A stretch of 64,000 bases of DNA from Cenarchaeum sp. (GCA_965242695.1 CBDESU010000001.1:1728001-1792000); one strand, 5' to 3'. Shown: positions 1 to 64,000, counted from the first letter of the stretch. The notes: generated from the sequence alone by a model not told the origin. Made by a program: numbers and translations.

Positions 1-255
1 CCTCATCATCGACTCTAGGCACCGCCTCTGCCAGTCGACGTACTCGGCGTGCGGCATCGAGTCGCCGTGCCCGTCGTACCCGTCGACTAGCGCCGCCTGC
101 GGCCACTTGCCGCGGTTGCGGCACCTCAGCCCGTTGCCGGTAGAGTTCTTTATGTTGTACGGAGGCGACGTGACCACCAAGTCGACGCACCCGGCCGGCA
201 GCCTGCCCATGAGGTCGATGCAGTCGCCTGCCTTCACCCTGTTCAGGACGCCCAT
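1..255 (-). CDS. Site-specific DNA methyltransferase (N4-C/N6-A, beta-class-like), N-terminal part; runs off the window edge
   Basis: Not in ORF track. Manual translation from ATG at 255: MGVLNRVKAGDCIDLMGRLPAGCVDLVVTSPPYNIK..., with the GDC..L..L...VDLVVTSPPY catalytic motif IV. Confidence 0.85.
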   Translation of the reverse strand, partial: MGVLNRVKAGDCIDLMGRLPAGCVDLVVTSPPYNIKNSTGNGLRCRNRGKWPQAALVDGYDGHGDSMPHAEYVDWQRRCLESMMR

Positions 256-268
256 GTCCCCTAGGCGG

Positions 269-376
269 GACGCCCCTACTGCCATGCGCGCCGCCCCGCT
301 TCCGCCCCGACGGCCGGTTTGCCCTCGCGTTCGGCGAGTCGACGCCCCTACTGCCATGCGCGCCGCCCCGCTTCCG
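269..376. repeat. Two identical 36-bp direct repeats (269-304, 341-376) with a 36-bp unique spacer
   Basis: gacgcccctactgccatgcgcgccgccccgcttccg occurs twice. Confidence 0.9.
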
Positions 377-730
377 AAGCTGGCCGGCGCGCGGGGCCGA
401 TGCGGCCCGCATTCCGCCAGAACCCTGGGATCGATCCGCCCGGCGGGGCGCGCCCCTGCCCGAACGCGCGCTGCGCGCGGCCTCTGCCCCGCGCGCCGCC
501 CCGCATCGCCCGCATGCCGCCGCCCGCGCATGTTCGGTTATAATGCATGCCGAATTGCGGCGAGGGGCCCCCTGCCCCAACGCGCCGCGGCAGGGCGCGG
601 CCCGCAGCCCGCGGCTCATTCCCCGCAGCGGCGGGCAGGGCCGGTTCCCGGCCGCCGCATGCCCGCGTTCGGCCGCGCGGCGCGCCACCCATGGTGCCAT
701 TAAATAGAGGCGCGAGGCCGCCGACGTATC

Positions 731-1660
731 GTGGAAGTCGGGGACTATGCGCGGGCCGGCGCGATAGCGGCCAGGGTGCGCGAGGACGTCCGCTCCAGGG
801 AATGGGCCGGCAGGACCGCCCTCGAGGTGTGCGAGTACGCAGAGTCCGAGATACGCCGCCTCGGCGCAAGGTGCGCGTTTCCGGTCAACGTGAGCATCAA
901 CGAGGTCGCCGCCCACTACACGGCCGAGCCCGGCGACGAGCTGGCCATAGGGGGGTCCGACACCGTAAAGATAGACCTCGGCGCGCAGATCAACGGCCAC
1001 ATTGCAGACACGGCCGTCACCGTAAACTACGACCCCGCGTACGACGGGATGGTCGCCGCGGCCGAAGAGGCCCTCGAGGCGGCCATGTCGGCCGCAAGGG
1101 CCGGCGCAAGGGCCGGCGACCTGGGCAGGGCCATCGAGACGACCGTCAGGGACAGGGGATACCGCCCCATATCGAACCTGAGCGGCCACTCGCTCGACAC
1201 GTACACCATACACGCGGGGCGGTCGATACCCAACCTCAGGCCGCAGTGGCCGGCCAAGACGTTTTCGCTCTCGGCATCGGATGCGTACGCCTGCGAGCCG
1301 TTCGTGACGACGCAGGACGGCGCCGGAATAGTCCGCGAGGGCAAGGCGAAAAACATCTACGCGATCATCGGCCGTCGCAACACAAAGGATGCAGAGGCGG
1401 ACCGCATGCTGTCGTACATATGGGACAGCTTCAACATGCTGCCGTTCGCGCTGCGGTGGCTCGTCGGTGAGTGGGAAGAGGCCGAGGCGAGGAGGCTCCT
1501 CGGCGTGCTCGTCTCCAAAAAGGCCGTAAAGGCGTACCCCGTTTTGGTCGAGGTCGCCGGCGAGCGCGTCGCGCAGGCCGAGCACACGTTCATACCAGGC
1601 GAGGACGGGCCCACCGTGACGACGGCGGCGTCCGCGGCCGGCGCCGCGGCGGCCGGATAG
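731..1660 (+). CDS. map: Methionine aminopeptidase type II
   Basis: AFPVNVSINEVAAHYT, KIDLGAQINGHIADTA, NLSGHSL, EPF, AQAEHT motifs; TATA-like attaaata ~25 nt upstream. Confidence 0.95.
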   Translation: MEVGDYARAGAIAARVREDVRSREWAGRTALEVCEYAESEIRRLGARCAFPVNVSINEVAAHYTAEPGDELAIGGSDTVKIDLGAQINGHIADTAVTVNYDPAYDGMVAAAEEALEAAMSAARAGARAGDLGRAIETTVRDRGYRPISNLSGHSLDTYTIHAGRSIPNLRPQWPAKTFSLSASDAYACEPFVTTQDGAGIVREGKAKNIYAIIGRRNTKDAEADRMLSYIWDSFNMLPFALRWLVGEWEEAEARRLLGVLVSKKAVKAYPVLVEVAGERVAQAEHTFIPGEDGPTVTTAASAAGAAAAG

Positions 1661-1670
1661 CTGCCGCGGG

Positions 1671-1877
1671 CTATTCCTTGCGCGGGGCCCCGCCCGGCGC
1701 CTCGCCGAATATGCGGTCTATCGAAGAGCCGGCGCCGCAGCCGCCGCACCTGCCGGCCTCGGCGAACAGGACGTCGCCTGCCCGAAACGGCCTCTTTTTC
1801 TCGGCGCCGCAGCCGCCGCACCTCTCGACCGTGAACGCCTCCGCCTCGTCGCCCTTTTCGCCTGCGAACGGGAACAC
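1671..1877 (-). CDS. Small Zn-ribbon hypothetical protein
   Basis: GTG start overlapping the DUF1512 stop; two CGGC pairs (ERCGGCG...GRCGGCG). Confidence 0.65.
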   Translation of the reverse strand: MFPFAGEKGDEAEAFTVERCGGCGAEKKRPFRAGDVLFAEAGRCGGCGAGSSIDRIFGEAPGGAPRKE

Positions 1878-3067
1878 TACTGCGGCACCCCCGACGTGTT
1901 GCCGACCCCGACGATCAGGACCGCCTGCCCCTCGTCCGTGTTGTCGGCGACCATCCGCCGCACGCGCGAGCGCACGTCGGCCGCAGACTCGGCGATCTCG
2001 CGCGTCATGAGGCCGACGGCATCCTTGACCGACTGCTTTACGACGACGGCAAGGACGGGCACGCCCCGGGCCGCGGCGGCCTCTTCTATGCGGAACCGCT
2101 CGGTCCCGATGCCGCCGATGGCCGCGCCAAACCCCTGCGCTATGCTCGCCGACTCCTCTCCCTCCATCTTGAGGGCCGCATCGACCATTATGATCAAGTC
2201 GATCTTGGCGCCCGACGAGAGGATGGCCTCGACGCCCTCGCCCGGCCTGCCGACCGTCGAGTCGGGCCCCCGCGCCTTGATCAGGTGCGCGGCGCGCCCG
2301 TCGATCGCCCCCTCGGCGGCGACCGTCTGGAACGCCACCTCCCGCTTCTCGAGGCCTGCCATCATCGAGCCGACGACCATCGGCCCGATGCCGTCTCCGA
2401 CCGGCTGGCCGGCCTTGAAGGCAGGAACTGCCCCCCTCATGGCGGCGGCCTGCTCCATTACGAACGGCAGGGCCATCTGCAGCGGCAGTATGAGCGGAAA
2501 GTTCTTTTGCTTCTTGGCCGTGAGGTACATGTGGTTGACGGTGCGGTGCAGTAGGCGCAGGACGGTGGCTATCTCTAGCAGCGTCTGGACGCGCGACAGC
2601 TCGCCGTCGCCGATGCCGGGGCACAGCAGCTTTACGTGCCTGCGCGTGTAATCCTCGCGCGATCGCACCACCTGCTCTATCTTTGGGACTATACCCGAGG
2701 GATCCATGTCGGCCGGCATTATCGTAAAGTAGTCTAGCAGCGTGTCTATTTGGCCGGCAAGCCCGTCAGCCGAGCCGCCGCAGGATCCCGCATCCGGCCC
2801 GCTCCCGGCGCCGCCGCCCCGGCCCCCGACGGCTGCCCCGCCGATCACCCTGCGGACGTACGCCACGAGCTCGTCGCGCGACTCCGAGCCGTAGGCGTCG
2901 AGGCGCTTTATCCCCTTTCGTATCTCGCCGGACGTGACCATCAGCTGTATGCGCTGCCCGTAAAAGACGAACAGTATGATCGGCAGTATCCACACGAGCA
3001 TCATCAGCGGGTTCGAGTCGTCGCCCATGCCGAGCAGCTCGTCGATGTCGAAGCTGAGCAGGTCCAC
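1877..3067 (-). CDS. DUF1512 family protein
   Basis: N-terminal TM helix; DPSGIVPKIE, PVGDGIGP, VDAALKMEGE, GAAIGGIG, GVGNT motifs. Confidence 0.85.
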   Translation of the reverse strand: MDLLSFDIDELLGMGDDSNPLMMLVWILPIILFVFYGQRIQLMVTSGEIRKGIKRLDAYGSESRDELVAYVRRVIGGAAVGGRGGGAGSGPDAGSCGGSADGLAGQIDTLLDYFTIMPADMDPSGIVPKIEQVVRSREDYTRRHVKLLCPGIGDGELSRVQTLLEIATVLRLLHRTVNHMYLTAKKQKNFPLILPLQMALPFVMEQAAAMRGAVPAFKAGQPVGDGIGPMVVGSMMAGLEKREVAFQTVAAEGAIDGRAAHLIKARGPDSTVGRPGEGVEAILSSGAKIDLIIMVDAALKMEGEESASIAQGFGAAIGGIGTERFRIEEAAAARGVPVLAVVVKQSVKDAVGLMTREIAESAADVRSRVRRMVADNTDEGQAVLIVGVGNTSGVPQ

Positions 3068-3354
3068 GCCGCCCCGTTGCAGGGGGCGGATTTAACCCTT
3101 CGATCGGCAGGGTGGTGGGGGGGAGGAGTGCGATGCCGCGCGGGTGCCGCCGGCTCGTCGGGCCTGGCCGATCCAAGGCCGGGAGGCGGCGCGGTGCGGG
3201 CGGCGTTGCGGCGGGGTGCCAACGCCGCAGGAAGAGCGCGCAAGGGCGGCGATCGCCCGGTGGCGGGTGCCAGAAGAGGGCGGCGCGGGCGGGAGGGTGT
3301 CGATGTGGTGCGGCGGGCGGATGGCAGGCGCAGGGCGCCGCGCCCGACAGGACT

Positions 3355-3562
3355 CGCGTGGAGGGGGTGCACGGCAGTACGGTACAGCGCAGCCCGAACC
3401 TGCCGCCGTGCCCGACAGGATCCGCGCGGAGGGGAGTGCATGGCAGTACGGTACAGCGCAGCCCGAACCTGCCGCCGTGCCCGACAGGATCCGCGTGGAG
3501 GGGGTGCACGGCAGTACGGTACAGCGCAGCCCGAACCTGCCGCCGTGCCCGACAGGATCCGC
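3355..3562. repeat. Tandem repeat, 3 x 68-69 bp, intergenic
   Basis: Unit cgcgtggagggggtgcacggcagtacggtacagcgcagcccgaacctgccgccgtgcccgacaggatc starts at 3355, 3423, 3492. Confidence 0.95.
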
Positions 3563-3835
3563 CTAGCTGGAGGGAGGTCGGCGGACGGCACTCGGGCTGG
3601 CGCGGGGCGGGCTGACGGCCCCCACCCCACCCCACCCCACCCCCCCCCCCACTCTCCCTAGTGCGGGACGCTCCTAGGCGGCCCTGCCGCCGCCCGCGCA
3701 TGGTAGGCGGGCCCGCCCGCCCGCAGCCGCCGCCGCCGCCGCGCCGCGCTAGCGGGGCGTGCAGGGCCAAGAGCAGGTCAAACGCGGCGCTTATATTGCG
3801 AGTCCTTTTATATGGTTTAATAGGCGCGCGGCCGG

Positions 3836-4396
3836 TTGCCCCAAACCAAGCCAATCGTGAGCGTCGAGAACGTTGTAGCGTCCGCCTCTGTAGACCAAAA
3901 GATGGACCTCAACGAGATCACCCGCACGTTCCCGGACGTAGAGTACCACCCCGACCAGTTCCCGGGCCTCGTCTTCAGGCTAAAGGTGCCAAAGACGGCC
4001 ACGCTCATCTTCACGTCGGGCAAGATGGTCTGCACGGGCTCAAAGTCCGAGGAGATGGCGCACAGGGCCGTCAAGACGGTGGTACAAAAGCTCCGCAAGG
4101 GCGGCATCAAGATCAAGAAGGACGCCGTCGTCGAGGTGCAGAACATCGTCGCCTCGATAAACCTAGGCGGCCGCATACACCTAGAGCAGGCGGCCAGGAC
4201 GCTGCCTAGGAGCATGTACGAGCCAGAGCAGTTCCCCGGCCTCATACACCGCATGGTGGACCCAAAGACGGTCATACTGCTGTTCTCGTCGGGCAAGCTC
4301 GTCTGCACGGGCGCCAAGAAGGAAAAGGACGTGTACAGGTCGGTCAACCAGCTCCACGCCCTGCTAGAGGAAAAGGACCTGATGATCTACAGCTAG
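3836..4396 (+). CDS. tbp: TATA-box binding protein
   Basis: Two TBP repeats (ENVVAS...YHPDQFPGLVFR; QNIVAS...YEPEQFPGLIHR); tttatat box ~25 nt upstream. Confidence 0.98.
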   Translation: MPQTKPIVSVENVVASASVDQKMDLNEITRTFPDVEYHPDQFPGLVFRLKVPKTATLIFTSGKMVCTGSKSEEMAHRAVKTVVQKLRKGGIKIKKDAVVEVQNIVASINLGGRIHLEQAARTLPRSMYEPEQFPGLIHRMVDPKTVILLFSSGKLVCTGAKKEKDVYRSVNQLHALLEEKDLMIYS

Positions 4397-4414
4397 GGCG
4401 GCGCGCCCCCGCGC

Positions 4415-4658
4415 GGGCCGCCTAGCGCACAGGGCTGCCAGGCGGGGCCGCCTAGCGCACAGGGCTGCCAGGCGGGGCCGCCTAGCGCACAGGGCTGCCA
4501 GGCGGGGCCGCCTAGCGCACAGGGCTGCCAGGCGGGGCCGCCTAGCGCACAGGGCTGCCAGGCGGGGCCGCCTAGCGCACAGGGCTGCCAGGCGGGGCCG
4601 CCTAGCGCACAGGGCTGCCAGGCGGGGCCGCCTAGCGCACAGGGCTGCCAGGCGGGGC
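4415..4658. repeat. Perfect tandem repeat, 8 x 30 bp, made of the last codons and stop of the tRNA-binding protein gene
   Basis: cctagcgcacagggctgccaggcggggccg at 4421, 4451 ... 4631; the last copy holds the gene stop (4632-4634). Confidence 0.97.
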
Positions 4659-5009
4659 AGGCTCCGCCCCGCCGCCCGGCGGGGATGCGGCCAGCCAGTG
4701 GGGCACGCCGTCCACGTCGGCCGCTAGCAACATCGCCCTCGACTCGACGCCGGCAAGCCGGCGGGGCTCGAGGTTGGCCACCACTACTACCGACCGGCCG
4801 GCCAGGTCGCCGGCCGCATAGTGCTCGGCTCCGCCGATTATGACGTCCCGCACGTCGCCGCCGCCCAGGTCGGCGCGCCCCCTCACTATCCGCGTCTTGC
4901 CAGGTATCGGCTCGACCGAGACGATGCGGGCCACCCTCATGTCGAGCCTTGCAAAGTCGTCGTACGAGACGATCGGCTTGGCCGCGTCTGCCTCCTCCTG
5001 CCCTGACAC
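4632..5009 (-). CDS. tRNA-binding OB-fold protein (CsaA/Trbp111/MetRS C-terminal-like)
   Basis: YDDFARLDMRVARIV...VVVANLEPRRLAGVESRAMLLAA. Confidence 0.9.
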   Translation of the reverse strand: MSGQEEADAAKPIVSYDDFARLDMRVARIVSVEPIPGKTRIVRGRADLGGGDVRDVIIGGAEHYAAGDLAGRSVVVVANLEPRRLAGVESRAMLLAADVDGVPHWLAASPPGGGAEPAPPGSPVR

Positions 5010-5215
5010 GGGGGCGCGGCCGCACGGCCCACGTTAAAGTGTCGCGCACGGGCATCCGGCGCGCGGCCGGCGGCGCCCAAAGCGAAAAGTGGCTGCAAGG
5101 GAAGAGTGGCAGGATGCCCGGGGTGGGAGTTAGGACCCCATTAGCAGGCTGCCCCTTGCAACCGCAGGGGCGCGCGTGCAATCCCATATATTCAATGCGG
5201 CCGCCGCCCGCCCGC

Positions 5216-5692
5216 ATGGTGTCCGTGCGGGCCGAGGCGCGCATACGGGCCCCGCCCGAGGAGGTATGGGCGATAGTATCCGACCTTGACGGGGAGCCGA
5301 GGTACTGGAGGGGGACAAGGTCCGTCAGGAACGTCTCCGAGTCCGGCGGCGTCGTGACGAGGGAGATCACCATCGCGTTCCGCGGCAAAAAGTGCATGCA
5401 GGAGGTGACCGTCGTCCCCATGGAGCGCATCGAGGCAGTCTTTACCGAGGGCGTCATGCGGGGGACAAAGGTCCTGAGCATGCGCGCCGAGGAGTGGCAG
5501 GGCGGCGGAGTCACGGTGCTAGAGGCCGCGTGGGACGTCGGGCTTGCCGGCATGATGGGCATGTTCGACGGCGCCGTCGGCAGGCACATCAGGGGCGGCA
5601 CCGAGCAGGCCCTGGCGGCAATAAAGGAAGAGGCCGAGCGGCGGGCAAGGGCGGGCAAGGGCGGGCCGAGTGCGGAGGTCGCAGGCGGCTGA
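5216..5692 (+). CDS. SRPBCC/polyketide cyclase family protein
   Basis: IRAPPEEVWAIVSDLDGEPRYW motif. Confidence 0.85.
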   Translation: MVSVRAEARIRAPPEEVWAIVSDLDGEPRYWRGTRSVRNVSESGGVVTREITIAFRGKKCMQEVTVVPMERIEAVFTEGVMRGTKVLSMRAEEWQGGGVTVLEAAWDVGLAGMMGMFDGAVGRHIRGGTEQALAAIKEEAERRARAGKGGPSAEVAGG

Positions 5693-5735
5693 TGGCCGCG
5701 GGCGGCGCCAGTGGCGGCGCGGGGGTGCGGGCGGC

Positions 5736-7007
5736 ATGCTGACGGCGCTTGATGCGATCGTGTACTTTCTGGCCGCGGCCATGGCCGGCGTGGCAGGCGT
5801 CTGGGTGTGGCTCTTGTGGTCCATGGTAGAGTCCCACAGGAAGACGCCGCGCCTCGGGCGCATCGCCGGCGCGCCCGCCCCCGGGGGCGAGGGGGAGGGG
5901 GCGGGGGGCGGGGGCGATGCGCCCCTCCCCAGGGTGTCGGTCATACTGCCGGCGCGCAACGAGGAAGGCTACATCGGCAGGTGCCTCGACTCGCTGTCTA
6001 CCCAAGAGTACCCGGACTTCGAGGTCGTCGCCGTCGACGACTCGTCGGACGATGCGACGGGGCGAATCATAGCGGGCAGGGCGGCGGCCGACCCGCGCAT
6101 AGTGCACGTAAGCGCAAGGCCCAAGCCGGACGGGTGGATGGGCAAGAACTGGGCGTGCATGGAGGGGTACGCGAGGGCGTCGGGCGAGCTGCTGCTGTTC
6201 ACCGACTCGGACACCGTCCACTCGCCGCGCGCGATGCCGCTTGCCGTGTCGGCCCTGCTCGGCGGCGGCCTGGATGCGGTCACCGTCATTCCGCGCCTCG
6301 TGTGCAGGGACGCCTGGACGCGCGCAACGCTCCCCGTGATCTCTACGTTCCTGCACACGAGGTTCTCGGCCCTGCGCGTAAACGACCCGTCAAAGAAGAC
6401 GGGGTACTTTTTCGGCAGCTTTTTCATGATGAGGAGGAGGGCGTACGAGGCGGCCGGAACGCACGAGGGCGTGCGCGGCGAGATCATAGAGGACGGCGCG
6501 CTGGGAAGAAAGGTCAAGGAGTCTGGGATGCCGATGCTCATGGCGCTCGGCGACGACCTGGTCGACGCCGTCTGGGCCCGCGACCGCGGGACGCTCTGGG
6601 ACGGCCTCAAGAGGCTCATGGTCCCGCTGTACCTGCAGGACAGGCGGTCGGCATTCGGCGTCATGGCCGCCGTCGCCGCCCTGCTGCTGCTGCCGTTCGC
6701 GCTGCTCGGCGCCTCGGGCGTGGCCCTGGCGTGGGGGTGGGAGGAGGAAGGCGGCGGCGCGGCCCTGCAGGCACTGCTCGCCCTGTCGCTTGCCGCATCC
6801 TGCCTGGTGCATGCGGGCGCGGCCGTAGAGTCTGTCGTGCTGCGCGTAGGGCTGCGGTACGCGGCGCTGTGCGCCGCGGGGTGCGCCGCTGTCGTGCTCG
6901 GATTCCAGGCGGGGCTGATCAAGGCAAGGAGCGACGGCGCGGTCGTCTGGCGCGGAAGAAGGTACTCTGCGTCGGACCACGCCGCGTCCGACTCGATAAG
7001 GGTGTAG
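5736..7007 (+). CDS. Glycosyltransferase family 2, membrane-bound
   Basis: VSVILPARNEE, VDDSSDDAT, GWMGKNWAC, FTDSD, IIEDGALG, WRGRRY. Confidence 0.92.
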   Translation: MLTALDAIVYFLAAAMAGVAGVWVWLLWSMVESHRKTPRLGRIAGAPAPGGEGEGAGGGGDAPLPRVSVILPARNEEGYIGRCLDSLSTQEYPDFEVVAVDDSSDDATGRIIAGRAAADPRIVHVSARPKPDGWMGKNWACMEGYARASGELLLFTDSDTVHSPRAMPLAVSALLGGGLDAVTVIPRLVCRDAWTRATLPVISTFLHTRFSALRVNDPSKKTGYFFGSFFMMRRRAYEAAGTHEGVRGEIIEDGALGRKVKESGMPMLMALGDDLVDAVWARDRGTLWDGLKRLMVPLYLQDRRSAFGVMAAVAALLLLPFALLGASGVALAWGWEEEGGGAALQALLALSLAASCLVHAGAAVESVVLRVGLRYAALCAAGCAAVVLGFQAGLIKARSDGAVVWRGRRYSASDHAASDSIRV

Positions 7008-7175
7008 CCGCGGGGGCCAGCCGCAGATTGAAGGAAGGCGCCCGCCCTCCCCTCGCCCCGGCCCGCCCCGGCCCTCCGAGCGCGGCGCATGCGCCTGCGG
7101 CGATTGCCAACTTGGACGAGCGCCAGCGGCGGGGGCGCGGAAAAGGCATTATTACCCCAGGCGGTCGGCAATTGC

Positions 7176-8474
7176 GTGGAAAAGTCCATCGGCATTGCCG
7201 GAGGGGCCCTTGCAGCGGCGGCCATTCTCATAGCGGTGTCCCTTGCGCTCGCCCCGCCCGCCGGAGTCGACGCGCAGGGCGGCATGCCGGCGGCGGCAAC
7301 AGAGCCCGCCCCTGGTTCGACGCAGGGCCCTGCCGCCGCGCCGGTGGATGCGGTCCAGGGCCACGCGGCCGGGGCCGGAACAGAGGCGCTCAAGGCGGGG
7401 GCCGCAGCCTACGCCAGCGGCTCTGGCGCCGGCGGCATAAACGGCGCGCTGCCGCTCACCGAGATATTCGAGATGGTCGAGGAGGGGACGGTCCGCGTAG
7501 AGGTCCGCCGCCCGCCGTCCGTGACGACCCCCGTCAGCGGCGTCGGCTCGGGCATCGTCTTCGACCAGAGGGGCAACATAGTCACCAACGCGCACGTCGT
7601 CGACGATGCAGACCGCATCATCGTGACCTTCCTTGACGGGCGCTCGTACAACGCAGAGGTCGTCGGGGCCGACCCGTTCACCGACATCGCGGTGATCAGG
7701 GCCGACAGGGCGGCGGCCGACGGCGAGGCCAAGAGCCGTCTCTACCCGCTGAGGCTCGGCGACTCGGCAAACCTGAGGGTCGGCGAGCAGATCGCGGCCA
7801 TCGGCAACCCGTTCGGGCTGTCCGGCTCGATGACGTCGGGGATTGTCAGCCAGCTCGGCAGGCTCCTGCCGGCGCACGGCGCCTTCCAGATACCCGACAT
7901 AATACAGACCGACGCGGCGATCAACCCCGGCAACTCGGGAGGCCCCCTCCTGAACATGCGAGGCGAGGTCGTCGGGATAAACACTGCGATACGGTCGCAG
8001 ACGGGCGAGTTCACGGGGGTCGGCTTTGCCGTCCCGTCGCAGACGGTCGCAAAGATCGTCCCCGTCCTGATACGCGACGGCGGGTACAGGCACCCGTGGA
8101 TAGGCGTGTCGGGGATGGACATCGACCCCGACACGGCCGACGCCCTCGGCCTAGAGGACACGCGCGGGTTCATGGTGATGACCGTCGTCGAGGACAGCCC
8201 GGCCGACAGGGCAGGGATGCAGGGATCGTCAGGGACGGTCGTCGTCGCCGGGCCCGGGGGCGAAGAGGAGGAGCGTCCCGCCGGAGGCGACATTATTGTC
8301 GGCGTCGACGGGATCGAGGTGCGGCGGATCAGCGACATACTCATACACCTGCAGAGGGCAAAGACGGTCGGCGACGACCTGGTCTTGGACATACTCCGCG
8401 ACGGAAGGTCGACGTCGCTCGTCGTCGTACTCGGCGAGCGGCCGGCATCCATCGTGCAGGCGGTTCCCGAGTAG
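7176..8474 (+). CDS. htrA: HtrA/DegP-like trypsin serine protease with PDZ domain
   Basis: Signal peptide; TNAHVV, DIAV, DAAINPGNSGGPL; C-terminal PDZ. Confidence 0.93.
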   Translation: MEKSIGIAGGALAAAAILIAVSLALAPPAGVDAQGGMPAAATEPAPGSTQGPAAAPVDAVQGHAAGAGTEALKAGAAAYASGSGAGGINGALPLTEIFEMVEEGTVRVEVRRPPSVTTPVSGVGSGIVFDQRGNIVTNAHVVDDADRIIVTFLDGRSYNAEVVGADPFTDIAVIRADRAAADGEAKSRLYPLRLGDSANLRVGEQIAAIGNPFGLSGSMTSGIVSQLGRLLPAHGAFQIPDIIQTDAAINPGNSGGPLLNMRGEVVGINTAIRSQTGEFTGVGFAVPSQTVAKIVPVLIRDGGYRHPWIGVSGMDIDPDTADALGLEDTRGFMVMTVVEDSPADRAGMQGSSGTVVVAGPGGEEEERPAGGDIIVGVDGIEVRRISDILIHLQRAKTVGDDLVLDILRDGRSTSLVVVLGERPASIVQAVPE

Positions 8475-8592
8475 GCAGCGAAGGGCCGGCGGGCGGTGCA
8501 GGATCGGCAGCGTGCCGATCCGGGCCGCAGGGGGACTGAGGCGAGGCGGCAAGATATGCCAGGTGCCGTCATGTGCGATGGAGAGGGCCGGT

Positions 8593-9166
8593 CGGACTTT
8601 ACGGACTTTTTTCGGTCGGGGCAGATTTTGGCCGGTCGGGGCGCCGGAGGGGGGGCAGTACAGTGCGGCAGTGGACCAGGGGCGACCCCTACGGACTTTA
8701 CGGACTTTTTTCGGTCGGGGCAGATTTTGGCCGGTCGGGGCGCCGGAGGGGGCTGCGCTAGGCGTGGATCTGGGGCGCCGGAGGGGGCCGGTCGGACTTT
8801 ACGGACTTTTTTCGGTCGGGGCAGATTTTGGCCGGTCGGGGCGCCGGAGGGGGGGGGGCAGTACAGGGCGGCAGTGGACCAGGGGCGACCCCTACGGACT
8901 TTACGGACTTTTTTCGGTCGGGGCAGATTTTGGCCGGTCGGGGCGCCGGAGGGGGCTGCGCTAGGCGTGGATCTGGGGCGCCGGAGGGGGCCGGTCGGAC
9001 TTTACGGACTTTTTTCGGTCGGGGCAGATTTTGGCCGGTCGGGGCGCCGGAGGGGGCTGCGCTAGGCGTGGATCTGGGGCGCCGGAGGGGGCCGGTCGGA
9101 CTTTACGGACTTTTTTCGGTCGGGGCAGATTTTGGCCGGTCGGGGAGGATTTTGGCCGGTCGGGGA
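8593..9166. repeat. Higher-order array: 61-bp core x6 (last copy truncated), separated by two alternating ~40-bp linkers (A,B,A,B,B)
   Basis: Core cggactttacggacttttttcggtcggggcagattttggccggtcggggcgccggaggggg at 8593, 8692, 8793, 8895, 8996, 9097. Confidence 0.95.
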
Positions 9167-9279
9167 GGGAACGGGGCAGAGTGTACAGATGCACCGGGTA
9201 CGGGTGAAAACCAAAGCTAGGTATGCGCCTCGGATCAGACACCCGGGTCGCCAACAAGTTTGGCAGGGTCAACTTGTAC

Positions 9280-10484
9280 CTAGTCGCGGCTGGAGCTAGA
9301 CATCTCCGATGGTCGTCTTGCCTCCAAGTATGACCGAAGCAGGGGCAGTGCAAACTTGTATAAGCCATGATCATGCTTGTAGACTATGCCTTTTTCTTCT
9401 AAGCGTTTCAGATGTGTTGACACAGTCCCTTTGCTGGTGCCTGTCGCCCCCATGATTGACGAAAACTCATATCGGCTTCAGGTATCAGTGACATGTGATA
9501 TAATGTGTTTTTTTCGCCCGGTATAAGATCTACCATTCTCAGGTCAAAAAAGTCATCGTATAGGCTATGCAATATGTCCGTTCTTACAGATTTGTAGTCC
9601 CGCAGGCCGACGGCATCTTTGGGCGTTCGTTGTAATATTTCGCAGCCAAAAAATTGTATAAAGTAAGGATACCCGCCGGCATCTTTGACCACGGCGTTTA
9701 CAAGTCCGGGCGAAAACCTGCGGTTCACTGCGTTCAAAGGATGTAAGATTGCCTTTTTTGCATCCAAGCGTGAAAGCCCAGTGACTTCTGTTACCTTAAA
9801 CGTGCGTTCAGTGTAAGAGCGTCCCGCCTTGATGTTCTTTACCAAGATCGGCAGGCCCGACAAAACGAGAGAGTATCTCTGCCCCTGCATTTGCACATTG
9901 TTGACCGCGCCAAGAAAGTCGCCAAGCGTATGCCACTTGTCTTTTACATCGTTAACCGTATGGAATTCATCAAGCAGGAAGACGACACCCACGTAGCCAA
10001 GATCATTTACGATCTTCCAGTTTCTTGTAAGATAGTCGACGAGGTGATCTGTCAGCGGCTCTTGCACGTCACGATCATACGACGGCTCGTACACCAACCC
10101 AGATATGCCCACGGTCGACGGCTTGAGGTACTGTCCAGCCGTGCGTAGTTTCCCCTTCGCTGCCTCCACCCTCGACGACGACTCGATCGAGCCGCGGAGT
10201 GCATGCTTCAGTCCCGACGCGAACTGGACCGGATCGGAGTCTCCGGGGCCGTACAAGTGCCTGACCACGGGCAGGAATTTCTCATCGCGGCACATGGACG
10301 CGAACTTTCTTAGCAGTACAGTCTTGCCGACCCCGCGCAGGCCGTGCAGCAGGACGTTCTTCATGTTTCCTACACGGTTGCCCTCTAGCACCTCGTCAAA
10401 CATGTCGATCTCCGCCTCGCGCCCCGCTAAGTATGGCGGATCGAGACCAGCTCCGGGCCGGAAGGGATTGGGGCTATTACGCAT
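9280..10484 (-). pseudogene. AAA+ ATPase (AAA_16/archaeal ATPase type) with C-terminal winged HTH, frameshifted at ~9462-9465
   Basis: NPFRPGAG.PPYLAGRE, Walker A GLRGVGKT, Walker B FLLDE, GGYPYFIQ; after a one-base shift the frame continues SSIMGATGTSKGTVSTHLKRLEEKGIVYKHDHGLYKFALPLLRSYL to TAG at 9280-9282. Confidence 0.8.
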
Positions 10485-10916
10485 GCAATCCCACGCGACA
10501 TGCCCCGCTTATAACTGTGATCATTGCTTTCGCCGCAGGGCGCCTAGTGGCACGGGGCCAGATGTTCGGACAGACCTCGCCTTGCGCAGCCCTGCGGCTA
10601 GGCCCGTAATCACCCCGCACGGATAACGCCCGAGATCGCCTAGAACCACAAGGCACATACAACTTGGCCTTCAAAACCGATCGCGGCGGCACGGTACGCC
10701 ACACGCACGCGCGGCCCCCGTACGCGGCGCGCCCACGCATGCCGCTCGGGGCGATCCCTGCGTGGCATCGCCCCGGCGGCCCAGACCTCGTTTGCATCCC
10801 AATCTTTGGGTAAGGCCAGCCGCGGCGCTTGCAGGCCCAAGGCATGGCCCGTGTCCTCAACGTCGCGAGCGGCCCGCCCCGCTCATAGATAAATACGAGC
10901 CGCCAAGGCCCCGGCC

Positions 10917-12137
10917 GTGAGCAGGCAGGCCCTACTCAGGTCTGATCTTGTCGACGGCCACCTGTCGGCCGCGGCGGCCGGCGGGAGGAGGCGGCCGCCG
11001 GGCGCCGCCGAGGGCGCCCGCATCCTCGATGCAGTAATGTCCGACGGGGACGCGCTGCGCCTGCTCCTGCGCGCCGCGCTCGCCGTGCGCGGGCGCGAGT
11101 GCGCCAGGCCCGGGATCGTCACATTCTCGAAAAAGGCCTTCTTCAACGTCGTCAACCTGTGCAGGGACGTCTGCACGTACTGCACGTACAGGTCAGAGCC
11201 GGCCGAGGCGGCGGCCGTCATGATGTCGCGGCGCGACGTGAAGGCGCTCGGAGAGGCCGCCGCCCGGCTCAACTGCGTCGAGGCGCTCCTTGTAGCCGGC
11301 GAGAGGCCCGAGGAGCGGTACGGTGCGGCCCGCAGGTGGCTTGCGGAAGAGGGATACGCCAGCACGGCCGAGTACCTAGTGCACTGCTCGGAGATGCTGC
11401 TCGGCATGGGCCTGTTCCCGCATACGAACGCCGGCAACCTGACAAGGGCAGAGATGGCAGACCTGTCGGCGACGAACGCGAGCATCGGGCTCATGCTAGA
11501 GACGTCGAGCGCCCGCCTAGGAGGGGCGGGCATGCCGCATGCCGGCGCGCCGAGCAAGGAGCCGGCCGCAAGGCTGGCCGCGCTGGCCGACGCCGGCTCG
11601 CTCGGCATCCCGACGACGACGGGCGTGCTAGTCGGCATCGGCGAGACGCATGCCGAGCTCGCCGAGTCGCTCGCCGCCATCGCCGCCCTGCACGGACGGT
11701 ACGGGCACGTGCAGGAGGTCATTGTCCAGGGCTTCCGGCCAAAGCCGGACACGGCCATGAGGGGCGCGCCGGCGGCCGGCGACGCGTACCTGGCCGCCTC
11801 GGCCGCTCTGGCCCGCCTCATGATGCCTGGCGCCAACATACAGGTGCCGCCAAACCTCTCGCCCGGCTCGTACCAGGACATGCTCGGCGCCGGGATCAAC
11901 GACTGGGGCGGCATATCGCCGCTCACGCCAGACCACGTAAACCCCGAGTTTTCGTGGCCGGCCATACGGCAGGTCGGAGCGCGGACGGCCCGCGCCGGCA
12001 TGCGGCTCGCCTGCAGGTTCCCCGTGTACCCCGAGTTTGTCGGGGCGGTGCGGCGCGGCATCAGGGACAGGATGGCAGGGATCGCCGAGGGCGGCGGAGC
12101 GTGGCTCGTCAGGGAGGAGTACTGGCGTGGCCCGTGA
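10917..12137 (+). CDS. cofG: FO synthase subunit 1 (radical SAM)
   Basis: TFSKKAFFNVVNLCRDVCTYCTY, QEVIVQ, IQVPPNL, GINDWGGISPLTPDHVNPE. Confidence 0.95.
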   Translation: MSRQALLRSDLVDGHLSAAAAGGRRRPPGAAEGARILDAVMSDGDALRLLLRAALAVRGRECARPGIVTFSKKAFFNVVNLCRDVCTYCTYRSEPAEAAAVMMSRRDVKALGEAAARLNCVEALLVAGERPEERYGAARRWLAEEGYASTAEYLVHCSEMLLGMGLFPHTNAGNLTRAEMADLSATNASIGLMLETSSARLGGAGMPHAGAPSKEPAARLAALADAGSLGIPTTTGVLVGIGETHAELAESLAAIAALHGRYGHVQEVIVQGFRPKPDTAMRGAPAAGDAYLAASAALARLMMPGANIQVPPNLSPGSYQDMLGAGINDWGGISPLTPDHVNPEFSWPAIRQVGARTARAGMRLACRFPVYPEFVGAVRRGIRDRMAGIAEGGGAWLVREEYWRGP

Positions 12138-13473
12138 GTTTCCCGAGCCGGCCCTGAGGGGGGCCGACCCCATAGTGGCAGGCCACCTCGACAGGGCCCT
12201 GTCCGGCCGCGAGGTCTCGGCCGAGGGGGGCGAGGCCCTGCTGGCCGCCCGCGGCGGCGATGCGCACCTAGTCGGGGCCGCCGCGGACGCGCTGCGCGAG
12301 CGCGAGTGCGGCGATGCGGCCACGTACGTCGTCAACCGCAACATCAACTTTACGAACGTGTGCATAAAGCAGTGCGGGTTCTGCGCGTTCAGCCGCGACT
12401 TTCGCGGCAGCCAAGAGGCGTACATGCTGCCCGTCGGAGAGGTCGTCAGGAGGGCCGCCGAGGCGCGCGAGATGGGCGCGACCGAGGTGTGCATACAGGC
12501 GGGCCTGCCGCCGGACATGGACGGGTCGGCCTACGAGGAGATGGTGCGCGCCGTAAAGGGCGCCGTGCCCGGCATCCACGTGCACGCATTCTCGCCCGAA
12601 GAGGTCGCGTACGGGGCGGCCCGGGCCGGCGCGACCGTGCAAGAGTACCTTGCACGGCTCAGGGAGGCCGGCGTGGACACCCTGCCCGGAACGTCTGCCG
12701 AGATACTCGACCAGGCCGTGCGCGACCGCATATCACCGGGGCGCATCACCGTGCGCGACTGGGTCACCGTCGTGACCGAGGCGCACCGCCTCGGCATCCG
12801 AACCACGTCCACGATGATGTTCGGCCATGTGGAGTCGCTCGGGGACAGGGCAAGGCATATGGCCCTGCTGCGCTCCATCCAGCGGCGAACGGGCGGGTTT
12901 ACAGAGTTTGTCCCGCTCAGGTTCATAGCCGACGAGGCCCCGATGACGAGGGGAGGGGACGGCCCCCTGTCGGGCGCCGTGGAAGAGGCATCCGAGGGCG
13001 GTGCGCTCGACACGCTGCTCACGCATGCGGTAGCCAGGATAATGCTGGGCGGGGCGCTGCGCAACGTGCAGGCGTCGTGGGTCAAGGAGGGGCCTGCCAT
13101 GGCGCAGCTGCTCCTCGCGTGGGGCGCCAACGACCTGGGCGGGACGCTCATCAATGAGAGCATCTCGACGTCGGCCGGCGCGGGCCACGGCCAGCTCCTC
13201 AGGCCGCGCGAGATCAGGGCCCTTGCAGGCGGCGCCGGCAGGACGCCGCTAGAGCGCACGACCCTGTACGGGGAGGCTGCGGCCCGGCGGGACGAGGCTG
13301 GGCCGCCCGCGGGCGGGGCCGCCCTTGGGACAGGGTCGGAGGCCGCCCCGCCCCTCGATGCGGTCGACGACCCGGCCAGGTTTGGGTCGTACTTTGAGCT
13401 GATCAAGATAGGCTCGTTCCGGTACAGGAACACGCGCAGGCAGAGGGCGCCGCCGGCGGCTCCTCGTCCATAG
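12127..13473 (+). CDS. cofH: FO synthase subunit 2 (radical SAM)
   Basis: YVVNRNINFTNVCIKQCGFCAF, PGTSAEIL, TTSTMMFGH, NVQASWVK, GANDLGGTLINESI. Confidence 0.95.
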   Translation: MAREFPEPALRGADPIVAGHLDRALSGREVSAEGGEALLAARGGDAHLVGAAADALRERECGDAATYVVNRNINFTNVCIKQCGFCAFSRDFRGSQEAYMLPVGEVVRRAAEAREMGATEVCIQAGLPPDMDGSAYEEMVRAVKGAVPGIHVHAFSPEEVAYGAARAGATVQEYLARLREAGVDTLPGTSAEILDQAVRDRISPGRITVRDWVTVVTEAHRLGIRTTSTMMFGHVESLGDRARHMALLRSIQRRTGGFTEFVPLRFIADEAPMTRGGDGPLSGAVEEASEGGALDTLLTHAVARIMLGGALRNVQASWVKEGPAMAQLLLAWGANDLGGTLINESISTSAGAGHGQLLRPREIRALAGGAGRTPLERTTLYGEAAARRDEAGPPAGGAALGTGSEAAPPLDAVDDPARFGSYFELIKIGSFRYRNTRRQRAPPAAPRP

Positions 13474-13664
13474 CCCAGCAGGCTCTTGCACCCCCACCAT
13501 CCCGCCCCATGCCCTGCGCGCCCAGGCTAGCGCCTGCACAAGCCGGCCCGGCAGGGCAGAGCCCAAAGGGGCAATGGCATGCCTGCCTGACGACGCGGCA
13601 GGACGGCCCTACCACACGCAGTCAGACACTGCACGTTTATATCCCCCACAGAATCAGGCCTTGC

Positions 13665-13829
13665 ATGGTAGTACCCAGATATCCCAAGCCCCTCAGCACA
13701 GAGGCGTGGGAGGCGCTGATTGCAGGGCTGGAAAAGGGCCAGACCGAGGAGCAGAGGAAAATGGTGGAGGAGGCAAAGAGAACCATTCACAACCTGCCGT
13801 GGTCTACGAGCAAAGATCGGCAGGTGTAA
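13665..13829 (+). CDS. 54-aa putative antitoxin, copy 1
   Basis: MVVPRYPKPLSTEAWEALIAGLEKGQTEEQRKMVEEAKR...; tttatat box ~25 nt upstream; paralog at 16637; lies upstream of a GNAT gene. Confidence 0.7.
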   Translation: MVVPRYPKPLSTEAWEALIAGLEKGQTEEQRKMVEEAKRTIHNLPWSTSKDRQV

Positions 13830-14077
13830 CGATGCTCAACATGCCATACATGGTGGTCGTCTTGGCGAGGACGGCACAGGAACACTCCACCTTGATGCTA
13901 GGGCATAAGAACGTGCCCGTCAGGAGCACAGGGTCGGATGCCGGCGTAGCCGACGAGTTCGGGGCGTAGCACCATGGGCGCCGGCGACATAGATGTGACA
14001 GAGCTGTCTTTGTCGCTACTCGACGAGCTTGACGACAGGGGAGGCTTTGTTTGCAGAAACCCAGAGTTTGCAGACTA

Positions 14078-15640
14078 TAGGGGTTCTATTTGAGTTCACG
14101 AAAACGTATTGAAGATTGCATGCAATTACGGGCGAAAAAAGTCACAGAAAACAGTTACACAAAATAGTTACACAAAACAATTGTATCGTGAATTGTTATT
14201 CCGCAGCGCGGCACAAGTGCAACATTTATCGCAGGCGGGGCATGCCACTTTATTCCTCAAGCAATATCTGGGGAAGCCTCGCAAGAAAGTTGGCGGGAAT
14301 GTTCGAGTTGGCCAGCACAGGGGGCAACTTTGCGCGCTTTTCCGGAGGGAGTATCTTGTCCTCCTTCGCTTGAATCTCTTCGATGGTCGGCAGGGGGATC
14401 TCCTCTTCCGGCATTCTCCTCTGCACGTACGCAAAGTGCTCTCCCGGCCTGAGCCTTTTCTTGATCCCCGCCGCCTTGCGGGGGCTGATCTGCGGCGCGT
14501 CGACCGCAGTCGCATAGTCGTAGAACTCGACCGGGACGATTAGGTCGCTCTCAAAGCACCACCCGAGCTCGCCGCTTATGGCCCCGACGCTGTCGAGCCC
14601 TACGTTGGACATGGCGGTCTTTATGCCGCGGATCTGCGGCTCGGCGACGTTGTCGTTGGGCGTGTACGGAAGCGTGGGTATGCGCCTCAGGCGGTCCGCG
14701 TTGTCCCGGATGTGGTCGCTGGACCTGTCCGAGGTGTGGTACCCGGCGTTGTCGTCTATGGTCTGAATCTTGCCGACTAGGGCGCTGACCCTGTCAAGGA
14801 ACCTCATGTACGCCTCGCTGTTGGCCCGGCCGGGGCACTCCATGACGAAGACCCACCCGTAGCCGACGGCTACGAAGAAGCTCAGGCGTGCGCGCCCGAC
14901 GCTCGACGTGCGCACGATCTCGACCCCTCTCAGCCCCGCCGTCTCGCGCCCGTTCTTGTAGCCCTGCGCATGGCCCTCGTCGATGAAGACCGTATGGTAG
15001 CCGGCCGCGGCGGCCTCCTTGATCTTAGCGCGCGCCTCCGCCTGGAAGGCGAGCCGCTCCTCGAGGCTCGCCGCCTTTGGGTGTGCGGGGCGGGGCACCT
15101 TGAGCCGTATGCCCATCTCCTTGAAGTTCTTTGCGGCCGTCGAGTATGCTATCTTCACCTTGTACTTTTTCTCAAGATGGTCGTGCAGGAGTTTGAACGT
15201 CCACACGTTGGCCTTGTAGCCGGCCGCCTGTGGCCCCATGAAGACATCCATGATCAACTCCCAGCGGATCTCGAGTGGAATTGATCGGCGCCTGCCGGGG
15301 CTCTTGCCCCGCGGGGCCGCCTTCAGGCCCCCCTTGTGCATCTTCACCAGCCAGTCCCTGACCGCGTCGTACGATGCAAGGACCATCCCGGCTATCTCGT
15401 TGAACGACCTGCCCTTCTTGCGGTGGTACGCGGCCATGTACCTCTTGGCCGTCAGCGCGTCCATCTCCTTGTTGGCAAGGCGCTTGAGCTTGTGGGCGCT
15501 CGTGCCAGGCATGAAGCCCTTGCCCTCTGGAATCGATCCCTTTCGCCCCATGCCCTACCCTGTCGTCCCTGCTATACCACCACAGTGGTGAAGGGATCTT
15601 GACACCTGGTCAATTCTTGTCAACTTTAGTAGAGCCCCTA
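14078..15640 (-). mobile_element. IS630/Tc1-family insertion sequence, 1563 bp, TA target duplication
   Basis: Terminal inverted repeats taggggttctatttgagtt / taggggctctactaaagtt (15/19); TA at 14076-77 and 15641-42; empty site gacTAcctcgagg seen in the paralog at ~17039-17051. Confidence 0.95.
14250..15551 (-). CDS. IS630-family transposase
   Basis: N-terminal HTH, WT...L, VPRPAHPKA, FIDEG, DDNAGYH, LPYTPNDNVAE (DDE triad). Confidence 0.93.
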   Translation of the reverse strand: MGRKGSIPEGKGFMPGTSAHKLKRLANKEMDALTAKRYMAAYHRKKGRSFNEIAGMVLASYDAVRDWLVKMHKGGLKAAPRGKSPGRRRSIPLEIRWELIMDVFMGPQAAGYKANVWTFKLLHDHLEKKYKVKIAYSTAAKNFKEMGIRLKVPRPAHPKAASLEERLAFQAEARAKIKEAAAAGYHTVFIDEGHAQGYKNGRETAGLRGVEIVRTSSVGRARLSFFVAVGYGWVFVMECPGRANSEAYMRFLDRVSALVGKIQTIDDNAGYHTSDRSSDHIRDNADRLRRIPTLPYTPNDNVAEPQIRGIKTAMSNVGLDSVGAISGELGWCFESDLIVPVEFYDYATAVDAPQISPRKAAGIKKRLRPGEHFAYVQRRMPEEEIPLPTIEEIQAKEDKILPPEKRAKLPPVLANSNIPANFLARLPQILLEE

Positions 15641-16054
15641 TACCTCGAGGTGAATGCCGCATACGATATGAAGGTGCAAATGGGACTAACCTACCTAGCA
15701 CGGTACAACAAGCAGGTTGTGGGGTTCATGACGCTAGCAATGGCGCACCTAGACAAGGCTGAGCAACAGACGCTTGGCATAGACGCATACGGAAACATAC
15801 TCGTACTGGCCGTAACGGCCTTGGCCACAGACAAGCGCTACGAGCGGCGCGGAGTTGGCCGATATATGGTGAACAGCGACATACTGCTTGCGTTAGACAT
15901 GTCAAGACGGGTTGCGTGCAGAGCCATATACCTAAACGCCGACCCCGACGCCATGGGATTTTACAAAAAACTTAACTTCGAACCGCTGCCTCACTCACCA
16001 GACACAGATGGGGCGCCCATGTACTTTGACCTTGTCCCGTCTGCGTGACGACCC

Positions 16055-16395
16055 TGGCCAGACACACGGCAGGCCGCCGCGCGGACGGCCCGCGCAGGCA
16101 TGCGGCTCGCCTGCAGGTTTCCCGCGTACTTCGAGTTTGCCGGGACAGTGCGGCGCGACATCAGGGACAGGATGGGGACGATTAGCGAGGACGGTGGATC
16201 GTGGTTCGTGGAGGAAGTACTGGCATGGGACGTGAGTTTCTCAAGGCGGCTCTGTGAAGGGCAGAACCCGTAGTGGCCTGCCACCCCGACAGGCCCCGTC
16301 CCGCCGCGAGGCCTCCGCCGCCGAACATGGGTGGCTCGTTCCGGTACCGGAACGCACGCAGGCAGGGGGCGCCGCCGAATGCGGCTCGGTCGTAA
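16055..16395 (+). pseudogene. Decayed duplicate of the cofG 3' end/cofH 5' start fused to the cofH 3' end
   Basis: 16055-16324 resembles 11955-12224; 16333-16395 resembles 13411-13473. Confidence 0.85.
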
Positions 16396-16636
16396 CACGG
16401 CAGGCGCTTGCGCCGGGCGGTGGCCCCAGCCCTGGCCGTGCTGGAATGAGACTAGGCCGAACCCGGCATGCGCTTGCACCTCCCGCCCTACTTCCCGCGC
16501 ATCCCGACTGCCTGCCTGCGCAGCCCGGCGCGGTGAAGCGGGATCATAGATCTGGAGTAGTCGCCACCCACAGGCTGGCACACCCGTGCGGTATGCGATC
16601 GGACAGATTATATACGGTTCCGAAATCCTGCCTTGC

Positions 16637-16801
16637 ATGGTGGTACCCATATACCCAAAGCCGCTCAGCGCCAAGGCATGGAAAGTGCTGATCGCCGAGC
16701 TGGAAAAGGGCCAGTCAGAGGACCAGAAGAAGGCGATGGAGGAGGCAAGAAGGACCATTCGCAACTCGCCGTGGTCCGCTGGCAAGGATCGGCAGGTGTG
16801 A
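16637..16801 (+). CDS. 54-aa putative antitoxin, copy 2
   Basis: MVVPIYPKPLSAKAWKVLIAELEKGQSEDQKKAMEEARRTIRNSPWSAGKDRQV; ttatata box upstream. Confidence 0.7.
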   Translation: MVVPIYPKPLSAKAWKVLIAELEKGQSEDQKKAMEEARRTIRNSPWSAGKDRQV

Positions 16802-16943
16802 CGACTGGCCCACATGCCACACATGTCGGTCTTTTCGGCGTGAACGGTACGAGGGAACTCCGGCCCAGGGTTCGTGCACAGGATCGTGCCGGCCAGATGT
16901 GCATTGTGGGATGATGCAGTCGACATGTGCGAGGTGTAATGGC

Positions 16944-17449
16944 ATGGGTGCCAACGACATAGATGTGGCAGAGTTGTCCTTATCGCTACTCGACGAGCTT
17001 GACGACAGGGGAGGCTTTGCAGAAATCCAGAGTTTACAGACTACCTCGAGGTAGGCGCCGCATACGATATGAAAGTACGAATGGTGCTCACCTACTTAGC
17101 GCGGCACAACAAGCAAGTTGTGGGGTTCATGACGCTGGCAATGGCCCACCTGAACAGGTCTGAACAACCGACGTTTGGCATAGACACGTATGGGAACATA
17201 CCCGTGCTGGCCATAACAGCCCTAGCCACCGACAGCCGTTACGAGCGGCGTGGTGTTGGTCGGCATATGGTGAACAATGCCATGCTGATGGCGGCAGACA
17301 TTTCAAAACAGGTGGCGTGCAGGGCAGTCTACTTGAATTCACACCCCGACGCGGTAGGATTCTACAGAAAGCTAAAGTTCAAGACGCTGCCCTACTCGCC
17401 AAGCGTTAGCGAGCCACCTATGTACTTTGACCTTGTCGAAACCACGTGA
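16944..17449 (+). pseudogene. GNAT acetyltransferase, copy 2, frameshifted by a 4-bp deletion near 17016
   Basis: ggctttgcagaa versus ggctttgtttgcagaa in copy 1; the downstream frame (17069-17449) carries the GNAT core. Confidence 0.8.
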
Positions 17450-17757
17450 CAACTACATAACCGCAAAATGGTCACCAAGATGTGCGAGTGGCAAGTGCGC
17501 CGCACGCCTAACGCGTTGCAGCACATGCGCAATGATGGTGCGGGCGAGAATTCGCCAAGGGCTTACGACCGCCGCATATTCCAAGAAGATTCATACCACC
17601 ACCGCCCCCATCCCCTCCCAATCGGTGGCCCGCCCCACCCCCTCCCGCTTTCTGCCAAACAGGAAAGCGCATGAGGGTCCCAATCCACGAGCAGGTCGGA
17701 AGCATGCTGCATGCCCATGCCGTGTCACGGACAGGTGTCGCGCAGCGAGCAGGCGGA

Positions 17758-17927
17758 GTCGCAAGATCCTACAGCATCGCGCCACTCTAGCCGCCCCATG
17801 ACGATAAGCCCTTGTCCGAAGTGAACAGACGTCCGCACCTGCAGCGTCGCGCCATCTTGGCAACACCGTCACTCATTACGAACGGGGGCGTTATCGGACG
17901 TCCGCACCTGCAGCGTCGCGCCATCTT
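17758..17927. repeat. Mini repeat-spacer array: 31-bp repeat x2 exact plus one degenerate copy, 38-39-bp spacers
   Basis: gacgtccgcacctgcagcgtcgcgccatctt at 17828 and 17897; degenerate copy at 17758. Confidence 0.75.
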
Positions 17928-18098
17928 AGTAGCCCGGGTATGTCCCCTGTTCCGTTGATGGCATGTCCTAGAGCACCACACAGGGTGCACACGGCGCGAA
18001 TGCAGGGACAGGTGGGGAGGGGTGGCAGGCCCCGTCTCACCCCGGAGCGGCCGGCGGGCGCGGTTGGCTTTTATTATCGCGCTACGGGCTCGGCCCGT

Positions 18099-18221
18099 CC
18101 CAAGCTAGCTCAGCCTGGTAGAGCTCCCGGCTGTAGGTGCCGGCCAAGACGGCTGACGCTGACGGCGTGCCAGGCTACAGACACCGGGTTGTCGAAGGTT
18201 CAATTCCTTCGCTTGGGACCA
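18099..18221 (+). tRNA. tRNA-Tyr(GTA) with a 46-nt intron (18137-18182) at position 37/38; CCA encoded
   Basis: Acceptor stem cccaagc/gcttggg, D-arm gctcagcctggtagagc, anticodon stem cccgg/ccggg, T-loop ggttcaattcc, BHB-like ctgt/acag helix. Confidence 0.93.
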
Positions 18222-18256
18222 CATCAAAGCGGGCGGCGCGGCCGCGGCCGCGCGCC

Positions 18257-19321
18257 CTACGGGTTGATCACGGCCCTGCCGTTGAGCCGCCGCGCCCGCA
18301 GGTCCTCGAGCGCCCCGTTGGCCTCGTCGAGCGAGTACCGCCGGTCTATGCGGGGCCGGATCGACCCCCTGGCCGCAAGCCCGATCAGGTCTACCATGTC
18401 GGCGTACGTGCCGGTGTACGCGCCGCGTATGCTGATCGACTTTAGCGGGACGGTCACGAGCGGGAGCTCGATGCGGCCGCCGAACAGGCCGACGAGGACC
18501 AGGGTGCCCCTCTTGCGCAGCGAGGCCAGGCCGGCGGCTGCCGTGTTCGGCGCGTTGACAAAGTCGATCACCCCGCCGGCGCCGCCGCTGCCGCCGCACA
18601 CTTCGGCGATCCTCTCGGCCAGGCGGGCCGGCTCGTAGCCGCGCGAGTTTATCGTGTGGTCGGCGCCCATGGACGCGGCAGTCTCCAGCTTTGCATCGTC
18701 GAGGTCGACGCATACGACCCTGGCCTGCGTCGTCGCCTTTGCTATCTGCACGCCCATGAGGCCGAGCCCCCCGGTGCCGAACATGACGATGTGCTCGGGA
18801 TCGGACTCGGCCGCCTTTTTGACCGCCGTGTACGACGTAAGGGCCGCGCACGCGAGGGACGTCGCCTCGTCGGGATCCACGCCCTGCGTCTTTGCCAGGT
18901 AGCGGTGGCTCGGCACCTTTACGAACTCGGCGTACCCGCCGTCGCGGAACAGCCCGACCGAGCCGGGCGTGTCGCAGACGTTCTCGCTGCCCGACCGGCA
19001 CACGGGGCACGAGCCGCAGCCGAGCCACGGGTACACCAGCACCTCGTCGCCCCTTGAAAAGCCCCCTGCGAGGGGGCCGGCCTCGTGGACGGTCCCGGCG
19101 ATCTCGTGGCCTGGCGTGACGGGGTACCTTACGCCGCGGTCCGTGACGCGCAGGAACGTGCCGTCGCCCATGTCGTAGCCGCCCTCCCAGAGGTGCAGGT
19201 CGCTGTGGCAGACGCCGGCGGACCGAACGCGCACGACGACCTCTTCGCCCTCGGGCACGGGAACGTCGACGTCGGAGACGACAAGCGGCGCCTTTGGCTC
19301 GACGATTCGGGCGGCCTTCAC
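18257..19321 (-). CDS. Zinc-dependent alcohol dehydrogenase (MDR family)
   Basis: GVCHSDLH, PGHEIAG, CGSCPVC...C, GTGGLG. Confidence 0.95.
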   Translation of the reverse strand: MKAARIVEPKAPLVVSDVDVPVPEGEEVVVRVRSAGVCHSDLHLWEGGYDMGDGTFLRVTDRGVRYPVTPGHEIAGTVHEAGPLAGGFSRGDEVLVYPWLGCGSCPVCRSGSENVCDTPGSVGLFRDGGYAEFVKVPSHRYLAKTQGVDPDEATSLACAALTSYTAVKKAAESDPEHIVMFGTGGLGLMGVQIAKATTQARVVCVDLDDAKLETAASMGADHTINSRGYEPARLAERIAEVCGGSGGAGGVIDFVNAPNTAAAGLASLRKRGTLVLVGLFGGRIELPLVTVPLKSISIRGAYTGTYADMVDLIGLAARGSIRPRIDRRYSLDEANGALEDLRARRLNGRAVINP

Positions 19322-19434
19322 GGCGCGGCGCGCACGCAGGCGATAATATATGTCGTCCACGGGGGCGGGCGCCCGCCAGCGGCGGGGCGGCCGGCGCCGC
19401 CGATGCCCCGGCCGGCCCGGCGGCACGCAGCCGG

Positions 19435-20177
19435 TCAGCAAAAGTTCTGGACTGCGTAAAAGCCGCCGTCCCCGATCGCGACGCCGACGCCGAGGCGGTC
19501 GTACCTGCCGTCAAGGATGTTCTGGCGGTGGCCGGGGCTGTCCATCCACGAGTCGACTGCGCCGGCGGCCACCGGGACAGTGTACGCCGCATGCCCGCTC
19601 ATGTAGATGTTCTCGGCCACGCCCGTCCAGACGACCGCCCCGACCCGCTTTTCGCATGCGTATCCGGCGGCGGCGGCCCGGTCCGTGGGGTCTAGCCCTT
19701 CCGGCGAGTCGTGCATAAAGTAGCCGCGCTCGGCCATGTCCTCCGCATGCCCGCGCGCGATGCCGTCAAGCCGCGCATCGCGCGCCAGTGGCGGGAGGCC
19801 CGCGGCCGCCCTCGCCTCGTTGGTAGCGTTATGGATTGCAGACGATGCGGCCCCGTCGTCTATTCGCGGCTCCAGCGGCGGAAGGACGCCCCCGGCAAGC
19901 TCGCGCGCATCCCCGGCCCCTCGAGGGCGGCTCCGGCCGCGCCGGCAGCCCCGTCGGCGAGCGGACCGGCAAGGGACTCGGCCTGCCGGAGCGCATCCTG
20001 CGCCGCCTGGGGCTGGACGGCCGCCGCAAGGGCTGCGGCTGCGACCAAGGCGGAAGCGCAGGTGGCCACCACGAGGGCGGCGCGGCGGCGGGGGCCGTTC
20101 CGTCGGCGGCCGCTACGCCGGCGGCGTCGATCGCGCCGGCCGCGGCCCACCTCTGCGCCGCACTCGGTGCACACCAT
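19435..20177 (-). pseudogene. Membrane-anchored CAP/SCP-domain protein, frameshifted in a G run at ~19917-19920
   Basis: N-terminal CTECG plus TM helix in one frame; IHNATNEARAAAGLPPL...HAEDMAERGYFMH...AENI...WMDSPGHRQNIL in another. Confidence 0.75.
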
Positions 20178-20351
20178 AATGCCGGATGTAGTCCTGACAA
20201 GGCTGTGCCTGCACCCCACGCCGCGGGCATCCGGCTGGGGCCTTTTAACGATCGGGGAGCGACGCGCAGGTGGAGGTGCGATCGGCCCGGTTGCGCGCAG
20301 GGATCGGCGGCGCGAAACCGATTTATCGGCGGGCTGCGCCGTGCGGGCGGC

Positions 20352-21299
20352 ATGGAGGCAGAGGGCGGGGCGGCCGGGGCGGAGGCAGAGGCTGCCGCCG
20401 GGGGCGCAGGCCAGGCCGCGGGCGGCGCGTCCGTCAAGTCGGACATCTCGCACGCCCCCGTCAACGTCCTGTTCAACATGTCGTCGATCGCAAAGAGGGA
20501 CGTGTGGGACATCGACCTGATCAAGATACTCGAGCTGCTCACGTCGATCCTCGAGAGGTCCGGCAAGAAGGACCTCAGGGTTGCCGGAATGGCCGCCCTG
20601 TCGTCGTCGCTCATCTACCGGATGAAGGTCGACAGGATATTCGCCCTGCACAGGGAGGCCATGGAGAAGAGGCCGGTCGTCGACAGGCGCGACGTCGACA
20701 TCACCATGCTAGACATCCCGTACCGCCACGAGCCGACGAGGCCCGTGTCCCTCGACGAGCTGCTCGGCATACTCGAGAGCCTGATAAGCACCATCGCCAA
20801 CCCCAAGAGCAGGCGGGGGCGCCTCGTCGTCGAGGCCGACCCCGAGCCAAAGTTCGAGGACGCCTTCATAGCGATCGAGAACTTTATCGGCAAGTACGAG
20901 GCGCTCATACTCTCAAAGCTCGGGGCCGGCTACGGAGGCAGCGGACTCCTCGGCGACATGACGGCCGGCCTTGACGACTTGGACGCCGTGCGGTGCTTTC
21001 TGGCAGTCCTTTTCCTGGCGCGAGACCAGAGGGTCGACCTGGCGCAGGAGGGAGAGGACATCAGGGTCACCCTCATGGCAGGGGCCGCCGCGGAGTCGAA
21101 AAGTCCGCCGGCCGGATCCGCAGAGGTCGTGCCGGAGGGGGCAGGGGCCGGGGCGGCAGGGGCCGGGGCGGCAGGGGCCGGGGCGGCGGCCGAAGCGGCC
21201 GCCGCGGAGGCGGCAGGGGCCGGGGCGGCGGCCGAAGCGGCCGCCGCGGAGGCGGCAGGGGCCGGGGCCGGCGCTCCGGAGGCGGGCATTCCGCAATGA
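20352..21299 (+). CDS. scpA: Segregation and condensation protein A (kleisin) with low-complexity repeat tail
   Basis: DVWDIDL, AGMAALSSSLIYRMKV, VSLDELL, CFLAVLFLA; adjacent to scpB. Confidence 0.85.
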   Translation: MEAEGGAAGAEAEAAAGGAGQAAGGASVKSDISHAPVNVLFNMSSIAKRDVWDIDLIKILELLTSILERSGKKDLRVAGMAALSSSLIYRMKVDRIFALHREAMEKRPVVDRRDVDITMLDIPYRHEPTRPVSLDELLGILESLISTIANPKSRRGRLVVEADPEPKFEDAFIAIENFIGKYEALILSKLGAGYGGSGLLGDMTAGLDDLDAVRCFLAVLFLARDQRVDLAQEGEDIRVTLMAGAAAESKSPPAGSAEVVPEGAGAGAAGAGAAGAGAAAEAAAAEAAGAGAAAEAAAAEAAGAGAGAPEAGIPQ

Positions 21300-21841
21300 A
21301 TGCCAAAGCCGTCAGCGACTCGGAGGCGACGGCCAGGATAGAGGCGGCGCTCTACTCGGCCGGCAGGCCGCTCACGATCAAGGAGATCATGCACGCTTCA
21401 GGGACGGGATCGCGCACAAGGACGGGGCACCTGCTCGATGCGATAATGAAGAAGGCGAGGAGCGCCTTCAAGGCCATCGAGATAACGGCGCTCCCCGACG
21501 GATCGTTCGTGCTGCAGCTCAAGCCGCAGTACAGCGGCATCATCAGGCGGTACGCGTCAAAGCCCATACTGCCAAAGGCCACCCTCAAGACCCTCTCGTA
21601 CATAGCCTACAAGCAGCCCGTGTCGTCAAAGGACCTGGTCGAGACGAGGGGGTCTGGCGTGTACGCCCACCTGCGCGACCTGCGGCAGCTCGACTACATC
21701 ACGCACCAGAACGTCGGCCGGCTGAAGATATACTCGACGACCGACAGCTTTCAAAAGTACTTTGGGATAAAGGGCGACCAGGACACGCTCAGGGAGATGC
21801 TGTTCGCAAAGGTCAAGAAGACGGCGCAGCAGGGAGGCTGA
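21296..21841 (+). CDS. scpB: Segregation and condensation protein B
   Basis: RIEAALYSAGRPL, LKTLSYIAYKQPV, YSTTDSFQKYFGI. Confidence 0.93.
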   Translation: MNAKAVSDSEATARIEAALYSAGRPLTIKEIMHASGTGSRTRTGHLLDAIMKKARSAFKAIEITALPDGSFVLQLKPQYSGIIRRYASKPILPKATLKTLSYIAYKQPVSSKDLVETRGSGVYAHLRDLRQLDYITHQNVGRLKIYSTTDSFQKYFGIKGDQDTLREMLFAKVKKTAQQGG

Positions 21842-22070
21842 GGATGCGGCCGAGGCGGCGCGGCGGCGCCCACGGACAGGCGCCCGCCTCGCCCCCGATC
21901 GCCCCTAGCGGCGGCGGGAGGCGGAGGCGCCGCGTCCCCGCCCCTCGCCGGCCCCGCCCCTCGCCGGCCCCGCCCCTCGCCGGCCCCGCATGCGGCAGGC
22001 GCGCGGCGGCCGCGGGCCGCGGATGCGGGGCGGCGGCAAGCGTTAAATTGCCCCCCTTTGGGCGCCGGCC

Positions 22071-22448
22071 GTGCGAAAGTCGGTAGAGAACCTTGCGACG
22101 AGCAAGCTGACGGGCGGCCGGCGCCATCCGCTGCGCATACGCCGCAAGTACGAGATCGACAGGTACCCCAACGAGGCCCTGGCCGGCGCGCAGGAGACCG
22201 TGACGCGCAAGGTGCGCGGCCGGCGCGCAAAGACGGCCCTAAAGACGGTCGACTTTGTGAACCTGGCAGGCGCCGGCGAAAAGGTCGTAAAGTCGAAGAT
22301 ACTAAAGGTCCTAGAGAACCCCACGAACAACGACTACCAGAGGCGCGGCGTCATCACAAAGGGCGCCGTCCTAGAGACGAAGGAGGGCAGGTGCAGGGTG
22401 ATCTCGCGGCCCGGCCAGACCGGCACGGCAAGCGCCGTCCTGCTGTAG
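22071..22448 (+). CDS. rps8e: 30S ribosomal protein S8e
   Basis: KLTGGRR, RRGVITKGAV, SRPGQTG. Confidence 0.96.
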   Translation: MRKSVENLATSKLTGGRRHPLRIRRKYEIDRYPNEALAGAQETVTRKVRGRRAKTALKTVDFVNLAGAGEKVVKSKILKVLENPTNNDYQRRGVITKGAVLETKEGRCRVISRPGQTGTASAVLL

Positions 22449-22457
22449 CGTGGTACA

Positions 22458-22775
22458 ATGAAGGACTACGACCATGTCGTGGTCTGGCTAGACTACTTCA
22501 ACAAGAACCTGTCGCGCACAAAGGGCCGCCGCATGCCGCGCGACAGGTGCGTCTTCGACCCCACCCTCAAGGAGCTCGCCGATGCGGCGGCGGCGGCCGG
22601 CCTCTCGGTGGCCGAGCAGTCCGAGGGGGCGCGCTTTCCGAGGAGGGCGTACGTGAGGTCTGGGTACGTCGTCCTGCCCAAGGACGGCCCAAAGTCGGCC
22701 CACATGCGCCGCATCTCGGACGCGCTGACGGCGCGGCGCGCCAGGCGCTCGAAGGGCAAGGGCAGAAAAAGCTGA
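22458..22775 (+). CDS. srp19: Signal recognition particle 19 kDa protein
   Basis: VVWLDYFNKNLSRTKGRRMP...PTLKEL...FPRR. Confidence 0.93.
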   Translation: MKDYDHVVVWLDYFNKNLSRTKGRRMPRDRCVFDPTLKELADAAAAAGLSVAEQSEGARFPRRAYVRSGYVVLPKDGPKSAHMRRISDALTARRARRSKGKGRKS

Positions 22776-22834
22776 GCGCTGGGTCTACAAAAGCTGACCG
22801 AAGCGTTTGTTAACAGGCGGCGCGGCGCCCATGC

Positions 22835-23194
22835 GTGCAGGAGGCAGGTACGATCGTGCATGTTGCCGGAAGCGGCAGGGCCATCGTGAGGCTCTCGCGC
22901 GCCGTCGACGAGGGCCGCGTGCTGTGCGATCGGCGCAGCTCGGCCGTGGCAAGGGTCGTCGAGCTGATCGGTCCCGTCTCGGCCCCGTTCGCATCGGCCG
23001 CGCCCATGAGCAACAGCATCGCAAAGTACGTCGGCCGCAGGGTTTACGAGTCAGAGGGGGCGGGGCGGCGCGGGCCCGAGGAGGATGATCGGCGGCAGCG
23101 GGCGGGGCGGCGCGGGCCCGAGGAGGATGATCGGCGGCAGCGGGCGGGGCGGCGGCCCTCCGGCGCGCGGGCAGGCGGGAGGCGGCGCAGGTGA
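22835..23194 (+). CDS. gar1: H/ACA RNP subunit Gar1
   Basis: VVELIGPVSAPFA motif; position between srp19 and tfb. Confidence 0.8.
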   Translation: MQEAGTIVHVAGSGRAIVRLSRAVDEGRVLCDRRSSAVARVVELIGPVSAPFASAAPMSNSIAKYVGRRVYESEGAGRRGPEEDDRRQRAGRRGPEEDDRRQRAGRRPSGARAGGRRRR

Positions 23195-24348
23195 CGGCGC
23201 CGACGCCGGCTACGGCCGTGCTGACGGGGTACCAGTGCCGCGCATGCAGGGCGAGCCTCGTGAGCGACCACATCCGCGAGGAGCTAGTCTGCCCAAAGTG
23301 CGGGATAGTCGCATCCGAGCAGCACGGAAGCCGAGAGATGGAGCGCGGCAGGCCCCCGCGCAGCGCCGGCGACGTGCGCCCGGGGCAGAGGGCGTCCGGC
23401 AAGACGACGCTGCTGCGCCACGACATGGGAATAGCCACGGACATTGCGCCCGTCGAGAGCGACTGCAACGGCAACAAGATCTCGCACGAGACGTCTGCCC
23501 ACATGCGCAGCATGCGCAAGCTGCAGAAGCGCATGCGGGCGTCTACGCCCAAGGACAGGAGGCTCGCGGAGATGCTGCGCACGATCGAGAACATGTGCGA
23601 GGCCGCCTCCCTCGTCGACAGCGTCCGCGAGACGGCCGCCATGACGTACAGGGCGGCGGCCAGGAAGATCGACGTCAAGGGAAGGTCAACCATCGGCATG
23701 GCGGCCGCATCGATACACATCGCGTGCAAGAAGCACGGCATTGTAAAGGGCCTCGCCGAGCTGTGCGCCGGCGTGTGCGCATCCGACGAAGAGGCGGCCA
23801 GGAAGTCGAAGCTTGCCACGCGCTGCTACCGCGACATGGTGATCGAGGCGAACGGGATGCAGGGGGAGCAGGCGCCGTTCGTTCCAATCTCAAAGTACAT
23901 ATCAAAGACGGCCAACATGGCATGCGTCGATGCGCGCATCGAGAGGCTCGCGCTGCGGCTGGCCGAGGCGGCGCCCGGCGGGCCGGCGCTCAGCGGAAAG
24001 ACCCCCCAGGGCGTGGCCGCGGCGTACCTGTACATCGCGTCGACCCTTCTCGCATGCCCAATGGCGCAGCACGACATATCGGCCGCCGCCGGCATCGGCG
24101 ACGTGACGATACGCACCAGATGCCGCGACATACTAGCGCAGCACCGGATCAGGATCACTGCAAGGCCTGCGCGGCAGGGCGGCGGCGCGGCCGCGCGCGG
24201 GACGGCGCCCGGGGGCGCGGCGGCTGAGAGCGGCGGGCCCGGGGGCGGCGCGGCCGGCCCGGGGGCGGCGGACGAGTTGGACGAGGCCGAGGAGTCGGCG
24301 GCAACAGGCCCCGGCGCGACAAGGCAGTCGCGGCTGTTCGGCTTTTAG
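23191..24348 (+). CDS. tfb: Transcription initiation factor IIB (divergent)
   Basis: Zn ribbon CRAC...CPKCG; cyclin repeats KGRS...AAASIHIAC and GKTPQGVAAAYLYIA. Confidence 0.85.
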   Translation: MTAPTPATAVLTGYQCRACRASLVSDHIREELVCPKCGIVASEQHGSREMERGRPPRSAGDVRPGQRASGKTTLLRHDMGIATDIAPVESDCNGNKISHETSAHMRSMRKLQKRMRASTPKDRRLAEMLRTIENMCEAASLVDSVRETAAMTYRAAARKIDVKGRSTIGMAAASIHIACKKHGIVKGLAELCAGVCASDEEAARKSKLATRCYRDMVIEANGMQGEQAPFVPISKYISKTANMACVDARIERLALRLAEAAPGGPALSGKTPQGVAAAYLYIASTLLACPMAQHDISAAAGIGDVTIRTRCRDILAQHRIRITARPARQGGGAAARGTAPGGAAAESGGPGGGAAGPGAADELDEAEESAATGPGATRQSRLFGF

Positions 24349-24426
24349 GCAAAGGGGCGCCGGAGCGGCCCTTAGGAACAGCTAAAATCCGCCGGCATTA
24401 TATACAGCGGCTCGGCGGCCCCCCTC

Positions 24427-25233
24427 ATGTCAGTCCTCGAGATCAGGGATCTGCGCGTCTCGCGCGACGGCAAGGAGATACTGAGGGGCGTAAACCTCAG
24501 GACCGGCCCCGGCGAGGTGCATGCAATCATGGGGCCCAACGGGTCTGGCAAGAGCACCCTTGCGTACACCCTGCTTGCGCACCCAAAGTACGAGGTCACG
24601 GGGGGCGACATCGTGCTCGACGGCGAGAGCATCCTGGGGCTGACGGCCGACGAGAGGGCCCGCAGGGGGCTCTTCCTCGGGTTCCAGTACCCGACAGAGG
24701 TCTCGGGGGTCGGCTTTTCGCACTTTTTGCGCACGTCGTACAACTCGCTGAGCAAGGCCCTGCAGGGGCAGGACAGGGAGGTGTTCATCACGGTGCGCGA
24801 GTTCCAAAAGTACCTAAAGGACAACCTCCGCCAGGTCGGCCTCAGGGACGAGTTCCTCTCGCGCTACCTCAACGAGGGGTTCTCGGGCGGCGAGAAGAAG
24901 CGCTCCGAGGTGCTGCAGATGGCCGTCCTCAAGCCGCGCATATCGATCCTGGACGAGCCCGACTCGGGCCTGGACGTCGACTCGGTGCAGGCCGTCGCCA
25001 AGGCGATCAGCGAGGTCTCGGGCAAGGACTCTACGACGATCGTCATTACCCACTATGCAAGGATACTAAAGTTCCTCAACAAGCTCGACCAGGTGCACGT
25101 CTTTGCGGGGGGCCGCATACTCAAGAGCGGCGGGCCGGCCCTTGCCGACGAGCTCGACGAAAAGGGGTACGAATGGGTGCTCGGCGGCCAGCAGGCGCAG
25201 GCCCAGCCGCAGCCGCAGCCGGCGGCGGCATGA
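24427..25233 (+). CDS. sufC: Fe-S cluster assembly ATPase
   Basis: GPNGSGKST, GFQYPTEVSGV, NEGFSGGEKKR, LDEPDSGLDVD. Confidence 0.96.
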   Translation: MSVLEIRDLRVSRDGKEILRGVNLRTGPGEVHAIMGPNGSGKSTLAYTLLAHPKYEVTGGDIVLDGESILGLTADERARRGLFLGFQYPTEVSGVGFSHFLRTSYNSLSKALQGQDREVFITVREFQKYLKDNLRQVGLRDEFLSRYLNEGFSGGEKKRSEVLQMAVLKPRISILDEPDSGLDVDSVQAVAKAISEVSGKDSTTIVITHYARILKFLNKLDQVHVFAGGRILKSGGPALADELDEKGYEWVLGGQQAQAQPQPQPAAA

Positions 25234-25290
25234 CGGGCCGCGGCGCCCCATTCGACGGCGATTAAATAGAGCCGCTCGGCCGGCGGCGGC

Positions 25291-25995
25291 ATGGACGGCC
25301 AGCCCGAGGGAGACGCCGCCGAGGCGGACCGGCAGTACTTTTTCTGCCACATGTTCTTCAAGGTAGACCCGAAGTGGAGGTGGATGGCGGACCTGGCCAA
25401 GGAGGAGTCCGCCAAGGAGGTCGCCGGCGTCCTGGCCGCGTCCGGCGTGCGCCTCAGGACCTACTCCACGCTCGGCCTGCGCGACGATGCGGACTTTCTG
25501 CTGTGGTTTGCGGCCGAGTCGGTCGACGAGATACAGGGCGCCGCGGCCAGGCTGTACAAGACGGTGTTCGGCAAGTACATATCGCCGTCGCGCACGTACC
25601 TGTCGAGGACAAGGCCGTCGCTGTACGCCAGGGGCGGCGCGCCCGCGCCGCCGTCGTTCGCCGCCGGCAACGCCCCCAAGCGGTACGCCGTCGTGTACCC
25701 GTTTACAAAGTCGCGCGAGTGGTACCTCCTGTCGGCCGAGCAGCGGCGCGTCATGATGGACGAGCACATAGCGGTCGGGCAAAAGTACCCCGGCGTCGTC
25801 CTCAACACGGCGTACTCGTTCGGCGTGCACGACGAGGACTTTGTGCTCTCGTTCGAGTGCGACGGCCTCGCCGAGTTCCAGGACCTGATCATGGAGCTGC
25901 GCGAGACGGCCGTGTCCAGGTACGTGGACGTCGACACGCCGATGATCGTGTGCGTGAGCAAGGATATAATCCCCCTCGTTTTGAGCCTCGGCTAG
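25291..25995 (+). CDS. Chlorite dismutase/coproheme decarboxylase-like heme protein
   Basis: YSTLGLRDDADFLLW, YPFTKSREWYLL...MMDEH, YSFGVHDEDF. Confidence 0.88.
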   Translation: MDGQPEGDAAEADRQYFFCHMFFKVDPKWRWMADLAKEESAKEVAGVLAASGVRLRTYSTLGLRDDADFLLWFAAESVDEIQGAAARLYKTVFGKYISPSRTYLSRTRPSLYARGGAPAPPSFAAGNAPKRYAVVYPFTKSREWYLLSAEQRRVMMDEHIAVGQKYPGVVLNTAYSFGVHDEDFVLSFECDGLAEFQDLIMELRETAVSRYVDVDTPMIVCVSKDIIPLVLSLG

Positions 25996-26576
25996 TGAGG
26001 GCGCTCAAGGAGTGGGCGGCGGTCGTCGAGGCGATGCTCGACGGCGCCCAGACGGTCATACTGCGCAAGGGAGGCATACTCGACGTGCCGTCCGGCTTTG
26101 CCATAGCGGCCGGCGACGAGTTCGCCCTGTACCCGACGTACGAGCACCAGGAGGCATCCCACGTCAAGGACTCGGCCAGGCGGTACCTGGAGAGGGCGCT
26201 GGCGGCCCGCGCCGGCGGGGCAGGGGCCGGGGCGGCCACCGAGGTCGCCGCGTACGCCAGGGTAGAGGCAGAGGCGGACGTCTCGTCGGATGCCGCGTTC
26301 GAGGCCCTCTCGCCGATGCACGTGTGGAGCGACTCGTACGTTGCGGCCCGCAGGGGATGGCAGCCCGACCGCCCCGTAAGGGCCGCGCACCTGCGCGTGT
26401 ACAGGCTGCGGGGCGCCCTTGCGGTGCCGGACAGGCCCGAGTACGGCGGGTGCAGGTCCTGGATCGACATCGGAGGCGGCGGCGGCGGCGGCGGCGGGGC
26501 GTCCGATCCCGTCCTGGGCGCTGAGGAGGCGGCCGCGCGCCTAGGCCGGTTCAGGGAGGCGGTGGCGGCGGCATGA
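25995..26576 (+). CDS. DUF1802 family protein
   Basis: ALKEWAAVVEAM..GAQTVILRKGGI, YPTYEHQ, YGGCRSWI. Confidence 0.88.
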   Translation: MRALKEWAAVVEAMLDGAQTVILRKGGILDVPSGFAIAAGDEFALYPTYEHQEASHVKDSARRYLERALAARAGGAGAGAATEVAAYARVEAEADVSSDAAFEALSPMHVWSDSYVAARRGWQPDRPVRAAHLRVYRLRGALAVPDRPEYGGCRSWIDIGGGGGGGGGASDPVLGAEEAAARLGRFREAVAAA

Positions 26577-27580
26577 AGTACCGCGAGCTTGGGCGCGGCA
26601 CCGGGGTGAGGGTCTCGGAGATCGGGTTCAGCGGGTGGACGATAGCCCTCAACTGGTGGGGCAGGGAGATCGACGAGGACGAGGCGCTGCGCATGCTCAG
26701 GCGGGCGTACGACAGGGGGATCAACTTCTTCGAGACGGGCGACATGTACGGCGCCGGCAAGAGCGAGAGGCTGATCGGGAGGGCGTTCAGGGGGATGCGC
26801 GACGAGGTCGTCATATCGACAAAGTTCGGGTACGTCTTCGAGGGGGCCGAGCAGATCGGCCACAGCGAGCTGCCGCAGAGGTTCGACGGGGAGTTTGCAA
26901 GGGCGGCCCTCAGGGCGAGCCTCGGGCGGCTCGGGACGGACCGCGTCGACGTGTACGGCCTGCACAACCCAAAGATGCACCACGTGCGCGACGACGCGGT
27001 GTTCGCGGAGCTCGCATCGATGATGCGCGGCGGGCAGGTGCGCGCCTGCCAGGCCGCGCTCGGGCCGGCCATTGGATGGGAGCAGGAGGGGCTAGAGGCC
27101 ATGGAGCGCCCCGAGGTGTCCGCCGTCCAGACCGTGTACAACATACTAGAGCAGACGCCCGGCAACGCCCTGCTCGAGGGGGCCGCCGAGAGGGGGGTCG
27201 GCGTGCTCGCCAGGGTGCCCGACGCGTCCGGGATACTGACGGGCAAGGTCGGCGCGGACACGAAGATCGACGAAAAGGACCACCGCTCGGTCAGGAAGGG
27301 CGAGTGGATAAGGTCGGCGCTTGCAAAGGTCGAGCAGCTCCGGCCCATAGCCGACAGGGGGGGCCTCTCGATTTCGGAGCTTGCCGTAAAGTTCATCCTC
27401 TCGAGGCCCGGCATGTCGTCGGTGATACCGACCGTGGTGTCGACCGGCGAGATCGACTCGTTCGCGGCAATGTCCGACGGCGGGTACCTCTCGAGGCGCG
27501 ACATGGACGAGATCGCCGCGCTGTACGCCGGATGGCCGCCGTACGAGCTGAAGGGCACGGCCGCCTCCGCGGCCGCATAG
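26573..27580 (+). CDS. Aldo/keto reductase
   Basis: VSEIGF, GINFFETGDMYGAGKSE, STKFG, SLGRLGTDRVD. Confidence 0.93.
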   Translation: MKYRELGRGTGVRVSEIGFSGWTIALNWWGREIDEDEALRMLRRAYDRGINFFETGDMYGAGKSERLIGRAFRGMRDEVVISTKFGYVFEGAEQIGHSELPQRFDGEFARAALRASLGRLGTDRVDVYGLHNPKMHHVRDDAVFAELASMMRGGQVRACQAALGPAIGWEQEGLEAMERPEVSAVQTVYNILEQTPGNALLEGAAERGVGVLARVPDASGILTGKVGADTKIDEKDHRSVRKGEWIRSALAKVEQLRPIADRGGLSISELAVKFILSRPGMSSVIPTVVSTGEIDSFAAMSDGGYLSRRDMDEIAALYAGWPPYELKGTAASAAA

Positions 27581-27583
27581 GGG

Positions 27584-28672
27584 CTAGCCTGCCGCGGGGG
27601 CGGGGGCGAGCTCGGACGCGTCGATCTCGAACGAGCCCTCCACAAAGTACTCTACGCGCGTCTTCTTGAACTCGCGCGCGCTGAACAGTATCTCGTACTC
27701 GTCGACTCCGATCTGGTCGCGGATGGACGCGGCCGTCCGCCTCGCCTCGTCCTCGGACCTGCAGTGGATCATCGAGAATACGTTGTACTTCCAGTCGGGG
27801 TACACGGGGCGCTGGTAGCAGTGGCTGACCTGGGGGAACGAGCCGAGCCTGGAGCCGACGTCCTCGACCATCCCGTCGGGCACCCTCCACACGATCATCC
27901 CGTTCGCGGTGAATCCGGCGTCGCGGTGCCGGAGGATCGCCGCGTAGCGGCGCATCACCCCGATCTCCTCGTAGCGGCGCAGCCTCTCGAACACCTCGTC
28001 CTCGGACATGCCGAGGGCGCGCGCGGCGGGGAGGAAGGGGCGGTCCTCGACGGGCAGGTCCTTTTGCAGCTGCCGCACGAACTCCCTGTCGGATTCGGAC
28101 GGGTCGAACTCGGCGCGCTCGATGCGCCTCTCCGGCTCGGACGGGGCGACATCGCGCTTCTTCGACTCTACCATTTCGAGTCGCACGCCGATCTTGAAGA
28201 GACGTATGGTCGGCAGCATGCGCGTGCGGGCGACCCCGCGTATGCGGCCGAGGCGGCCCACCTCGGACTTTAGGTCGGCGCCCGGCGGGACGGCTAGCGT
28301 AAACCACAGGTTGAACGCGTGGCGGCGCTCGTAGTTGTGGCTCACGCCGGGGTGGGCGTTGACGAGCTCGGCGACGCGCTCTAACCTGCCCGGCTCGACC
28401 TGCATGGCCACTAACGAGCTCTTGTAGCCGAGGCGCCGCGTGTCGAATATGGCGCTCAGTTGCCGCAGCACGCCGGCCCGCTTGAGCCGCGATATGCGCG
28501 ACTTTACCTCTTCGGTGCCGGTGCCAAAGCGGGACGCGAGCACGTCGTAGGGGCGCGCCTCGAGCGGGAACGACCACTGTATCTCGTTGAGGATCTCGCG
28601 GTCAAGGTCGTCCAGCTCCGCCGGCTGCGCGGCCGCCCGGTGCGGCGCGGCGGATGCGAGGGCCTGCGTCAC
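27584..28672 (-). CDS. Siroheme decarboxylase AhbA-AhbB fusion (NirDL-like)
   Basis: Two Lrp-like halves; HPGVSHNYER, VSHCYQRP..PDWKYNVFSMIH, REFKK. Confidence 0.9.
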   Translation of the reverse strand: MTQALASAAPHRAAAQPAELDDLDREILNEIQWSFPLEARPYDVLASRFGTGTEEVKSRISRLKRAGVLRQLSAIFDTRRLGYKSSLVAMQVEPGRLERVAELVNAHPGVSHNYERRHAFNLWFTLAVPPGADLKSEVGRLGRIRGVARTRMLPTIRLFKIGVRLEMVESKKRDVAPSEPERRIERAEFDPSESDREFVRQLQKDLPVEDRPFLPAARALGMSEDEVFERLRRYEEIGVMRRYAAILRHRDAGFTANGMIVWRVPDGMVEDVGSRLGSFPQVSHCYQRPVYPDWKYNVFSMIHCRSEDEARRTAASIRDQIGVDEYEILFSAREFKKTRVEYFVEGSFEIDASELAPAPAAG

Positions 28673-28816
28673 GGCGCGGCGGCGGAGGGTGCGATTAAAA
28701 GTGTAGCGCGCAGCCAGGGCGGCAAAGGGGCCCCGGCGCAGCGGGCGGCGCCGGCAGGGGGCATGTAGGCGCAAATAGGTAGCCATACATTAAATAGACC
28801 AAAAACTACCGCACTG

Positions 28817-29236
28817 GTGATGGCAGGGTCTAGGCGCAGGCGCAGTCGCAGTCGCAGGCGTGGCTGGTACGATCTCCCCCCGCTGAGGTACCCGATCACG
28901 TCCGCGATGGTCCGCACGAGCATGCTCGGCGTGTTCGTAAGGGTGGCGGTGCTGAAGACCTGGGTCAGGCGGCGCGACCCCGTGTCGCAGACGGCCGTTG
29001 TCACGCAGGGCACCACCTCGCTCGAGCAGTTCACGAGGCTGAGCCTCGAGGAGGACCTCGACGAGAGGGGCTGGGAGGGCGGCGAGACCCACGCGGTCGT
29101 GGGCGTCAGGGGCGAGGACGGGGACGTCAGGGTCAGCAAGTCCCGCCTCGCCGCCTTTGGGCGCCCGTTTCAGAGCGTCAGGCCGATCCGCGAGATGGTC
29201 GAAGAGTATGATCACAAGGCCCTAGTGAGTGCATAG
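28817..29236 (+). CDS. Hypothetical protein
   Basis: ORF with coding-like composition; attaaata box upstream. Confidence 0.6.
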   Translation: MMAGSRRRRSRSRRRGWYDLPPLRYPITSAMVRTSMLGVFVRVAVLKTWVRRRDPVSQTAVVTQGTTSLEQFTRLSLEEDLDERGWEGGETHAVVGVRGEDGDVRVSKSRLAAFGRPFQSVRPIREMVEEYDHKALVSA

Positions 29237-29262
29237 ACGAGCTCGAGGACGACCTTGAGGAC

Positions 29263-30891
29263 ATGTTCGGACTGCGGCACGGCCTGACGCACGCCCTGCC
29301 CGGCGGCCGGTTTGATGCGGAAAAGCCGCTGCGCCTCGTCTGGCGCGTCATGAGGGCCGGCATGGAGGGCCGCCCGCTGTACGTGGTCGCGGCCCTGCTC
29401 GTCGAGGCGTCCGTAATGGAGGCTGCCGGCAGGGCTGACGGCGCGCGCCGGGCCGCCGAAGAGGCCCTCGAGGTATGCGATGGAGTCCCAGAGGGAATGC
29501 AAGACGGGGACGGCGGCGGCGGCGATGCCCGGCAGGCCCGGGTGTGCAGGGCCTACGCCCTTGCACGCCTCCGCCGCACGGACGAGGCGGAGGCGGCCTA
29601 CAGGGAGGCGGCCGAAAAGAGCCCGCGCGACGTCCTGCCCCTTGTCGGCATGGGGCACCTCTTGGTGCAGGACGGCCGCCCGGAGGAGGCCGTCGAGTGG
29701 TATGCAAGGGCCGTGGCCGTCGATCCGGACCACGTGGCGGCGCGCACGAGCATGGGGCATGCGCTGGCCGTGGTCCGCGGCGCCGACGGGACAAAGTCCG
29801 TGCAGTGCTACCAGGACGCGATGCGCGGCGGCATCGAGGACGTGTCGCTCCGCGCGGGGTACGGCACCGCGCTGGCGATGATGGGCCTCTACGAGGAGGC
29901 TGCCGAGCAGTACCGCAGGGCAATCGAGCTGGATCCGGCCGATGCGGCCGCTTGCGTCGGGCTCGGAAACGCGCTTGCTGCGCTCAAGAGGCACGGCGAG
30001 GCCGCGGGGATGTACGAAGAGGGGATTCGGCTCGGCGCCGCCGCTGTGCCCGTGCGCGACGAGGTATTGGGCGAAGAGTCCGAGGCCGGAATCTTTGCGC
30101 TTGGTCTGGGCGGGGCCGCGGCGCACCGCGGGCTCGGAAACGCGCTGATTGAGACGGGCAGGCCGGAAAGGGCGGCAGTCGTCCTAGGCAGGGCCGCCTC
30201 GCTGGATCCCGGCAGCCTCGAGGCGCAGTCGGGGCTCGGGAGGGCGCTCTACATGTGCGGGCGGTACGAGGAGGCGGTCCGCGCAGGGCAGCGCGCCGTC
30301 GAGATCGACGCGGGCAGCCTGGAGGCGCAGGTGGGGCTCGGGAGGGCGCTCTACATGTGCGGGCGGTACGAGGAGGCGGTCCGCGCAGGGCAGCGCGCCG
30401 TCGAGATCGACGCGGGCAGCCTGGAGGCGCAGGTGGGGCTCGGGAGGGCGCTCTACATGTGCGGGCGGTACGAGGAGGCGGTCCGCGCAGGGCAGCGCGC
30501 CGTCGAGATCGACGCGGGCAGCCTGGAGGCGCAGGTGGGGCTCGGGAGGGCGCTCTACAAGTGCGGGCGGTACGAGGAGGCTGTCCGCGCAGGGCAGCGC
30601 GCCGTCGAGATCGACGCGGGCAGCCTGGAGGCGCAGGTGGGGCTCGGCGATGTGCTCTACAAGTGCGGGCGGTACGAGGAGGCTGTCCGCGCAGGGCAGC
30701 GCGCCGTCGAGATCGACGCGGGCAGCCTGGAGGCGCAGGTGGGGCTCGGGAGGGCGCTCTACAAGTGTGGGCGGTACGAGGAGGCCGTGGCCGCCTACAG
30801 GTCAGCCCTGGCCCTTGATGCCGGCAACCGCGAGGCGCGCAGGGGGCTGTGGGCTGCACTAGGACGATGGGAAAAGTATGCGGGGAGGTAG
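29263..30891 (+). CDS. Tetratricopeptide repeat protein
   Basis: Many 34-aa LG.AL...GRYEEA...A.AVEID units. Confidence 0.9.
   Translation: MFGLRHGLTHALPGGRFDAEKPLRLVWRVMRAGMEGRPLYVVAALLVEASVMEAAGRADGARRAAEEALEVCDGVPEGMQDGDGGGGDARQARVCRAYALARLRRTDEAEAAYREAAEKSPRDVLPLVGMGHLLVQDGRPEEAVEWYARAVAVDPDHVAARTSMGHALAVVRGADGTKSVQCYQDAMRGGIEDVSLRAGYGTALAMMGLYEEAAEQYRRAIELDPADAAACVGLGNALAALKRHGEAAGMYEEGIRLGAAAVPVRDEVLGEESEAGIFALGLGGAAAHRGLGNALIETGRPERAAVVLGRAASLDPGSLEAQSGLGRALYMCGRYEEAVRAGQRAVEIDAGSLEAQVGLGRALYMCGRYEEAVRAGQRAVEIDAGSLEAQVGLGRALYMCGRYEEAVRAGQRAVEIDAGSLEAQVGLGRALYKCGRYEEAVRAGQRAVEIDAGSLEAQVGLGDVLYKCGRYEEAVRAGQRAVEIDAGSLEAQVGLGRALYKCGRYEEAVAAYRSALALDAGNREARRGLWAALGRWEKYAGR
30211..30787 (+). 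repeat. About 5.6 near-identical 102-bp units inside the TPR gene
   Basis: Units start at 30211, 30313, 30415, 30517, 30619, 30721. Confidence 0.95.
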
Positions 30892-31103
30892 CGTACGCGC
30901 GGGCAGGGCACAGGAAATTTGCGGCGCGGAAGATTGCAGAAGGCGGCGCGCGCTGCAGCTCAGGCCGCAAAGACGGCGAGTTGCAGATCCCGCATCCCAA
31001 GGACGGCGCCGCCTGCGGTCGGTTGGGCAACAGCGGCGGCGCTGGCGCCAAGATCAAGTCGCGGGCCGCGGCAGCGCAAAAAATGCAGCGTACGGACGCC
31101 CGC

Positions 31104-31403
31104 CTAGCACGAGATGCGCGCCATGTACCTTGCATAGTCCCGCGCAAACGCCCTGTGGATGCCCACCTCCCTCTGCCACTTTAGCCAGCGTTGCAGATCG
31201 CGCTCGGCTTCCCGGTCTACCTCCACCTCCATCCTGCGCTCAATCCTGCGCTCCCTTGCTCGCTCCATGTACTCTTCTACCACGCTGTACTGGTACTCGG
31301 TAGGATTGTCCGAATCGATGGCCTCCTGGGCCAGGGCATCGAGCTGCTCGTAGCTCATCTTGCTGGGATCCGTTGCGGGTGGCTCTTTCTTTGTCGCGCT
31401 CAC
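31104..31403 (-). CDS. Small charged hypothetical protein
   Basis: GTG at 31403 with ttttata box ~25 nt upstream; helical, E/R-rich. Confidence 0.55.
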   Translation of the reverse strand: MSATKKEPPATDPSKMSYEQLDALAQEAIDSDNPTEYQYSVVEEYMERARERRIERRMEVEVDREAERDLQRWLKWQREVGIHRAFARDYARYMARISC

Positions 31404-31773
31404 GAATGGGGACGGCGGTCGGGCCCATATAAAATATTGGTGTAGCCCGGTGCCTGAATGGCACACATTCGGGTCGGGCAAGCGATGCGCACGTCCGGGG
31501 CGGCCGTGGCGCAGTTGATGTCAGACTCGAATGTCTACCCAGCACGGTCCGCCGGCCCCGTCTCGCCCTCTGCCAACCCTCCGTCGAGCTTGCCCCGCCG
31601 GTGACCGTGCATGGTGGACCTCGGAGACAGTCCGCGCCGGCAGGGTGCAGTTTCCCATGCAGAACGGCAAAGGCTGCGGCCAATGCGCAAGAGACGCCGG
31701 AGATCCGGGCGTGCGCCGGCGCGCCGGCGCGCCGCACATCCCCTTAATACGGCCGGCGCCGCGGCCGACAGGC

Positions 31774-32490
31774 ATGATCGTCGACCTGCGAGTGGCCGGC
31801 CGCGCCGCCGTAGTGATCGGGGCCGGCGCCGAGGCGCTCAAGAGGACCAAGGCGCTACTAGCCGGAGGGTGCGCCGTGCGCGTCATCGCCGCCGCCGACC
31901 GGACGGGCGGCAGGCTCGCAGAGATGGCCGCTTCTGGCGCAATCACGCTAGAGCTGGGGGGCCGCATCGACTCGGCGGCAACGATCATCGCGGAGCTCGC
32001 CCCATTCATCGTCGTGGCGGCAACCGACGATGCGAGCCTCAACGCCAGGATTGCATCCGAGGCAAGGCAGGCAGGCTGCCTTGCGTACGCCGTCGACAGC
32101 CAGGCCGTCAGCGACTTTGCCAACCTGTCGGCAATCGACATCGGCGGGGGCTCTGGGGAACGGGGCGCAGGAATCTCCGTGGCCGTCTCGACCGGCGGGG
32201 CGAGCCCCGCCATGGCACGCGAGCTGCGCGCCCGCATCGAGCCGCTCGTCCGCTCCGCCATCACGCCGGCCGACACGGGCATGGTCGCCCTGCATGCGCG
32301 CCTCCGCCCCCTGATCGCCGAGCGGATGGCAGGCTCCGGACAGCCGGCGCGCCGCGCGGCCCTTGCCAGGATATCGGCAGACCCCGCCCTCAAACAGTTA
32401 TTAGATCACGAAGAGTCCGAGGGGGCGTGGAGGCGGGCAGCGGAGATGCTCGGCGCGATCTGCAATGAGGCAGGGCCTGGTCAACGCTAG
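31774..32490 (+). CDS. sirC: Precorrin-2 dehydrogenase (SirC/CysG N-terminal)
   Basis: VVIGAGAEA, VAATDD..LN, VAVSTGGASP. Confidence 0.9.
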   Translation: MIVDLRVAGRAAVVIGAGAEALKRTKALLAGGCAVRVIAAADRTGGRLAEMAASGAITLELGGRIDSAATIIAELAPFIVVAATDDASLNARIASEARQAGCLAYAVDSQAVSDFANLSAIDIGGGSGERGAGISVAVSTGGASPAMARELRARIEPLVRSAITPADTGMVALHARLRPLIAERMAGSGQPARRAALARISADPALKQLLDHEESEGAWRRAAEMLGAICNEAGPGQR

Positions 32491-33796
32491 GGTCACGTTC
32501 CGCTCGTCGCCGATACACGTCCTCGAGCGGTTCACCTTTGCCGACGCCCGCTCGGCCATGTCCGAGTTTCGCTCCCGCTCGGGGCTCGACGAGTGCGTCA
32601 TAGTGCAGACGTGCAACCGCGTCGAGCTGTTCGGCGCCGCGCCGTCCCCCGACGAGGGCCTCATACGGAGCACGTGGGCATCGCTGGCGGACGTGCCAGA
32701 GTCCGAGTTCGGCGGCAACCTAGAGGTCGGCGGCGGGCGCGACGTGATGGAGCACCTCCTCAGGCTCACGTCGGGCCTGGACTCGATGGTCGTCGGCGAG
32801 GAGCAGATACTCGGGCAGGTGCGCGACTCGATCGCCGCCGCTCGCGCGGCCGGCGCGTCCGGCAGGCGCCTCAACACGCTCTTCGACAGGGCCATCAGGG
32901 CGGGCGCGCGCATACGCAGCGAGACGGGAATCAGCCGCGGAGGGGTGTCGGTCGGCTCGATGGCCGTGCGCCTTGCCGAGGAGAACATCGACGACATGCG
33001 GTCGCGCAGCGTCCTCCTGATAGGCACCGGCCAGGTCTCGACGCTCGTGGCAAAGTCGCTGCTCCGAAGGGGGTACGCGTTCGGCGTGGCCAGCCGGACC
33101 ATGGAGCGCTCGCGCACGTTCTGCGAGGCCATGGGCGGCGGCTCGCCCGTCGGGTTCGCCGACGCGCTCGCCGGGTTCGCAGGATACGACGTCATGTTCG
33201 TCGCCACCGCCGCCCCCTACTACATGGTGACGCGCGACCGCATCGCGGCGGCCATCGAGCAGAGGCGCGGCGGATGCAAAGGCGGCGGATGCGCGGACGG
33301 GGGAGGCATGATGATCCTCGACCTGTCAAACCCCCGCACCGTAGACGAGCGCGTCGCGACCCTCGGCGGCGTAAAGCTCATGAACCTCGACCAGATAGCC
33401 GAGATGGTCGACAAGAACATGCGCAGCCGCGCGGCAAAGGCCGGCGCCGCAGAGGGCATCATCGCGTCCGAGGAGATGCCGGCCATCGAGTCGGCGATGA
33501 ACCGGCTCGATGCCGAGCCCATCGTCGAGGGGGCCTTCAAGAGGGCCGACGAGGTGCGCGCGCGCGAGCTGCGCAAGGCCCTGCAGATGCTGGGCGAGGA
33601 CGACGCCGATCGCGTGAGGATCATAGACGGCCTGACAAGGGCCGTCGTGGAGGGGATAATGTCCGGCCCCATGAACAACCTGCGGAGGGCGTCCGAGGAG
33701 GGGGATGCAGAGGGCGTGATCGAGGCGGCATCGAGGCTGTTCGGGGACGGCCGCGGCAATGGCGGCGACATGGGGCCAAGGGCCGGCGCACCGTAG
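32465..33796 (+). CDS. hemA: Glutamyl-tRNA reductase
   Basis: QTCNRVE, SGLDSMVVGEEQILGQV, DLSNPR. Confidence 0.96.
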   Translation: MRQGLVNARVTFRSSPIHVLERFTFADARSAMSEFRSRSGLDECVIVQTCNRVELFGAAPSPDEGLIRSTWASLADVPESEFGGNLEVGGGRDVMEHLLRLTSGLDSMVVGEEQILGQVRDSIAAARAAGASGRRLNTLFDRAIRAGARIRSETGISRGGVSVGSMAVRLAEENIDDMRSRSVLLIGTGQVSTLVAKSLLRRGYAFGVASRTMERSRTFCEAMGGGSPVGFADALAGFAGYDVMFVATAAPYYMVTRDRIAAAIEQRRGGCKGGGCADGGGMMILDLSNPRTVDERVATLGGVKLMNLDQIAEMVDKNMRSRAAKAGAAEGIIASEEMPAIESAMNRLDAEPIVEGAFKRADEVRARELRKALQMLGEDDADRVRIIDGLTRAVVEGIMSGPMNNLRRASEEGDAEGVIEAASRLFGDGRGNGGDMGPRAGAP

Positions 33797-33894
33797 GCGC
33801 ATGCGCCCGCCTCCCAGCACCGGCAATCCAGGAGCAGCCGCCGGCGCGGCCGGGCAGCCGCCGGCGCGGCCATTCGGGCGGCGCGATTGTTATT

Positions 33895-34911
33895 ATGGGC
33901 GCGCCGCCGGCGCGGCCCGTGTCGTTTCCGGCAAGGAGGCTCAGGCGCCTGCGCGGGTCCTCCCCCATGCGCGACCTGCTGCGCGAGACGCGCCTCTCGC
34001 CGAAGGACATGGTAAGCCCCCTGTTTGTCCAAGAGGGGCTGTCATCCAAAGCAGAGGTCGACTCGATGCCGGGCGTGTACAGGGTCCCCGTATCCGAGGC
34101 CGCCGCCGAGGCCGGCGACATGCTTGCGGCAGGCGTGCCGGCCGTCATGGTGTTCGGCATACCGGCATCAAAGGACGACGAGGGGTCCTCGGCGTACGAC
34201 GATAGCGGGGTCGTGCAGTCGGCCATATCGGCCATACGCGCGTCCCACGGCGACCGCATGGCGATCATGTCCGACGTGTGCCTCTGCCAGTACACGTCCA
34301 CGGGCCACTGCGGCGTCGTGCGCGGCGGAGTCGTCGACAACGACGAGAGCGCGGAGCTGCTGGCCCGCACGGCCGTCAGCCAGGCAAGGGCCGGCGCGGA
34401 CGTCGTATCGCCGTCGGCAATGATGGACGGGCAGGTCGCCGCCATACGCGCCGCGCTAGACAAGGAGGGGCTCGGGAACGTGGCCATCATGTCGCACTCG
34501 GCAAAGCACCGCTCGTCGATGTACGCGCCGTTTCGCGACGCGGCAGACTGCGCGCCGCAGTTTGGCGACCGCCGCACGTACCAGGTGCCGTACTCGAACG
34601 CCAGGGAGGCGCTGGCCGAGGTCGAGTCCGACGTGGCCGAGGGCGTCGACATCGTAATGATAAAGCCGGCCCTCGCGTACCTCGACCTCATAGCCGAGTC
34701 GAGGCGAAGGTTCGGAGTTCCCGTCGCGGCGTACAGCGTGTCCGGCGAGTACTCGCTCGTCTCGGCTGCCGCGAGGCTCGGCTGGGTCGACGGCGAGCAG
34801 GTCATGCTCGAGATGCTCACGTCGATGAGGCGCGCCGGCGCCGACATCATAGTCACGTACTTTGCAAGGGCGGCGGCCCGGGCCCTGGCGGCCGGAAAGG
34901 GCGGGGCCTAG
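33895..34911 (+). CDS. hemB: Porphobilinogen synthase
   Basis: RLRRLR, DVCLCQYTSTGHCG, PSAMMDGQV, MIKPALAYLD, YSVSGEY. Confidence 0.96.
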   Translation: MGAPPARPVSFPARRLRRLRGSSPMRDLLRETRLSPKDMVSPLFVQEGLSSKAEVDSMPGVYRVPVSEAAAEAGDMLAAGVPAVMVFGIPASKDDEGSSAYDDSGVVQSAISAIRASHGDRMAIMSDVCLCQYTSTGHCGVVRGGVVDNDESAELLARTAVSQARAGADVVSPSAMMDGQVAAIRAALDKEGLGNVAIMSHSAKHRSSMYAPFRDAADCAPQFGDRRTYQVPYSNAREALAEVESDVAEGVDIVMIKPALAYLDLIAESRRRFGVPVAAYSVSGEYSLVSAAARLGWVDGEQVMLEMLTSMRRAGADIIVTYFARAAARALAAGKGGA

Positions 34912-34924
34912 GCGGCGATGCCGC

Positions 34925-35239
34925 ATGAGGGACGACGAGAGGTTCGAGATAGAGCGCGCGTTCGACCTGCTGCCGCACGTCGTCGGCGCCAGCTGGGCGA
35001 CCGCGTGGTTCCGCCTGTCGGGGATCAAGAGGCCCACGCGCGACGAGTTTCGCGCAAAGGCGGCCGAGTACTTTGGGATGCCCGGCGCGCTGTACTGCGC
35101 GTTCGACGGCTCCGGCGGCAGCCTGGGCGAGATGTCGGCGTACATCGCAAGGAGGCGCGGGGAGGAGTCGGCCCGCATCCTCGGCGGGCAGAACAGGGAG
35201 ATCGAGCGGCGGTACGACAGGTACGTCGACTACGGCTAG
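34925..35239 (+). CDS. Hypothetical protein
   Basis: MRDDERFEIERAFDLLPHVVGASWA...YDRYVDYG; coding-like. Confidence 0.7.
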   Translation: MRDDERFEIERAFDLLPHVVGASWATAWFRLSGIKRPTRDEFRAKAAEYFGMPGALYCAFDGSGGSLGEMSAYIARRRGEESARILGGQNREIERRYDRYVDYG

Positions 35240-35260
35240 GGCCCCTGCGCGGGCGGCCCC

Positions 35261-36142
35261 CTACGGCCCCCTCTCGTACAGGTTCACCGTGACCTTTGTC
35301 ACGGACTTGTCGAGCGCGTCGGGCAGGACGAGCAGGAGGCCGCCGCCGGGCCCCACGCCCGTGCAGGCCCCGCTGAAGCTCCTCATGTTCCTCGCCGAGC
35401 AGCCCCGCTCCCCGCTCGCCTCGAACCCGCCGTCCCCGTAGTACGCGTCGCGCTGCGACTCTGACGGGACAAAGTACGCGTCGATGCCGATCCCGGCCGC
35501 ATCGGTGCGCACGCTGTACTCGTACGTCGTCGACGTCTCGGCCGACGTGCACACGGGGATGAACTGCGCGTACCCCGAGCGCATCAGCGAGTCGTGGTCG
35601 GCCCCGCCGTACGCCTCGTTCGGCACGCTCGGGTACATCGAGACGGACGGGTCTATGTGGAGCTGCCCGCCCTGCAGGTACTCGATCTCGTGGCGCACGG
35701 CGTCGATGGCCCTGCGGTACAGTATCGGCTGCCACTCGTCGCGGCACTCGCTGAACCCGTGCCGGAGCTCGACGTACTCTTTTCCGCCCGCCGAGAGGAG
35801 CCGGTTTTCGTTGTACGTTGCGGCATCGCCCCCCGCGCCTTCGCCCTCGCCGCCGCGGCTCTTGTACCACGAGTTGGTCACCTCGAATATTATGTTGCGC
35901 GGGTGGCTGTCCCATTCGGGCTGCAGGTGGACGTACACCGAGTACCGGTTGGCCACCTGCTCCGCGTCGCCTGCGCCGAGCAGGTGCCCGAACAGCGCGT
36001 TGGACAGGACCAGTGCGAACGCCGCGGCGGGCACCGCCACGTACAGGATGCGCCGGTCCACGGGCCGCCGGCGGCGGCGGCCGGATTTACCCGTTTGCGG
36101 CAGCCCGCGGCGGCCGCGCCGGCCCCGGCCTACAGGCGCCAC
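35261..36142 (-). CDS. Membrane-anchored hypothetical protein
   Basis: Basic N-terminus, one TM helix, globular C-terminus. Confidence 0.7.
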   Translation of the reverse strand: MAPVGRGRRGRRGLPQTGKSGRRRRRPVDRRILYVAVPAAAFALVLSNALFGHLLGAGDAEQVANRYSVYVHLQPEWDSHPRNIIFEVTNSWYKSRGGEGEGAGGDAATYNENRLLSAGGKEYVELRHGFSECRDEWQPILYRRAIDAVRHEIEYLQGGQLHIDPSVSMYPSVPNEAYGGADHDSLMRSGYAQFIPVCTSAETSTTYEYSVRTDAAGIGIDAYFVPSESQRDAYYGDGGFEASGERGCSARNMRSFSGACTGVGPGGGLLLVLPDALDKSVTKVTVNLYERGP

Positions 36143-36756
36143 AGCCGCGGCCGCACCAGCCGCAGGCGGCGCTCGGACAGGAGGAGAGCCCAGTCTATCG
36201 AGGCGAACAGGACCACGGCGGCAACTCCGGCCGCGTCTGCCACGAGTATGCCGACGAGCCGGTCCTCGAACATGTCGAGCAGCGGCACGAGGACTGCGCC
36301 GCTCACCGAGATCATCACATAGTACGACACGGCGCGCCCCGCCCAGAACCCGGCGTACAGGCCCGCGCTGCGCGCCCCCATCAGCCCGTACGCCACGAAC
36401 AGCATGTTGCTCGGCAGGGGCGTGGCTGCGAACAGGAACGAGGCCGCCGCGTACCCGTACCTCTTGCCGTTGAGGTACGCGCCGATCGCGTCAAGGCGCG
36501 ATCGCTGCTCCCCGGCGGCGAACCTCCTGAACATGCCGCTTGCGCGCTTGAGGATCATCCGGCCGGCCGTCGCGCCGGTCGCCCCCACAAGGGCCAGCGC
36601 TAGCGGGTCGAACCCCGCGGGATCGACCGCGTACAGCGACGAGAGGACGATCCAGGTAGGCGGCATCAGCAGCGGGGATGCGTTGAGGGCCACCAGGATC
36701 GCAAGGACGCCGGCGTACGACAGGCCCGCGATCGCCTCGAGCAGGTCGGCAGCCAC
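36130..36756 (-). CDS. Integral membrane protein (DedA/VTT-like)
   Basis: Several TM helices; PLLMPPTW, FLFAATPLPSN. Confidence 0.7.
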   Translation of the reverse strand: MAADLLEAIAGLSYAGVLAILVALNASPLLMPPTWIVLSSLYAVDPAGFDPLALALVGATGATAGRMILKRASGMFRRFAAGEQRSRLDAIGAYLNGKRYGYAAASFLFAATPLPSNMLFVAYGLMGARSAGLYAGFWAGRAVSYYVMISVSGAVLVPLLDMFEDRLVGILVADAAGVAAVVLFASIDWALLLSERRLRLVRPRLWRL

Positions 36757-36884
36757 GGCCGGCCCTAGTGCCGTGCGTACAAAATCCTTCCCCAGGGGGC
36801 GGCGGGGCGCCCGCCGCCGGCATCCAGGGGCAAAGAAGACAAAATGTCCGGCAATCTTATAGCCAAGTGCGGGCGCTTCAATGC

Positions 36885-37007
36885 ATGTCTTGCATCCTGT
36901 GGAAGTGCTACAGGTGCGATCTGGCATTCAGGGACGAGGTGCATGCCCGCATGCACGAGGAGATATCGGGCCATGTGCCGACCAAGGTAAGGGCAGTGGC
37001 CGCCTAG
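36885..37007 (+). CDS. Small C2H2 zinc-finger protein
   Basis: WKCYRCDLAF...ARMHEEISGH; cttata box upstream. Confidence 0.65.
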   Translation: MSCILWKCYRCDLAFRDEVHARMHEEISGHVPTKVRAVAA

Positions 37008-38914
37008 CCGCCCCCGCCGCCGCCCCTGGCGCCAGCGCGCCGCGCCACCGACGCGTGGGACGGGTCCAGGTCGCGCCACACCACGTCGTAGCCTACGGCG
37101 GAGAGCATGTCGCCGTGGCACGATGCAGGGATGCCGTGGCCGTCCAGGATTCCGCACACGTCCGCGAACCGGCCGCCGGCGCCGACGGCGGCGGCGACGG
37201 CGGCCGACTTTTCGGCCGATGCGTAGTACCTGCCGGCCACCAGCACATGGCCCGGCAGCCTGCTGCCGAGTATGCGGACGGCCGCCTCGACGGGCGCGCC
37301 CAGGCGCTCGGCAAGCCCATGCGCGTCGACCAGCCCGCCGGCCTGCCCGGACTCGATGGCCGCGTCGATGGCCGCGGCGGCGGCCGCATCCCCGCCGGCC
37401 GGGCCGCCGGCGGCCCCCGCCGCCGCCGCATCGACCTTTTCGGCCACGATCTCGGCGTCGACTGCGGCCAGGCGCTCGAGGACGGGCTTGAGCGGGACGT
37501 CTCCGGAAAACGCGAATATCCTGCCGGCGGCGGCCCCGCGGCCGGCGCCGCGCCCCACGTCGAGCACGCCCTGCGAGCAGGCAAGGCCCGAGTCGACGGC
37601 GACCAGCAGGTCCGCCGGCGGGGCCCCGCCGCTGCCCTCGAGCAGGGCCGCGACCTTTTCGGACTTTTTCCGCATGTAGTCGCGCGTCCAGAATCCGACT
37701 ATCTCCAGGTACACGCGCCTGCCGAAGCGCTCGAACGCAAAGTCCGGTATCATCGCCCTGCCGGCGGCGATCAGCGGGTCGGGCTCGCGCACGAGGCGCC
37801 ACCCAAGGTGGTCCGCCGCGGGCCGCCGCGCCGCATCGGCGCCCCCCGCATGCCCCGCATCCCGCGGGGCAAAGTGCGACTCGAACGCGGCCGCAAACCT
37901 CTCCTCGACCGAGCTGTCGTACGGCGCCGGATCGCCTCCCCCGCCGCCGCCCGGCATCCGGAGGAGCGCCCCGTGGGCCTTGTCGGACAGGGCGAAGCGG
38001 TAGAGGCGCGGGCCCTCGGGATCGTCCGTGTGGCGCACTATCGTGCCGGACACCTCCCAGCCCGGGGCGGCCATTACGGCGGGCAGAACTCGCGCCATGG
38101 CCGTGCCGTACCTGTCCGTCATGCGGAACAGCGACTCGGGCCCCTCTACCGTGCAGCTTGCCACCTCTGCGCGCGGCTCGCCGTCCGGTCCCCGCACGGG
38201 CTCTAGCACGTACATGAGCCGGCGCCTCTTGACCTCGCGAAGCACCCTCTTCCAGTGGGCGCCGCCGCGCAGCCGCACCTCCATCGAGGTGCACCGGAAC
38301 AGGAGCGTCTGCGCAAGCGATCTGTTGTACAGGACGGCCAGCTCGGGCGCTCCCACCGGCCTGAACCGCCGCACCAGCATGCGCTCCTCCGAGTCGTTCC
38401 ACATGGCCTCCTCCAGGTCGTCCTCGCCGATCCCCATGCCGCGCGCCACGGATGCGACTATCGAGGCGCGGCCCTCGCCGGAGAGGGCCAGGCCGCGGGC
38501 CGCCGACTCTTCGAACAGGCGGCGGCGGGCCGTCTGGGGCGCCACGGCGGACCTTGGCGCGGCAAACTCGGTGCGCCGCTCCAGCATGGCAAACAGGCCG
38601 CGCACCAGGCGGTGGTCGCCTCCGTGCTCGAGCCTTGTCGCCGCCTCCAAGAGGCTGGCGCGCGTGGCCGGCCCCGCCGGCAGGCCCCCGCCGGCCCCGC
38701 CGCCCCCGGCCCGCTCCCCCGATGCCGAGTTGGCGGCCGCGGCAGAGGCAAACGCGGCGATCAGCTCGGATGCGGCCCTTGCGTCGGCGCCGTCCGGATC
38801 GGCCGAGCAGAACATGGGGTCATCCTCCCCCGCCGGGTCGTCGTCCTGAGCAGGTCGAGCGGGAGCATCAGCGGCGCCCCCGCCGCCGCGGACGCGGCCT
38901 GCGGCGCGCGGCAT
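37004..38914 (-). CDS. bax1: DUF790 family (Bax1-like) endonuclease
   Basis: YNRSLAQTLLF, EGPESLF..TDRYG, YDSSVEERF, REPDPL...MIPDF, EIVGFWTRDY; directly downstream of XPB. Confidence 0.88.
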   Translation of the reverse strand: MPRAAGRVRGGGGAADAPARPAQDDDPAGEDDPMFCSADPDGADARAASELIAAFASAAAANSASGERAGGGGAGGGLPAGPATRASLLEAATRLEHGGDHRLVRGLFAMLERRTEFAAPRSAVAPQTARRRLFEESAARGLALSGEGRASIVASVARGMGIGEDDLEEAMWNDSEERMLVRRFRPVGAPELAVLYNRSLAQTLLFRCTSMEVRLRGGAHWKRVLREVKRRRLMYVLEPVRGPDGEPRAEVASCTVEGPESLFRMTDRYGTAMARVLPAVMAAPGWEVSGTIVRHTDDPEGPRLYRFALSDKAHGALLRMPGGGGGGDPAPYDSSVEERFAAAFESHFAPRDAGHAGGADAARRPAADHLGWRLVREPDPLIAAGRAMIPDFAFERFGRRVYLEIVGFWTRDYMRKKSEKVAALLEGSGGAPPADLLVAVDSGLACSQGVLDVGRGAGRGAAAGRIFAFSGDVPLKPVLERLAAVDAEIVAEKVDAAAAGAAGGPAGGDAAAAAAIDAAIESGQAGGLVDAHGLAERLGAPVEAAVRILGSRLPGHVLVAGRYYASAEKSAAVAAAVGAGGRFADVCGILDGHGIPASCHGDMLSAVGYDVVWRDLDPSHASVARRAGARGGGGGG

Positions 38915-38938
38915 GGCGTGCTCCCCCGGGCGGAGCCG

Positions 38939-40486
38939 TCATTTCCCCCGCTCCCCTGCGGCCGGCGGGCCGGCCGCGGCCACCGCCCCGCCGTCCCTGC
39001 GGTTGCTGCGCGCCAGCGCCCCCATCCTCTTGGCGCTCGTCCCCGTCTCGCGCGTCTGGTCCGAGACGACCTCCACTATGCGCGCCCGCCCGCCGCCGGC
39101 CTTTGGCCGCAGCAGGCGGCCGAGCCGCTGTATGAGCTCGCGGCCGCTGCCCGTCCCGCTCAGGATGACGCCGAGCTGCGCGTCGGGCACGTCGACGCCC
39201 TCGTCGAGCACGCGGGACGTGGCGATCACGGGGTACCGCCCCGTGCGGAAGCCGCCGAGCACGTCCCGGCGCTCGTCCTTTGGCGTCCGGTGCGTTATGG
39301 ACGGGACCAGAAAGCGGGTCGAGACGGCGCGGACCATGCGGTTGTTGTGGGTGAATACGATGGTGCGCACGCCGGCGTGCTCCTCTAGTATCGAGCGCAG
39401 CTCGTCGAGCTTTGCAGAGCTGTTCATCGCAATCTCGGCGGCCCTGTTCCTGGCCAGCAGGGCCTCGCGGGCCGCCCTGTTCCGGTTGGACATCATTATG
39501 AGGCGCCGCAGCGTGTGCGCCGACGGCGTCGTCAGCCCGAGGCGCCGCATCCCAGACAGGAAGCGGCCCTGCGCCTCGTCGTACTCGGCCTGCTCGCCGT
39601 CCGCGAGCCTCACGCGCCGGCGCTCGACGTCGTACGGGGCCAGGTGCCCCTGCCCAGACAGCGCGGCCGGCCCCACCCGGAACACGACCCCGCCGGCCAG
39701 GCGCGGCACCAGCTCGTGCAGGCCGTCGTCCCTCTCGAGCGTCGCGGTCAGCCCGAGGCGGCGCGGGGCGATCAGGCACTCTGCTATCGTCCTGTACCCG
39801 CGCGCCGGCAGGTGGTGCACCTCGTCGAACACGACAAGCCCAAACCTGGATCCCACCGACTGGGCCCTGGCGTACGCCGAGTCGTACGTGGCCACCGTCA
39901 GGGCCGACAGGCTGTCGCCGCCGCCGCCGAGCCGCCCAATCTCCGGCGTCGCGCCGCGCGCCGAGCCGGCGCGCAGGTGCCTTGCCAGAACGCCGGCCCA
40001 CTGGTCCATAAGGTCGATGGTCGGCACGACGACGAGCGCCGGCACGCCAGCCTCCTGTATGGCCCGCACGGCGACGGCCGTCTTGCCGGCCCCCGTCGGC
40101 ATTACGACGCAGCCCCTCATCGAGGCGGCCTTCCAGCTGGAGAACGCGCGCTGCTGGTACGTGCGCAGCCTTAGGCCGCGCAGCGCAAGCGGCTCGGCGG
40201 GGAGGTAGTCGCGCGCGCGATCGACAAAGGGGATTCCGCTCTCCGACAGGTACGATGCAATCTCGGCGTAGTGCATCGCGCGGGCCCTGAGGGCGCCGGC
40301 GCCGGCGGCCGACGAGCCCGCCGCGCGCTCCTCCGTGCGCGTATTGGGGATGGCGACCGTGCCGGCCCCCTCGACCAGCAGCGTTCCGGCATCGAACGAC
40401 AGCACGATGCGCCCGCCCGGATCGGATCCCGCGGCCCCGCCTGCGCCGCCCTCCTGCGGCCCTGCCTGCGAGCGGGCGGCGATCAC
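38939..40486 (-). CDS. xpb: XPB-like SF2 helicase
   Basis: LRTYQ, PTGAGKT, DEVHH, GLTATLERDD, VLDEGVDVP, IQRLGRLLR. Confidence 0.93.
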   Translation of the reverse strand: MIAARSQAGPQEGGAGGAAGSDPGGRIVLSFDAGTLLVEGAGTVAIPNTRTEERAAGSSAAGAGALRARAMHYAEIASYLSESGIPFVDRARDYLPAEPLALRGLRLRTYQQRAFSSWKAASMRGCVVMPTGAGKTAVAVRAIQEAGVPALVVVPTIDLMDQWAGVLARHLRAGSARGATPEIGRLGGGGDSLSALTVATYDSAYARAQSVGSRFGLVVFDEVHHLPARGYRTIAECLIAPRRLGLTATLERDDGLHELVPRLAGGVVFRVGPAALSGQGHLAPYDVERRRVRLADGEQAEYDEAQGRFLSGMRRLGLTTPSAHTLRRLIMMSNRNRAAREALLARNRAAEIAMNSSAKLDELRSILEEHAGVRTIVFTHNNRMVRAVSTRFLVPSITHRTPKDERRDVLGGFRTGRYPVIATSRVLDEGVDVPDAQLGVILSGTGSGRELIQRLGRLLRPKAGGGRARIVEVVSDQTRETGTSAKRMGALARSNRRDGGAVAAAGPPAAGERGK

Positions 40487-40559
40487 GCCGCGGCCTAGCG
40501 CGGAGGGTATAACGGCATTGCGGCGCGGGGCCGGGGAGCGGCGGACGGCGGGGGCCGGA

Positions 40560-40658
40560 TGGTGCAGGGGACGGGATTCGAACCCGCGAACCCCTAGGAG
40601 AGGGGATGTCCCGGGACACTTGAGTCCCCCCCATTTGACCAGGCTTTGGTACCCCTGC
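40560..40658 (-). tRNA. tRNA-Leu(CAA) with an 11-nt intron (40608-40618); CCA encoded
   Basis: gcagggg/cccctgc acceptor stem, gggga-ctCAAg-[intron]-a-tcccc, long variable arm, gggttcgaatccc. Confidence 0.9.
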
Positions 40659-41011
40659 GCGCGCCCTGCGGCGCGGCCGTATTTGTCGATTGTGGACGGG
40701 CCGGCGCCTGCGGCACCGCGCCCTGCGGGCCGGCCTGCGCAGGCCTCCAGGGGGCGATCGGGCCGGCCGCAGGCGCCTTGCCAGGACGGGCAGGCGGTCG
40801 AGCATGGCGTCTGAACGAGGGCGATCGGGCCGGCCGCAGGCGCCTTGCCGCCCCTCTCCCCACCCCCCCCCCCCCACCCCCGCCGCCCGGCTCAGCCGAT
40901 GCCGGCCCCGACCGCAACGCCGGCAGGGGCCGGGCGGCAAGCATGGGCGCGGCGCGGGCCGCGGATCCGCCCCTAGCAAACTTTATAATCACCCCCGGTC
41001 GGCGCCGCGCC

Positions 41012-41326
41012 ATGAGCAGCAACGAGACTGTGACGACGGAGCAGGCCAAGAACATGCGCAGCGGCGTCAACATAGAGGCCGCGCTGACCAGAAAGGGAGA
41101 GTCCAGGACGGTCAACACAAAGGCGGGCAACCAGATCAACGTGTGCGATGCGTACCTAAAGGACGACGCAGGCGAGATCAAGCTCACCCTGTGGGGCGAC
41201 GACATTGAAAAGGTCAAGGATGGCGACCGCGTCAAGATCACCAACGGCTACATCAGCGAGTTCAGGGGAGAAGTGGCCCTTACAAAGGGCAAGTTCGGCA
41301 AGATGGACGTCACGCCCGGCGCCTAG
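41012..41326 (+). CDS. ssb: Single-stranded DNA-binding OB-fold protein (SSB/RPA)
   Basis: LKDDAGEIKLTLWG, GDRVKITNGY..EFRGE; tttataa box upstream. Confidence 0.9.
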   Translation: MSSNETVTTEQAKNMRSGVNIEAALTRKGESRTVNTKAGNQINVCDAYLKDDAGEIKLTLWGDDIEKVKDGDRVKITNGYISEFRGEVALTKGKFGKMDVTPGA

Positions 41327-41347
41327 CCCGGCGGCCCAGTGCCAGCC

Positions 41348-42046
41348 TCACCTGCGCTCGCGCCAGTCGCCGTCGTAGGCCCCGTCGCGACCCCGCGTTT
41401 TTCGCCAGTCGACAAGCGTGACGACCGCGCCGGCGGCCATCACCGTCATCCCCGCCAGCATCGCCAGGCCCGACACGGCGAGCGGGACGAGGGCGGCGAC
41501 CAGCTTCGAGTCGGGGTCGCCAAGGATGTCCACGCTCGACGGATCGTCGACGAACATCATGACGGCGCGAAAGGGCCGGCCGCCGTCGTTGCGCACCGAG
41601 AATACGAGCTCGCCGGCGTCGGGCACCGCGATCGTGTCGAACATGACAGAGTTCTCGCTGTACCTCGGGCCGTACGCGCTCGCGCCGAGGTCGTCCGATG
41701 CGGACACGGTGAATGCATCGCCCTCTTCGTAGTCGGCGATCTCCACGGCCCAGAGCAGGGGCTGGTCCGAGTCCCCCGCGGGCGGGATGCCGCCGCCGTA
41801 CGGGACATGGCGGAACTCTGCAGTGTCGCCGGCAAAGACGAGCACCTCGTCGGTGACGTCCGTAAACACGCCGTCAAGCAGGCTGCGCACGGACGCCATT
41901 TCGCCGTTGACCGTAATTGCATCAAGGTCAGCAGTGACGGAGAGTAGCGCCAAGAACGAGCCGGCCGTGATGGCGGCACCTATGAGGCCGACGATGGGCC
42001 CGCGGCGCCTCATCGGCTGAGACACCTCCGGTGCGCCGGCGGCCAT
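41348..42046 (-). CDS. Hypothetical membrane protein
   Basis: N- and C-terminal TM helices around an acidic domain. Confidence 0.65.
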   Translation of the reverse strand: MAAGAPEVSQPMRRRGPIVGLIGAAITAGSFLALLSVTADLDAITVNGEMASVRSLLDGVFTDVTDEVLVFAGDTAEFRHVPYGGGIPPAGDSDQPLLWAVEIADYEEGDAFTVSASDDLGASAYGPRYSENSVMFDTIAVPDAGELVFSVRNDGGRPFRAVMMFVDDPSSVDILGDPDSKLVAALVPLAVSGLAMLAGMTVMAAGAVVTLVDWRKTRGRDGAYDGDWRERR

Positions 42047-42254
42047 CCGCGGGCGGCGCGGCGCGGCATGGCAGAGGCGGGCGGCGGGCAGATGATCACC
42101 ATCGTGTGCGCCCCGCACGGCGGCCTTTATTCAAGATATGCGCGGTGGGACACAGGGCGGCGGGCGGCGGATGCGGGCATCCGTTCCATCGCAGATAACG
42201 ACACCCCGCTTCTAGACAGAGCCTGCGGGCGGCGCGCCTTGGCTTGCCGGCTGC

Positions 42255-43775
42255 CTAGCCAAGGTCCGGCTCGGTGCACGGGCTTGCTATGATATCGGCC
42301 ATGTTGCCCCCCGCGCTCTCGCTGTGATGAGACTGGAGGTTCCCGTCAGTGTCGGTGCACATGTAGATGAAGGTCGCAGTTTCAGTCTCCTTTGAATAGA
42401 ATATTTGCAGTGATTCGTCCACGCCTGGCACGGACAGCCTCAGCTCTGCCTCGAATGCCCCGAGGTCATAAAACTCGGTGTCGTCGTACTCGGGGAATTT
42501 TTCCTTGAAGACCAGCGCCTCTGGCAGGGAGCCGAGCTTTTCCTTGGTCTCGCCGCCCGACCTGTTGATCTCGTCGATCTCGCCGGCCATGCCGGCAAAG
42601 GACGAGACCGTCTCGTCGCCGCCGAACGCGTCGGCGAACGCGTCGGGATCGCCAAACACCTCGGCCGGATTCATCGAGACCATGGCGGTGATCATCTCCC
42701 GCATCTCGTCCGGCGCCGAGGCGAGCGCCTTGTCGAGCGCAGAGCCGAGTGTCGCGTCCGACGAGGCGTATCCGATCGACAGCATCTCGCTCTGGCCCGT
42801 CTCCCCCGCGTTGGTCACGTCGACCGGGGGAGCCGCCATCATCCCCGAGTTGAATGCGACCGCCCACAGCCCGACAAAGACCCCAATATCTCCGGCGCGC
42901 AGCGCCTCTATGGCCTCTATCCCAGTCGCATACCCCGTGTACTCCACTGACATCGAGTCGAGCCAGCGCGCTGCGCCGTACCCGGTCACGGCGCCGACAT
43001 CCATGCCGGACAGCGAGTCGACCTCCAAGGTCGTGCCGTCCGCGGTCGCCATGACTATCGGCAGGGTTGTATGAGTCTCGGTAAACGACATGTACTCGCG
43101 CATCTCTTCGGTCGGATCAAGCGCCATCACCACATCAGCTATTCCGTCACGGACTGCATCGCTGGGCCTAATCGGTGCACCTGGATCCGCGCCAAGCGCC
43201 GCGACGTCGACGGGCACAAAGTCGGCCGGCAGCGCTGCGTCAATCCAGCCCAAGTACGCACCGGACACTCCGCCGAGGCTGAGGGTGCTGTCGTAGAGGC
43301 CTGCATTCTGATCGTATAGTTCGACGGGCAGTCGATACGGGTCGTACGCTACGCGTATCTCGATTCCCGTCAGCCGCTCCGACTCTACATCGGTCAGGTC
43401 TATCTCGGGCACGTCTGGCATGGCGGTGCCCGACATCCCATCGCCCATGACATCGTCGCTCATCGCAGTCATGCCGTCGTCCATGCCGGCAGGCGCGTCC
43501 ATGCCGGCAGGCGCGTCCATGCCGGCAGGCGCGTCCGGCATGGCCGGCATCGGCTCCGATCCCCATCCCCTTTCAATGAGCACCGCCTTCGTGCCAGGCG
43601 AGACGCAGGCCATCGAGCCGTCGGCGTTCTTCATTATCGACTCGAGTCCCTCGCGGCACGCGGCATTCTGCTGGGCCGCCGCATCCGGCACTGCGGCCGC
43701 ACCCACGACCGCAAACGCAACTAGCAGGGCCGCCACAGAGACAGCTGCAATCGGCGACGCCCGCCTCTTGGTCAT
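42255..43775 (-). CDS. Secreted solute-binding-like protein (family 3-like) with Cys-pair N-terminal module
   Basis: Signal peptide; CREGL...ACVSP.T...LIERGW; PTEEMREYMSFTETH, VGAVTGY, LDKALAS; 3 x 18-bp (DAPAGM) repeat. Confidence 0.7.
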   Translation of the reverse strand: MTKRRASPIAAVSVAALLVAFAVVGAAAVPDAAAQQNAACREGLESIMKNADGSMACVSPGTKAVLIERGWGSEPMPAMPDAPAGMDAPAGMDAPAGMDDGMTAMSDDVMGDGMSGTAMPDVPEIDLTDVESERLTGIEIRVAYDPYRLPVELYDQNAGLYDSTLSLGGVSGAYLGWIDAALPADFVPVDVAALGADPGAPIRPSDAVRDGIADVVMALDPTEEMREYMSFTETHTTLPIVMATADGTTLEVDSLSGMDVGAVTGYGAARWLDSMSVEYTGYATGIEAIEALRAGDIGVFVGLWAVAFNSGMMAAPPVDVTNAGETGQSEMLSIGYASSDATLGSALDKALASAPDEMREMITAMVSMNPAEVFGDPDAFADAFGGDETVSSFAGMAGEIDEINRSGGETKEKLGSLPEALVFKEKFPEYDDTEFYDLGAFEAELRLSVPGVDESLQIFYSKETETATFIYMCTDTDGNLQSHHSESAGGNMADIIASPCTEPDLG

Positions 43776-43939
43776 GCCCACATTCAACGGCGTGGGCGCC
43801 CCGCGGTTCCTATTAAAGATGACCATCCAATGTTCAGCTTGGGCCGCATGCGGGCGCGCCGCCGCCCCTGCGCCCGCCCACGCCCACGCGACGGCCGCAC
43901 TGCAATGTTAATACCGCGCCCGGGCGGCGGCGCGCCGCC

Positions 43940-44254
43940 ATGTCGTTCCACCCCTCGCAGGTGCCCGTCGCAAAGGTGTTTGACCTGGTCGACACGGCCG
44001 GCGCCGAGAGGGCCGCAGCCGAGATGGTCGAGCTCGGCTTTGACGACAGGGACGACGGATTCAAGGTGCTCATGCCCAAGGACAAGAGGCTTGCAAAGAG
44101 GATAGGCCATACCGTGACCACATCCGTCAACTATGGGCTTGGCAGGGCCGGCAAGGATCGCAGTGTCAGGTTCTGGACGTACCACGAGGACGAGGACCAC
44201 TACGCCATCGTCCTAGTCGGCGTCGCCGCCGCCGAGAGGCTCGGCGCCGCCTGA
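43940..44254 (+). CDS. Hypothetical protein
   Basis: Coding-like 104-aa ORF; ttaata box upstream. Confidence 0.7.
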   Translation: MSFHPSQVPVAKVFDLVDTAGAERAAAEMVELGFDDRDDGFKVLMPKDKRLAKRIGHTVTTSVNYGLGRAGKDRSVRFWTYHEDEDHYAIVLVGVAAAERLGAA

Positions 44255-44938
44255 CCTGCGCGCCCGGCGCAGCCGAGGCCAGAGGCGCGACGCCGGGCGA
44301 AGCCTCGTCTTGCGGGCCATCGCGCCGGCGAGCAGCGCGCCGAGTATGCCGCTTGCGATCACGTCGGACGGATAGTGCTCCATCAGGTACACGCGGCTCA
44401 CGGCCATGAGGGCGGGGTACAGCAGGATCAGGTAGCACCCGCGCGGGAACCTCTCCGAGACGACAAGCGCCATCACGATGGCAAAGACGGCCGCGCGCGC
44501 GACGTGGCCCGACGGGTACGATGCGTTGTAGCCGCCGGCGCAGAACAGCGAGAACGTGTCGCCCGTGAGGTCCATTACGAACGGGTTGCCGGCGAACTCG
44601 TGGGGCGGCCGCTCCCTCTCGACCCCGCACTTTACGTAGCCCGTGACCAGCGTGGCAAGGACGAGCAGGATCATCAGGGTGATCCCGATGCGGCGCGTCG
44701 GCCGCAGTATGATCATGGCAACCGCAAACCCGAACATGTAGAAGACGTCGCCTGCCTCCGTCACCGACTGCATGAACAGGTCGGCCGCGGCGTTGCCGGC
44801 CGCCTCGTAAAAGTAGCCGGACGCGGCCTCGTCGGCGCCTGCCGTCGCCCCCGACATGACGATCAGCGAGGCGGCGACAAACGCGGCCGCCAGCAGGACG
44901 AACGGCCTCGATCGTATGTCGAATATCCAGGATTCCAC
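44213..44938 (-). CDS. PAP2-family phosphatase
   Basis: K....RERP, SYPSGH, SRVYLMEHYPSDV. Confidence 0.92.
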   Translation of the reverse strand: MESWIFDIRSRPFVLLAAAFVAASLIVMSGATAGADEAASGYFYEAAGNAAADLFMQSVTEAGDVFYMFGFAVAMIILRPTRRIGITLMILLVLATLVTGYVKCGVERERPPHEFAGNPFVMDLTGDTFSLFCAGGYNASYPSGHVARAAVFAIVMALVVSERFPRGCYLILLYPALMAVSRVYLMEHYPSDVIASGILGALLAGAMARKTRLRPASRLWPRLRRARRSGGAEPLGGGDAD

Positions 44939-45502
44939 CGCGGAGGCGCCTCGTGCGGGCGCTATTAACGTAGCAGGCGCCTCGCGCGGGCCTCCAGGCC
45001 AGCAACCCCCGTTGCGCGGCGGCGCGGATGCACGTCCGAACCTGCGCGGGGCCGCGATCCATGCAGGGATGCTGGCGCGGCGCCCGCACATGCCGCGCCT
45101 GCCCGCTACAAGCGCCCGCGTTTTGCCGACGGAGGGCATGCCGCGCAGCCCCTGCGCTCGCCCCGCCATCCGCCCGCCAACCGCGGCAGTCCGGCTCGCA
45201 CGGCCCGCGACGCGTCGGTGGGCAGTCGCACCGCCGCGTCCGCCGGCAAGGGCAAGGCCGCCGGGCGCAGGCCAAAGCTTGCCAGCCGCGAGATCGACGA
45301 AAAGCACATCAAGCAGGGAATGGAACCGGGCGAGTACATCATGGGCAAGCGCGACACGCTGCCCGTCCAACGGCGGATGCGCGACGGCAAGGGAGGCGTC
45401 AAGGCCTCGACCCTGCCGGGGGACAGAGGCCGCGCGGGCCGCGAATGCGCCCATGAAGGGTTTTAACAAGGGCGGGCGGGGGCGCCGATCGGACGGGCCG
45501 GA

Positions 45503-46741
45503 TTGAGGATACTCACGATAGACGACTTCGACTTTGCGGGCAAGACGGTGTTCCTTAGGCTGGATATGAACTGCCCGATCGATCCCGACACGGGCCGCAT
45601 AGCCGGCGCCGGCCGCATAGAGGAGGCCGTCGAGAGCATCGAGGCGCTGCGCGGCGCAAAGCTCGTCGTCGCCTCGCACCAGGGCAGGGTCGGCAGCGAG
45701 GACTACACGGGGATGGACGGGCATGCCGAGGTGCTGCGCAGGCTGCTCGGCCGCGACATCGTCCACGTGCAGGACGTCATCGGAAGCGCCGCCCGCCAAG
45801 CCATCGCCGCGCTGGAGGGCGGCCAGACGCTGCTGCTCGACAACCTGCGGCTGTGCGCCGAGGAGAACTACGAGTTTGCGCCCGACGCGGCAGCCCGCAC
45901 GATCATGGTAAGGAGGCTGCAAGGGCTGTTCGACCTGTGCGTGCTCGACTCGTTCCCGAGCGCCCACAGGTCGCACCCGTCCATAGTCGGATTCTCGCGC
46001 GCCCTGCCCGCGTGCGCCGGCCGCATAGTAGAGAGGGAGGTGCGCGAGCTCGACGAGATCATGACGGTCGCAAAGGCGCCGCACGTCATAGTCCTGGGCG
46101 GCTCAAAGGTGCCCGACCGCCTCGAGGCCATGCGCATGCTCATCAAGACGGGCAGGGCCGACCACATACTGCTCACGGGGCTCATCGGCAACGTCTTCAT
46201 GAGGGCGCAGGGCAGGATAAAGTCGCCGCTCGGGATCGCCCGCGAGGACGAGGTCGTCGCCAAGGCCCACTCGCTGATCGGCGAGTACCCCGACGTGTTC
46301 TCGACGCCCGTCGACGTCGCAGTCGACAAGGACGGCGACAGGGTCGAGATGGACGTGCGCGACCTGGGCAGGGGAGATCGCATACTCGACCTGGGCGCAA
46401 AGACGGTGGAGCACTACAACAGGATGATCTCGGGGGCGGGAACCGTCTTCATCAGCGGCCCGCCCGGCCTCTTCGAGAACAAGAGGTTCGAGGACGGCAC
46501 GAGGGGGCTGCTCGGGGGCGTGGCCGACTCGATGGCCACGACCATCGTAAGCGGCGGGCACCTCACGACGGCCCTGCGCAGGTACGGCCTGGAGAAGAGG
46601 ATAAACCACCTGAGCACCGCCGGCGGCGCCCTGGTGAGGTACCTCACGGGAAAGAAGCTGCCCATGATGCAGTCGCTCGAAGAGGCCGCCAGGCGGCACA
46701 GGGAGGGGGGCGCCCCGCAGGGGAGCGGCCGGGCCGGCTAG
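45503..46741 (+). CDS. pgk: Phosphoglycerate kinase
   Basis: RLDMNCP, SHQGR, AHRSHPS, LGGSKV, STAGGA. Confidence 0.96.
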   Translation: MRILTIDDFDFAGKTVFLRLDMNCPIDPDTGRIAGAGRIEEAVESIEALRGAKLVVASHQGRVGSEDYTGMDGHAEVLRRLLGRDIVHVQDVIGSAARQAIAALEGGQTLLLDNLRLCAEENYEFAPDAAARTIMVRRLQGLFDLCVLDSFPSAHRSHPSIVGFSRALPACAGRIVEREVRELDEIMTVAKAPHVIVLGGSKVPDRLEAMRMLIKTGRADHILLTGLIGNVFMRAQGRIKSPLGIAREDEVVAKAHSLIGEYPDVFSTPVDVAVDKDGDRVEMDVRDLGRGDRILDLGAKTVEHYNRMISGAGTVFISGPPGLFENKRFEDGTRGLLGGVADSMATTIVSGGHLTTALRRYGLEKRINHLSTAGGALVRYLTGKKLPMMQSLEEAARRHREGGAPQGSGRAG

Positions 46742-47655
46742 GGCGCCGCCAGCGACAGGACCGGAACGTGGAACGCGGCGTCGACTACGACGGCGGCGAA
46801 TATGACCGTCAGGTACGGCGCCGTCACCTTGTAGGCCTTCCACGCAAAGTCCGACGTCGGCGTCCTCGTGAGGCGGTAGTGGTACGCCAGCATGAGGCCG
46901 CCCGAGGCTGCCGCGATTGCGCCGTACACGGCGCCCATGCCGAACAGGCACAGCACGAGCGAGTACGGCAGGAGTATCGCCGTGTTTGCCAGTATGTAGC
47001 GCGAGGTCCTCTGCATGCCGACGACCACTGGCAGCATCGGGACGTCGGCCTGGCGGTACTCGTCGCGTATCTTCATGGCCAGGCACCAAAAGTGCGACGG
47101 CGTCCAGACGAACACCAGAAAGCCGACTAGGAAGCCGAGCAGGTCCAGCGTTCCGGTTGCCGCGGCCCAGCCGGCCCACGATGCGGCGCTGCCCGCTATG
47201 CCGCCGATCACTATATTCGACGTGTTGAGGCGCTTGAGCCAGACCGTGTAGACCACGACGTACGAGAATATGCCGAGCGCGATGAAGGCGGCCGCCGCCG
47301 CGTTGAGCGCAAAGTACCCGTACACGACCGACGCCGCGCTGGCGGCCAGGCCGTACGCCAGGACCGTTCCCGGCGAGATGCGCCCCGACGGGATCGGGCG
47401 ATCGCTCGTCCGCGACATCTTCGGGTCGATGTCGCGATCGTAGTAGTGGTTGAGCGCGCTCGAGCCGGCCGACGCGAGGGCCCCGGCGGCGGCAAGGTGC
47501 AGGTACGATGCGAGCGCGGGGCCGAACGGGTCGGACGCGCCAGGCGGCGCGTCCGGCGACAGGCTGGCGCCGGCGTACATCGACGCGAGCGCCGTTATGA
47601 CGAGCAGGACTATGATTCGCGGCTTTGAGACCTCGGCGATCTCGCGAAGTGGCAA
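46738..47655 (-). CDS. ctaB: Protoheme IX farnesyltransferase
   Basis: KPRI, NHYYDRDIDPKMSRTSDRPIPSG, YTVWLKR, WTPSHFW; start approximate. Confidence 0.93.
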   Translation of the reverse strand: MPLREIAEVSKPRIIVLLVITALASMYAGASLSPDAPPGASDPFGPALASYLHLAAAGALASAGSSALNHYYDRDIDPKMSRTSDRPIPSGRISPGTVLAYGLAASAASVVYGYFALNAAAAAFIALGIFSYVVVYTVWLKRLNTSNIVIGGIAGSAASWAGWAAATGTLDLLGFLVGFLVFVWTPSHFWCLAMKIRDEYRQADVPMLPVVVGMQRTSRYILANTAILLPYSLVLCLFGMGAVYGAIAAASGGLMLAYHYRLTRTPTSDFAWKAYKVTAPYLTVIFAAVVVDAAFHVPVLSLAAP

Positions 47656-47932
47656 CGCCCATGCGGCCGCGCGCGGGGATTTAATGGTAGTGAGCGGCGG
47701 CCGCGGAGGCGGGCCGGGGAGAGGGGCGGCAGGGGCCGGCGGGCGGTCCCGGTGCGGACGCGCGCAGGCCCGTGCCCGGGCAGCCGGGCGGCGATGCGGC
47801 TGGGGCCAGGCGAGGCCGCCCGCGCGGCGGGGGCCAGGTGGCGGTGCAGGCAGGGGTGGGGGCGGCAGGGGCGCGATCCGGGCGGCGTCCGCGCTCCAAA
47901 CGATTAAGTATTTGCGGCCGGCTTGCGCGCCC

Positions 47933-48775
47933 GTGAGCAACTGGGATCTGATGATGCCGGGCATGGGGCTTACATCAATCGGCCTGGCAGGCGTCGTCAT
48001 ATCCTACGCAGGGATAGCCCACACGTTCATCGACGGCATGCACGCCTTGACCGGCCTGACCATGTTCATCGGGCTGATCTTCCTGTCGGCCGGCATCCTA
48101 GAGGGCGGCGTCTCGACGAGCAACCGCGCAAAGGCGACCGTCCTCGTCGTCCTGGCCATCTCGCTGTCGTTCGGGGCCGCGGCCCTCGTGTACAACACGA
48201 TCAGCACCGTGCCGACGTTTGCCGCCGTCATGATGATACTCGCCACGCCTGCCATCGTCATGGCGTACCTGGCCACCAAGATGCCGCAGTACCTCAGGCC
48301 GGTCGGACTCATATTCGCACTGGCCGCCGTGGCAGGCGTCTCGTCGTTCGTCGCCTTCGGCCTGGTCGGCCCCGACACGTACCTGATCGCAGAGCCCGAG
48401 CCAGAGGCAGAGGAAGAGCCCGACGGGGCCCCGCCTGAGGGCGCCGAGTCGGTGCAGATATCGATACTGGAAGGCTCCGACCAGGTGGACGCGCCCGACT
48501 TTGACCCCGACGAGGCGTCCGTCGAGCGCGGGACGTTCGTGGTATGGGCCAACGACGATGCCGTGATGCACACGGTGACGAGCCAGGACGACGGCGGCGC
48601 GGCATTCGACTCGGGATTAGTCGAGGCCGGCGCAGAGTTCGCCGTCGACACGTCGGGCCTCGATCCCGGCGACTACCCGTACTACTGCATTGTCCACCCG
48701 TGGATGACGTCCGTGCTCACCGTGACCGAGGCGGCCGATGCGGGCGAGGAATTCTCGCCCGATGCGGAAGGGTAG
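47933..48775 (+). CDS. Membrane protein with C-terminal plastocyanin-like blue copper domain
   Basis: About 5 TM helices, then WANDD..MHTVT...YPYYCIVHPWM. Confidence 0.9.
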   Translation: MSNWDLMMPGMGLTSIGLAGVVISYAGIAHTFIDGMHALTGLTMFIGLIFLSAGILEGGVSTSNRAKATVLVVLAISLSFGAAALVYNTISTVPTFAAVMMILATPAIVMAYLATKMPQYLRPVGLIFALAAVAGVSSFVAFGLVGPDTYLIAEPEPEAEEEPDGAPPEGAESVQISILEGSDQVDAPDFDPDEASVERGTFVVWANDDAVMHTVTSQDDGGAAFDSGLVEAGAEFAVDTSGLDPGDYPYYCIVHPWMTSVLTVTEAADAGEEFSPDAEG

Positions 48776-48779
48776 CGCC

Positions 48780-49226
48780 TTGGCGGCCCGCCTGCCGCCG
48801 TCCGTGTCGATGGGGCGCGGGCTGCTCGACAACCTGGCCCGGCATGCAAGGCTGGAAGAGCCGCGCGAGTCGTGCGCCCTCCTGCTCGGCAGCCCCGTCG
48901 CAGAGGGAGAGTCCGTCGCAGTCAGCGGGGCGCTGCCCGTCACCAACGCCTCGGAGACGCCCGAGACGGCATTCGACGTGCCAAGCGACGAGCTGATCGG
49001 CGCGTACAAGAGGGCAGAGGACAGCGGGCTGGCCATAGTCGGCATATTCCACTCGCATCCCACGTCCAGGGCCGCGCCGTCCGAGACGGACAGGCGCATG
49101 ATGCTGATCAACCCCGTCGTGTGGGTCATCTACTCGATCCGCGACGGCAATGCGAGGGCGTACGCGATCGACTGCGGCGCGGGCGGAGACGGGAGCGCCG
49201 CAGAGATAAGGCTGGAGACGGACTAG
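48780..49226 (+). CDS. JAMM/MPN+ metalloprotease
   Basis: PRESCALLLG, GIFHSHP....PSETD. Confidence 0.92.
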   Translation: MAARLPPSVSMGRGLLDNLARHARLEEPRESCALLLGSPVAEGESVAVSGALPVTNASETPETAFDVPSDELIGAYKRAEDSGLAIVGIFHSHPTSRAAPSETDRRMMLINPVVWVIYSIRDGNARAYAIDCGAGGDGSAAEIRLETD

Positions 49227-49349
49227 CCGGCGCGATCGCCCCGGCGCCCGGCGCGCGGATCGCGCGCGGGGGAGAGGGGGCGCGCGCCCCAGTCCACGCC
49301 CATGTAGCGATCGGCGTGGGTTAAATATCCCGCGCCGCGGCCCCCGCGC

Positions 49350-49610
49350 ATGGAAATCCACGTGTACGACACGTACGTCAAGGCCAAGGATGGGCACACC
49401 ATGCACTTTGACGTGATCACCAACGTAAAGGACCACGGCAAGGCCATCGAGTACGGCAAGGAGTGGCTCGCCGGCATCGGCGAGGCAGATGCCACCATGA
49501 CGCAGAACGAATGCCAGTTCTGCCACAGCCAGGGCGCGCCCGATCACGTACAAAAGGACATCAACGAAAAGGGATACTTCATCCAAAAGATGGAAGGCTG
49601 CCCCCAGTAG
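49350..49610 (+). CDS. DUF2024 family protein
   Basis: VYDTYV...MHFDV, ECQFCHS, GYFIQKMEGC. Confidence 0.85.
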   Translation: MEIHVYDTYVKAKDGHTMHFDVITNVKDHGKAIEYGKEWLAGIGEADATMTQNECQFCHSQGAPDHVQKDINEKGYFIQKMEGCPQ

Positions 49611-49732
49611 CAGGCATCCCGATCTTTTCACTATTTTGGCGCTGGCGGCGGCGCCCGTTGCCGCCCGCGCCGGCCGCCCAGGGGCGCGGCCGGAGGCCAA
49701 CGCTTTTACAAGGCGCGCGCGCCGGCTGCCGC

Positions 49733-49978
49733 GTGGACAGGAACCGCTACTCGAGGATGACGATCGAGGGGGACAAGAAGACCGAGTGGATATGCGGCTG
49801 CTTCCTGACCGGGGACGACTACTTCAAGTTCTGCCAGAGGCACAACGAGTCGCTCAAAAAGGCCGTGCTGGCCCAGATAGACGAGCTCGACATGACAATG
49901 GTCGTGGCGGAGGGCAGGGCGCACGGCGCGCCGGCCGCCGGCGGCGGCGGGGACGGCGCTGCGGCGGCGGGCGCATAG
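49733..49978 (+). CDS. Small hypothetical protein
   Basis: WICGC...FCQRH; coding-like. Confidence 0.6.
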   Translation: MDRNRYSRMTIEGDKKTEWICGCFLTGDDYFKFCQRHNESLKKAVLAQIDELDMTMVVAEGRAHGAPAAGGGGDGAAAAGA

Positions 49979-50162
49979 CCCGCGCATCGTTCGATCCCAG
50001 GGCGATCGCGCCGCGCGCCCGGCGGCCCGCATCGGGGCGCTCCGCGCACCCGCCGGCGCCGGATGCGCCCGGGGCAGGCCGCGCCCCCGATGGCCAGGCC
50101 GGCATCAAGTGATCGAGTCGTGCAGGGGAGCGGCTGGCATGGGCCGCCGCGGCGCCTGGCTG

Positions 50163-52202
50163 CTAGAGTACGAGCACGGCGACGAACGCAGAGACGAACA
50201 CGATCGCTATCGTGTTGAGGAGCTTTATGACCGTGTTCAGGGCGGGCCCCGCCGTGTCCTTGTACGGGTCCCCGATGATGTCTCCGACGACGGCGACCTT
50301 GTGCTCCTCGGACCCCTTTTGCCCGCGCATCTCTACGAGCTTTTTCGCGTTGTCCCACGCGCCGCCCGTGTTTGCAAGGTGGTACGCCAGGAATATCCCC
50401 GTGACGACGGATCCCATTAGGAGCCCGGCGACGGCGGTCGGGCCGAGGACGACCCCGAGTATTATCGGCGATATGATCGCGACGAGCGCCGGCTTCCACA
50501 GCTCCCTGATCGAGGCGGCCGTCGCAATGTCGACGCAGCGCGCGTAGTCGGGCTTGGACTTGCCCGTGAGTATCCCCGCATTCTCGCGGAACTGCCTGCG
50601 CACCTCGTCGACCATGCGGCCGGCCGCGCGCGAGACGCCGTCGATGAGCTGCCCCGTGATTATGAACGGGATGAGGCCGCCGACGAGCAGCCCGACGATG
50701 ACGGCGGGGTTCGTGAGGCCGTAGTCCAGGTCGAGCACGCCCGCGAATACGTGGGCCGCCTCGAACTGGAACGCCTGGATCATGGCCAGGGCCGCGAGGG
50801 CCGCGCTTGCGATCGCAAAGCCCTTTGTGACGGCCTTTGTCGTGTTGCCGACCGCGTCGATCTCGTCAGTGACGCGCCTGTTCTCCTCGCCCATGCCGGT
50901 CATCTCGACGATCCCGCCGGCGTTGTCGGCGATCGGGCCGAACGCGTCTATGCTCAGGACGATCCCCGCCAGGCTCAGCATCGCCATCGCCGTAAGCGAC
51001 GTGCCGAATATGCCGTACAGGACGGGATCGGCCCCCTCTGGGGCCGCCGCCGACGAGACGGCGTACGAGACGACGATCGCCGCGACGAGTGCGATCATGA
51101 ACGGCCCCGTGGAGTTGAGGCCCTTTATGATCCCGGTGAGCGTGAGCGAGGCGTAGCCCCACTTTGCAGACTCTGCAATCTCGTTGACCGCGCGGTACTT
51201 GTAGCTCGTGTAGCGGTCGGTGATGCGCTGTATGACTGGCACCAGCACGACGCCGATCACCGTGGATGCGAACAGGCCGATCACCACGGGGCCGTCGCCG
51301 ATGAACACGGTGGCAAAGGCGTAGTTTAGCGCGATCGCAATGGCGGCCGACACGTAGAACGACCGGTTGAGCGGCTTCATCACGTCCGTGATCCCCTTCG
51401 AGCCGACGATGACGACGCCGACGATCGAGGCGATCATGCCGGACGCGCCGACTAGTATGGGGAACAGGAAGAGGCTCGGCGAGCTGATCAGGGCCGCTAT
51501 GAGCAGCGATGCGAGTATGGTCACAATGTACGACTCGTACACGTCCGATCCCATGCCGGCCGCGTCGCCGACGTTGTCGCCGACGTTGTCGGCGATGGTC
51601 GCAGGGTTGCGGGGGTCGTCCTCGGGGATGTTGGCCTCTACCTTGCCGACGAGGTCGGCGCCCATGTCGGCGGCCTTTGTGAATATGCCGCCCCCGATCC
51701 TGATGAACAGCGCGATTAGGCTCGCCCCGATGCCGACGCCGGCTATGACGATGGGGTCCTCGTAGACCATGTAGAGGCCCGTGATGGCCAGCAGGGCCAT
51801 TGCCGGCACGGCAAGGCCCACGGTCGCGCCGCCCCTGAACGCCATGGCGAACGTCTTGCCCAGGCCGCTGCCGCTCAGGTTGGCGGCCCGCACGGCGGCC
51901 TTTACCGTGATCTTTAGCGATATGAGGCCGGCCACGGCCGAGAGGGTGGCGCCGACGGCAAACGCAATGCCGTTGGACGGCTGCAGGAAGGCGCCGATGA
52001 TGACGGCCAGGCCGACGGCGACGGGTATGATGATCTTCATCTCGCGCTTGAGGAACGCGGCGGCGCCGACGCGCACCGCGTTGGACAGCTCTAGCATCTG
52101 GGGCGTGCCCGCCGGCTGGCGCGTTATCCACGCGGCCAGTGCCGCTGCGACCAGGAATGAGGCAATGCCTGCGCCGATAGGCAGTGCCTGCGCTGCGTCC
52201 AT
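50163..52202 (-). CDS. hppA: Membrane-bound pyrophosphatase, likely K+-independent H+-PPase
   Basis: GGGIFTKAADMGADLVGKVE, DNVGDNVGD, GNTTKAVTKG (Lys determinant), GDPYKDTAGP. Confidence 0.95.
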   Translation of the reverse strand: MDAAQALPIGAGIASFLVAAALAAWITRQPAGTPQMLELSNAVRVGAAAFLKREMKIIIPVAVGLAVIIGAFLQPSNGIAFAVGATLSAVAGLISLKITVKAAVRAANLSGSGLGKTFAMAFRGGATVGLAVPAMALLAITGLYMVYEDPIVIAGVGIGASLIALFIRIGGGIFTKAADMGADLVGKVEANIPEDDPRNPATIADNVGDNVGDAAGMGSDVYESYIVTILASLLIAALISSPSLFLFPILVGASGMIASIVGVVIVGSKGITDVMKPLNRSFYVSAAIAIALNYAFATVFIGDGPVVIGLFASTVIGVVLVPVIQRITDRYTSYKYRAVNEIAESAKWGYASLTLTGIIKGLNSTGPFMIALVAAIVVSYAVSSAAAPEGADPVLYGIFGTSLTAMAMLSLAGIVLSIDAFGPIADNAGGIVEMTGMGEENRRVTDEIDAVGNTTKAVTKGFAIASAALAALAMIQAFQFEAAHVFAGVLDLDYGLTNPAVIVGLLVGGLIPFIITGQLIDGVSRAAGRMVDEVRRQFRENAGILTGKSKPDYARCVDIATAASIRELWKPALVAIISPIILGVVLGPTAVAGLLMGSVVTGIFLAYHLANTGGAWDNAKKLVEMRGQKGSEEHKVAVVGDIIGDPYKDTAGPALNTVIKLLNTIAIVFVSAFVAVLVL

Positions 52203-52707
52203 TGACGCGCGCGCCGCCGCCGCGGGAAATATAAATCGTGGAAGGTCGGATCCGGTTGGATCGAGGATTTTGGCAGGGGCGCGGCAGGATGCGGCAGGCG
52301 TCGCCGCCCTGCCCGCGCCTCCTGCTAGGGCAGGGGGGTCGCATCCCCGTCCCGCCCGCTGCCGCCAGGCGCGCTTGCCGTCGTCCGATGGCAGTAGCAA
52401 GCATCGCACGGGGCCAGACACGATGGCCCCTGCCGCCAGGCGCGCGCGGCGCCGTCGGGCGCGGGCAGGGCAGGGCAGGGCTCCCGGCGCGGCTCGGACG
52501 GGGGCGGGCCACGCGCGGCATGCCGCTGCCGGCGGGGCGCTGCAGGCCGGGGCGCGGCAGGCAGCCGCCGCCAGAGGGCTTGCCCTGCCAGGCGGCATGG
52601 CATGCAGGGGGAGGAGAACCCAAGGGGAGAGGGCGGGCAGGGCATAATTTTCGCGCAGGCGGCTCGCCGGCGGCAGGCCTTAAATCGCAGCCTAGCGGTC
52701 GAGGCGC

Positions 52708-53061
52708 ATGGAGACCGCCCCGATCTTTGAGATCGCCACGAGGAACCTCGACGCGGACGCGCCGGCCGTCAGGGGCGTGCTGGCCGACATGGGCGCGCTG
52801 GTCCACCGCGCCGACGGCTTTGTCCTGGACGAAGAGGCCCAGATGGCAATGGGGTGGTGGTTCTTCAAGGTGAGCGCCGATCCCGGCTTTGTCAGGCAGC
52901 TGGTGGATCACCTCGGGGCGGCCGACCCGCGGGCGCGCGGCTCTAGGGGCCTCCTCGATGCGCTTGAGCGAAGGCTCGAAGAGTCCGGGTGCGGGGCGAG
53001 GGCAAGGCTGCACGGGGACAGGTCGATCATGCAGAGGTACTGGTCGTGGCTGATGAGATAG
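52708..53061 (+). CDS. Hypothetical protein
   Basis: Coding-like ORF; ttaaat box upstream. Confidence 0.65.
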   Translation: METAPIFEIATRNLDADAPAVRGVLADMGALVHRADGFVLDEEAQMAMGWWFFKVSADPGFVRQLVDHLGAADPRARGSRGLLDALERRLEESGCGARARLHGDRSIMQRYWSWLMR

Positions 53062-53184
53062 GCGCGCGCGGCGGGGGCGCCGCGCCTCGGCTGAGGGGCG
53101 CATTGGAGCGTCCTAGGCGCGCATCGCCGCGCGTGGCGGGCGGCCCGGCCTCGCCCAGCCGCGCCTAGGGGCCCGCCGGCTCCG

Positions 53185-53592
53185 CTACCGGCCGCGCCCG
53201 CGGCGCCGCCGGCGCCGCCTGCCCCGCTGCGGGCCGCGCCTCTTGTACGGCGCAAACCGCTTTCCGGCAACCACGTCGGCCACCAGCCGGTCGAACCGCC
53301 TGCCGTGGCTCATGTACGGGAACCTGACATGGACCATCTCGTGGGCGATCGTATCGACCAGTATCCGCTCGCTGGGAATCTTGCGGACGTTGATGAAGAC
53401 GATGTTGCTCTCTAGGTAGGACACGCCGTAGTACTTGTACGCGGACGTCCGCCTGCCGGCCGTCAGCTCGCGCGGCATGTCGAGCACCTCGCGCGTCGTG
53501 AGCAGCACCCTCGGCTCGGCAACGGAGAGCCGGGCGGCGTACACGCCGACCGCCTCGAGTATGCGCAGGCGCGTGTCGTCGTCGAGCTTCAC
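53185..53592 (-). CDS. Putative zincin metallopeptidase-like protein
   Basis: TIAHEMVH...HGRRF. Confidence 0.75.
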   Translation of the reverse strand: MKLDDDTRLRILEAVGVYAARLSVAEPRVLLTTREVLDMPRELTAGRRTSAYKYYGVSYLESNIVFINVRKIPSERILVDTIAHEMVHVRFPYMSHGRRFDRLVADVVAGKRFAPYKRRGPQRGRRRRRRRGRGR

Positions 53593-53696
53593 GGCCAGCG
53601 TCGCCCCGCCGCCGTAAAAGGCCCCGTGTCAAACTTTGCAGATAACTTGTCAAGTCGCGTTGATTTGGGGTCAGAGGTGTGCGTCGCAATCATCCG

Positions 53697-54248
53697 TCAT
53701 CCAGCCACCGTCTCATCATGCCCCGCCGCCATGCGCTCCAGCACCGATTTAGCCCTATGCCTCGCGTCCGGGCCGGCGCGCACGACCACGATGCCCTCGC
53801 CCGGCTGGCCGTACATGACGGCGGCCCCGTCGGGGGCGTGGATGCAGGCGGGGACGACGAGCAGGTCCTCCTCGCCGTCGACCTCGATGCGCGACGGGCG
53901 CAGGGGCGGGGCGAGGAGCCGGCGCACCAGGTCGGCGCATTCGGTGCAGATGCCGCCGGCCCTGTTCTCGCACCTGGCAAGGCGGCGGGCCCCTGACGCG
54001 GCCGGCGGGCGCCCGCGCCCTGCGCGCCGCAGCCGCCCCTCGATCCCGTCGACTACCTCCAGGACGGGCGCGATCCCAAGTGCCGAGGCCCGCTCGGACG
54101 TCGCATCGCCGACGGTTACGACGGGCGGCGCGGCGCCGGGCAGTCCGCGCAGCAGCTCGGCCCGCGTGACCGACGCGTCCGGCACGAGGCGGCCCATGGG
54201 GCGCTTCAGCTCGGCCCGCATGCGCACGGGCAGCGGCAGGAACGCCAA
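53697..54248 (-). CDS. DUF359 GTP-dependent dephospho-CoA kinase
   Basis: ELKRPMG, TVGDAT, VDGEEDLL, YGQPGEG; start approximate. Confidence 0.88.
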   Translation of the reverse strand: MAFLPLPVRMRAELKRPMGRLVPDASVTRAELLRGLPGAAPPVVTVGDATSERASALGIAPVLEVVDGIEGRLRRAGRGRPPAASGARRLARCENRAGGICTECADLVRRLLAPPLRPSRIEVDGEEDLLVVPACIHAPDGAAVMYGQPGEGIVVVRAGPDARHRAKSVLERMAAGHDETVAG

Positions 54249-54256
54249 GGTGCGGC

Positions 54257-55471
54257 TCAGCTTCCGCCCGCAGGCGGCGGCGCTGCCGTGGGAGGCGGCG
54301 GGGGAGGCTGCTGCGGCCGGGCCTCCGCTGCCGCCGTGCCGGGGGAGGCTGGCGGCTCGCCGGCGGCCGAGGCGGCAGAGGCGGCGCCGTCGCCGTCCCC
54401 AGAGGCGTCCGACTCTTCGCGCAGCTTGGCCGCCGCAATGCTGCACTGCGCGGCAATGTTCCGCGCCGCAGACCTGAACGCATCGGCGCTGGCCGACGAC
54501 GGATCGCTGGCCATGACCGGCCTGCCCGAGTCGGATCCCGACATTATGCCCGCGTTGAGCGGCACCTCGCCGACGAACGGCACGCCGAACTCTTCGCTGA
54601 TCCTCTTGGCCCCGCCCTGCCCGAACACGTAGTGGAGCTCGTCGCACTTTGGGCACGTAAACGAGCTCATGTTCTCGACGACGCCCAGGATGGGCACGTT
54701 CAGGGTGCTGAACATCCCGATGGCCTTTACGGCCACGTTGCTTGCAACGTCCTGCGGCGTCGTCACGACCAGTATGCCCGTGATGGGTATGGTCTGTGCG
54801 AGCGTCAGCGGTATGTCGCCCGTTCCCGGCGGGAGGTCTACGATGAGGTAGTCCAGGTCCTCCCAGGCCGTGTCGACGAGAAACTGCCGCAGAATGCCCG
54901 ATATTATGGGGCCGCGGTAGATTGCCGCCTTTGCGGCCTGGTCGGCAAAGAACCCGAACGAGATCACCTTTATGCCGGCGTGGTCCGCCGGCTGGAGCTT
55001 GTTGTCCTCGACCTGGAGCGCGCCGTCCTTGATTCCCAGCATGAGCGGTATGCTCGGCCCGTAGATGTCCGCGTCGAGCAGGCCCACCTTTGCCCCCTCC
55101 TGCGAGAGCGCCAATGCGAGGTTGAGCGACACGGTCGACTTGCCGACGCCGCCCTTGCCGCTGGCCACCGCGATTATGTTGCGCACCGTCGACAGGCTCG
55201 TGTCGTCGTCGAGCGAGCGGCCCTCCATCACCTTGGCCGTCACGTTCATGTCAAGGTTGTCGATGCCGTCGAGCTCGCCGACGGCCCTGCGCACGTCCGC
55301 CTCGATCTCGTCGTTGAACGGGCATGCGGGCGTCGTGAGCTCGAGCGTGAACTTTAGGTCGCCGCCGTCCAGCTCTAGGTCCTTTATCATCCCCATCGAG
55401 ACGATGTCCTTTTTCAGGTCCGGGTCGATCACGGTGCTGAGCTTGTCTAGGACCTGGTCGATTGCGGGCAC
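54257..55471 (-). CDS. mrp: Mrp/NBP35 Fe-S carrier ATPase
   Basis: LTTPACP, SGKGGVGKST, DADIYGPS, DLPPGTGD, ENMS.F.CPKC. Confidence 0.95.
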   Translation of the reverse strand: MPAIDQVLDKLSTVIDPDLKKDIVSMGMIKDLELDGGDLKFTLELTTPACPFNDEIEADVRRAVGELDGIDNLDMNVTAKVMEGRSLDDDTSLSTVRNIIAVASGKGGVGKSTVSLNLALALSQEGAKVGLLDADIYGPSIPLMLGIKDGALQVEDNKLQPADHAGIKVISFGFFADQAAKAAIYRGPIISGILRQFLVDTAWEDLDYLIVDLPPGTGDIPLTLAQTIPITGILVVTTPQDVASNVAVKAIGMFSTLNVPILGVVENMSSFTCPKCDELHYVFGQGGAKRISEEFGVPFVGEVPLNAGIMSGSDSGRPVMASDPSSASADAFRSAARNIAAQCSIAAAKLREESDASGDGDGAASAASAAGEPPASPGTAAAEARPQQPPPPPPTAAPPPAGGS

Positions 55472-55998
55472 GCGGCGGCGCCTTGATCTCGGTATTTAAA
55501 ACATGGTCGGAGTGCCCCTGCATGGCGGGGATCCATGCCGCGCCGCGCGTGCAGGACCGCCCCCGCATGCAGGCCAAATGGCGGCCCGGTCCACGCATGC
55601 CGGCGGCGCAGGCGGGGCGCAGGGCCACCTCCCCCCCTCCTGCCGCCCGCCGGCCCGCCAGACAGCAGGGCCGTTTGCATCGCCGGACAGCCCTGCCCGG
55701 GGCCGGCCCTATGCCCTGCGCGGGCGCCCCTGACATCAGGGTCGTTCGCATCGTCGGACAGCCCTGCAGCCGGCGCGGGCGGGGCGCAGAGCCCCCTCTC
55801 CCAGATCGACCCGTCCAGACCAAAGAGCCTGGACGAGGCAGCCGGCGCGGGCGGGGCGCAGGGCCCCCTCCCCTGCCGGCCCAGTGCGCCCGGCCGGCCC
55901 CCCCCCCCCCCTAGGCGCGGTCAGGCGCGGGCCGGCGACGGCGGCCCCCTCCGGCCCACGCCAAAGGTTCATAAAATCGGGCAGGGGCGCCCGGCCGG

Positions 55999-56646
55999 TT
56001 GTTTTCAATATCCAGCCTGGCAGACGTGGTGAGGATCCCCCCCAAGATGTTCGGCACGACCCTCAGGAAGGCGGCCATCGACATACTCAAGGAAAAGTAC
56101 GAGAGCATGATCAACGCCGAGCTCGGCTACATCATCATGATCCTTGACGCGAGGGTCGAGGAGATGGGCAAGATGGTCGCCGGCGACGGCAGCACGTTCC
56201 ACAGGGTAGAGTTCGACGCGCTCACGTTCTACCCAAAGCTGCAAGAGATCGTCAACGGCGAGATCGTCGACATTACCGACTTTGGGGCGTTCGTCAGGAT
56301 AGGCCCCACCGACGCCCTGCTGCACCTCTCGCAGGTCATGGACGACTACCTCAAGAGCGACGTAAAGTCGGGCATCATAATCGCCAGCCAGAGCGGCCGC
56401 ACCCTAAAGGTCGGCTCTACGCTGCGCTCTAGGATCACGGCCGTCTCGCTCGGCAAGGGCGCCTCGATGGGCAAGATCGGCATCACCTGCCGGCAGCCGC
56501 ACCTGGGCACCGACGACTGGATCGCAGAGGGCCTCAAGGCCGCCGCCGGGGGCGGCAAGGGCGGCTCGGCGGACGGGGCCGACGCCGCAGGCGGAGGCAA
56601 GGGCAAGGCCAAGAAGCCCTCTGGCGGCAAGGGGAAGGAGGGGTAG
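55999..56646 (+). CDS. rpoE1: DNA-directed RNA polymerase subunit E' (Rpo7)
   Basis: DVVRIPP, GDGSTFH, FGAFVRIGPTDALLHLSQVMDD. Confidence 0.96.
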   Translation: MFSISSLADVVRIPPKMFGTTLRKAAIDILKEKYESMINAELGYIIMILDARVEEMGKMVAGDGSTFHRVEFDALTFYPKLQEIVNGEIVDITDFGAFVRIGPTDALLHLSQVMDDYLKSDVKSGIIIASQSGRTLKVGSTLRSRITAVSLGKGASMGKIGITCRQPHLGTDDWIAEGLKAAAGGGKGGSADGADAAGGGKGKAKKPSGGKGKEG

Positions 56647-56652
56647 CGCAGC

Positions 56653-56841
56653 GTGGCCCGCGAGATGGCATGCCGCAAGTGCAAGTATGTGACGACCGGC
56701 AAGGTGTGCCCCGCGTGCAAGTCGTCCGACCTGACGCCGGACTGGACTGGAATAGTGCTGATCGTCGAGCCGAACGGCTCGCAGATCGCCTCGACCCTCG
56801 GCATTACATCCAAGGGCAAGTACGCCATCAAGGTGACGTGA
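56653..56841 (+). CDS. spt4: Transcription elongation factor Spt4 (RpoE'')
   Basis: ACRKC...CPAC..SDLTPDW.G, GKYAIKV. Confidence 0.95.
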   Translation: MAREMACRKCKYVTTGKVCPACKSSDLTPDWTGIVLIVEPNGSQIASTLGITSKGKYAIKVT

Positions 56842-56845
56842 CGCG

Positions 56846-57796
56846 TTGGCGACTGCCGGGGCAGGCGCGGCGGCGGCAAAGCGGGCCGCGGCGGGGCGCG
56901 ACAGGGACTTGGCGCGGTTCCTTGCAGAGGACTCGGCCGGCCGCGACATTACCGGGTCGCTTGTGCCGAACCTCGCCGCCGAGGCGCGCATCGTATGCGC
57001 CGACGCGGGGCGCATCGTGGTGGCAGGCGCCGCGCATGCCGGCAGGGTGTTTGCCATGCGCGGCTGCCGCGCTAGCGCCGCCGCGCGGGACGGCAGCCGC
57101 GCTAGCGCCGCCGCGCGGGACGGCAGCCGCGCGGGGCCCGGCGCGGCGATCCTCTCGGTGCGCGGCCCCGCAAGGGCCATCCTCGCCTGCGAGAGGACCG
57201 CGCTCAACCTCATGTCCCGCATGAGCGGAATAGCGACGGCGACGGCCGGGATCGTCGAGTCGCTCGAGGGGACCGGCGTCGAGGTGCTCGCCACCCGCAA
57301 GACGGCCCCAGGCCTGAGGCGGTTCGACAAGGAGGCCGTCGAGATCGGCGGCGGCAGGAGGCACCGCATGTCGCTCGGCGATGCCGTCATCATAAAGGAC
57401 AACCACATAGCGGCCGCGGGGCCCGTCGGGGACCTGGTCAGGGCGGCCCGGAAGAGGAGGGCGGCCCGGCGCGGGCGGTGGGAGATCGAGGCAGAGGCCG
57501 AGACCGTGCGCGAGGCCGTAGAGGCGGCCGAGGCCGGCGCCGACGCCGTAATGCTAGACAACTTTGCGCCGCGCAGGGCCGCGGCCGCCGTCGCCGCCCT
57601 GGAAAAGGCCGGCCTCAGGGGGCGCGTCAGGGTCGAGGCGTCCGGCGGGATAACCGCGGCGACTGCCGCGCGCTACGCGGCCGCCGGCGTCGACTCTGTC
57701 TCCGTCGGCACCCTGACGCACTCGGCGCCGGCCGTAGACTACACGCTAGAGATCGCGCAGCGGGCCGGCTCCGCCCCGCCCGGCGGGTCAGCCTAG
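56846..57796 (+). CDS. nadC: Nicotinate-nucleotide pyrophosphorylase (carboxylating)
   Basis: ERTALN, TRKTAPGLR, HRMSL.DAVIIKDNH, MLDNF, EASGGI. Confidence 0.95.
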   Translation: MATAGAGAAAAKRAAAGRDRDLARFLAEDSAGRDITGSLVPNLAAEARIVCADAGRIVVAGAAHAGRVFAMRGCRASAAARDGSRASAAARDGSRAGPGAAILSVRGPARAILACERTALNLMSRMSGIATATAGIVESLEGTGVEVLATRKTAPGLRRFDKEAVEIGGGRRHRMSLGDAVIIKDNHIAAAGPVGDLVRAARKRRAARRGRWEIEAEAETVREAVEAAEAGADAVMLDNFAPRRAAAAVAALEKAGLRGRVRVEASGGITAATAARYAAAGVDSVSVGTLTHSAPAVDYTLEIAQRAGSAPPGGSA

Positions 57797-58747
57797 CGCC
57801 AGCATCCGCTCGATCGCCTGGCGGGCCCTGCCGGCAGTCTCGGCGGGGACCGCGACCTCGTACCTGTCGTGCAGCAGCGAGTCGCGCACCTTTTCGGGCG
57901 TGATCATCTTCATGTAGCGGCACTCGGCGCCGTCCGAGGCGGCGACAAACTCCTTTTCAGGGTTGGCCTTGCGCATGCGGTAGAGTATGCCCGTCTCGGT
58001 GGCCACGACGAACCTGCGCGCGTCCGACTCGGCGGCGCGCTTCATCATGCCCTCGGTCGACAGTATGCGGACGGGGCGGTCGCCGTACTCGCCGGCGGCC
58101 GCATCGCGCAGGAACGGCGTGGTGCAGCTGCACTCGGGGTGCACCACGAACTCGGCGCCGGGCATCGAGTCGAGCTTTGAGAGGACGTCGTCGGGCGATA
58201 TGCCGGCGTGCACGTGGCACTCGCCGGCCCACACGCGCATGTTGCTGCGCCCCGTCTCCTTTGCGACGTACGAGCCGAGGAACATGTCGGGGAGGAACAG
58301 CACCTCGCGGTCGCCCGGTATGGCGTTGACGACGGCGACGGCGTTCGAGGACGTGCAGCAGTAGTCGAGCTCGGCCTTTACCTCGGCCGTCGTGTTGACG
58401 TACCCGACCGCGACGGCCCCGGGGTGGCGGGCCTTCCAGTCCCGCAGCTGATCGGCCGTTATCGTGTCGGACAGCGAGCAGCCCGCCTCCAGGTCGGGTA
58501 TGAGGACGCGCCGGTCGGGGCTTATGATGGCCGCCGTCTCTGCCATGAAGTGCACGCCGCAGAACAGTATGCGGGCGCTGTCGGTCCTTGCAGCCTGCCG
58601 GGCGAGGCCGAGCGAGTCGCCGATGTAGTCTGCCACGTCCTGGACCGCCGGCACCTGGTAGTTGTGCGCGAGTATGACGGCGTCGCGCTCCTCCTTGAGC
58701 GCGAGTATCTGCTCGCGCAGCCCCTCGGCCTGCTCCTGCACCTGCAT
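57788..58747 (-). CDS. nadA: Quinolinate synthase
   Basis: ILAHNYQ, FCGVHFMAET, AGCSL, CCTSSNA, HPEC, CRYMK. Confidence 0.96.
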   Translation of the reverse strand: MQVQEQAEGLREQILALKEERDAVILAHNYQVPAVQDVADYIGDSLGLARQAARTDSARILFCGVHFMAETAAIISPDRRVLIPDLEAGCSLSDTITADQLRDWKARHPGAVAVGYVNTTAEVKAELDYCCTSSNAVAVVNAIPGDREVLFLPDMFLGSYVAKETGRSNMRVWAGECHVHAGISPDDVLSKLDSMPGAEFVVHPECSCTTPFLRDAAAGEYGDRPVRILSTEGMMKRAAESDARRFVVATETGILYRMRKANPEKEFVAASDGAECRYMKMITPEKVRDSLLHDRYEVAVPAETAGRARQAIERMLALG

Positions 58748-58865
58748 GTCGACGGGGGCGGCGGGCCGTATTGATTTAAAGACCCGGCATGGTGCAAGAT
58801 GGGGCCCTCTCCGGCGCGGAAGCGGCAAGGATTGCCGCATCAGGGGGAGCCGGCGCGGGGCGGCC

Positions 58866-59711
58866 CTACGTGCCCCTCTTCACGCCGCCCGGCTCGCACG
58901 CGGCCCTGAGGGCCTCGATGGCAGAGAGGACGGCGAGCCGGCTCGTCCGCGGGTTGGACGGGTCTGGCACGTTGCGGACCGTGACGGCAAGATCGCCGAA
59001 CGCTCCGGACGCGGCGATCTCGTGCCGGTTGCGCGTGGCGGCCGGGTCGGCCACGACCCTGACGCGCGTCGAGCCGGCGCCGAGGCCGGCGAGGGCCAGC
59101 GCGGCGGCGACGTTGACGTTGGCGGGGAACAGGGCGACGGCCTCGGCCGCCGTGCCGTCGAATATCGTCGTCGCCTCCGAGATCGACGACGGGTCGGCGC
59201 CCGACTCTTCAAAGAACGGCGCCCCCCTGAGCGAGTCGGGGTGCTTTGTCGTCGTGAGCACGACCGAGTCGAGCTCGCCCTGGACGGCCTTTAGGCAGTC
59301 GATCCCCGCGACGGCCCCCGACGGCAGGATGAGGGTCCGGCCGTACTGCCTGCACGCGCCGGCGAGTACGTCGAACACGGCGGGGTCGAGCAACGCGCCG
59401 ACGCTCATGACCAGCAGGTCCTTGCGGTTCTGCAGGACGCTCAGGGCCGAGGCCCGCACGGCATCCTGCGAGGCCGCCTCTACGACGATGTCGACGCCGG
59501 GCCCCGACGAGAGGAGGTGCGCGTTCGGCACGACCTCGGGCCTTGACGACAGGGACGATGCGAGCGACTCGGCGCGGGCCGCGTCCACGTCGTGCACGCG
59601 GACTAGGCGGGCCCCGATGCGCCCCGAGTCGATCGCGGCGGCGATCTGGGATCCCATGGCGCCGCAGCCTAGCAGCGCCACCCTCTTGCGCGGGGCGGCA
59701 GCCTCTGCCAT
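58866..59711 (-). CDS. nadX: L-aspartate dehydrogenase
   Basis: GCGAMG, VEAAS, SVGAL, PSGAVAGID, FPANVNVA, NPRTS.LA. Confidence 0.93.
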   Translation of the reverse strand: MAEAAAPRKRVALLGCGAMGSQIAAAIDSGRIGARLVRVHDVDAARAESLASSLSSRPEVVPNAHLLSSGPGVDIVVEAASQDAVRASALSVLQNRKDLLVMSVGALLDPAVFDVLAGACRQYGRTLILPSGAVAGIDCLKAVQGELDSVVLTTTKHPDSLRGAPFFEESGADPSSISEATTIFDGTAAEAVALFPANVNVAAALALAGLGAGSTRVRVVADPAATRNRHEIAASGAFGDLAVTVRNVPDPSNPRTSRLAVLSAIEALRAACEPGGVKRGT

Positions 59712-59794
59712 GCGGCCGCCCCATGCGGCGCCCTCTAAAGCGTTGCGACCGGCGGGCGCGGCCGAGGCGGCCGGCGGGCGCGAGGCCGGCATCC

Positions 59795-60990
59795 CTATAC
59801 GGCCCTCGCCGACGACGAGCCGCCCGCCTTTGCGACATGGAACGCGTGGTCGGCGTGCGCCCCTAGATCCCTGTCGTGCGAGACGAGTATGATCTGCTCG
59901 TACTCTGGCGCCCTGAGGATCGAGCGGACCTTGTCCAGCTGCGGCCTTGGGAACCCGTCGGTCGGCTCGTCGAGTACGAGCAGGTCGGACCGCAGCGACC
60001 GCGTCTCCCTCCTCAGCGGCGTGTTCAGCGCGAGCCGGTAGGCGAGCGAGACGCCCGTCCGCTCGCTGCCGGACAGGTGTGCCAGGCCGACATCGTACCC
60101 GTCCTAGTCGACTATCGGCATGAACGTGTCGTCTGTGCGGGATGTCTGGGTCCCGTCGTCGACGAGCGTGGCAAGCCACCCACTGTACGCCTCGTCGAGA
60201 CCCGCCTGCAGTGAGACGGGCACCCGCCTCTCGATGCGCTCCACGGACGGCACAAGGTACGACTCGATCCGGCGGGAGTATTGGACGAGCCGGCCGTGCT
60301 CGTACCTCGACTTTTTCGCCCTTTCCAGGTCCACGAGCTCTGCGCCCAGGCGGTCCCTCCACCCGCTTGCCGACTCTGCGTGTGCCGCGGCATCGGCCTC
60401 TGCGCGGCGGCGCCTCGGCGCGGCTGCCAGGCGCAGCTCCGCATCCGATACCTTGGCATCTAGGCCATCGAACGCGCCGAGGTCTGCCTCGGCCTCGGCA
60501 GTGGGGGGGCGCCTGCATGCAACATGAGCCGTGCGCCGGCGAGGCCGGCGGACATCGTGCGGACAGGCTGCCGCCGGGCGCGCGGCCCTGCACCAGCAGG
60601 GACGCCGGCGCGCCGCGCCCCTGCCAATCCCGCCGCGGCGCCGTCCGGCCGGCGGCTGGAATGCGGGCTGATCGGCAGGCATGCGGCGCCGCCCGGCTCC
60701 CTCTCGCGCCGTCAGGTTCCCGAAACCGTCCGGATGCGGCCGGGCGAACCGGCGGCGATCGCATCGGCCAGATCCTTGATCTCCGCGCTGAGGCGCATCG
60801 TCTCGGCCGCCTCTGCCATCTGCCGGCGCAGGGTCAGCACCAGTTCCTCCTCGAAGTATTCGTCCATGATCGCCCTGGCGGGAGCATCGCAGGGGGCGCC
60901 CGTCCCGCCCCCCGCGGGCGTCTGCCTGGACGGGCACGGCCGAAGCACGCCGCCGGCGTACTCGAAATCGACAGAGTCGGAATCCCGCAT
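59795..60990 (-). pseudogene. Decayed C-terminal fragment of a Rad50/SbcC-like SMC ATPase
   Basis: ...[37 protein letters not shown]...LLVLDEPTDGF...IILVSHD; in-frame TAG at 60104-60106, upstream frameshifts, no Walker A half. Confidence 0.82.
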
Positions 60991-60991
60991 G

Positions 60992-62152
60992 CTAAACGAC
61001 CGCCCTCTTCCCCGCGGTGGCCTCGAGCCGCAAAAGCATCTTTTCCAGCGGATTTTGCGCCTCGCATGCGGGACAGCGCACCACATCCGAATAGGGGACG
61101 GCGTCATGATCCACAGGCACGTGTTCTTCCCAGTTCACTTGCACGACATAGCTCGCTTGGCATTCGGGGCATGCCACTTTGACCCTAGACCTGCTCGCTG
61201 TAGGAAGAGATCGCGCCTGTATCGTCCCTTCCTGTGACGAGAACCGGTATATTTGAGACTCGGGAGTCTCGAACAGCTTGTAAGCGGCGGACGCTTCAAA
61301 GCTCATTCGGAGAAGTGTGTGATAGCGAGTTATAGCATCGCAGAGCTCGGCGTCACGGTCGTAGTTTGTTATTTTTACGCGAAGTTTCACCAAGTCGTCG
61401 ATCTTGATCGATCTGTTGTGCGTAAGCCATTTGGACCGGGAGCACAGCGAGGCGGCAACTTCCGCCGCCCTGTTGCGCCTATCCTCGCAGGTGACCGGCC
61501 GGCCGTCGCTGTGCTTGTCCCAAAACTTGAACTTGTAATCTGCAAGCCATCCGGTTACGAGATGCCGCGAGAAGGCCCGTGCGTTTTCACACCTTTGTAT
61601 TTCGCCTGGCGATATGTTTTGAAGGATTGGTATGTACGCAGGGGTCAGGTGCTTCCGGTTTTCCGCCTCCTCCTTGATTTTGGCGAACCCCTCAAGGAAC
61701 GCATCTGCCGAGAACCTCTTGCCGCTGGCAAGTTGGATCTGTCCATCGATCGGGCCCAAGGACGACGAGCGGCCCATGAGGATCTCGTCGCCGGCCATTG
61801 CAAAGATCGTCCCTGCGCTTTTCGCGTACCCAGGAACAATCATGCCAACGCTTTGATACTTGGCGTGTACGAGCTTGATGATGTCTTCGACCACCTCGCC
61901 TAGCCCGCCCGGCGTTTCCAAGACAATGTCGATGCCGTCACCGGACATGTTCTCGAGCTGATCTTGAACGGCAAGAATGTCCGTGTAGTCTATCGCGATT
62001 GGCGTTGCAGGGGGGGCAGAAAGATCGGCGGCAAACACCAGGATATCCCTCCCTCCCCTTAGCTCCGATATGCGAGCCAGCACACGCTTCCGCTCCGCGG
62101 TAAGATCGCGAAAAGTCTTGAACTTGGTCAGGCATTCTGCATAGACTCCCAT
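60992..62152 (-). CDS. ClpP-class serine protease (SDH/DUF114 family) with C-terminal Zn ribbon
   Basis: LETPGG, VPGYAKSAGT, SLGPIDGQ, WLTHNRSI; CPEC...CPAC; tatata box upstream; AT-richer than flanks. Confidence 0.85.
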   Translation of the reverse strand: MGVYAECLTKFKTFRDLTAERKRVLARISELRGGRDILVFAADLSAPPATPIAIDYTDILAVQDQLENMSGDGIDIVLETPGGLGEVVEDIIKLVHAKYQSVGMIVPGYAKSAGTIFAMAGDEILMGRSSSLGPIDGQIQLASGKRFSADAFLEGFAKIKEEAENRKHLTPAYIPILQNISPGEIQRCENARAFSRHLVTGWLADYKFKFWDKHSDGRPVTCEDRRNRAAEVAASLCSRSKWLTHNRSIKIDDLVKLRVKITNYDRDAELCDAITRYHTLLRMSFEASAAYKLFETPESQIYRFSSQEGTIQARSLPTASRSRVKVACPECQASYVVQVNWEEHVPVDHDAVPYSDVVRCPACEAQNPLEKMLLRLEATAGKRAVV

Positions 62153-62556
62153 GGCCCCCGTGATCTAGGGCCATATATAAGCCTACGCTTTAGGCGCGGC
62201 GGAGCCGCCCGCCTGCGGGCGAACCCGGCGCGCCCTGTTCTGCTGTCATGCCCTGTGTCGCATCGACAACCGTCTGCTGTACACAGAGCCATTTTGCCTC
62301 AAAGTTGCAAGTCCGTTGTCCGACATATTGCTTGACAGGGGCCGCAAGCAAGGCCGTGGCCCGGCGCAGGCATGGGGCAGGCTGCGCGGTGGGCGCAGGG
62401 GCGCCCAGGCGGCAGGCCCGGGACCGCACCCGTCCCGCGGCCAGCCGCCAGCGCCCGCCCCCGGGCGCAACCCGAGGGAGGGGCGCGCCGCGGCGCAGAA
62501 CGCCCCGCATCCCGCCCGGCCGCCAAATTAATACGCGCCCGCATGCGCGCGCCGGC

Positions 62557-63120
62557 GTGGACAGGTTCGACGTGCACGACATGAGGCTCCTCGACGAGCT
62601 CGTGAGGGACGGGTCCGCCCCGATATCCGGCATGGCAAAGAGGCTCGGCGCCAACGAGTCGTTCGTGTACAGCAGGATGCGGCGCCTCAAGCGGAGGGGC
62701 ATACTCAAGCGGCACACCGTGACCGTAAACGACGAGGTCCTCGGGATCGGCGTGAGGGCGCTAGTCGGCATCAGCCGCAGGCCCGAGCTCAAGGAGGACA
62801 TACACGCCAGCCTCATGGCCATGCCCGAGGTCCAATTCGTCTCAGAGGTGATGGGCCGCTTCGACATAATGGTCGGCATCGTCGCAAGGGACCACGAGGC
62901 GCTCCACCCCGTCCTCATCGACAAGATCGGCAGGATAGAGGGGATCGAGGGCACCGAGACGTTCGTAGAGCTGCAGCGGGTCGAAAAGGACGCGTCGTTC
63001 GCCGACATGTTCAACGCCGGCATGCTCAGGCCCGAGCCCCCCGCGGCCCCGAAGAGGAAGCGCTCGAGGGCCGGCAAGGCCGGGGCGGGCAGCGGCGGCA
63101 GCGGCAACAAGGCATCATAG
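62557..63120 (+). CDS. Lrp/AsnC family transcriptional regulator
   Basis: DMRLLDELVRDG...MAKRLG..ES.V..RMRRL...G; EVMGRFDI. Confidence 0.9.
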   Translation: MDRFDVHDMRLLDELVRDGSAPISGMAKRLGANESFVYSRMRRLKRRGILKRHTVTVNDEVLGIGVRALVGISRRPELKEDIHASLMAMPEVQFVSEVMGRFDIMVGIVARDHEALHPVLIDKIGRIEGIEGTETFVELQRVEKDASFADMFNAGMLRPEPPAAPKRKRSRAGKAGAGSGGSGNKAS

Positions 63121-63145
63121 GCCCTGCCAGGGCGGCGGAGGCGGG

Positions 63146-63523
63146 CCGCGGCTAGGCGAACCCTTCATTCCAGGGCCAGGCCCGGCCTGTGGCCGAGGGC
63201 TGAGGGTGGCCGCGGCCATAGCGACGGACTTTGCTGTGTTCAGGTTGCGGTTTCTCTGGGCATACGGGCGGCAGCGTTTGTGGAGTCGCCGAGGGCCGCG
63301 TGCGCCTCTTGACAATCAATGTCGACCAGAGCTTGTCCTGACCAACTGAAGCCGCCTAGAGCCGCCGCTATAGGCGAGCCCTTCATTCTAGGGCCAGGCC
63401 CGGCCTGTGGCCGAGGGCTGAGGGTGGCCGCGGCTAGGCGAACCCTTCGTTCCAAGGCCCTGCCCGGCGGCTGAGGGCGGGTTAAGGCCCCGCGGCTAGG
63501 CAAAGCTTTCGTCCCAGCGGCCC
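63146..63523. repeat. 62-64-bp direct repeats containing degenerate copies of the rpl11 3' end
   Basis: 63153-63216 vs 63371-63434 (62/64 identical); ccgcggctaggcgaacccttcgttcc (63428) vs the rpl11 end ccgcggctaggcaaagctttcgtccc (63490). Confidence 0.85.
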
Positions 63524-63978
63524 TCGTTGATCTCGGCCGTGATCTCCTTTGGCGTCTTCCCCTCGATCTTCAGGCCTAGCGGCAGGCACGTGCCGACGAT
63601 CATCTTGGTGGCGGACTTTAGCGAGCTCGTGTACGAAGACTCCAGCTTTGCTCGTGCGACCCTCACGACCGCATCCATGCCGACCTCGCCGGCCCACACG
63701 GTCCCCGACGCGCCCGACCCCTTTTGGATGCCGGCCTCCTTGAGGAGCAGGGCCGCGACCGACGGGACGCCGATCGCCACCTCCCACTTTTTCGTGCCGG
63801 TGTCGACCGTGACCGTCACGGGCACCTTCATGCCCTCAAAGTCGGACGTCTTTTCGTTGATTGCGTTGATGACCTCCATGATGTTGACGCCAAGAGGCCC
63901 CATTGCGGGGCCGAGCGGAGGGCCCGCCGAGGCCTTGCCCCCCGTGACAAGGGCCGACACCGTCTGGACGTCTGCCAT
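63496..63978 (-). CDS. rpl11: 50S ribosomal protein L11
   Basis: GGKASAGPPLGPAMGPLGVN, GMKVPV, IVGTC. Confidence 0.97.
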   Translation of the reverse strand: MADVQTVSALVTGGKASAGPPLGPAMGPLGVNIMEVINAINEKTSDFEGMKVPVTVTVDTGTKKWEVAIGVPSVAALLLKEAGIQKGSGASGTVWAGEVGMDAVVRVARAKLESSYTSSLKSATKMIVGTCLPLGLKIEGKTPKEITAEINEGRWDESFA

Positions 63979-64000
63979 GGGCGGCCGGCCGGGGCGGAAA

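Follow-up and report, generated by a model that had tools for sequence, protein, structure and literature searches.

Two tandem copies of a putative GNAT toxin–antitoxin module with a short DUF1778-like partner, both with broken GNAT genes, in Cenarchaeum sp.

The window analysed here, a 64,000-nt stretch of the genome of Cenarchaeum sp. (GCA_965242695.1, CBDESU010000001.1:1728001-1792000), contains two diverged tandem units with a DNA identity of approximately 80% (Table 1). Each unit consists of a TATA-like box, a small open reading frame (ORF) coding for 54 amino acid residues, a spacer and a GNAT gene. The small ORF and GNAT regions of the two units are homologous (79–83% identity, blastn), which excludes chance as the source of the observed layout. 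Both ends of a cofH-like gene also recur: positions 11955-12223 are found again at 16055-16320 (81%, blastn) and positions 13411-13492 at 16333-16414 (79%). An 8-mer with at least six A/T positions between −42 and −20 precedes 15 of the 16 small-ORF paralogues examined, compared with 14% of 20,000 random genome positions. The earlier note on this DNA had described the twofold order of TATA box, 54-aa ORF, a gap of about 143 bp and GNAT, with both small ORFs intact, and the spacer lengths, box positions and reading frames in Table 1 agree with this description. A Pfam match of small ORF1 to Peptidase_M49 (23.1 bits against a cut-off of 21, spanning 40 residues where the model has 548 positions) was judged to be chance, since it is missing in copy 2 and in 13 paralogues.

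Table 1 Features of the two tandem units and their surroundings (positions counted from the first nucleotide of the window)
Feature	Position	Strand	Description
cofH-like radical SAM gene	12037-13473	+	Pfam Radical_SAM, CofH_C; 5' and 3' ends lie within the duplicated unit
TATA-like box, unit 1	13635-13642	+	8-mer GTTTATAT, begins 30 nt 5' of ATG
Small ORF1	13665-13829	+	54 aa, open; candidate antitoxin without DNA-binding domain
Spacer, unit 1	13830-13973	+	144 nt; 61% identity to unit 2 spacer
GNAT1, 5' piece	13974-14078	+	35 codons; 97% identity to P0083 residues 1-35
IS630-like insertion	14076-15640	-	Element of 1563 nt, together with one TA of the target duplication
Terminal inverted repeats of the insertion	14076-14104, 15614-15642		29 nt each
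Transposase of the insertion	14250-15551	-	433 aa; Pfam DDE_3 and HTH_33/32/29
GNAT1, 3' piece	15641-16048	+	135 codons plus stop; Pfam Acetyltransf_7, Acetyltransf_1; 96% identity to P0083
Second cofH copy, remnant	16055-16414	+	Interior deleted; marker of tandem segmental duplication
TATA-like box, unit 2	16607-16614	+	8-mer ATTATATA, begins 30 nt 5' of ATG
Small ORF2	16637-16801	+	54 aa, open; 70% identity to small ORF1
Spacer, unit 2			142 nt, small ORF2 to GNAT2
GNAT2, 5' piece	16944-17018	+	Ends at the 4-nt loss
GNAT2, 3' piece	17018-17449	+	-1 frame relative to 5' piece; Pfam Acetyltransf_1, Acetyltransf_7; 92% identity to intact P0081

The GNAT gene is broken in both units. The two pieces of GNAT1 together align end to end with P0083, an intact homologue of 169 amino acid residues from a metagenome, and are separated by an insertion element flanked on both sides by a TA duplication. 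A DDE_3 transposase with helix-turn-helix domains, the TA duplication, terminal inverted repeats and the presence of several copies place the element in the IS630 family, from which it shows no notable difference; it is the breaker of GNAT1 and stands outside the module. Five copies occur in the genome with identities of 97.8–100%, and the one in GNAT1 is 99.9% identical to another. Contigs of two other sequencing runs (X6 and X7) carry the empty site, with position 14075 joined to 15641 and TA at both ends of the joint; the break of GNAT1 is hence recent. GNAT2 has lost one 4-nt unit (tttg) of a tttgtttg repeat, that is the V codon and one base of the motif GGFVCRNPEF, which is complete in copy 1 and in six of six intact homologues. 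This shortened sequence is common to contigs of runs X1, X2 and X6. In gene coordinates, 27 nt separate the two breaks. The earlier claims of an IS630 split and a tttg deletion at nearly the same spot, and of an independent loss of both toxins, are thus borne out: the contigs of the other sequencing runs identify separate events of different age. GNAT2 was killed by the older 4-nt loss and GNAT1 by the recent IS630-like insertion, while the small ORFs are still open.

GNAT proteins form a very broad superfamily. Among its members, the toxins TacT, AtaT, KacT and ItaT acetylate the amino group of aminoacyl-tRNA, whereby translation is blocked. A profile of the GNAT family from the window matched AtaT (E 2.2e-34), KacT (1.6e-30) and TacT (1e-29) far ahead of the best non-toxin GNAT (9e-9), and the best PDB match of P0083, the intact form of GNAT1, was ItaT (7byy, E 1.2e-7). 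An AF2 model of the GNAT (pLDDT 92.8) retrieved only tRNA-acetylating toxins at Foldseek ranks 1–38 (TM 0.74–0.84), followed by other GNATs at 0.55–0.61. The acetyl-CoA-binding core is recognizable from the Pfam families Acetyltransf_1 and Acetyltransf_7 and from the motif ERRGVG preceding a helix at residues 106–124. Across 118 sequences there is almost no variation at residue Y142 of P0083, which aligns with Y144 of AtaT (Y145 of KacT) and is kept in both window copies. NCBIfam gave weak, generic matches for the GNAT, and neither NCBIfam nor PADLOC gave anything specific for it or for the small protein. By profile and predicted fold the protein groups with the aminoacyl-tRNA-acetylating toxins AtaT, TacT, KacT, ItaT and GmvT, as the earlier note had suggested for the TacT/AtaT kind.

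The small protein family had no match in Pfam, NCBIfam or PADLOC, and the sources of the protein collection hold no family name for the small partner genes. With hhalign, its profile aligned to DUF1778/TacA with a probability of 83–88% (E 3e-6 to 1e-5) in the C-terminal half only, covering 33–36 columns between DUF1778 positions 50 and 87; the real pair scored 35.1, compared with at most 15.2 for reversed alignments and 60 column shuffles. An hmmscan of 15 family members for DUF1778 (PF08681) gave no match at E values up to 1–10, and PF08681 was not found in the whole genome; the homology hence rests on the 33–36 aligned columns. A search of the PDB with the family profile up to E 10 returned designed helical repeat proteins only and no TacA, AtaR or KacA chain, no structure matched the model of the small protein in Foldseek at E ≤ 0.001, and an ESM Atlas look-up of one family member gave no usable match. 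The model has an extended N-terminus and two helices (residues 12–24 and 28–42) around a G(P)T(P) turn. By hhalign and modelling, the C-terminal strand, helix, proline-rich turn and helix of DUF1778 thus appear to be present in the small protein, and they mirror betaB, alphaC, the PPAP linker and alphaD that the available part of the KacA study describes (PMC6698736). A ribbon-helix-helix domain is absent: the protein starts at the strand before the first helix, and stop codons or the TATA box lie within approximately 40 nt upstream, leaving no room 5' of the ORF. The likeness to the neutralising half of DUF1778 without a ribbon-helix-helix domain, proposed in the earlier note, therefore stands at the level of family profiles, at which the controls fail, with no direct match to a DUF1778 model.

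Modelling the GNAT with the small protein, a check that the earlier note had proposed, yielded a complex score of 0.71, compared with 0.00 for the best of three controls. Of 157 solved complexes, 116 attain this mark, as do 2 of 215 mismatched pairs, a calibration that does not extend to supplied alignments as used here, and the score may partly reflect likeness to TacA-TacT, AtaR-AtaT, KacA-KacT and GmvA-GmvT, whose complexes are already solved. At least 92% of the contacts were common to the runs, with a partner pLDDT of at least 79. On the GNAT, the predicted contacts involve strand beta3 (residues 69–75), beta4, alpha3, beta5 and the C-terminus, and the model places the small protein at the acetyl-CoA side. 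KacA likewise sits on beta3 and the acetyl-CoA side of its toxin according to the accessible portion of its description (PMC6698736), and according to PDB entry titles, C-terminal fragments of AtaR, TacA1, TacA3 and GmvA have been crystallised alone on their toxins. We infer from the model that the small protein binds its GNAT.

The small ORF and the GNAT gene form a conserved two-gene module. Small ORFs number 17 in the genome and GNAT loci 13; nine of the latter are broken and four open, whereas none of the small ORFs is broken. Co-occurrence with GNAT homologues, on which the earlier note had staked its reading in advance, was found: a GNAT or its remnant directly follows 13 of the 17 small ORFs, the other four being without any GNAT trace, and in relatives from other genera the small ORF is followed by a GNAT at 8/9 loci, as it is in eight further modules of genomes G003, G004 and G022. 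One truncated small ORF was seen, in locus L064. Identity between small proteins tracks that between the adjacent GNATs, with r 0.81 across 153 pairs of loci, a value attained in 0/2000 permutations. As in toxin–antitoxin (TA) systems of type II, the two genes are small, adjacent, co-oriented and inherited together. In other paralogues they overlap or abut, in contrast to the 142–144 nt between them in the window copies. When the surroundings (7 kb) of 15 loci were compared all against all, no third conserved gene emerged beside the pair. Of the 401 genomes searched in the class, 32 carry the small family, and all of these belong to one archaeal family. A motif scan of a genome-contig collection, which may omit near relatives, gave eight stretches, two of them confirmed by tblastn; these two were rejected as family members, since the motif lies within larger proteins that are unrelated and have no GNAT next to them.

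We consider it likely that the region represents two old tandem paralogues of a type II TA-like module of one ammonia-oxidising archaeal family, with both toxins dead. The downstream gene would code for a GNAT toxin akin to TacT, AtaT, KacT and ItaT, and the upstream protein of 45–90 aa would be its antitoxin, both genes probably being transcribed from the TATA box 5' of the small ORF; toxicity, acetylation of tRNA and co-transcription are what we would expect of the predicted pair. The small protein may correspond to the DUF1778 segment (strand, helix, proline-rich turn, helix) that wraps the toxin and obstructs its acetyl-CoA site. Since the ribbon-helix-helix half is missing, neutralisation would be kept and autoregulation by the antitoxin would be absent.

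We read the module as a novel form of the GNAT/DUF1778 type II system. It shares with TacAT, AtaRT, KacAT, ItaRT and GmvAT the order of an antitoxin gene followed by a gene for a GNAT of approximately 170 aa, the GNAT fold and the tyrosine aligned with AtaT Y144, and the toxin-wrapping segment of DUF1778 is the very part to which the archaeal protein aligns. In contrast to these systems, the archaeal module lacks the ribbon-helix-helix half and any PF08681 match, so that instead of an adjacent DUF1778 antitoxin gene only a remote likeness to the C-terminal half is found; it has an archaeal host and a TATA-box promoter, the genes of the window copies are separated by a spacer, and within the genomes searched the small family does not extend beyond one archaeal family.

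Alternatively, the GNAT could be an ordinary non-toxic acetyltransferase with the small protein as a regulatory or stabilising subunit, and the breaks would be part of a general loss, in a genome rich in IS elements, of multi-copy genes that are dispensable. The breadth of the superfamily and the weak, generic NCBIfam matches are compatible with this, and IS elements are active in the genome, which makes gene breakage in general unsurprising. Other roles for GNATs with short partner ORFs are also left open in the part of the literature source available (PMC9177977). Nonetheless, we regard a non-toxic GNAT as improbable: its nearest solved relatives by profile and fold are exclusively TA toxins, the half of DUF1778 with which its partner aligns is the toxin-neutralising one, occurrence across the genomes of the family is patchy (31 of 223), and the many paralogues in one genome include partners without a GNAT. 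The absence of a DNA-binding domain from the small protein would also fit a system of three parts, with the DNA-binding regulator encoded at another place. TA systems exist whose antitoxin itself does not bind DNA, and with no third conserved gene around the 15 loci, such a system is very improbable. Still less credible is a living GNAT2 produced by programmed −1 frameshifting at the 4-nt loss, which we rejected. The downstream frame would be reached from GGC TTT G by a −1 shift and the allele is common to three runs, but the site lacks an X XXY YYZ slippery heptamer and the extra 4 nt are in frame in all six intact homologues.

The rival reading with the most weight, though we still find it somewhat unlikely, takes small ORF1 and ORF2 for functionless leftovers that have yet to decay in this strain, neither maintained antitoxins nor cross-neutralisers of the four open paralogous GNATs. 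The cognate toxin of each is dead, near identity to another copy and absence in X6 and X7 date the IS insertion to the very recent past, and the small ORFs are short targets, 2–4 times shorter than the GNATs. On the other side, small ORF2 is open even though the GNAT2 loss is common to the contigs of three runs, and all 17 small ORFs of the genome are open, including the four without GNAT trace. In a rough Poisson estimate that assumes equal decay per base, the chance of finding all 17 small-ORF cores open is ~0.005, and under the same assumption that for the nine cores adjoining broken GNATs is ~0.06; small ORFs that are broken would also be more difficult to detect. The dN/dS between the units (0.21 for the small ORF, 0.19–0.20 for the GNAT) agrees with the TA-like reading, but the value of 0.21 was mostly shaped before the breaks occurred and hence does not decide the question of leftovers. 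More tentatively, the small protein may be a natural 'headless' antitoxin: in one ammonia-oxidising archaeal family, DUF1778 may have been cut down to a toxin-wrapping segment of 45 aa, which would uncouple neutralisation from transcriptional autoregulation. The many open partners that outlive a toxin or have none (17 small ORFs beside four open GNATs in the genome) may form a pool that cross-neutralises paralogous or incoming GNATs, with an anti-addiction role.

In a literature search, 'GNAT toxin' and 'Thaumarchaeota' were not found together in any paper. To our knowledge, GNAT/DUF1778 systems have been studied almost only in bacteria. A genomic study of sponge-associated Thaumarchaeota mentions TA systems, but neither 'GNAT' nor 'acetyltransferase' (PMC7848895). 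According to the accessible text of Ovchinnikov et al. (2022; PMC9177977), some GNAT homologues that do not belong to the 'true TA clade' are preceded by short ORFs lacking DNA-binding domains; these ORFs are called divergent, are not analysed there and are left unassigned. These loci resemble the module in being TA-like two-gene loci whose upstream ORF has no predictable DNA-binding domain. Here, by contrast, the ORF family is defined, tied to the C-terminal half of DUF1778 and modelled on its GNAT. The DUF4065-GNAT pairs treated in the same part of that source (PMC9177977) likewise represent a GNAT toxin lineage without the canonical DUF1778 antitoxin; their partner has been swapped for an unrelated family, whereas the archaeal partner looks like the truncated original. 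The suggestion of a possibly undescribed family therefore holds with one qualification, namely that short ORFs before GNATs had already been mentioned, without analysis in the available text (PMC9177977).

If the proposed reading is true, an unannotated TA family would be added to the ammonia-oxidising archaea. In GNAT/DUF1778 systems, regulation is tied to the DNA-binding half of the antitoxin. A lineage that has retained the neutralising segment alone would offer a natural experiment on the minimal antitoxin, on the control of such modules in the absence of autoregulation and on the function of orphan antitoxins.

Two units of small ORF and GNAT gene stand in tandem in the window (table), with the AT-rich 8-mer 30 nt 5' of the ATG in both. 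The spacers between ORF and GNAT gene measure 144 nt in unit 1 and 142 nt in unit 2 and share 61% identity, against 79–83% for the ORFs. Comparison of the units gives a dN/dS of 0.21 (dS 0.71) for the small ORF and of 0.19–0.20 (dS 0.27 and 0.86) for the GNAT; constraint has therefore acted on both genes during most of the period since the units separated. The upstream region and start of a cofH-like gene (11955–12223) are repeated at 16055–16320 with 81% identity and its end (13411–13492) at 16333–16414 with 79% identity; unit 2 thus stems from a tandem duplication that took in cofH, and the interior of the second copy was deleted after this duplication. A direct repeat of 38 nt (17821–17858 and 17890–17927; 69 nt apart, 31 nt identical) lies about 400 nt 3' of GNAT2, and blastn found no further copies of it in the genome.

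Features of the two small ORF–GNAT units (positions within the window)
Feature	Position	Remark
Unit 1 and unit 2, identical build	13635-17449	AT-rich 8-mer, 54-aa ORF, spacer and GNAT gene in each
Small ORF1	13665-13829	54 aa
Small ORF2	16637-16801	54 aa
GNAT1 pieces	13974-14078 and 15641-16048	together cover P0083 from end to end
Second cofH copy, remnant	16055-16414	upstream part and 3' end, ~1.2 kb of interior missing

The window (C1:1728001–1792000) belongs to a genome of 3.89 Mb and 68% GC, in which matches to archaeal SSU rRNA (full length) and to archaeal AmoA (E 2e-118) were found; in 14 control genomes the AmoA model had no match. This identifies the host as an ammonia-oxidising archaeon, in line with the guess of the earlier note. 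The two modules (13600–14400 and 15600–17600) have a GC content of 48–58% in surroundings of 68–73%, which fits mobile or recently acquired DNA.

The best single-sequence match of the GNAT was PDB 7byy (E 1.2e-7), an entry for ItaT (PMC7367177). A phmmer search of 1.84 billion representatives with P0083, the intact form of GNAT1, found 1729 proteins at E ≤ 1e-3 and 147 at E ≤ 1e-10; a profile from 118 of these matched AtaT (2.2e-34), KacT (1.6e-30) and TacT (1e-29), the best non-toxin GNAT reaching 9e-9. The AF2 model (pLDDT 92.8) retrieved with Foldseek exclusively tRNA-acetylating toxins at ranks 1–38 (TM 0.74–0.84), followed by other GNATs at 0.55–0.61. The tyrosine aligned with Y144 of AtaT is nearly invariant and is kept in both window GNATs. 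P0162, a representative used for tblastn, matched 2919 plasmid records, and an annotated gene for DUF1778 (PF08681), the antitoxin family of such toxins, adjoined the match in all eight plasmid loci examined.

The small protein had no family match in Pfam, NCBIfam or PADLOC, a single Pfam match being regarded as chance, and PF08681 found no match in the host genome. Among 5.8 billion proteins, the profile of the small family matched 80 clusters (29–156 aa), which apart from the host's own entries came from metagenome-type sources exclusively; none carried a name or Pfam domain in the sources of this collection. In profile–profile comparison with 8 and later 43 DUF1778 proteins, the small family, with the core M.REVKPLS..QW..V...L..GPTPE.....E.A.E.AK.I., matched with a probability of 83–88% (E 3e-6 to 1e-5, 33–36 columns), constantly aligning residues ~5–42 with DUF1778 positions 50–87. 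The score of 35.1 for the real pair compares with 11–12 for reversed alignments and a maximum of 15.2 over 60 column shuffles. In KacA, the toxin-binding region is described as betaB (52–56), alphaC (57–70), a PPAP linker and alphaD (75–86), pairing with KacT strand beta3 and interfering with the binding of acetyl-CoA (PMC6698736); in the AF2 model of the small protein, helices at 12–24 and 28–42 follow an extended N-terminus. The small ORFs leave no space for a ribbon-helix-helix domain, upstream stops or the TATA-like box being in the way.

P0083 and small ORF1, folded together with an alignment for each, gave a complex score of 0.71 (best of three controls 0.00). Of solved complexes, 116 of 157 attain that mark, as do 2 of 215 mismatched pairs; the alignments used here lie outside the calibration of the score. 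The runs agreed in at least 92% of contacts, with a partner pLDDT of at least 79. Partner residues 7–10 contact GNAT residues 71–72, at the end of strand 59–71, and residues 37–41 contact 112–116 in the helix following the ERRGVG loop; further modelled GNAT contacts involve strands 87–97 and 129–134 and the C-terminus. The model supports, rather than demonstrates, binding of the small ORF1 product to P0083, and similar complexes have already been solved.

Both window GNATs are broken. The two pieces of GNAT1 match P0083, an intact metagenome protein of 169 aa, with 97% and 96% identity and are separated by an element of 1563 nt flanked on both sides by a TA duplication. With terminal inverted repeats of 29 nt, a 433-aa transposase (DDE_3 and HTH domains) and five genome copies at 97.8–100% identity, it shows the hallmarks of an IS630-family insertion. 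GNAT2 (92% identical to the intact, 180-aa P0081) has lost one 'tttg' of a tttgtttg repeat; the 4 nt are present in copy 1 and in six of six intact homologues, which read GGFVCRNPEF here. The region was compared with contigs of four public runs (X1, X2, X6 and X7), of which X1 possibly represents the original sample; rare variants get dropped from such contigs. One contig each in X6 and X7 joins 14075 to 15641 with TA..TA ends and represents an IS-free GNAT1, and short contigs in X1 and X2 extend across the left IS junction. Over 16990–17600, X1, X2 and X6 have gapless contig coverage and hence share the 4-nt loss. The two breaks are therefore separate events, and the IS insertion is the younger. 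The X7 contig, which also carries small ORF2, diverges from the reference 3 nt past its stop (16802 onward); the GNAT2 region is arranged differently in this population.

The small family has 17 open copies in the genome, 13 with a GNAT or GNAT remnant directly downstream and four with no trace of a GNAT within 2.6 kb. The small-ORF and GNAT frames of some paralogues overlap or directly adjoin each other. At −42 to −20, 15 of 16 copies have an AT-rich 8-mer (at least six A/T), compared with 14% of 20000 random positions; no third conserved gene was found around 15 loci. Four GNATs are single open frames across the whole model (a, d, e and f); nine are broken, by the IS, the 4-nt loss, an identical frameshift in two duplicated loci, and truncation or decay to remnants in five. 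The frameshift is shared by near-identical modules on two contigs (C1:7451–8226 and C2:1653888–1654663), which thus stem either from a large segmental duplication or from redundancy in the assembly. Paralogue f (C2:1624263–1624742) differs from its close paralogue e at several conserved-strand positions, e.g. L to P in IPALL, and may be inactivated by missense changes. Locus L003 (C1:2079810–2081347) has three tandem small ORFs of 88–89 aa, ~640 nt apart, the last two separated by a short GNAT remnant and the third followed by an intact GNAT.

Across the class, the small family (E ≤ 1e-5) occurs in 32 of 401 genomes and 9 of 81 genera, and is confined to one archaeal family (31 of 223 genomes; 0 of 177 in 19 others). 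Two relatives of the same genus (G003, G004) and one of another genus in the family (G022) together hold eight modules with the GNAT directly 3' of the small ORF, four GNATs being single open frames and four in pieces, and five more small-ORF loci lacking a GNAT within the locus. In other genera (locus GC 32–58%), the GNAT follows just 3' in eight of nine loci, four near full length and four degraded. In G004, a stretch of ~10 kb (C1:124961–134021; L031, L039, L041 and L052) contains four or more small ORFs along with several broken GNATs, a local cluster of decaying modules. Small-protein and GNAT identities correlate across 153 locus pairs (r 0.81, reached by none of 2000 permutations), which shows joint inheritance as opposed to co-evolution.

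GNAT/DUF1778 systems are already well known. A swap of the GNAT partner to DUF4065 has been described, and short GNAT partner ORFs without DNA-binding domains are mentioned in passing (PMC9177977); our literature search found no paper combining 'GNAT toxin' and 'Thaumarchaeota'. The module is best explained as a type II TA variant, composed of a predicted tRNA-acetylating GNAT toxin and an antitoxin that retains just the neutralising segment of DUF1778. Toxins are broken more often than their partners, which agrees with such a variant but is weak evidence: a rough Poisson estimate for all cores staying open, subject to detection bias, is 0.005 for the 17 copies and 0.06 for the nine beside broken GNATs, and locus L064 has one truncated small ORF. 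The two small ORFs of the window may still be functional, for example by neutralising the four open paralogues.
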